DNA from: a virus
Taxonomy: Duplodnaviria > Heunggongvirae > Uroviricota > Caudoviricetes
DNA: 6,544 bases
IMG/VR virus record: IMGVR_UViG_3300039122_000006
Direction: 5' to 3' (one strand)
Part shown: in pieces, positions 1-6,544 of the stretch
Numbering within the stretch: the stretch's first letter is position 1
How the letters are laid out: each line of letters begins with the position of its first letter
The notes under the pieces: generated by a model
Database searches by the model: none
Seen by the model: the letters and a program-made list of their open reading frames with translations, nothing else
What the model was told of the DNA's origin: nothing
Position numbers and translations under genes: made by a program

Positions 1-1347
1 GCGCTTGCCTTCCTCCATACCCCTTTCGCCCGCGCGCTTCCCGCCCGACAAAGCGTTAACATTAACGACTACAACCCACACGACTGGATCGCCTCATTTA
101 AACAAGCCTTCAGCGAAGGGCAAACAGTCGTCGTGCCTGCCGGATTGGTTTGTGACAATATCAACACCGGCATCTTTATCCCTCCCGGTAAAACGTTACA
201 CATTCTTGGAAGCTTGCGCGGCAACGGCAGAGGGCGATTTGTCTTACAGGACGGCAGCCAGGTGACAGGGGAGGATGGCGGCAGTATGCATAACATCACC
301 CTGGATGTGCGTGGTTCTGACTGCACCATCAAAGGGCTGACTATGAGCGGCTTTGGCCCGGTGACGCAGATTTATATCGGCGGCAAAAACAAACGGGTCA
401 TGCGCAACCTGATCATCGATAACCTGACCGTTAGCCACGCTAATTACGCCATCTTACGCCAGGGATTTCATAACCAGATTATCGGTGCCAACATCACCAA
501 TTGTAAGTTCAGCGACTTACAAGGCGACGCCATTGAATGGAACGTGGCAATTAACGACCGTGATATTTTGATATCTGACCATGTCATCGAGCGCATCAAC
601 TGTACCAACGGCAAAATCAACTGGGGCATCGGCATAGGCCTTGCGGGAAGCACTTATGATAACAACTACCCGGAAGACCAGGCAGTGAAAAACTTTGTCG
701 TGGCGAATATCACGGGATCGGATTGTCGGCAGTTGATACATGTTGAAAATGGTAAACATTTTGTTATTCGTAATATCAAAGCCCGCAATATCACGCCGGA
801 TTTCAGTAAGAAAGCGGGCATTGATAACGCGACAGTCGCTATTTACGGTTGTGACAATTTCGTGATTGATAATATTGAAATGATTAATAGCGCCGGGATG
901 TTAATCGGCTATGGGGTAATTAAAGGCAAATATCTCTCGATACCGCAAAATTTCCGGGTGAATGATATTCAACTGGATAATACTCATCTTGCTTATAAAT
1001 TGCGCGGCATTCAAATCTCCGCCGGGAATGCTGTTTCCTTTGTGGCGCTAACTAACATTGAGATGAAGCGTGCGTCGCTGGAGTTACACAACAAACCGCA
1101 ACATTTTTTTATGCGAAATATCAATGTGATGCAGGAATCCTCAGTTGGACCCGCATTGAGCATGAACTTTGACATGCGCAAAGACGTTCGTGGTGTTTTT
1201 ATGGCGAAAAAAGAAACACTGCTGTCTCTTGCAAATGTTCATGCGGTGAATGAAAAAGGACAAAGCTCCGTCGATATCGACAGGATTAATCACCATATTG
1301 TTAATGTGGAGAAGATTAACTTTAGATTGCCGGAACTGAGGGAGTAG
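1..1347 (+). CDS. wcaM: Colanic acid biosynthesis protein WcaM, 5'-truncated at the window edge (448 codons visible, stop TAG 1345-1347)
   Basis: Frame 1 is open from nt 1 with no stop until 1345-1347; the ORF track starts at the first internal Met (133) but the translation continues upstream ([29 protein letters not shown]...). The visible start resembles the end of a signal peptide (hydrophobic stretch plus A-R-A). The body has repeated N-I-T / I-x-N-I motifs (HNITLDV, ANITNCK, ANITGSD, RNITPDF, DNIEMIN) typical of a right-handed parallel beta-helix. Position immediately upstream of galF matches the known wca-galF-rfb order. Recognised from memory of WcaM, not from a search. Confidence 0.85.
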
Positions 1348-1456
1348 ATTTGCGACCATTCCTGGAAAAATGGAGTCATACTTAGGAACAATGCTACTGC
1401 AATCCACAACGAAGCGGCGTAACATCACAAGTAATTCAGTAATCAATTCAGGGTAA

Positions 1457-1491
1457 TTGATGCTGGCGAAAAAAATCGAACAAGCTATAAT
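1457..1491 (+). promoter_or_regulatory. Candidate sigma70 promoter for galF: perfect -10 TATAAT at 1486-1491, weak -35
   Basis: TATAAT at 1486-1491 lies 31 nt upstream of the galF ATG. The nearest TTGnnn is TTGATG at 1457-1462, which gives a 23-nt spacer (too long); the 17-nt-spaced hexamer is poor. An A-tract (GCGAAAAAAATCG, 1467-1479) sits between them. Sequence inspection only. Confidence 0.3.
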
Positions 1492-1521
1492 TCAGCAACC
1501 ATTTTACAGGTGGATGAAATA

Positions 1522-2415
1522 ATGACGAATTTAAAAGCAGTTATTCCTGTAGCGGGTCTCGGGATGCATATGTTGCCTGCCACTAAGGCGATACCCAAAG
1601 AGATGCTACCAATCGTCGACAAGCCAATGATTCAGTACATTGTTGACGAGATTGTGGCTGCAGGGATCAAAGAAATCCTCCTGGTAACTCACGCGTCCAA
1701 GAACGCGGTCGAAAACCACTTCGACACCTCTTATGAGTTAGAATCACTCCTTGAGCAGCGCGTGAAGCGTCAACTGCTGGCGGAAGTACAGTCCATCTGT
1801 CCGCCGGGCGTGACCATTATGAACGTGCGTCAGGGCGAACCTTTAGGTTTAGGCCACTCCATTTTGTGTGCGCGACCTGCCATTGGTGACAACCCATTTG
1901 TCGTGGTACTGCCAGACGTTGTGATCGACGATGCCAGCGCCGACCCGCTACGTTACAACCTTGCTGCCATGATTGCACGTTTCAACGAAACGGGCCGCAG
2001 CCAGGTGCTGGCAAAACGTATGCCGGGTGACCTCTCTGAATACTCCGTCATCCAGACTAAAGAGCCGCTGGACCGTGAGGGTAAAGTCAGCCGCATTGTT
2101 GAATTTATCGAAAAACCGGATCAGCCGCAGACGCTGGACTCAGACATCATGGCCGTAGGTCGCTATGTGCTTTCTGCCGATATTTGGCCGGAACTGGAAC
2201 GTACTCAGCCTGGTGCATGGGGACGTATTCAGCTGACTGATGCTATTGCCGAGCTGGCGAAAAAACAATCCGTTGATGCAATGCTGATGACCGGCGACAG
2301 TTACGACTGCGGCAAAAAAATGGGCTATATGCAGGCGTTTGTGAAGTATGGCCTACGCAACCTGAAAGAAGGGGCGAAGTTCCGTAAAGGTATTGAGAAG
2401 CTGTTAAGCGAATAA
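1522..2415 (+). CDS. galF: GalF, UTP-glucose-1-phosphate uridylyltransferase paralogue (297 aa)
   Basis: ATG at 1522 gives [35 protein letters not shown]..., the sugar-nucleotidyltransferase N-terminal fold of GalU/GalF. The track's 1510 start is a GTG four codons upstream; ATG 1522 is preferred because AGG at 1508-1510 sits 11 nt before it and MTNLK is the GalF N-terminus as I recall it. Stop TAA 2413-2415. Located between wcaM and rmlB. Confidence 0.9.
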
Positions 2416-2489
2416 TGAAAATCTGACCGGATGTAACGGTTGATAAGAAAATTATAACGGCAGTGAAAATTCGCAGCAAAAGTAATTTG

Positions 2490-2519
2490 TTGCGAATCTT
2501 CCTGCCGTTGTTTTATATA
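2490..2519 (+). promoter_or_regulatory. Candidate sigma70 promoter of the rfb (O-antigen) operon
   Basis: TTGCGA (2490-2495), 17-nt spacer, TTATAT (2513-2518), or alternatively an 18-nt spacer with TATATA (2514-2519). It lies about 155-185 nt upstream of the JUMPstart, consistent with a long leader. Sequence inspection only; the transcription start is not mapped here. Confidence 0.4.
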
Positions 2520-2673
2520 AACCATCAGAATAACAACGAGTTAGCAGTAGGGTTTTATTCAAAGTTTTCCAGGATTTTCCTTGTTTCCAGAGCGGATTGG
2601 TAAGACAATTAGCGTTTGAATTTTTCGGGTTTAGCGCGAGTGGGTAACGCTCGTCACATCATAGGCATGCATG

Positions 2674-2712
2674 CAGTGCTCTGGTAGCTGTAAAGCCAGG
2701 GGCGGTAGCGTG
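2674..2712 (+). promoter_or_regulatory. JUMPstart element (39 nt) in the rfb leader
   Basis: CAGTGCTCTGGTAGCTGTAAAGCCAGGGGCGGTAGCGTG at 2674-2712 matches the JUMPstart sequence found upstream of polysaccharide gene clusters. GGTAGC occurs twice within it (2683-2688 and 2704-2709). Confidence 0.85.
2701..2712 (+). promoter_or_regulatory. ops (operon polarity suppressor) site, the RfaH recruitment and pause signal
   Basis: GGCGGTAGCGTG at 2701-2712 on the non-template strand, 75 nt upstream of the rmlB start; identical to the canonical 12-nt ops element with 8-nt core GGCGGTAG. Confidence 0.85.
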
Positions 2713-2787
2713 CATTAATACCTCTATTAATCAAACTGAGAGCCGCTTATTTCACAGCATGCTCTGAAGTAATATGGAATAAATTAA

Positions 2788-3873
2788 GTGAAAATACTTG
2801 TTACTGGTGGCGCAGGATTTATTGGTTCAGCTGTAGTTCGTCACATTATAAATAATACGCAGGATAGTGTTGTTAATGTCGATAAATTAACGTACGCCGG
2901 AAACCGGGAATCACTTGCTGATGTTTCTGATTCTGAACGCTATGTTTTTGAACATGCGGATATTTGCGATGCACCTGCAATGGCACGGATTTTTGCTCAG
3001 CATCAGCCGGATGCAGTGATGCACCTGGCTGCTGAAAGCCATGTTGACCGTTCAATTACAGGCCCTGCGGCATTTATTGAAACCAATATTGTTGGTACTT
3101 ATGTCCTTTTGGAAGCCGCTCGCAATTACTGGTCTGCTCTTGATAGCGACAAGAAAAATAGCTTCCGTTTTCATCATATTTCTACTGACGAAGTCTATGG
3201 TGATTTGCCTCATCCAGATGAAGTAAATAATACAGAAGAATTACCCTTATTTACTGAGACGACAGCTTACGCGCCAAGCAGCCCTTATTCCGCATCCAAA
3301 GCATCCAGCGATCATTTAGTCCGCGCGTGGAAACGTACATATGGTTTACCGACAATTGTGACTAATTGCTCGAACAACTATGGTCCTTATCATTTCCCGG
3401 AAAAGCTTATTCCACTGGTTATTCTTAATGCACTGGAAGGTAAGGCATTACCTATTTATGGCAAAGGAGATCAGATCCGCGACTGGTTGTATGTTGAAGA
3501 TCATGCGCGTGCGTTATATACCGTCGTAACCGAAGGTAAAGCGGGTGAAACTTATAACATTGGTGGGCACAACGAAAAGAAAAACATCGATGTAGTGCTC
3601 ACTATTTGTGATTTGCTGGATGAGATTGTACCGAAAGAGAAATCTTATCGTGAGCAAATCACTTATGTTGCTGATCGTCCGGGACACGATCGCCGCTATG
3701 CTATTGATGCTGAGAAGATTGGTCGCGCATTGGGATGGAAACCACAGGAAACGTTTGAGAGCGGGATTCGTAAAACGGTGGAATGGTACCTGTCCAATAC
3801 AAAATGGGTTGATAATGTGAAAAGTGGTGCCTATCAATCGTGGATTGAACAGAACTATGAGGGCCGCCAGTAA
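2788..3873 (+). CDS. rfbB: dTDP-glucose 4,6-dehydratase RmlB (361 aa), GTG start
   Basis: GTG at 2788-2790 gives [20 protein letters not shown]... with the Rossmann NAD-binding motif GGAGFIGS; the SDR catalytic motif YSASK and the conserved [10 protein letters not shown] are present. Stop TAA 3871-3873. Only a weak Shine-Dalgarno (GGA 2776-2778). Confidence 0.93.
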
Positions 3874-4772
3874 TGAATATCCTCCTTTTTGGCAAAACAG
3901 GGCAGGTAGGTTGGGAACTACAGCGTGCTCTGGCACCTTTGGGTAATTTGATTGCTTTTGATGTTCACTCTACTGATTATTGCGGTGATTTTAGTAATCC
4001 TGAAGGTGTAGCTGAAACCGTAAGAAGCATTCGGCCGGATATTATTGTCAATGCAGCCGCTCACACCGCAGTAGACAAAGCAGAATCAGAACCGGAGTTT
4101 GCACAATTAATTAACGCAACAAGTGTCGAAGCGATTGCGAAAGCAGCAAATGAAGTTGGAGCCTGGGTTATCCATTACTCGACTGATTACGTCTTCCCTG
4201 GAAATGGCGATATGCCATGGCTGGAGACGGATGCAACCGCACCACTAAATGTTTACGGTGAAACCAAGTTAGCCGGAGAAAAAGCGTTACAGGAATATTG
4301 CGCGAAGCATCTTATTTTCCGGACCAGCTGGGTCTATGCAGGAAAAGGAAATAACTTCGCCAAAACGATGTTACGTCTGGCAAAAGAGCGTGAAGAATTA
4401 GCGGTTATTAACGATCAGTTTGGTGCGCCAACAGGTGCTGAACTGCTGGCTGATTGTACAGCACATGCCATTCGTGTCGCACTGAATAAACCGGATGTCG
4501 CAGGCTTGTACCATTTGGTAGCCAGTGGTACCACAACCTGGTACGATTATGCTGCGCTGGTTTTTGAAGAGGCGCGCAAAGCAGGCATTCCCCTTGCACT
4601 CAACAAGCTCAACGCAGTACCAACAACAGCCTATCCTACACCAGCTCGTCGTCCACATAACTCTCGCCTTAATACAGAAAAATTTCAGCAGAACTTTGCG
4701 CTTGTCTTGCCTGACTGGCAGGTTGGCGTGAAACGAATGCTCAATGAATTATTTACGACTACAGCAATTTAA
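3873..4772 (+). CDS. rfbD: dTDP-4-dehydrorhamnose reductase RmlD (299 aa)
   Basis: ATG at 3873 overlaps the rmlB stop (TAATG). N-terminal GKTGQVGWEL is a GxxGxxG dinucleotide-binding motif; YGETK is the YxxxK catalytic motif. GAGG at 3859-3862 serves as an internal Shine-Dalgarno inside rmlB. Stop TAA 4770-4772. Confidence 0.93.
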   Translation: MNILLFGKTGQVGWELQRALAPLGNLIAFDVHSTDYCGDFSNPEGVAETVRSIRPDIIVNAAAHTAVDKAESEPEFAQLINATSVEAIAKAANEVGAWVIHYSTDYVFPGNGDMPWLETDATAPLNVYGETKLAGEKALQEYCAKHLIFRTSWVYAGKGNNFAKTMLRLAKEREELAVINDQFGAPTGAELLADCTAHAIRVALNKPDVAGLYHLVASGTTTWYDYAALVFEEARKAGIPLALNKLNAVPTTAYPTPARRPHNSRLNTEKFQQNFALVLPDWQVGVKRMLNELFTTTAI

Positions 4773-4781
4773 TAGTTTTTG

Positions 4782-4810
4782 CATCTTGTTCGTGATGGTG
4801 GAGCAAGATG
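4782..4810 (+). other. Predicted RNA stem-loop in the rmlD-rmlA intercistronic region
   Basis: 5' arm CATCTTGTTC (4782-4791), 9-nt loop GTGATGGTG (4792-4800), 3' arm GAGCAAGATG (4801-4810): a 10-bp stem with one G-U pair. Preceded by TTTTT (4776-4780) but not followed by a U-tract, so it is not a canonical intrinsic terminator. It ends 6 nt before the rmlA Shine-Dalgarno (AAGGAA 4817-4822). Confidence 0.4.
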
Positions 4811-4829
4811 AATTAAAAGGAATGATGAA

Positions 4830-5711
4830 ATGAAAATGCGTAAAGGTATTATTTTAGCGGGTGGTTCTGGTACACGTCTTTATCCTGTGACTATGGCTGT
4901 CAGTAAACAGCTATTACCTATTTATGATAAACCGATGATCTATTACCCGCTCTCTACACTGATGTTGGCGGGTATTCGCGATATTTTGATTATCAGTACA
5001 CCTCAGGATACTCCTCGTTTTCAACAATTGCTGGGTGACGGTAGCCAGTGGGGCCTGAATCTTCAGTACAAAGTGCAACCTAGCCCAGATGGCCTCGCGC
5101 AGGCATTTATCATCGGTGAAGAGTTTATTGGTGGTGATGATTGTGCTTTGGTTCTTGGTGATAATATCTTTTACGGTCACGATCTGCCGAAGCTAATGGA
5201 GGCCGCTGTTAACAAAGAAAGTGGTGCAACGGTATTTGCCTATCACGTTAATGATCCAGAACGCTATGGTGTCGTTGAGTTTGATAAAAACGGTACGGCA
5301 ATCAGTCTGGAAGAAAAACCGTTAGAACCAAAGAGTAATTACGCCGTTACAGGTCTGTACTTTTATGATAACGACGTGGTTCAGATGGCGAAAAACTTGA
5401 AGCCGTCTGCACGTGGTGAGTTAGAAATTACAGATATTAACCGTATTTATCTTGAGCAGGGACGTCTGTCTGTCGCGATGATGGGGCGTGGCTACGCGTG
5501 GCTGGACACGGGGACTCATCAGAGTCTGATAGAAGCAAGTAATTTTATTGCGACAATTGAAGAGCGCCAGGGATTGAAGGTTTCCTGTCCTGAAGAGATT
5601 GCATTTCGTAAAGGTTTTATTGATGTTGAGCAAGTAAGAAAATTAGCTGTACCACTAATAAAGAATAATTATGGGCAGTATCTTTATAAAATGACGAAGG
5701 ATTCAAATTAA
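4830..5711 (+). CDS. rfbA: Glucose-1-phosphate thymidylyltransferase RmlA (293 aa)
   Basis: ATG at 4830 gives [21 protein letters not shown]..., carrying the nucleotidyltransferase signature GGxGTRLxP. Shine-Dalgarno AAGGAA at 4817-4822. Stop TAA 5709-5711. Confidence 0.93.
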
Positions 5712-6268
5712 TGAATGTGATTAGAACTGAAATTGAAGATGTGCTAATTCTGGAGCCAAGAGTATTTGGTGATGATAGAGGTTTCTTTTATGAGAGCTTT
5801 AATCAATCAGCATTTGAACATATTCTAGGCTATCCGGTCAGCTTTGTTCAAGACAATCACTCACGTTCATCAAAAAATGTACTCAGAGGCCTTCACTTTC
5901 AACGCGGCGAGTACGCACAAGATAAACTTGTACGCTGCACTCATGGAGCAGTTTTTGATGTTGCTGTTGATATTCGACCCAATTCGGTATCCTTTGGTAA
6001 ATGGGTTGGTGTTCTGCTTTCAGCTGATAATAAGCAGCAGTTGTGGATACCAAAAGGGTTTGCTCATGGCTTTTTGGTTCTGTCTGATATCGCTGAATTT
6101 CAATATAAAACTACAAACTATTATCATCCTGAAAGCGATTGTGGAATATGTTGGAATGATGAACGCATTGCAATTGATTGGCCCCAAACATCAGGGTTAA
6201 TCCTTTCGCCAAAAGATGAAAGGCTCTTTACGTTAGATGAGCTTATCAGATTAAAATTAATTGCATGA
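5711..6268 (+). CDS. rfbC: dTDP-4-dehydrorhamnose 3,5-epimerase RmlC (185 aa)
   Basis: ATG at 5711 overlaps the rmlA stop (TAATG). Size and sequence ([30 protein letters not shown]...RGLHFQ...) fit the cupin-fold RmlC family. Shine-Dalgarno AGGA at 5698-5701. Stop TGA 6266-6268. Confidence 0.93.
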   Translation: MNVIRTEIEDVLILEPRVFGDDRGFFYESFNQSAFEHILGYPVSFVQDNHSRSSKNVLRGLHFQRGEYAQDKLVRCTHGAVFDVAVDIRPNSVSFGKWVGVLLSADNKQQLWIPKGFAHGFLVLSDIAEFQYKTTNYYHPESDCGICWNDERIAIDWPQTSGLILSPKDERLFTLDELIRLKLIA

Positions 6269-6544
6269 ATACGAATAAATTATCTTTAAGAAGAAACGTT
6301 ATATATCTGGCTGTCGTTCAAGGTAGCAATTATCTTTTACCATTGCTTACATTTCCATATCTTGTAAGAACACTTGGTCCTGAAAATTTCGGTATATTCG
6401 GTTTTTGCCAAGCGACTATGCTATATATGATAATGTTTGTTGAATATGGTTTCAATCTCACAGCAACTCAGAGTATTGCCAAAGCAGCAGATAGTAAAGA
6501 TAAAGTAACGTCTATTTTTTGGGCGGTGATATTTTCAAAAATAG
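6265..6544 (+). CDS. wzx: O-antigen flippase Wzx/RfbX, 3'-truncated at the window edge (93 codons visible)
   Basis: ATG at 6265-6267 overlaps the rmlC stop (ATGA). Frame 1 is open to the window end, so the gene is absent from the ORF track. Translation MNTNKLSLRRNVIYLAVVQGSNYLLPLLTFPYLVRTLGPENFGIFGFCQATMLYMIMFVEYGFNLTATQSIAKAADSKDKVTSIFWAVIFSKI is hydrophobic with TM-like segments, typical of a MOP-family polysaccharide transporter. AT-rich, as is usual for O-unit processing genes. From memory it resembles E. coli K-12 RfbX; not verified. Confidence 0.75.
   Translation, partial: MNTNKLSLRRNVIYLAVVQGSNYLLPLLTFPYLVRTLGPENFGIFGFCQATMLYMIMFVEYGFNLTATQSIAKAADSKDKVTSIFWAVIFSKI

Follow-up and report, generated by a model that had tools for sequence, protein, structure and literature searches.

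The galF gene at the junction of the colanic acid and O-antigen clusters of Escherichia coli K-12 encodes a catalytically attenuated GalU paralogue marked by Met15-His16 in its nucleotide-binding loop

After analyzing a 6,544-base stretch of DNA (the window), we concluded, with a probability of about 95%, that its galF gene, which is galF of E. coli K-12, is a duplicate of galU encoding a product with almost no catalysis left. The product carries a Met15-His16 pair at the position of the Thr-Arg pair in the nucleotide-binding loop of GalU. The attenuation is multifactorial: the pair serves as a diagnostic marker and explains part of it, but is not the whole mechanism. Work on this gene published in 2015, and extended to Klebsiella in 2024, covers how the residues correspond, how low the activity is and what the M15T/H16R substitution does, and the finding on the Met-His pair itself is already known. 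What is new here is the invariance of the signature across 80 species, the variability of residue 16 and the dN/dS estimates. We found no evidence that contradicted either the identification of galF or the reading of its product as an attenuated paralogue.

The whole window is 100% identical to the chromosome of E. coli K-12 (MG1655 and derivatives). For the matching part of K-12, RefSeq lists wcaM, galF, rfbB, rfbD, rfbA, rfbC and the beginning of wzx, each on the plus strand; with the JUMPstart element described below, the order is wcaM-galF-JUMPstart-rfbBDAC. The window spans the place where the colanic acid cluster meets the O16 O-antigen cluster. The final gene on the colanic acid side, wcaM, occupies positions 1-1347, with its 5′ end beyond the window edge. 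Downstream of galF come the O16 O-antigen operon's genes for dTDP-rhamnose, rfbB (2788-3873), rfbD (3873-4772), rfbA (4830-5711) and rfbC (5711-6268). Their junctions are arranged in the style of translational coupling: the stop of rfbB and the start of rfbD share the sequence ATGA (3870-3873), the stop of rfbA and the start of rfbC overlap at 5711, and the overlap of rfbC with the wzx start of the K-12 annotation is 4 nt (6265-6268).

The galF coding sequence (1522-2415, plus strand) comprises 297 codons plus the stop and encodes a paralogue of GalU that has residual activity as a UDP-glucose pyrophosphorylase. K-12 RefSeq annotates it as b2042 at the same positions and with the same start. 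A Shine-Dalgarno-like AGGTGGA, read from the sequence, is located on the plus strand at 1508-1514, 7 nt before the ATG at 1522. This ATG was preferred to an in-frame GTG at 1510 because of the Shine-Dalgarno spacing, the RefSeq start and the 1-297/297 match to the GalF models described below. Two minus-strand open reading frames that overlap galF (2243-2479 and 2325-2525) were rejected as spurious, since they run antisense to a strongly constrained gene and neither is annotated.

Profile models separated the product from GalU. The NCBIfam model TIGR01105, named 'GalU regulator GalF', scored 689.2 bits (cut-off 659.2), and the GalF equivalog model NF007516 scored 666.3 bits (cut-off 534), each covering 1-297/297. 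The GalU models NF009928 and TIGR01099 scored 393.1 and 313.1, below their cut-offs of 548 and 326.8, respectively. With both GalF models exceeding their cut-offs and both GalU models failing to reach theirs, the product is, judged by these profiles, GalF and not a second GalU. The nucleotidyl transferase superfamily domain (Pfam PF00483) is annotated on protein P0003, which is identical to the galF product, and 49 relatives of the product are found in the PDB, among them GalU, RmlA and GlmU-type enzymes.

The initial annotation placed Met15-His16 in the N-terminal loop, and translation of the gene bore this out. Codons 12-16 (1555-1569, plus strand) read G-L-G-M-H and align as a degenerate version of the NTP-phosphate-binding loop, GXG(T/S)R, with Met15 encoded by ATG at 1564-1566 and His16 by CAT at 1567-1569. 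We compared the product with GalU from the same genome (b1236, NC_000913.3), as the initial annotation had proposed. The two proteins are 58% identical over 289 residues (BLASTP, E = 3e-123), and the alignment is gap-free across the N-terminal 160 residues. Residues 5-30 of GalF align without gaps to residues 10-35 of GalU with 24 of 26 positions identical, the sole mismatches being M15/T20 and H16/R21. The Met-His pair therefore falls exactly on Thr20 and Arg21, and the GalU loop given in the initial annotation, GLGTRMLPATK, was correct. The same register of M15 and H16 was obtained with the solved GalU-type structures 2e3d, 4d48 and 6mnu. An intact G-X-G-T-R loop is thus absent from GalF, which has GLGMH where GalU has GLGTR. 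The window also encodes RfbA, an active paralogous nucleotidyltransferase (a thymidylyltransferase) with the canonical G-G-S-G-T-R loop at residues 11-16; its T15-R16 align with M15-H16 of GalF and serve as an internal control for the loop.

Published biochemistry bears directly on this gene. Ebrecht et al. (2015, Front Microbiol 6:1253, PMC4643126) obtained galU and an 894-bp galF by amplification from E. coli K-12; their galF is the same gene as the one in the window, with matching length and matching M15, H16 and K198 numbering, and we noted no difference. They stated explicitly that T20/R21 of the GXG(T/S)R motif in GalU are replaced by M15/H16 in GalF. The Vmax of GalF was 0.015 U/mg (approximately 0.01 per second) compared with 340 U/mg (227 per second) for GalU, so that the very low pyrophosphorylase activity stated in the initial annotation holds for the same K-12 gene. 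This activity was Mg2+-dependent, and the turnover, with a Vmax of approximately 1/20,000 that of GalU, was rated negligible (PMC4643126).

Mutagenesis in both directions has been published. The substitution T20M/R21H lowered the specific activity of GalU approximately 500-fold or more, decreased its Vmax by three orders of magnitude and increased its S0.5 for Glc-1-P 60-fold (PMC4643126), which agrees with the expectation that the Thr-Arg pair contributes to catalysis. The monomeric form of this GalU mutant had approximately the activity level of GalF (PMC4643126). Conversely, the M15T/H16R assay suggested for GalF had already been carried out in 2015; it yielded an approximately 10-fold gain in activity, with loss of the negative cooperativity for Glc-1-P (PMC4643126), and supports the reading of GalF as an attenuated paralogue. 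However, GalF M15T/H16R is still approximately 1,000-fold or more below GalU, and the Met-His pair alone is insufficient to account for the attenuation.

The residual activity raises the question of whether GalF might be a slow but genuine isozyme that keeps the adjoining colanic acid, O-antigen or capsule machinery provided with a small local pool of UDP-glucose. The measurable Mg2+-dependent activity fits such a role, as does complementation: a galU mutant fermented galactose after approximately 72 h when GalF was overexpressed, compared with 48 h for M15T/H16R and 12 h for GalU (PMC4643126). The position of galF between the wca and rfb/cps clusters, which is conserved across Enterobacteriaceae, is also in line with it. 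However, at 0.01 per second compared with 227 per second for GalU, the turnover is judged negligible, the chromosomal galF did not rescue galU mutants (PMC4643126), and the attenuating substitutions have been fixed and not purged, residue 16 being variable (His in 73 of 81 sequences). We therefore consider a slow isozyme improbable.

The loop substitutions act on the handling of UTP. In a GalU-type loop, the Arg neutralizes the charge of the UTP phosphates and the hydroxyl of the Thr touches the gamma-phosphate; UTP-bound structures show Thr coordinating the gamma-phosphate (PMC11796359). With G-L-G-M-H, GalF has a weakened grip on UTP, as the published mutagenesis shows. Loss of Thr and Arg nevertheless covers only about one order of magnitude of a deficit of approximately 2 × 10^4-fold. 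Part of the remainder comes from three other active-site residues, all on the plus strand: Ser113 (1858-1860), which replaces a GalU Ala near the uridine pocket; Ser175 (2044-2046), which replaces a Gly at a glucose-contacting backbone position; and Arg235 (2224-2226), which replaces a Glu and reverses the charge at the active-site entrance and the tight-dimer interface. These correspond to S115, S177 and R237 of Klebsiella pneumoniae GalF (KpGalF), where they were described as three further active-site substitutions (PMC11796359). Another part of the deficit resides in the strongly diverged Glc-1-P-binding subdomain, at about residues 163-210, and a further part in a C-terminus that has become unable to support a GalU-type tetramer.

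The comparison with GalU (b1236, PDB 2E3D) illustrates what was kept and what was lost. Both proteins belong to the PF00483 fold family, and they share the flanks of the phosphate loop and the Glc-1-P lysine, Lys202 in GalU and Lys198 in GalF. By alignment, Lys198 (2113-2115, plus strand) is the retained homologue of the residue that contacts the Glc-1-P phosphate in GalU; the K198A substitution had no further effect on GalF activity (PMC4643126). The differences are G-L-G-T-R versus G-L-G-M-H in the loop, Ala, Gly and Glu versus S113, S175 and R235 in the active site, a gap in activity of about 2 × 10^4-fold, and divergence of the Glc-1-P subdomain and the C-terminus. The subdomain is only approximately 21% identical between the two proteins, compared with approximately 63% for the remainder, and the C-terminal helices that form the tight dimer of GalU have diverged in GalF (PMC4643126). 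GalU is a tetramer, while GalF and its mutated forms are monomers (PMC4643126). Since the Met-His pair accounts for only about 10-fold, and since S113, S175 and R235, the diverged Glc-1-P subdomain and the lost tetramer accompany it, the attenuation of GalF is multifactorial.

The orthologue KpGalF resembles the K-12 protein. GalF-named clusters of K. pneumoniae are approximately 89% identical to GalF of the window, and the KpGalF gene stands at the head of the cps locus (PMC11796359). KpGalF carries the same five substitutions (M17, H18, S115, S177 and R237) and has negligible activity, amounting to 0.06% of that of KpUGP (mBio 2024, PMC11796359). Restoring all five residues resulted in a gain of only 27-fold, equal to 1.6% of wild-type UGP (PMC11796359). 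KpGalF differs from K-12 GalF in that its numbering is shifted by +2 and in that it is a dimer, unable to tetramerize, and not a monomer (PMC11796359).

To place the signature in a wider frame, we examined 80 species-representative galF loci from GTDB genomes, which encode proteins of 89-100% amino-acid identity and span Escherichia, Salmonella, Citrobacter, Enterobacter, Klebsiella, Kluyvera, Kosakonia, Leclercia, Lelliottia and others. Together with GalF of the window, they make 81 sequences; a separate set consisted of 120 protein clusters (90% identity). Met15 was invariant in both sets (81/81 sequences and 120/120 clusters), so that its occurrence is not due to chance, and S113, S175, K198 and R235 were each present in 81/81. 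In contrast, residue 16 varied: the 81 sequences have His in 73, Asn in five, Tyr in two and Arg in one, and the 120 clusters have His in 60, Asn in 54, Ala in three, Arg in two and Ser in one, the Met-Asn clusters being mainly Kluyvera-like singletons. At the nucleotide level, codon 16 in the 80 species loci is CAT in 52, CAC in 20, AAT in five, TAT in two and CGC in one. The loci with Asn or Tyr are L036, L052, L059, L072, L077 (Kluyvera), L024 and L068. The published claim that all five substitutions are conserved in enterobacterial GalF therefore fails at residue 16. Likewise, the Met-His signature proposed in the initial annotation stands for Met15, and His16 is not a fixed residue. The fixed signature of GalF is Met15 with S113, S175 and R235, and residue 16 is almost never Arg; in the loop, what is conserved is Met15 followed by a residue of a non-catalytic kind.

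The exceptions with Arg provide natural half-revertants of M15T/H16R. GalF of Citrobacter amalonaticus S646 (L010:4001-4891) has the loop GLGMR, with Arg16 encoded by CGC, and the GalF proteins P0072 and P0073 likewise have Arg16 in a GLGMR loop. These variants keep Met15, S113, S175 and R235.

The divergence of the Glc-1-P subdomain from GalU is matched by conservation within GalF. Over the 81 sequences, 201 of 295 alignment columns are invariant; in the subdomain, 26 of 48 columns are invariant, with a mean major-residue frequency of 0.93. This pattern allows the suggestion that GalF has come to use a different pair of substrates or to serve in ligand sensing, the subdomain and the Met-x loop binding another sugar-phosphate or nucleotide, or sensing UDP-glucose or UTP without turnover. 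A subdomain approximately 21% identical to that of GalU (PMC4643126) and yet conserved among GalF proteins is in keeping with such a shift, and an invariant Met15 beside a drifting residue 16 suggests selection beyond the ancestral catalysis. However, the literature examined reports no alternative substrate or ligand of GalF, the subdomain resembles other nucleotidyltransferases even less than it resembles GalU (PMC4643126), and the proposal is purely inferential. We regard it as a slim prospect.

The near loss of catalysis (PMC4643126) could in principle mean that galF is a functionless, decaying and pseudogene-like remnant. The reading frame, however, is intact in 80/80 species loci at 89-100% amino-acid identity, and the pairwise dN/dS values (Nei-Gojobori, against 12 species) range from 0.004 to 0.054, with synonymous sites near saturation. 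Accordingly, galF is under strong purifying selection and shows no decay, and the dN/dS result leaves a functionless remnant with virtually no credence. One comparison stood out for another reason. The proteins of Escherichia albertii (L006:4001-4891) and the window (1522-2406) are 99% identical, although 47% of the synonymous sites differ (dN/dS 0.004), an unusually deep synonymous divergence between two species of Escherichia. The recombination and the ancient diversity of alleles that are known around the O-antigen locus may lie behind it.

The flanks of galF were examined with regard to its relation to the rfb operon. A strong hairpin followed by a U-rich tract (UUGUUUUAUAU) lies at 2454-2511 on the plus strand, 39 nt past the galF stop. 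The RNA of 2410-2530 folds at -40.9 kcal/mol (z = -6.6), and 0 of 200 shuffled sequences fold as well. Judging by this folding energy, the hairpin is probably the intrinsic terminator of galF; a simple terminator consensus scan of 1300-2800 did not list it. In the promoter and terminator consensus scan of the same interval, matches were no commoner than in shuffled sequences, and no usable galF promoter emerged. A perfect TATAAT is present at 1486-1491 (plus strand), 30 nt upstream of the galF start, with no acceptable -35 hexamer at 16-18 nt from it; a TTGATG is 23 nt away.

The spacer between galF and rfbB (2416-2787) contains the full-length JUMPstart element of the rfb operon leader at 2674-2712 on the plus strand (Rfam RF01707, 60 bits, gathering score 35). 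The ops 8-mer GGCGGTAG is found inside it at 2701-2708 and occurs as a single copy in the window. Of the 80 species loci, 76 have an ops 8-mer no more than 1.5 kb downstream of galF, at a median distance of 286 nt. Four loci lack an exact downstream copy; the two of these that were checked (L023 and L062) have a JUMPstart match downstream nonetheless and were rejected as true exceptions. In one of them, Klebsiella indica L062, the TwoAYGGAY RNA motif (Rfam RF01731) occurs on the minus strand upstream of galF at 2565-2639 and 3037-3105 (49.6 and 54.6 bits), with no relation to the GalF finding.

Seven loci have an ops 8-mer approximately 1.2 kb upstream of galF, which could suggest that galF is ops-controlled in some species. 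We rejected this possibility and took the upstream 8-mers to be chance matches, because that of Citrobacter L012 sits inside the wcaM coding sequence and Rfam detects JUMPstart only downstream of galF. The order wcaM-galF-JUMPstart is found in this Citrobacter locus as well. On this evidence, galF is outside the JUMPstart/ops leader and forms a separate unit, which, to judge from the folding energy of the hairpin, would be a separate transcription unit. The initial annotation had placed galF directly upstream of the ops-controlled rfb operon; the position is right, and co-regulation by ops is not implied, since ops lies downstream of galF, past a terminator-like hairpin. The adjacency to rfb is compatible with a role in the supply of surface-polysaccharide precursors without demonstrating one.

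What, then, is the role of GalF? On the basis of sequence comparisons, we infer that GalF is retained for a probably non-catalytic role tied to UDP-glucose or surface-polysaccharide metabolism, given the strong purifying selection and the position of galF, which has the colanic acid cluster on one side and the JUMPstart/ops leader on the other. Because of the strong constraint, a regulatory or other non-catalytic role is the most likely of the readings that we considered.

A specific form of such a role was proposed by Marolda and Valvano in 1996, namely that GalF is a non-catalytic subunit that binds GalU and tunes UDP-glucose levels. As that work is summarized in later papers (PMC4643126, PMC11796359), co-expression altered properties of GalU, its thermal stability among them, and the two proteins were reported to interact physically. 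The model lives on in the NCBIfam name of TIGR01105, a non-enzymatic role fits the strong purifying selection on a protein with negligible catalysis, and most residues of the tight- and loose-dimer interfaces are kept in KpGalF (PMC11796359). An analogy is offered by the large subunit of plant ADP-glucose pyrophosphorylase, a non-catalytic superfamily paralogue that has lost the loop Arg (K44) and acts as a modulatory subunit; restoring the Arg partly resurrects its activity (PMC4643126). For the plant subunit, however, both hetero-oligomer formation and a regulatory function are established, whereas for GalF they are only proposed. Moreover, purified E. coli GalF was a monomer and no GalF-GalU complex was characterized in the 2015 study (PMC4643126), and stable GalF-GalU hetero-oligomers were judged unlikely in the Klebsiella study, whose authors called the in vivo function unknown (PMC11796359). 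A search for newer literature on a regulatory-subunit role of GalF yielded nothing beyond these 2015 and 2024 papers; a PNAS 2026 article (PMC12773781) was set aside as irrelevant, 'Galf' there denoting galactofuranose. The modulatory subunit that tunes UDP-glucose supply, as also suggested in the initial annotation, is an unproven proposal of 1996 that later biochemistry neither confirms nor excludes, and we hold it to be possible but doubtful.

We speculate that GalF is a pseudoenzyme under very strong purifying selection (dN/dS about 0.02-0.05) in which Met15 and the rebuilt Glc-1-P subdomain are positively maintained as a ligand-sensing or partner-binding surface, and in which residue 16, freed from catalysis, drifts. 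This proposal is rather unlikely to be right. If it is true, the natural variants at residue 16, including the H16R of C. amalonaticus S646, would constitute a series that separates the residual catalysis from the real function. Any functional model of why Enterobacteriaceae keep a nearly dead yet constrained copy of GalU at the surface-polysaccharide junction must fit the invariance of Met15, S113, S175 and R235, the variability of residue 16, the low dN/dS and the location of galF upstream of JUMPstart/ops.

Follow-up and report, generated by a model that had tools for sequence, protein, structure and literature searches.

Composition layers, rml mosaicism and the O16 cassette junction at the left end of the Escherichia coli K-12 O-antigen cluster

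The DNA analyzed here, a stretch of 6,544 nucleotides that we call the window, is very probably the left end of the O16 O-antigen (rfb) cluster of E. coli K-12, at the galF-gnd locus, with composition layers that have separate histories. Synonymous composition falls in two steps, one at the 3' end of galF and one at the 3' end of rmlA, and the junction at which the O16 cassette was joined coincides with neither of them. That junction falls in the 3' end of rmlD, at 4746 to 4762.

Genes and operon leader

Genomes of E. coli K-12 (O16:H48), with genes named by RefSeq, match the whole window at 100% identity. All of the genes and the leader lie on the plus strand. The first is wcaM (1 to 1347), the last gene of the colanic acid cluster, with 48 nt of its 5' end outside the window, taken from the RefSeq annotation of the identical K-12 DNA. 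It is followed by galF (1522 to 2415), the conserved gene that flanks the O-antigen locus on the left. Its product, the UTP-glucose-1-phosphate uridylyltransferase GalF, scores 689 bits against NCBIfam TIGR01105 (cut-off, 659), and the gene shows 93 to 98% identity in all 9 genomes compared. The complete dTDP-L-rhamnose pathway comes next, with all four proteins above curated NCBIfam equivalog or subfamily cut-offs: rmlB (rfbB; 2788 to 3873), a dTDP-glucose 4,6-dehydratase (NF007490, 792 bits, cut-off 649; TIGR01181, 509 bits, cut-off 365); rmlD (rfbD; 3873 to 4772), a dTDP-4-dehydrorhamnose reductase (NF007440, 655 bits, cut-off 308); rmlA (rfbA; 4830 to 5711), a glucose-1-phosphate thymidylyltransferase (NF012024, 667 bits, cut-off 588); and rmlC (rfbC; 5711 to 6268), a dTDP-4-dehydrorhamnose 3,5-epimerase of the O16-type allele (TIGR01221, 290 bits, cut-off 156). 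The 5' end of wzx (rfbX; 6265 to 6544; GC, 0.33), the O16 O-unit flippase gene, is cut by the right end of the window; its 93-amino-acid fragment is without an NCBIfam match, and RefSeq names the identical DNA "O16 family O-antigen flippase."

Across 26 kb of K-12 DNA around the window, the genes run galF, rfbBDAC, wzx, glf, wzy, wbbIJKL, and gnd, with IS5 in wbbL, and the cluster thus lies between galF and gnd, the window spanning galF to the wzx 5' end. The wzy gene is outside the window and is labeled an O16 family polymerase by RefSeq in the identical K-12 DNA. An earlier note on this DNA had called wcaM, galF, rmlBDAC, and wzx correctly, by RefSeq annotation and NCBIfam scores (by annotation for wzx), and gene order and K-12 identity bear out its view that this DNA is the end of an O-antigen cluster next to galF. 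The K-12 rfb (O16) cluster was reportedly sequenced and analyzed in 1994, both by Stevenson et al. and by Yao and Valvano. It is summarized in PMC10578602, according to which the O16 unit is made with RmlABCD and the WbbL rhamnosyltransferase.

The spacer between galF and rmlB (2416 to 2787; GC, 0.403) carries the O-antigen operon leader. A JUMPstart element at 2674 to 2712, 76 nt ahead of the operon's first gene, matches Rfam RF01707 with 60 bits (gathering score, 35; E = 2.7e-12) and contains the ops motif GGCGGTAG at 2701 to 2708. JUMPstart/ops recruits RfaH, giving read-through of a long operon. In clusters without rml genes, the homology to K-12 ends precisely at the 3' end of JUMPstart (2709 to 2713 in many genomes). 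Promoter and terminator consensus matches between 1300 and 2800 were as numerous as expected from shuffled sequence, and that scan was uninformative.

Two steps in base composition

O-antigen clusters lie below genome GC, with the processing and glycosyltransferase genes lowest (PMC7685785), and the 26-kb K-12 context has such a composition, a GC valley from the galF end to gnd. The rml genes are at 0.39 to 0.47 and wzx, wzy, and the wbb genes at 0.32 to 0.41 (wzx-wbbL, 0.32 to 0.41), against flanks of 0.50 to 0.55 (cps, 0.54 to 0.55; gnd, 0.50). The earlier note had described GC as falling from the wcaM/galF side into the rml genes and wzx. The fall past galF is real on full calculation of GC and GC3, but GC on the wcaM/galF side is itself uneven: positions 1 to 730 have a GC of 0.519, the 3' half of wcaM (about 731 to 1347) is a low-GC trough, and 731 to 1550, through the spacer and the start of galF, is at 0.401. 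GC, GC3, and CAI run across the window exclude uniformity across galF and rmlBDAC. GC and GC3 are 0.459 and 0.546 for the wcaM part, 0.514 to 0.517 and 0.566 to 0.570 for galF, 0.436 and 0.356 for rmlB, 0.466 and 0.380 for rmlD, 0.427 and 0.381 for rmlA, and 0.387 and 0.280 for rmlC.

Change-points were located by optimal-partition DP on GC and on GC3. The best single GC3 break comes after about 2380, with a change from 0.563 to 0.348 (LLR, 44.2; highest null value, 11.0; matched by 0 of 500 permutations), and the BIC-best model has three segments, 1 to 2379 at 0.563, 2380 to 5597 at 0.380, and 5598 to 6543 at 0.256. The first and largest step, at 2380 to 2415 in the galF 3' end (0.563 to about 0.35 to 0.38), begins 12 codons ahead of the galF stop. 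The second, at 5590 to 5600 in the rmlA 3' end, takes GC3 from 0.380 to 0.256 and total GC from 0.45 to 0.36, and the low third segment consists of the rmlA tail, rmlC, and wzx. Total GC alone puts its best-supported single break at about 5590 (0.459 to 0.358) and not at galF/rmlB, and binary segmentation with a permutation stop finds only a break at about 5592, because the left part alternates high, low, and high. The GC profile along the window is non-monotonic.

Codon usage was scored with 29 K-12 ribosomal protein, elongation factor, and rpoA genes as the CAI reference. Values are 0.475 for galF, 0.424 for rmlB, 0.381 for rmlD, 0.403 for rmlA, 0.287 for rmlC, and 0.227 for wzx, and the sliding CAI, between 0.41 and 0.48 ahead of the step of about 5590 to 5600, drops there to 0.31. 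The shift is a synonymous one, with GC1 (0.53 to 0.58) and GC2 (0.36 to 0.43) of the rml genes resembling those of galF (0.61 and 0.36).

The trend had been illustrated with three 60-nt samples, and all of the counts given for them are exact (36 of 60 at 1801 to 1860, 22 of 60 at 3181 to 3240, and 20 of 60 at 6301 to 6360). Tiles of that size are noisy, with a standard deviation of about 4.5 G/C and overlapping ranges of 18 to 39 left of 2416 and 14 to 39 right of it, and left of 2416 GC dips in one trough to the level of the rml genes, all of which would suit a trend produced by sampling noise in three hand-picked samples. That explanation is refuted by the GC3 change-point statistics and by a Fisher test on total GC, 0.481 in 1 to 2415 against 0.423 in 2416 to 6544 (p = 6e-6), and the identical drop is found in all of the genomes compared; we give it practically no weight. 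The three samples were lucky illustrations of a genuine trend.

A mosaic of rml alleles and the O16 junction

Detailed alignments were made with 9 to 11 comparison genomes, all of E. coli. The rml genes are a recombination mosaic, as the earlier note had expected: the nearest relative of K-12 changes along rmlBDAC, breakpoints are present, and a uniform signal is excluded for the strains examined. In its 5' half, rmlB matches O105, O26, and KY179 at 98% but O7 and a second O16 lineage at 85%, and a patch at 3301 to 3500 is nearer to the O7 form. The rmlD gene is 97% identical to O26, while against O105 it shows 86% in its 5' part and 97 to 99% in its 3' part; the O105/O26 comparison breaks at the rmlB/rmlD boundary (3867/3868). 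Farther right, rmlA is 99.9% identical to the second O16 lineage, and its identity to other serogroups is 91 to 97% before 5300, 80 to 85% beyond, and 72 to 75% past 5600. The rmlC gene is 100% identical to the second O16 lineage, its product sharing only 51 to 66% amino acid identity with RmlC of O7, O26, O45, O105, and E600003, and rmlA, rmlC, and wzx together are 99.9 to 100% identical to that lineage. The full K-12 rmlB-rmlD haplotype occurs at 99% identity or more in 349 genomes, the next, among the matches listed, being at 95.7%.

Three haplotypes, those of K-12, the second O16 lineage, and O7/B, locate a serogroup-switch junction within the 3' end of rmlD. Against K-12, the second O16 lineage shows 77 to 93% identity from the galF-rmlB spacer through rmlD, the last clustered mismatch is at 4745, and 4746 to 6544 holds a single mismatch. 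The same lineage is near-identical to O7/B in rmlB-rmlD up to 4762, with the first divergent site at 4763. Since identity to K-12 runs from 4746 and identity to O7 runs to 4762, the alignments place the O16 cassette junction at 4746 to 4762, within the last 27 nt of rmlD. The maximum chi-square values are 436 to 439, against a null maximum of 19.2 (0 of 300), with the break between 4727 and 4736. The near-identical O16 block is about 12 kb long, with 4 mismatches, and ends between ugd and wzzB. A search for a literature description of an O16 block shared by K-12 and ST131-type strains turned up nothing specific.

The earlier note had proposed that the exact position of the compositional break would reveal the joining site of the serotype-specific segment, here the O16 segment in the K-12 chromosome. 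The first step does coincide with the onset, from about 2401, of two deep haplotype forms among the alleles, the informative-site bins going from mixed to 55:7 at 2401, and the second (about 5598) sits where identity to other serogroups drops below about 75%. There is also a weak local GC change at the true junction, from 0.491 in 4300 to 4745 to 0.418 in 4746 to 5200 (z of about 2.2, post hoc), though no segmentation picked it up. The haplotype junction, however, falls between the two breaks, 2.3 kb past the first and 0.85 kb short of the second, and the second break thus comes about 850 nt into the O16-specific block. Moreover, the low-GC stretch from 2416 to 4745, which includes the rmlB-rmlD part, is 96 to 100% identical in pieces to O26, O105, and other clusters, and this rmlB-rmlD part is not O16-specific. 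The galF-rmlB spacer is dimorphic in the species: there K-12 matches O105, O26, O45, and O96 at about 95% but O7/B and the second O16 lineage at 77%. The GC drop at the galF stop is found in all of the serogroups compared (O7, O26, O45, O96, O105, a neuB-containing cluster, and a cluster with rmlB-rmlA only) and is therefore a species-wide, old boundary. The break as a marker of the joining site is refuted for the recent O16 exchange, and we consider it very improbable overall.

Origin of the layers and comparison with known systems

The two-step fall is probably explained by three layers with different histories. The first is species-typical flank, with a GC3 of about 0.56. The second consists of the rml genes common to all rhamnose-containing E. 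coli O clusters, with a GC3 of about 0.38 and a patchwork maintained by homologous recombination among serogroups. The third, from the rmlA tail on, is deeply divergent O16-specific DNA, with a GC3 of about 0.26 and low CAI. Serogroup exchange probably proceeds by homologous recombination with crossovers in shared sequences; for O16, one crossover is at the rmlD end (4746 to 4762) and its partner some 12 kb farther along, between ugd and wzzB. Layers, mosaic, and junction are themselves observed. We infer that the low GC comes from ancestry in a lower-GC donor and that the gradient arose by later recombination with resident alleles. Counting against this main reading are the outcome of a donor search, the occurrence of divergent rml alleles at about equal GC and GC3, the non-monotonic GC3, and the small set of 9 to 11 genomes aligned in detail. 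For the O16-type rmlC, a pattern-seeded search of one genome per species, which can miss relatives, named no donor, the best RmlC from outside E. coli being that of Oceanisphaera at 69% amino acid identity.

The low GC and GC3 could instead be actively maintained and not a fossil of foreign origin, candidate causes being selection for AT-rich, rare-codon sequence (through low expression or RfaH/ops, possibly H-NS, dependence) or a local mutation bias. In all of the strains compared, rml alleles 12 to 25% apart share about the same GC and GC3 (GC3, 0.33 to 0.44), a pattern equally compatible with a stable equilibrium and with a still incomplete drift toward host GC. Active maintenance is also favored by the position of the step, at the galF stop in each serogroup compared, and by the donor search without result. 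So it is by the flank-nearest part of rmlB, with a GC3 of 0.276 in its 5' half against 0.400 in the rest of the second layer (Fisher p = 0.004, post hoc); this half, next to the flank, runs opposite to a simple pattern of GC rising toward the flank. According to PMC3715488, the very low GC of wzx and wzy "needs explanation." The same source, however, argues that low GC is unnecessary for function and reports that the rml genes of Salmonella can be as GC-rich as the genome average. In addition, the CAI of rmlB, rmlD, and rmlA (0.38 to 0.42) is within that of ordinary K-12 genes (0.33 to 0.54), and they are therefore not especially rare-codon genes, while the GC steps match the divergence layers (about 5598), as different histories predict. 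On balance, active maintenance seems unlikely. We are more doubtful still that the shared rml layer's low synonymous GC is a maintained equilibrium, not a relic of import. In a related proposal, the last 27 nt or so of rmlD, just ahead of the AT-rich rmlD-rmlA spacer, may be a preferred O-cassette crossover point; it is used in the trio formed by K-12, O7, and the second O16 lineage.

O-antigen switching at galF-gnd by recombination drives the diversity of serotypes and the escape from immunity and phages, and it bears on how molecular serotyping is designed. The GC drop and the rml patchwork of the K-12 O16 cluster are already known, textbook material and match published rml gradients, and the window holds no new biology. 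What it offers is a worked example in a reference strain, in which GC alone misplaces recent cassette junctions and haplotypes of the same serogroup in different backgrounds locate junctions to within a few nucleotides.

Compared with the K-12 rfb (O16) cluster, the window is the same DNA, without difference in sequence or gene order. The leader is a full-length match to the JUMPstart/ops-RfaH leader, ops octamer included, with no structural difference and with predicted RfaH dependence. Classical genomic islands likewise have GC and codon usage atypical of their flanks, but here, unlike in those islands, exchange works through homologous recombination within the conserved flanks and the shared rml genes. 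No integrase or tRNA was found in the 26-kb K-12 annotation or in the Rfam scan of the window, and a classical island was set aside on the annotation, on the Rfam scan, and on junctions that lie inside homologous genes.

A further parallel is with the rml sets of Salmonella enterica (Li and Reeves 2000, via Reeves et al. 2013; PMC3715488), where rmlB varies with subspecies and rmlC with O antigen, recombination junctions occur inside these genes, and GC declines toward the O-specific genes. There, the rmlBDAC order is the same, the flank-proximal genes are common across O types with rmlC and the rmlA tail O-specific, junctions fall inside rml genes, GC falls toward the O-specific center, and divergence rises in a gradient up to 25 to 45% at the boundary, all as in the window. 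The K-12 sequence differs from those sets in that the rmlB 5' half has the lowest GC3 in the shared layer, making the gradient non-monotonic, and in that the flank-proximal part in E. coli is dimorphic (77 to 85% between forms) and does not track subspecies.

Gene content and the fall in GC content

The K-12 rfb cluster has been available in sequence, and has been dissected, since 1994. The window is identical (100% over all 6,544 bases) to K-12-type and O16:H48 genomes by megablast against complete E. coli genomes, and its locus is the well-known O16 rfb cluster of K-12 (PMC10578602). All features lie on the plus strand. The wcaM gene, whose first 48 nt are beyond the left end of the window, runs to 1347 and is followed by galF (1522-2415), a galF-rmlB spacer of 372 nt (2416-2787), rfbB/rmlB (2788-3873), rfbD/rmlD (3873-4772), rfbA/rmlA (4830-5711), and rfbC/rmlC (5711-6268), with galF and the four rml genes each scoring above the curated NCBIfam cut-off. 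The O16 flippase gene, wzx, begins at 6265 and continues past the right end, and glf, wzy, wbbI, wbbJ, wbbK, wbbL::IS5, and gnd lie beyond the window in the 26-kb K-12 context. The sole Rfam element in the window is a JUMPstart at 2674-2712, which scores 60 bits (gathering score, 35) and contains the ops octamer at 2701-2708. RfaH, recruited at ops, would give read-through of the operon.

An earlier note had reported a fall in GC content from the wcaM/galF side into the rml genes and wzx on the basis of three 60-nt counts. These counts were exact on recount, and the fall proved real by per-gene GC and GC3 and by segmentation of GC3. GC and GC3 were 0.514 and 0.566 in galF, 0.436 and 0.356 in rmlB, 0.466 and 0.380 in rmlD, 0.427 and 0.381 in rmlA, and 0.387 and 0.280 in rmlC, and the part of wzx in the window had a GC of 0.33. 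The rml genes resemble galF in GC1 and GC2, and the shift is therefore synonymous. Optimal segmentation of third codon positions, with 500 permutations as the null and BIC for the number of segments, placed the best single break 12 codons short of the galF stop (after about 2380), where GC3 drops from 0.563 to 0.348 (log-likelihood ratio of 44.2 versus a null maximum of 11.0, reached in 0 of 500 permutations). The model preferred by BIC has three segments, with GC3 of 0.563 at 1-2379, 0.380 at 2380-5597, and 0.256 at 5598-6543; for total GC, the second step, at about 5590, is the best-supported single break. Against a reference set of 29 K-12 genes encoding ribosomal proteins, elongation factors, and RpoA, the codon adaptation index (CAI) was 0.475 for galF, 0.424 for rmlB, 0.381 for rmlD, 0.403 for rmlA, 0.287 for rmlC, and 0.227 for wzx. 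The values from rmlB to rmlA are inside the ordinary K-12 gene range (0.33 to 0.54), and the only outliers are the rmlA tail, rmlC, and wzx. The left side of the window is GC-rich, but unevenly so, with a trough at 731-1550 covering the 3' half of wcaM, the wcaM-galF spacer, and the first galF codons (GC 0.401, GC3 0.443). The overall GC of wcaM, 0.47, is well under that of other colanic acid genes (0.54 to 0.55).

Allele sharing in the flank and the rml genes

The window was aligned with nine other E. coli loci: a second O16 lineage with a different rmlB-rmlD background, O105, O26, O7 (strain B), O45, O96, a neuB-containing cluster, a cluster with only rmlB-rmlA, and an untyped cluster. Across wcaM and galF all nine were 93 to 98% identical to K-12, and at about 2401 two deep allele forms begin. 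In the galF-rmlB spacer, K-12 is about 95% identical to O105, O26, O45, O96, and others, but just 77% identical to O7 of strain B and the second O16 lineage. E. coli has two deep forms of the spacer, about 77% identical to each other and about 95% identical within a form. The 39-nt JUMPstart is 97 to 100% conserved in both forms, and in clusters without rml genes the homology to K-12 ends precisely at its 3' end, at 2709-2713.

Several other features of the flank were observed. An island at 1348-1700, made up of the wcaM-galF spacer and roughly the initial 180 nt of galF, was 97 to 100% identical in all nine genomes, compared with 90 to 96% in the neighboring sequence on either side; a promoter scan that took in this island was uninformative. 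In strain E600003 (locus L009), wcaM positions 701-1200 were only 72 to 84% identical to K-12 and other strains, with flanks at 93 to 99%. This segment appears to be an imported patch within the colanic acid gene, and mosaicism would therefore reach left of galF. O157:H7 and several other genomes matched the window in two pieces, interrupted by a further gene that separates wcaM from galF and is annotated as N-acetyl-alpha-D-glucosaminyl-diphospho-undecaprenol 4-epimerase (gnu). A 93.6-kb plasmid (NZ_CP048012.1), one of two plasmid places with a match among 4,780, carries a "sugar phosphate nucleotidyltransferase" gene 85% identical to galF 2045-2403.

As had been proposed, the O-antigen locus is a horizontally exchanged mosaic, in which the closest relative of K-12 shifts repeatedly within the rml genes. 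The start of rmlB (2788-3300) is 96 to 100% identical to O105, O26, and KY179, versus 76 to 95% to O7, and is followed by a patch at 3301-3500 that is nearer the O7 form. The start of rmlD (3873-4300) is 94 to 99% identical to O26 and 86% to O105, and 4400-4745 is 96 to 99% identical to both alike. The complete K-12 rmlB-rmlD haplotype was found at an identity of at least 99% in only 349 genomes, and the next among the matches listed was at 95.7%. Within rmlA, identity to other serogroups is 91 to 97% before 5300 and 80 to 85% beyond it; it is 72 to 75% at 5600-5800 and 54 to 78% in rmlC. The O16-type RmlC was compared with five other E. coli RmlC alleles and shows only 51 to 66% amino acid identity to them. 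In a pattern-seeded search (which can miss relatives) of a collection with one genome per species, no close enterobacterial source of this RmlC was found, and the best match outside E. coli was at most 69% identical, so the search named no donor. The nearest relatives in that collection (58 to 69% amino acid identity), from Oceanisphaera, Brenneria, Pseudomonas, Methylophilaceae, and Oxalobacteraceae, are scattered among enterobacterial and nonenterobacterial taxa. Insertion sequences occur within the rml genes' region of some genomes, with ISVsa5 (IS4-like) present in strains of the K-12 J53 type and IS1 in two genomes, one of which belongs to the second O16 lineage.

The O16 junction and the composition steps

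K-12 and the second O16 lineage differ by 7 to 23% over 2416-4745 and at one site from 4746 to the window end. The maximum chi-square break falls between 4727 and 4736 (436 to 439 versus a permutation null maximum of 19.2; 0 of 300 permutations). The second O16 lineage and the O7 haplotype of strain B are nearly identical over 2356-4762, where they differ at 5 sites, with an abrupt onset of divergence at 4763. There are thus three haplotypes: O16 occurs with A-type rmlBD in K-12 and with B-type rmlBD in the second lineage, and O7 occurs with B-type rmlBD. Together they bound the crossover to 4746-4762, within the last 27 nt of rmlD. The near-identical O16 block runs about 12 kb, continuing outside the window through gnd and ugd, and ends between ugd and wzzB. 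Compared between K-12 (12447-25593 of locus L012) and strain E12 of the second lineage (L013), this block of about 12 kb from the rmlD 3' end has 4 mismatches between flanks that differ by 5 to 13% on either side, which implies that the complete O16 cassette, along with gnd and ugd, was recently transferred between distant backgrounds. Genomes of the second lineage are common: 129 are in the 95 to 99% identity band for 4300-6544.

The junction is therefore inside an rml gene, as the earlier interpretation of an exchanged mosaic had it, in a 17-nt interval at the rmlD 3' end. The further idea that the composition break marks where the serotype-specific segment was joined fails for this recent exchange. 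The junction coincides with neither GC3 step, being 2.3 kb right of the first and 0.85 kb left of the second, and the local change in GC across it is weak (0.491 at 4300-4745 versus 0.418 at 4746-5200) and absent from every segmentation. All serogroups examined, with or without rml genes, show the first step at the galF stop; it marks an ancient boundary of the O-antigen locus that is common to the species, and neither a K-12 nor an O16 event. The second step, at about 5598, where cross-serogroup identity decays, marks the deeply diverged O16-specific core. The structure is one of three layers, a flank, a shared rml layer, and an O16 core, with alleles shared piecewise among serogroups.

Origin of the low GC content and comparison with known clusters

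Exchange of O-antigen cassettes proceeds by homologous recombination, with the conserved flanks and shared rml genes as anchors. The low GC may be a legacy of lower-GC source organisms, with later recombination with resident alleles having raised similarity, and in part GC, away from the O-specific core. A less likely but live alternative is that low GC is a maintained equilibrium and does not reflect ancestry. It is kept alive by two observations: rml alleles 12 to 25% apart have the same GC and GC3, and, within the shared rml layer, AT content peaks in the 5' half of rmlB (2788-3255), with a GC3 as low as that of rmlC and wzx (0.276 versus 0.400 in the rest of the layer; Fisher P = 0.004, post hoc). 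The same codons in the second form of the allele, that of O7 and the second O16 lineage, have a GC3 of 0.346. Descent from lower-GC sources remains our preferred reading.

The observation is confirmed, and none of it is novel. E. coli O-antigen clusters have a GC content under that of the genome, lowest in the processing and glycosyltransferase genes (Liu et al. 2019, PMC7685785). The summary of Li & Reeves (2000) within Reeves et al. (2013, PMC3715488) describes exactly this pattern for Salmonella, with the order rmlBDAC, rmlB tracking the background and rmlC the O antigen, recombination junctions inside the rml genes, and lower GC in blocks closer to the O-specific genes. The K-12 rml set is like that of Salmonella in its rmlBDAC order, its junctions within rml, and its O-specific rmlC.

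Follow-up and report, generated by a model that had tools for sequence, protein, structure and literature searches.

The segment from position 2674 to position 2712 of the window (the whole 6,544-base stretch of DNA that was analyzed) is almost certainly the JUMPstart/ops element in the leader of the Escherichia coli K-12 rfb (O16 O-antigen) operon, i.e., the site at which the anti-termination factor RfaH is loaded. The 39 nt on the plus strand read CAGTGCTCTGGTAGCTGTAAAGCCAGGGGCGGTAGCGTG and match Rfam family RF01707 (JUMPstart) along the full length of the model (positions 1 to 38 of 38), with a score of 60.0 bits (gathering score, 35) and an E value of 2.7e-12. The match spans exactly 2674 to 2712 and is far beyond chance. 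The rfb copy shares with the family the conserved 5-bp stem-loop (CUGGU/GCCAG) and the location just upstream of a polysaccharide gene cluster; it has one loop base more than the model consensus, and no other substantive difference is found. JUMPstart was described by Hobbs and Reeves (1994). The explanation given here is built on the observed sequence, family, strand, position, and conservation of the element and on the weak ribosome site of rfbB.

The element ends in the ops 12-mer GGCGGTAGCGTG (2701 to 2712, plus strand), the core bases of which, C3 to G8, occupy 2703 to 2708. This is the sole match in the window when both strands are searched with one mismatch allowed, and 0.01 matches are expected by chance. 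The exact 12-mer contains both the RfaH-contact core (positions 3 to 8) and the pause-inducing T11-G12. It lies on the coding (non-template) strand, and 75 nt (2713 to 2787) separate it from the GTG start codon of rfbB at 2788. The hexamer GGTAGC is found at 2683 to 2688 and again within ops at 2704 to 2709, with starts 21 nt apart; the first copy, on the plus strand, shares bases with both the 5' arm and the loop of the stem-loop and is in upper case (conserved) in the Rfam consensus. Since GGTAGC occurs six times in the window versus 1.7 times expected, the repeat by itself is weak evidence. The first-pass annotation had described a 39-nt JUMPstart at these positions ending in the exact ops 12-mer, a distance of 75 nt to the rmlB GTG, and a hexamer present twice at an interval of 21 nt, and all three descriptions agree with the sequence as read directly and with RF01707; the comparison with published JUMPstart sequences that it proposed gives an end-to-end match to the family. 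It had also called the element known rather than novel, which is correct; the published experiments used the same rfb site. The rfb JUMPstart/ops belongs to the best-studied bacterial genome and counts among the type examples of the JUMPstart/ops/RfaH system, and is for that reason already known; what the finding provides is a correct annotation of the control point of the K-12 O-antigen operon. A 15-codon open reading frame, MQCSGSCKARGGSVH (ATG at 2671 to TAA at 2718), runs across the whole JUMPstart, but its ATG is not conserved in alignments of relatives, and the frame most likely arose by chance.

Over its whole length, the window agrees base for base (100% identity) with E. coli K-12 strains, among them MG1655 (wcaM'-galF-rfbBDAC-rfbX'), and lies on the minus strand of NC_000913.3, the coordinate of which equals 2,115,849 minus the window position. 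The annotation of NC_000913.3 gives the gene order wcaM (running off the window start), galF, rfbB, rfbD, rfbA, rfbC, and the start of rfbX, and a protein family scan of the window concurs with it. The first gene of the operon, rfbB (rmlB; 2788 to 3873, GTG start), matches the NCBIfam dTDP-glucose 4,6-dehydratase with an E value of 4.6e-239. It is followed by rfbD (3873 to 4772), rfbA (4830 to 5711), rfbC (5711 to 6268), and, from 6265 to the window end at 6544, the first part of rfbX/wzx, all placed by the MG1655 annotation and the family scan and all, like rfbB, on the plus strand; the window takes in the first 3.8 kb of the rfb operon. Along the window the G+C content drops from 0.55 in galF to approximately 0.36 near rfbX. 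The predicted anti-Shine-Dalgarno duplex at rfbB (-3.3 kcal/mol) is the weakest among five gene starts, and the values for galF, rfbD, rfbA, and rfbC range from -5.5 to -6.1 kcal/mol. A weak first ribosome site, together with a long operon of low G+C content that is a target for Rho and H-NS, is a feature of RfaH-dependent operons and is found here; the weak Shine-Dalgarno sequence and the GTG start of rfbB (2768 to 2790) fit the recruitment of ribosomes by RfaH. At the opposite end of the window, an open reading frame of 404 amino acids begins at GTG 133 within 1 to 1347. In this region, frame 1 is already open at base 1, and its match to WcaM sets in at profile position 61, which points to an intact wcaM that runs off the window start, not to a truncated gene.

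The pausing at ops, the binding of RfaH, and the dependence of the rfb site on both are taken from published work. Belogurov et al. cloned the ops fragment upstream of K-12 rfbB into a lux reporter, the expression of which needed both RfaH and ops; RfaH raised the lux output more than 700-fold with ops and approximately 20-fold without it (PMC2871177). These data bear out the earlier designation of the O-antigen operon as RfaH dependent. RfaH is said to be brought to two operons in K-12 (PMC9765446), and transcription of waaQ and rfb, both of which are described as operons without a ribosome-binding site, requires RfaH at ops (PMC8745692; PMC6358824). Expression of rfb is approximately 300-fold higher with RfaH (PMC5449661). 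C9 and U11 are the positions at which RNA polymerase pauses on ops templates, and RfaH moves the delay to G12/C13 (PMC5995543); in the window these positions correspond to 2709, 2711, and 2712/2713, respectively. The substitutions G4C, G5A, A7T, and G8C, which fall within 2704 to 2708 of the window, abolish the recruitment of RfaH (PMC5995543). The non-template strand of ops forms a hairpin with the pairs C3:G8 and G4:A7, in which T6 is flipped out for recognition, and RfaH refolds and brings the 30S subunit, via S10, to messages without a Shine-Dalgarno element (PMC6391919).

Applied to the rfb leader, the known mechanism would proceed as follows. Transcription from a weak sigma-70 promoter near 2615 would enter the leader, and at ops RNA polymerase would pause, U11 (2711) being the RNA 3' end. 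There the ops bases, accessible in the non-template strand of the bubble, would form the small hairpin (C3:G8 and G4:A7, with T6 flipped out), which would be read by the N-terminal domain of RfaH. RfaH, freed from autoinhibition, would then displace NusG on the polymerase and remain bound through the operon, where it would suppress pausing and Rho-dependent termination, while its refolded C-terminal domain would, through S10, bring the ribosome to poor ribosome-binding sites such as that of rfbB. The rfb site agrees with the ops/RfaH system as represented by rfaQ, rfb, hly, kps, and tra in its perfect 12-mer on the non-template strand, which precedes, in a probable leader, a long operon of low G+C content with a weak first ribosome site, and no difference from that system is seen; this exact site is the ops source in the RfaH reporter plasmids. 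Belogurov and coworkers are also said to have observed RfaH on the K-12 rfb operon by ChIP-chip in 2009.

Upstream of the element, a long and nearly perfect hairpin lies directly after the stop codon of galF (2415), at 2454 to 2511 on the plus strand, and is followed by a U-rich run to approximately 2521. Its RNA folds with -34.2 kcal/mol (z = -8.6 versus shuffles). The hairpin probably acts as an intrinsic terminator between galF and the rfb transcript, and a promoter of its own is therefore most likely for rfb. The hairpin escaped the simple terminator scan because the loop and stem rules of the scan are narrow. Rfam MIR8001 matches at 2450 to 2517 on both strands, far below threshold, reflect the terminator palindrome. 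A standard promoter and terminator scan of 2517 to 2674 gave nothing useful. Under relaxed rules, the only sigma-70-like site in the conserved block is a candidate rfb promoter at 2581 to 2609 on the plus strand, with a -35 hexamer TTGTTT (2581 to 2586), a 17-nt spacer, and a -10 hexamer GACAAT (2604 to 2609); it is a poor match, with 7 of 12 consensus bases. Both hexamers are invariant in eight E. coli loci that differ in their O-antigen clusters, two of these loci being just 81 to 85% identical overall, and in the alignment of the region downstream of galF from these eight strains, the block from approximately 2559 to 2624 is invariant even in those two.

From the predicted promoter, rfb transcription most likely starts near 2614 to 2616, which would give a leader of approximately 173 nt. 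For the O7 cluster, which is homologous, Marolda and Valvano (1998) reportedly arrived at a leader of about 173 nt. No entry for rfbB or galF is present in three supplementary start-site data sets (SMRT-Cappable-seq, Cappable-seq, and a dRNA-seq comparison). The first-pass annotation had the transcript start upstream of 2674. The strand of ops is correct for a transcribed leader, and the probable terminator and the conserved promoter-like site fit a start upstream of the element, so that the statement is supported by inference from these two features. The whole leader folds no better than shuffles (z = -0.6). A tentative 7-bp hairpin at 2636 to 2654 (plus strand) is present in both the minimum free energy and the centroid folds of 2614 to 2800. 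It sits between the candidate start site and JUMPstart and is kept among E. coli rfb leaders, the changes being mostly in the loop or from G.U to G:C.

The conservation of the element was examined in eight E. coli strains with differing O-antigen clusters by aligning the sequence that follows galF. JUMPstart is conserved across the eight loci even where the flanks on both sides are unrelated. In strains with a first O-antigen gene other than rfbB, homology to K-12 runs through JUMPstart and ends at 2711/2712, and in strain 2014C-3338 (L004; O169/O183-type cluster), the upstream homology is lost approximately 65 nt before JUMPstart and resumes for JUMPstart alone. Because homology stops at the last bases of ops (loci L002, L004, L005, and L006), the exchangeable O-antigen cassette has its 5' boundary at JUMPstart. 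When the 39-mer was searched by blastn, all complete E. coli genomes (5,426 of 5,426) contained similar sequences, at a median of three sites per genome. The other two JUMPstarts of MG1655 are in the leaders of wza (colanic acid; L009, 4423 to 4461) and waaQ (L010, 3183 to 3221), both on the minus strand, above the Rfam threshold, and with an identical ops 12-mer.

A pattern scan with one genome per species found at least 120 loci. Among the 120 matches listed, approximately 115 are genuine JUMPstarts, of which one is from Aeromonas and almost all others are from Enterobacterales; five are chance matches in G+C-rich genomes and were removed. The first same-strand open reading frame downstream was identified for 87 of the matches listed, and these include 25 to 28 RmlB-like dehydratases, 18 WaaQ-type heptosyltransferases, and 10 Wza exporters; the remainder include sugar nucleotidyltransferases, ABC-2 transporters, Wzx, Ugd, and Wzi. 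Among the matches listed, this frame lies at a median distance of approximately 85 nt from ops, and the JUMPstarts of relatives lie upstream of polysaccharide genes on the sense strand, as in rfb. Enterobacterial JUMPstarts were also seen on contigs filed as Arthrobacter (L042, L063, L066, L078, and L081), Vagococcus (L018), and Chryseobacterium (L090, 281 bp). Several of these contigs are short and of low coverage, and a 41-mer of L078 is identical to K-12 rfb; they are probably assembly contaminants.

The JUMPstart stem-loop occupies 2681 to 2699 on the plus strand and follows the Rfam consensus structure, with the 5' arm CUGGU (2681 to 2685), a 9-nt loop, and the 3' arm GCCAG (2695 to 2699). 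Among the matches listed, 97 distinct JUMPstarts have 98.6% of cells paired, with 20 double-change cells versus 5.3 in shuffles, counted without regard to phylogeny. At the pair 2682:2698, the same 97 sequences have U:A in 72 cases, A:U in 14, G:U in 5, and G:C in 1, a pattern that no shuffle reached; the swap from U:A to A:U is already found among the three K-12 JUMPstart paralogs. The pattern used for this first scan, with one genome per species, fixed three stem bases and the last stem G. In a second scan, of metagenome contigs, just TGGTAGCT and ops were fixed, with a free gap of 4 to 30 nt between them. Here the pair 2681:2699 is C:G in 58 cases, U:G in 23, U:A in 16, and a mismatch in 4, and the 3' A is paired with a 5' U in 16 of 19 (Fisher p = 9e-6, which ignores relatedness). 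In the metagenome scan, the stem is separated from G1 of ops by exactly 1 nt in 101 of 102 JUMPstart-like matches, and the loop length takes four values from 9 to 12 nt. The 3' base of the stem (2699) is 12 nt from the RNA 3' end of the pause (2711), which agrees with the geometry of a hairpin-stabilized pause. On the other hand, the folding energies of the 39-mer, as RNA or as DNA, are no better than those of shuffles, and the structural support is therefore from covariation only. The constraint most simply acts on the nascent RNA, because upstream of the bubble the two DNA strands have paired again when the polymerase sits at ops, and because the U.G wobbles are compatible with pairing on the sense strand only.

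The covarying stem at a fixed distance from ops is the sole result that goes beyond the textbook account, and as a pattern in the sequence it fits a possible nascent-RNA hairpin that aids the ops pause. According to this idea, the upstream half of JUMPstart would form a hairpin in the RNA exit channel, fixed 12 nt from the ops pause, and would strengthen the pause or cap backtracking, thereby lengthening or stabilizing the time window in which RfaH is loaded. It would be a layer added beside the RfaH/ops explanation and does not exclude it. We consider such a role possible but on the whole doubtful. The 5-bp stem covaries at two pairs, the U.G wobbles make it specific to the sense strand, and its spacing to ops is held constant although the loop varies in length, all of which argue for the hairpin. 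The his pause hairpin lies approximately 11 nt from the end of its pause. The rfb stem closely approaches this class I arrangement of the his leader, as it likewise has 5 bp and its 3' base is 11 to 12 nt from the RNA 3' end of the pause; the ops pause, by contrast, is classed as elemental/backtracked, and on the templates tested it occurs without need of a hairpin. According to a 2026 preprint, pausing at ops is stronger within the native rfaQ leader than at an identical ops that lacks the native flanks, and NusA increases the pause in the native leader; the preprint leaves the cause unexplained (PMC13596475). RfaH, unlike NusG, suppresses hairpin-stabilized pausing (PMC6391919). Against the hairpin, ops is classed as an elemental/backtrack (class II) pause (PMC5995543), and on template pIA349 the ops pause persists with RNA polymerase mutants that abolish hairpin-stabilized pausing (PMC4227799), a result that bears on the stem only if pIA349 carries the JUMPstart stem. 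Moreover, the ops 12-mer alone recruits RfaH in vitro, the folding energy of the element is not above that of shuffles, and each search pattern behind the covariation counts, which ignore phylogeny, fixed part of the stem bases. A literature search that paired JUMPstart with a pause hairpin found, among the papers listed, none with both. If the hairpin acts in this way, the stem would explain the reported dependence of the ops pause on the native leader context, and the 39-nt JUMPstart would have a function beyond that of the 12-nt ops, which would account for the conservation of the 39-mer across Enterobacterales.

Other readings of the element compete with its role as an RfaH loading signal. 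The upstream GGTAGC (2683 to 2688) could be a second, weak ops at which RfaH or the polymerase makes a first contact, since it repeats positions 4 to 9 of ops, including G4, G5, A7, and G8, which are essential for the recruitment of RfaH (PMC5995543), and is conserved in the Rfam consensus. This copy, however, has T in place of C3, so that the C3:G8 pair is lost; it is without the G that the consensus pause has at -10; and it is followed by bases that differ from G10-T11-G12. Its GGU pairs in the covarying stem, which explains its conservation by itself, and the sixfold occurrence of the hexamer in the window also weakens the case, so that a second ops is improbable. Two ops sequences were reportedly spoken of by Marolda and Valvano in their 1998 paper on the O7 promoter. 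Another candidate function is suggested by the waaQ leader, the JUMPstart of which lies within the annotated 73-nt sRNA RirA, reported to bind and titrate RfaH: the rfb leader, a paralog with an identical ops and a similar stem-loop, could likewise yield a short RNA, from the start site to just past ops, that titrates RfaH. The two leaders nevertheless diverge where such an RNA would have to end. RirA terminates 16 nt downstream of ops and immediately behind a run of six U, while in rfb ops is followed by CAUUAAUACC (CAUUAAU) and no U run, and a RirA-like 3' end is for that reason not expected; the rfb leader lacks the U run at which such a discrete short RNA would end, and the MG1655 annotation has no sRNA there. 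JUMPstart is approximately 58 nt from the inferred start site in rfb and 18 nt in RirA, the first start codon is at 75 nt in rfb and at 83 nt in waaQ, and the waaQ stem has A:U where that of rfb has U:A. With the six-U run and the 73-nt sRNA present in waaQ only, titration by an rfb leader RNA is quite improbable.

It might also be supposed that JUMPstart is conserved mainly as a recombination junction for swaps of the O-antigen cluster, not as a regulatory site, given that E. coli strains with different O clusters cease to be homologous exactly at its last bases. The same element with the same ops, however, precedes waaQ and wza in K-12 as well as hly, which are not swapped cassettes, and the reporter experiments, in which expression depended on RfaH (PMC2871177), contradict a junction as its sole function; we therefore give this reading hardly any weight. 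As the element also stands before waaQ, wza, and hly, the cassette junction is a consequence of the function of JUMPstart as the RfaH loading signal, and not its purpose. The junction at 2711/2712 is better read as the last base that has to be retained.

Follow-up and report, generated by a model that had tools for sequence, protein, structure and literature searches.

A conserved stem-loop between rfbD and rfbA in the Escherichia coli rfb operon, possibly a post-transcriptional element ahead of rfbA

The uncoupled junction of the rhamnose genes

Why does one junction of an operon whose other genes are coupled keep a spacer, and what does that spacer contain? O-antigen operons are usually regarded as controlled only via their promoter and RfaH anti-termination. 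The window analysed here, a stretch of 6,544 nt taken as a whole, is the wcaM-galF-rfbBDAC region of E. coli K-12. A JUMPstart/ops element, recognized by its Rfam match and used here as context only, lies 5' of rfbB (2674-2712, + strand), and it is because of this element that we consider the rfb operon to be RfaH-dependent. Within the operon, rfbB/rfbD and rfbA/rfbC are coupled through TAATG and rfbC/rfbX through ATGA. The exception is the boundary between rfbD (rmlD; 3873-4772, + strand) and rfbA (rmlA, coding for glucose-1-phosphate thymidylyltransferase; 4830-5711, + strand), where 57 nt separate the TAA of the former (4770-4772) from the ATG of the latter (4830). The TAA is followed by an in-frame TAG, the two stops together occupying 4770-4775 of the + strand. 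A first-pass annotation of this DNA had singled out rmlD-rmlA as the sole non-coupled junction, with a gap of that length, and both its coordinates and the coupled state of the neighbouring junctions are confirmed.

The spacer is made of three parts. A tract of five U residues (4776-4780, + strand) stands immediately 5' of a hairpin, which is followed by an A/U-rich linker merging into the rfbA ribosome-binding site (4811-4829, + strand), with AAGGA as its Shine-Dalgarno sequence (4817-4821) and three ARN triplets in succession at 4815-4823. The hairpin (4782-4810) combines a 10-bp stem and a 9-nt loop. Its 5' arm is CATCTTGTTC (= CAUCUUGUUC; 4782-4791, + strand) and its 3' arm GAGCAAGATG (= GAGCAAGAUG; 4801-4810, + strand), while the loop, GUGAUGGUG (4792-4800, + strand), varies freely among alleles. 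Four of the ten pairs are G-C and one is G-U (U4789-G4803). The stem starts 9-10 nt past the rfbD stop and ends 19 nt short of the rfbA start, 6 nt ahead of the AAGGA. The U5 run, the stem, the loop and this 6-nt gap had all been placed correctly in the first-pass annotation.

Folding of the spacer

RNA folding recovers the helix given in the first-pass annotation, with a minimum free energy (MFE) of -13.5 kcal/mol, and the hairpin exceeds chance. When the spacer is folded alone, z is -3.05 and 0.6% of 500 shuffles fold equally well or better; in a 75-nt context z is -1.72, with equal or better folding in 14 of 200 shuffles. Six loci of the 6544 nt, the hairpin being one of them, have a 33-nt MFE of -13 or lower, which places the hairpin in the top 0.13% of windows of similar GC. 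Its helix probability is 0.99-1.00 in every wider context tested. The fold is also strand-specific: the sense strand reaches -13.5 kcal/mol as against -7.1 for the antisense strand, a large difference that is due to G-U pairs.

No Rfam family corresponds to this structure. Scanned permissively against the Rfam covariance models (E <= 1), the window has no match at 4773-4833; its only matches are the JUMPstart element and a spurious miRNA model (2450-2517). Our literature search turned up neither a stem-loop described at the rfbD-rfbA junction nor an experiment on the hairpin.

Conservation among Escherichia coli alleles

The E. coli sequences fall mainly into two forms of the junction: allele A, carried by about 1,965 genomes, and allele B, carried by about 310, with one copy per genome. 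Counted over 2,284 E. coli genomes, the element has a median of 1 place per genome and a maximum of 2. It is this single occurrence that sets it apart from REP/BIME repeats, a class considered here and discarded. Of the 18-mer matches obtained from metagenomes, about two-thirds were unrelated sequences and were filtered out.

The contrast between the stem and its surroundings is best seen when A is compared with B. In the flanking genes rfbD and rfbA, 47-60% of fourfold-degenerate sites differ, which is near saturation, whereas 3-4 of the 20 stem bases have changed (binomial P <= 0.006), with all ten pairs retained. The loop differs at four of its nine bases and the linker with its ribosome-binding site (4811-4829) at one of 19 positions; the U5 tract is common to both alleles, variants in UUAUU being rare. 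When 14 different variants are taken together, paired cells make up 98.6% (4 of 500 shuffles equal the observed values), pairing is broken only at the two loop-adjacent pairs, and RNAalifold independently arrives at the same helix. Among the pairs that vary, one has changed on both sides (U-A to C-G) and three on one side; one stem position is occupied by three pair types (U-G, C-G and U-A) and two more switch to G-U. In ST131 the change A4811U extends the stem to 12 bp. As a separate observation, one strain carries an ISApl1 insertion within the 3' arm.

The first-pass annotation had made its stem depend on such a comparison across rmlD-rmlA junctions. The outcome is that pairing is kept while the loop drifts, the covariation itself being thin: only one pair has changed on both sides, and each substitution in the stem is a transition able to go via a G-U intermediate, so that some retained pairing is expected even without selection. 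To judge from these comparisons, the hairpin qualifies as a conserved cis-acting RNA helix, with a signal that is weak as pure covariation, and selection maintains it as a helix of the sense-strand RNA.

Other genera

Citrobacter, Enterobacter, Leclercia, Scandinavium and Pseudenterobacter, together with some E. coli, have at the same place an unrelated hairpin, ATGCCCG-N4-CGGGCAT (allele C). Its offset matches that of K-12, as it begins 8-11 nt after the stop and ends 19-22 nt before the start, and the spacers that contain it fold mostly at -12 to -15 kcal/mol (-9.3 in Scandinavium). This hairpin is nearly invariant where the fourfold sites of rmlD are saturated, at 0.64-0.72, and UUU(U)G/C directly follows it in all cases. 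Further out, Hafnia, Buttiauxella and Pantoea retain a spacer of 40-59 nt in which folding finds no stable hairpin. A scan of genome contigs for RmlA, informative on this point alone, shows rmlD overlapping rmlA in many non-enteric bacteria; the loci it returned came for the most part from distant phyla, no more than three being enterobacterial. Since the hairpin is absent from the outer genera and the two genes overlap elsewhere, the element is lineage-specific and in principle dispensable.

Hfq and small RNA contacts

The junction also appears in maps of RNA contacts on Hfq. RIL-seq tables list cyaR:::rfbA chimeras, together with chimeras labelled cpxQ:::rfbA.rfbD.IGT, which recur in 12 of 12 libraries; RIL-seq from another laboratory adds CyaR-rfbA chimeras numbering 197 and 773. 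Hfq CLASH tables contain 48 CyaR-rfbA hybrids, as well as one hybrid with an rfbD-side fragment of exactly 4777-4803, over the U5 run and the hairpin. In these tables the rfbD 3' UTR figures among the 'TEX sensitive' candidates, taken to be processed, on the basis of a single hybrid. These CyaR and CpxQ chimeras are recorded in supplementary tables only, and we found no follow-up in the main texts searched. By the reproducibility of its chimeras, the junction is a candidate Hfq-dependent sRNA target region. In two sets of CyaR-rfbA chimeras the furthest-upstream rfbA 5' end is 2111073 (NC_000913.3), which corresponds to window position 4776, the first U of U5; this boundary could be a product of RNase trimming in the RIL-seq protocol and not an in vivo end.

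Where might the small RNAs pair? Pairing was predicted by scans of 20-nt windows, unrestricted duplex prediction having yielded meaningless long-range structures. For CyaR, nucleotides 32-51 are predicted to pair at -26.4 kcal/mol with codons 9-15 of rfbA (4855-4874, + strand). This site coincides with the RIL-seq and CLASH chimera fragments and lies about 45 nt 3' of the hairpin, hence outside it. For CpxQ, the predicted duplexes involve either the loop and 3' arm (4793-4808, -16.2) or the rfbA coding region (4854-4873, -17.1); the K-12 loop sequence GAUGGUG is complementary to CpxQ nucleotides 17-23. This complementarity is restricted to the K-12-type allele, the site being unconserved in alleles B and C, and we therefore reject pairing of CpxQ with the loop as the cause of hairpin conservation. 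Nor is the junction likely to be the source of a 3' UTR-derived sRNA, with a single hybrid for the rfbD 3' UTR and no U tail after the hairpin.

Alternative explanations

Could the hairpin act during transcription? As an attenuator or pause hairpin, it would reduce the transcription that reaches rfbA and the O-antigen genes beyond it, except by polymerase that has taken up RfaH at ops/JUMPstart; the K-12 hairpin would then correspond, in E. coli, to the GC hairpin of other Enterobacteriaceae, which resembles a terminator and has a U tract. The operon does have a JUMPstart/ops element, the Enterobacter-type hairpin scores as terminator-like, with UUU(U)G/C behind every allele C hairpin, and the literature describes stem-loop attenuators that separate wzc from the genes downstream of it inside RfaH-dependent capsule clusters. 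Rahn and Whitfield, in 2003, reportedly dealt with an RfaH-dependent polysaccharide cluster having an intra-operon stem-loop attenuator of this sort. However, the K-12 stem is followed by AAUUAAAA / AAUUAAAAGG, which provides no 3' U tract, a terminator scan of 4500-5100 returns 0 sites on either strand, and what alleles A, B and C have in common is the hairpin, not the U tract. In the portion of the Term-seq supplement of PMC7815308 available to us, 3' ends are listed upstream of rfbB and there is no entry for rfbD or rfbA; in the available portion of the TERMITe supplements, a compilation of terminators, rfbD and rfbA are likewise missing, so that nothing in these tables, within those limits, points directly to a stable 3' end at the hairpin. 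This makes attenuation in K-12 unlikely. An internal terminator or promoter can be rejected there, with no terminator-like site and a promoter scan that produced one weak promoter-like match, inside rfbA. A role of the DNA itself, be it as a protein-binding palindrome or as a recombination hotspot, might be suggested by the fact that the hairpin is an inverted repeat, with ISApl1 inserted in its 3' arm in one strain. Yet the imperfections of the repeat are of the kind tolerated by RNA, with G-U pairs at three sense-strand positions where the opposite strand, like a cruciform, would have A-C mismatches, and the repeat occurs once per genome: we see next to no chance that this is the explanation.

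A translational device was among the suggestions of the first-pass annotation, which had noticed a 12-codon mini-ORF running from ATG 4795 to TGA 4831-4833 (+ strand). These coordinates are right, and the stop does overlap the rfbA start as ATGA (4830-4833). Ribosomes re-initiating after the rfbD stop would translate the mini-ORF, melt the hairpin and reach the overlapping rfbA start, so restoring coupling across the gap, or else the hairpin would tune rfbA initiation. The ATG of the loop is present in both alleles A and B, and in allele C an ATG in the 5' arm opens an ORF that ends 0-4 nt before the rfbA start, or overlaps it. Against this, inspection of the sequence reveals no Shine-Dalgarno ahead of ATG 4795, the peptide is unconserved beyond the bases that form the rfbA ribosome-binding site, a natural allele (L091) has AAG in place of the ATG, and an ORF of 8 or more codons that opens with ATG and closes at the ATGA arises in 8.7% of shuffled spacers; as for allele C, its ATG is imposed by the palindrome, whose GC-rich arms are unable to encode stops. 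The mini-ORF is also missing from the one small-ORF ribosome-profiling supplement consulted, that of 10.1101/2021.07.02.450978. It is probably incidental, and a role for it finds no support. Nor does the idea that the stem would modulate RmlA translation by masking: the stem stops short of the Shine-Dalgarno, and disrupting either arm in silico leaves the predicted accessibility of 4814-4835 essentially unchanged, which leads us to reject masking of the rfbA ribosome-binding site. A translational device is on the whole improbable. Finally, the hairpin may have no present function, as a relic of an ancestral rml module junction or a decayed terminator that hitch-hikes along, too short a time having passed since the alleles split. 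Many other bacteria do without the spacer, their rmlD overlapping rmlA, the outer enterobacterial genera lack a stable hairpin, and covariation is limited to transitions that can pass via G-U. But the divergence of fourfold sites (47-60% between A and B, 64-72% among allele C genera) is hard to reconcile with stems that remain paired or invariant while loops drift, and two unrelated sequences fold, with a matching offset, into hairpins that are about equally strong. We hold a mere relic to be rather improbable, and an old recombination junction, another early suggestion, does not explain why the stem is conserved next to synonymous sites that approach saturation.

A proposed structural boundary in the rfb message

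The reading that best accommodates the structure of the stem, its conservation and strand specificity, the analogous hairpin of other genera and the Hfq/sRNA chimeras at the junction is that of an intercistronic RNA stem-loop acting on stability, on processing or as an Hfq-docking element ahead of rfbA. We prefer it tentatively. A role in mRNA processing or stability had been proposed in the first-pass annotation; this part of it stands as the best fit, the manner in which the stem would operate being a matter of inference. Within the RfaH-dependent rfb mRNA, the stem occupies untranslated sequence between rfbD and rfbA; its extent is roughly that expected to be left bare when one ribosome terminates at the end of rfbD and another initiates at rfbA. 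Because this stretch is expected to be ribosome-free, the stem probably stays folded. It would most likely act post-transcriptionally, dividing the polycistronic message as a structural boundary, being in K-12 presumably neither an intrinsic terminator nor a mask of the rfbA ribosome-binding site, and it could block exonucleases or the scanning of RNase E. Along with the U5 tract on its 5' side and the A-rich ribosome-binding region on its 3' side, it could also serve as an Hfq-associated leader from which rfbA is initiated independently, a target of CyaR and probably of CpxQ as well. Chao and co-workers are said to have derived, in 2017, the RNase E consensus RN|WUU; AG|UUU at the U5 tract fits it, the motif being a common one. 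The element might also affect RmlA output.

A bolder form of the stem-loop reading may be entertained. That the U5 tract, the hairpin and the A-rich ribosome-binding site are an Hfq-docking leader of a separately controlled rfbA cistron, in which enterobacterial lineages have swapped the hairpin sequence while keeping the module, seems to us doubtful. If true, it would explain the retention of the sole uncoupled junction of the rhamnose operon, and CyaR (cAMP-CRP) and CpxQ (envelope stress) would throttle RmlA, and with it the supply of dTDP-rhamnose and O-antigen, leaving rfbBD untouched. A selectively maintained RNA element at the one uncoupled junction, beside reproducible CyaR and CpxQ contacts, would indicate post-transcriptional control at the committed step towards dTDP-rhamnose, that of RmlA, in the most thoroughly studied of bacteria. 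Were the hairpin a passive stabiliser only, it would be an ordinary feature of operons.

Comparison with known systems

Several established systems resemble this junction in part. Relay ORFs ending in ATGA share with it the overlap of the mini-ORF stop and the rfbA start codon; they differ in that the mini-ORF has no Shine-Dalgarno, an unconserved peptide and no ribosome-profiling support in the supplement cited above, and is compatible with chance. The attenuators downstream of wzc (E. coli K30, Klebsiella cps) are likewise intergenic hairpins inside a long surface-polysaccharide operon controlled by ops/JUMPstart, and they too part a conserved promoter-proximal block from the genes downstream. 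The allele C hairpins of Citrobacter, Enterobacter and Leclercia look of this kind, whereas that of K-12 has neither the 3' U tract nor a terminator score. With the Hfq-binding modules of sRNA target mRNAs the junction shares the succession of a U5 tract, a hairpin and the A-rich AAAAGGAAU, as well as CyaR and CpxQ chimeras in RIL-seq and CLASH data, one CLASH fragment being 4777-4803. Here, however, the predicted CyaR pairing falls about 45 nt downstream, in the rfbA coding region, and docking of Hfq on the hairpin is putative.

Intercistronic hairpins, such as the REP of malE-malF, that of papB-papA in pap, or those at the 3' ends of gal operon mRNA, can give the upstream and downstream segments of a message different stabilities. 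Unlike the REP-type stabiliser of malE-malF, the rfbD-rfbA hairpin is not a REP/BIME element, being present as a single copy per genome. What it has in common with intercistronic stabiliser and processing hairpins is a stable stem-loop set in an untranslated polycistronic gap, between AU-rich single-stranded flanks that fit the RNase E consensus.

Operon layout and the spacer hairpin

The window is identical in sequence to Escherichia coli K-12 MG1655, position x lying at 2115849 - x on the minus strand of NC_000913.3 (2111019, where rfbA starts, is window 4830), and it contains wcaM, galF, the JUMPstart/ops element, rfbB, rfbD, rfbA, rfbC and the start of rfbX. JUMPstart/ops (2674-2712; 60 bits, ops = GGCGGTAG) lies upstream of rfbB, and a published supplement places Term-seq 3' ends 78 and 120 nt upstream of that gene. 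Downstream of galF, a long composite hairpin at 2458-2520 (outer stem ACGGCAG/CTGCCGT, 12-bp inner stem at 2469-2497, then TGTTTTATATA) is probably the galF terminator and accounts for a spurious Rfam miRNA match (MIR8001, both strands).

The first-pass annotation had singled out the rfbD-rfbA (rmlD-rmlA) junction as the only uncoupled one among the dTDP-rhamnose genes, and its description holds in detail. In the series rfbB (2788-3873), rfbD (3873-4772), rfbA (4830-5711) and rfbC (5711-6268), the remaining rml junctions have overlaps of 1 or 4 nt, and rfbD is separated from rfbA by 57 nt, directly preceded by a TAA TAG double stop. The spacer holds a U5 run (4776-4780), a 10-bp stem (4782-4791 with 4801-4810, one G-U pair) closed by a 9-nt loop and ending 6 nt before the Shine-Dalgarno AAGGA, and a 12-codon mini-ORF (4795-4833) that begins in the loop and whose TGA overlaps the rfbA ATG. 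Four database entries of 411-520 aa (P0002, P0017, P0137, P0157) that fuse RmlD to RmlA domains, or RmlA to RmlC-type domains, probably reflect frameshifts or gene mis-calls across these rml junctions. Another strong local hairpin (4698-4730, -15.8 kcal/mol) is found inside the rfbD 3' end, some 50 nt ahead of the stop codon.

The spacer hairpin folds at -13.5 kcal/mol, with a helix probability of about 1 in every wider context folded. Six loci in the 6.5-kb window, this one included, reach a 33-nt minimum free energy (MFE) of -13 or below. Within a 75-nt context its stability is marginal (z = -1.72; 14 of 200 shuffles equally stable); when the spacer alone is shuffled, z is -3.05 and 0.6% of the shuffles are as stable. 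Because G-U pairs favour the sense fold (-13.5 against -7.1 kcal/mol for the antisense), the relevant strand is the sense one, which speaks against reading the element as an antisense RNA or a DNA palindrome. No Rfam family matches at the hairpin, and a repeated element was rejected, the spacer being single-copy per genome.

Conservation in E. coli and related genera

Of 5,426 complete E. coli genomes, about 2,280 carry the spacer in single copy, as a K-12-like allele A (about 1,965) or a BL21-like allele B (about 310). Between A and B, 47-60% of fourfold-degenerate sites in the flanking rfbD and rfbA differ, which is near saturation, and divergence within the spacer is very uneven: 3-4 of 20 stem positions have changed (binomial P <= 0.006 against the fourfold-site rate), 4 of 9 in the loop and 1 of 19 in the 3' flank that includes the ribosome binding site (4811-4829). 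In 14 distinct spacers, taken from genomes and from metagenome contigs, pairing holds in 98.6% of cells, a level matched by 4 of 500 shuffles, and RNAalifold independently recovers the same helix. Allele B has C-G in place of the pair U4789-G4803, and a further lineage has U-A; a G-U pair arises from A4806G and another from C4791U, and A4811U in ST131 lengthens the helix to 12 bp (-16.1 kcal/mol); pair-breaking changes are limited to two rare variants, both next to the loop. Covariation, the check first proposed, is answered in part: pairing is kept, with a single two-sided event (U4787-A4805 to C-G) and all changes being transitions passable via G-U. Comparative sequence offers a stronger argument for the hairpin than covariation, namely a stem kept at near-saturated neutral divergence while its loop drifts. 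In one strain, E. coli DETEC-P793, an IS30-family ISApl1 is inserted in the 3' arm (positions 150-300 of that locus), parting rfbD from rfbA.

Spacers of 50-52 nt occur in Citrobacter (including C. amalonaticus), Enterobacter, Leclercia, Scandinavium, Pseudenterobacter and a minority of E. coli. This allele C carries a hairpin, ATGCCCG-N4-CGGGCAT then UUU(U)G/C, unrelated in sequence to that of K-12 and yet placed at the same offset, its stem starting 8-11 nt past the stop codon and ending 19-22 nt short of the start codon. It is similarly strong: for most spacers the MFE is -12 to -15 kcal/mol (-9.3 in Scandinavium) and z lies at about -2 to -3.2. Fourfold sites of rmlD are saturated among these genera (0.64-0.72), the stem is invariant or nearly so, and the tetraloop changes. 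The versions in Rahnella, Franconibacter and Kluyvera are weaker derivatives, one of the changes being A-U to C-G at the base pair; Hafnia, Buttiauxella and Pantoea have a gap of 40-59 nt that lacks a stable hairpin, and an ATGA overlap joins rmlD to rmlA in many beta-proteobacteria and other phyla. Core Enterobacteriaceae are thus characterised by a hairpin of about -13 kcal/mol in this position, supplied by two unrelated sequences that have in common the hairpin and not the U tract.

Translation of rfbA and the mini-ORF

Modulation of RmlA translation had been suggested. Masking of the rfbA ribosome binding site is not predicted, the mean unpaired probability of 4814-4835 being 0.46-0.54 in the wild type and 0.44-0.67 in arm mutants. 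The mini-ORF fares no better: it lacks a Shine-Dalgarno, its peptide differs among alleles except where the bases form the rfbA ribosome binding site, AAG replaces its ATG in one natural allele, 8.7% of shuffled spacers contain a similar ORF, and one small-ORF ribosome-profiling supplement (10.1101/2021.07.02.450978) has no entry for it. Allele C spacers also hold an ATG-initiated ORF reaching the rfbA start, but there the palindrome itself supplies the ATG, and stop codons cannot occur in the GC-rich arms. For these reasons we treat the mini-ORF as incidental, and it is improbable that it matters. K-12 RfbA begins MKMR (ATGAAAATG), against MKTR (ATGAAAACG) in nearly all other alleles (window 4836-4838), which gives K-12 another in-frame ATG two codons further on.

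Contacts with Hfq and small RNAs

Evidence linking CyaR and CpxQ to rfbA comes from supplementary tables of interactome studies, the searchable main texts not mentioning either sRNA together with rfbA. In Hfq RIL-seq of nitrogen-starved E. coli, cpxQ:::rfbA.rfbD.IGT chimeras occur in 12 of 12 libraries (mRNA 5' ends 4670-4848), and cyaR:::rfbA chimeras have 5' ends at 4849-4856. Hfq CLASH gave 48 CyaR-rfbA hybrids (rfbA fragment about 4841-4879) and classed the rfbD 3' UTR as processed ('TEX sensitive') RNA; one hybrid has an rfbD-side fragment, TTTTGCATCTTGTTCGTGATGGTGGAG, exactly 4777-4803, covering the U run, 5' arm, loop and start of the 3' arm. RIL-seq/iRIL-seq from another laboratory (2025) added 197 and 773 CyaR-rfbA chimeras, and ArcZ-rfbA chimeras (10 and 152) in the 3' part of rfbA (NC_000913.3 2110235-2110296, window 5553-5614). 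The CyaR-rfbA contact is strong across the three Hfq sets (48 CLASH hybrids; 84, 197 and 773 RIL-seq chimeras). A window-limited duplex scan predicts CyaR nt 32-51 on 4855-4874 (-26.4 kcal/mol, near-perfect seed complementarity), that is, on rfbA codons 9-15 encoding the GGSGT motif.

CpxQ has two comparable predicted sites, loop and 3' arm at 4793-4808 (-16.2) and 4854-4873 (-17.1); the K-12 loop GAUGGUG is complementary to its CACCAUC and the 3' arm GCAAG to its CUUGC. Alleles B and C do not preserve the loop site, so CpxQ pairing there cannot explain why the hairpin was retained. In both 2025 CyaR-rfbA sets the most upstream mRNA 5' end is 2111073, window 4776, the first U of U5. This boundary fits either an RNase E-type cut or protection by the U5-hairpin from RIL-seq trimming nucleases. 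The RNase E consensus is RN|WUU, a common motif, and AG|UUU agrees with it.

Proposed role and alternatives

Our preferred reading, held tentatively and at somewhat less than even chance, is that the hairpin acts post-transcriptionally on the sense mRNA. It fills roughly the stretch expected to be free between a terminating and an initiating ribosome; AU-rich single-stranded segments flank it, and it is part of the segment recovered with Hfq in sRNA chimeras. In the simplest model it would be a structural boundary that blocks 3' exonucleases or RNase E scanning and lets the rfbBD and rfbA-distal segments decay independently; it would also be a part of an rfbA leader, initiated on its own and targeted by sRNAs, at which Hfq docks. 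The data show the structure, its conservation, its strand specificity and the chimeras themselves, and from these we infer effects on stability, Hfq binding and RmlA output; a more novel reading, in which Hfq and sRNAs would control rhamnose synthesis here at its committed step, is unlikely.

An RfaH-suppressed attenuator or pause site, which the U-tract hairpins of other genera would favour, is equally unlikely: the K-12 sequence resembles a terminator on neither strand, and the Term-seq supplement of PMC7815308 and the TERMITe supplements list no 3' ends in rfbD or rfbA. Somewhat more doubtful is a non-functional relic, to be set beside the retention of the stem under near-saturated divergence. 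A translational relay through the mini-ORF, for which the overlap of its stop with the rfbA start might speak, is improbable given its unconserved peptide, and a DNA-level element, at odds with the sense-strand preference, is the least credible of all.

No earlier description of the rfbD-rfbA hairpin was found in the literature, and the contacts of CyaR and CpxQ at its junction, already published yet not exploited, raise its significance above that of a bare hairpin. Among known systems, the class that suits it best is that of the intercistronic mRNA stem-loops of polysaccharide operons.
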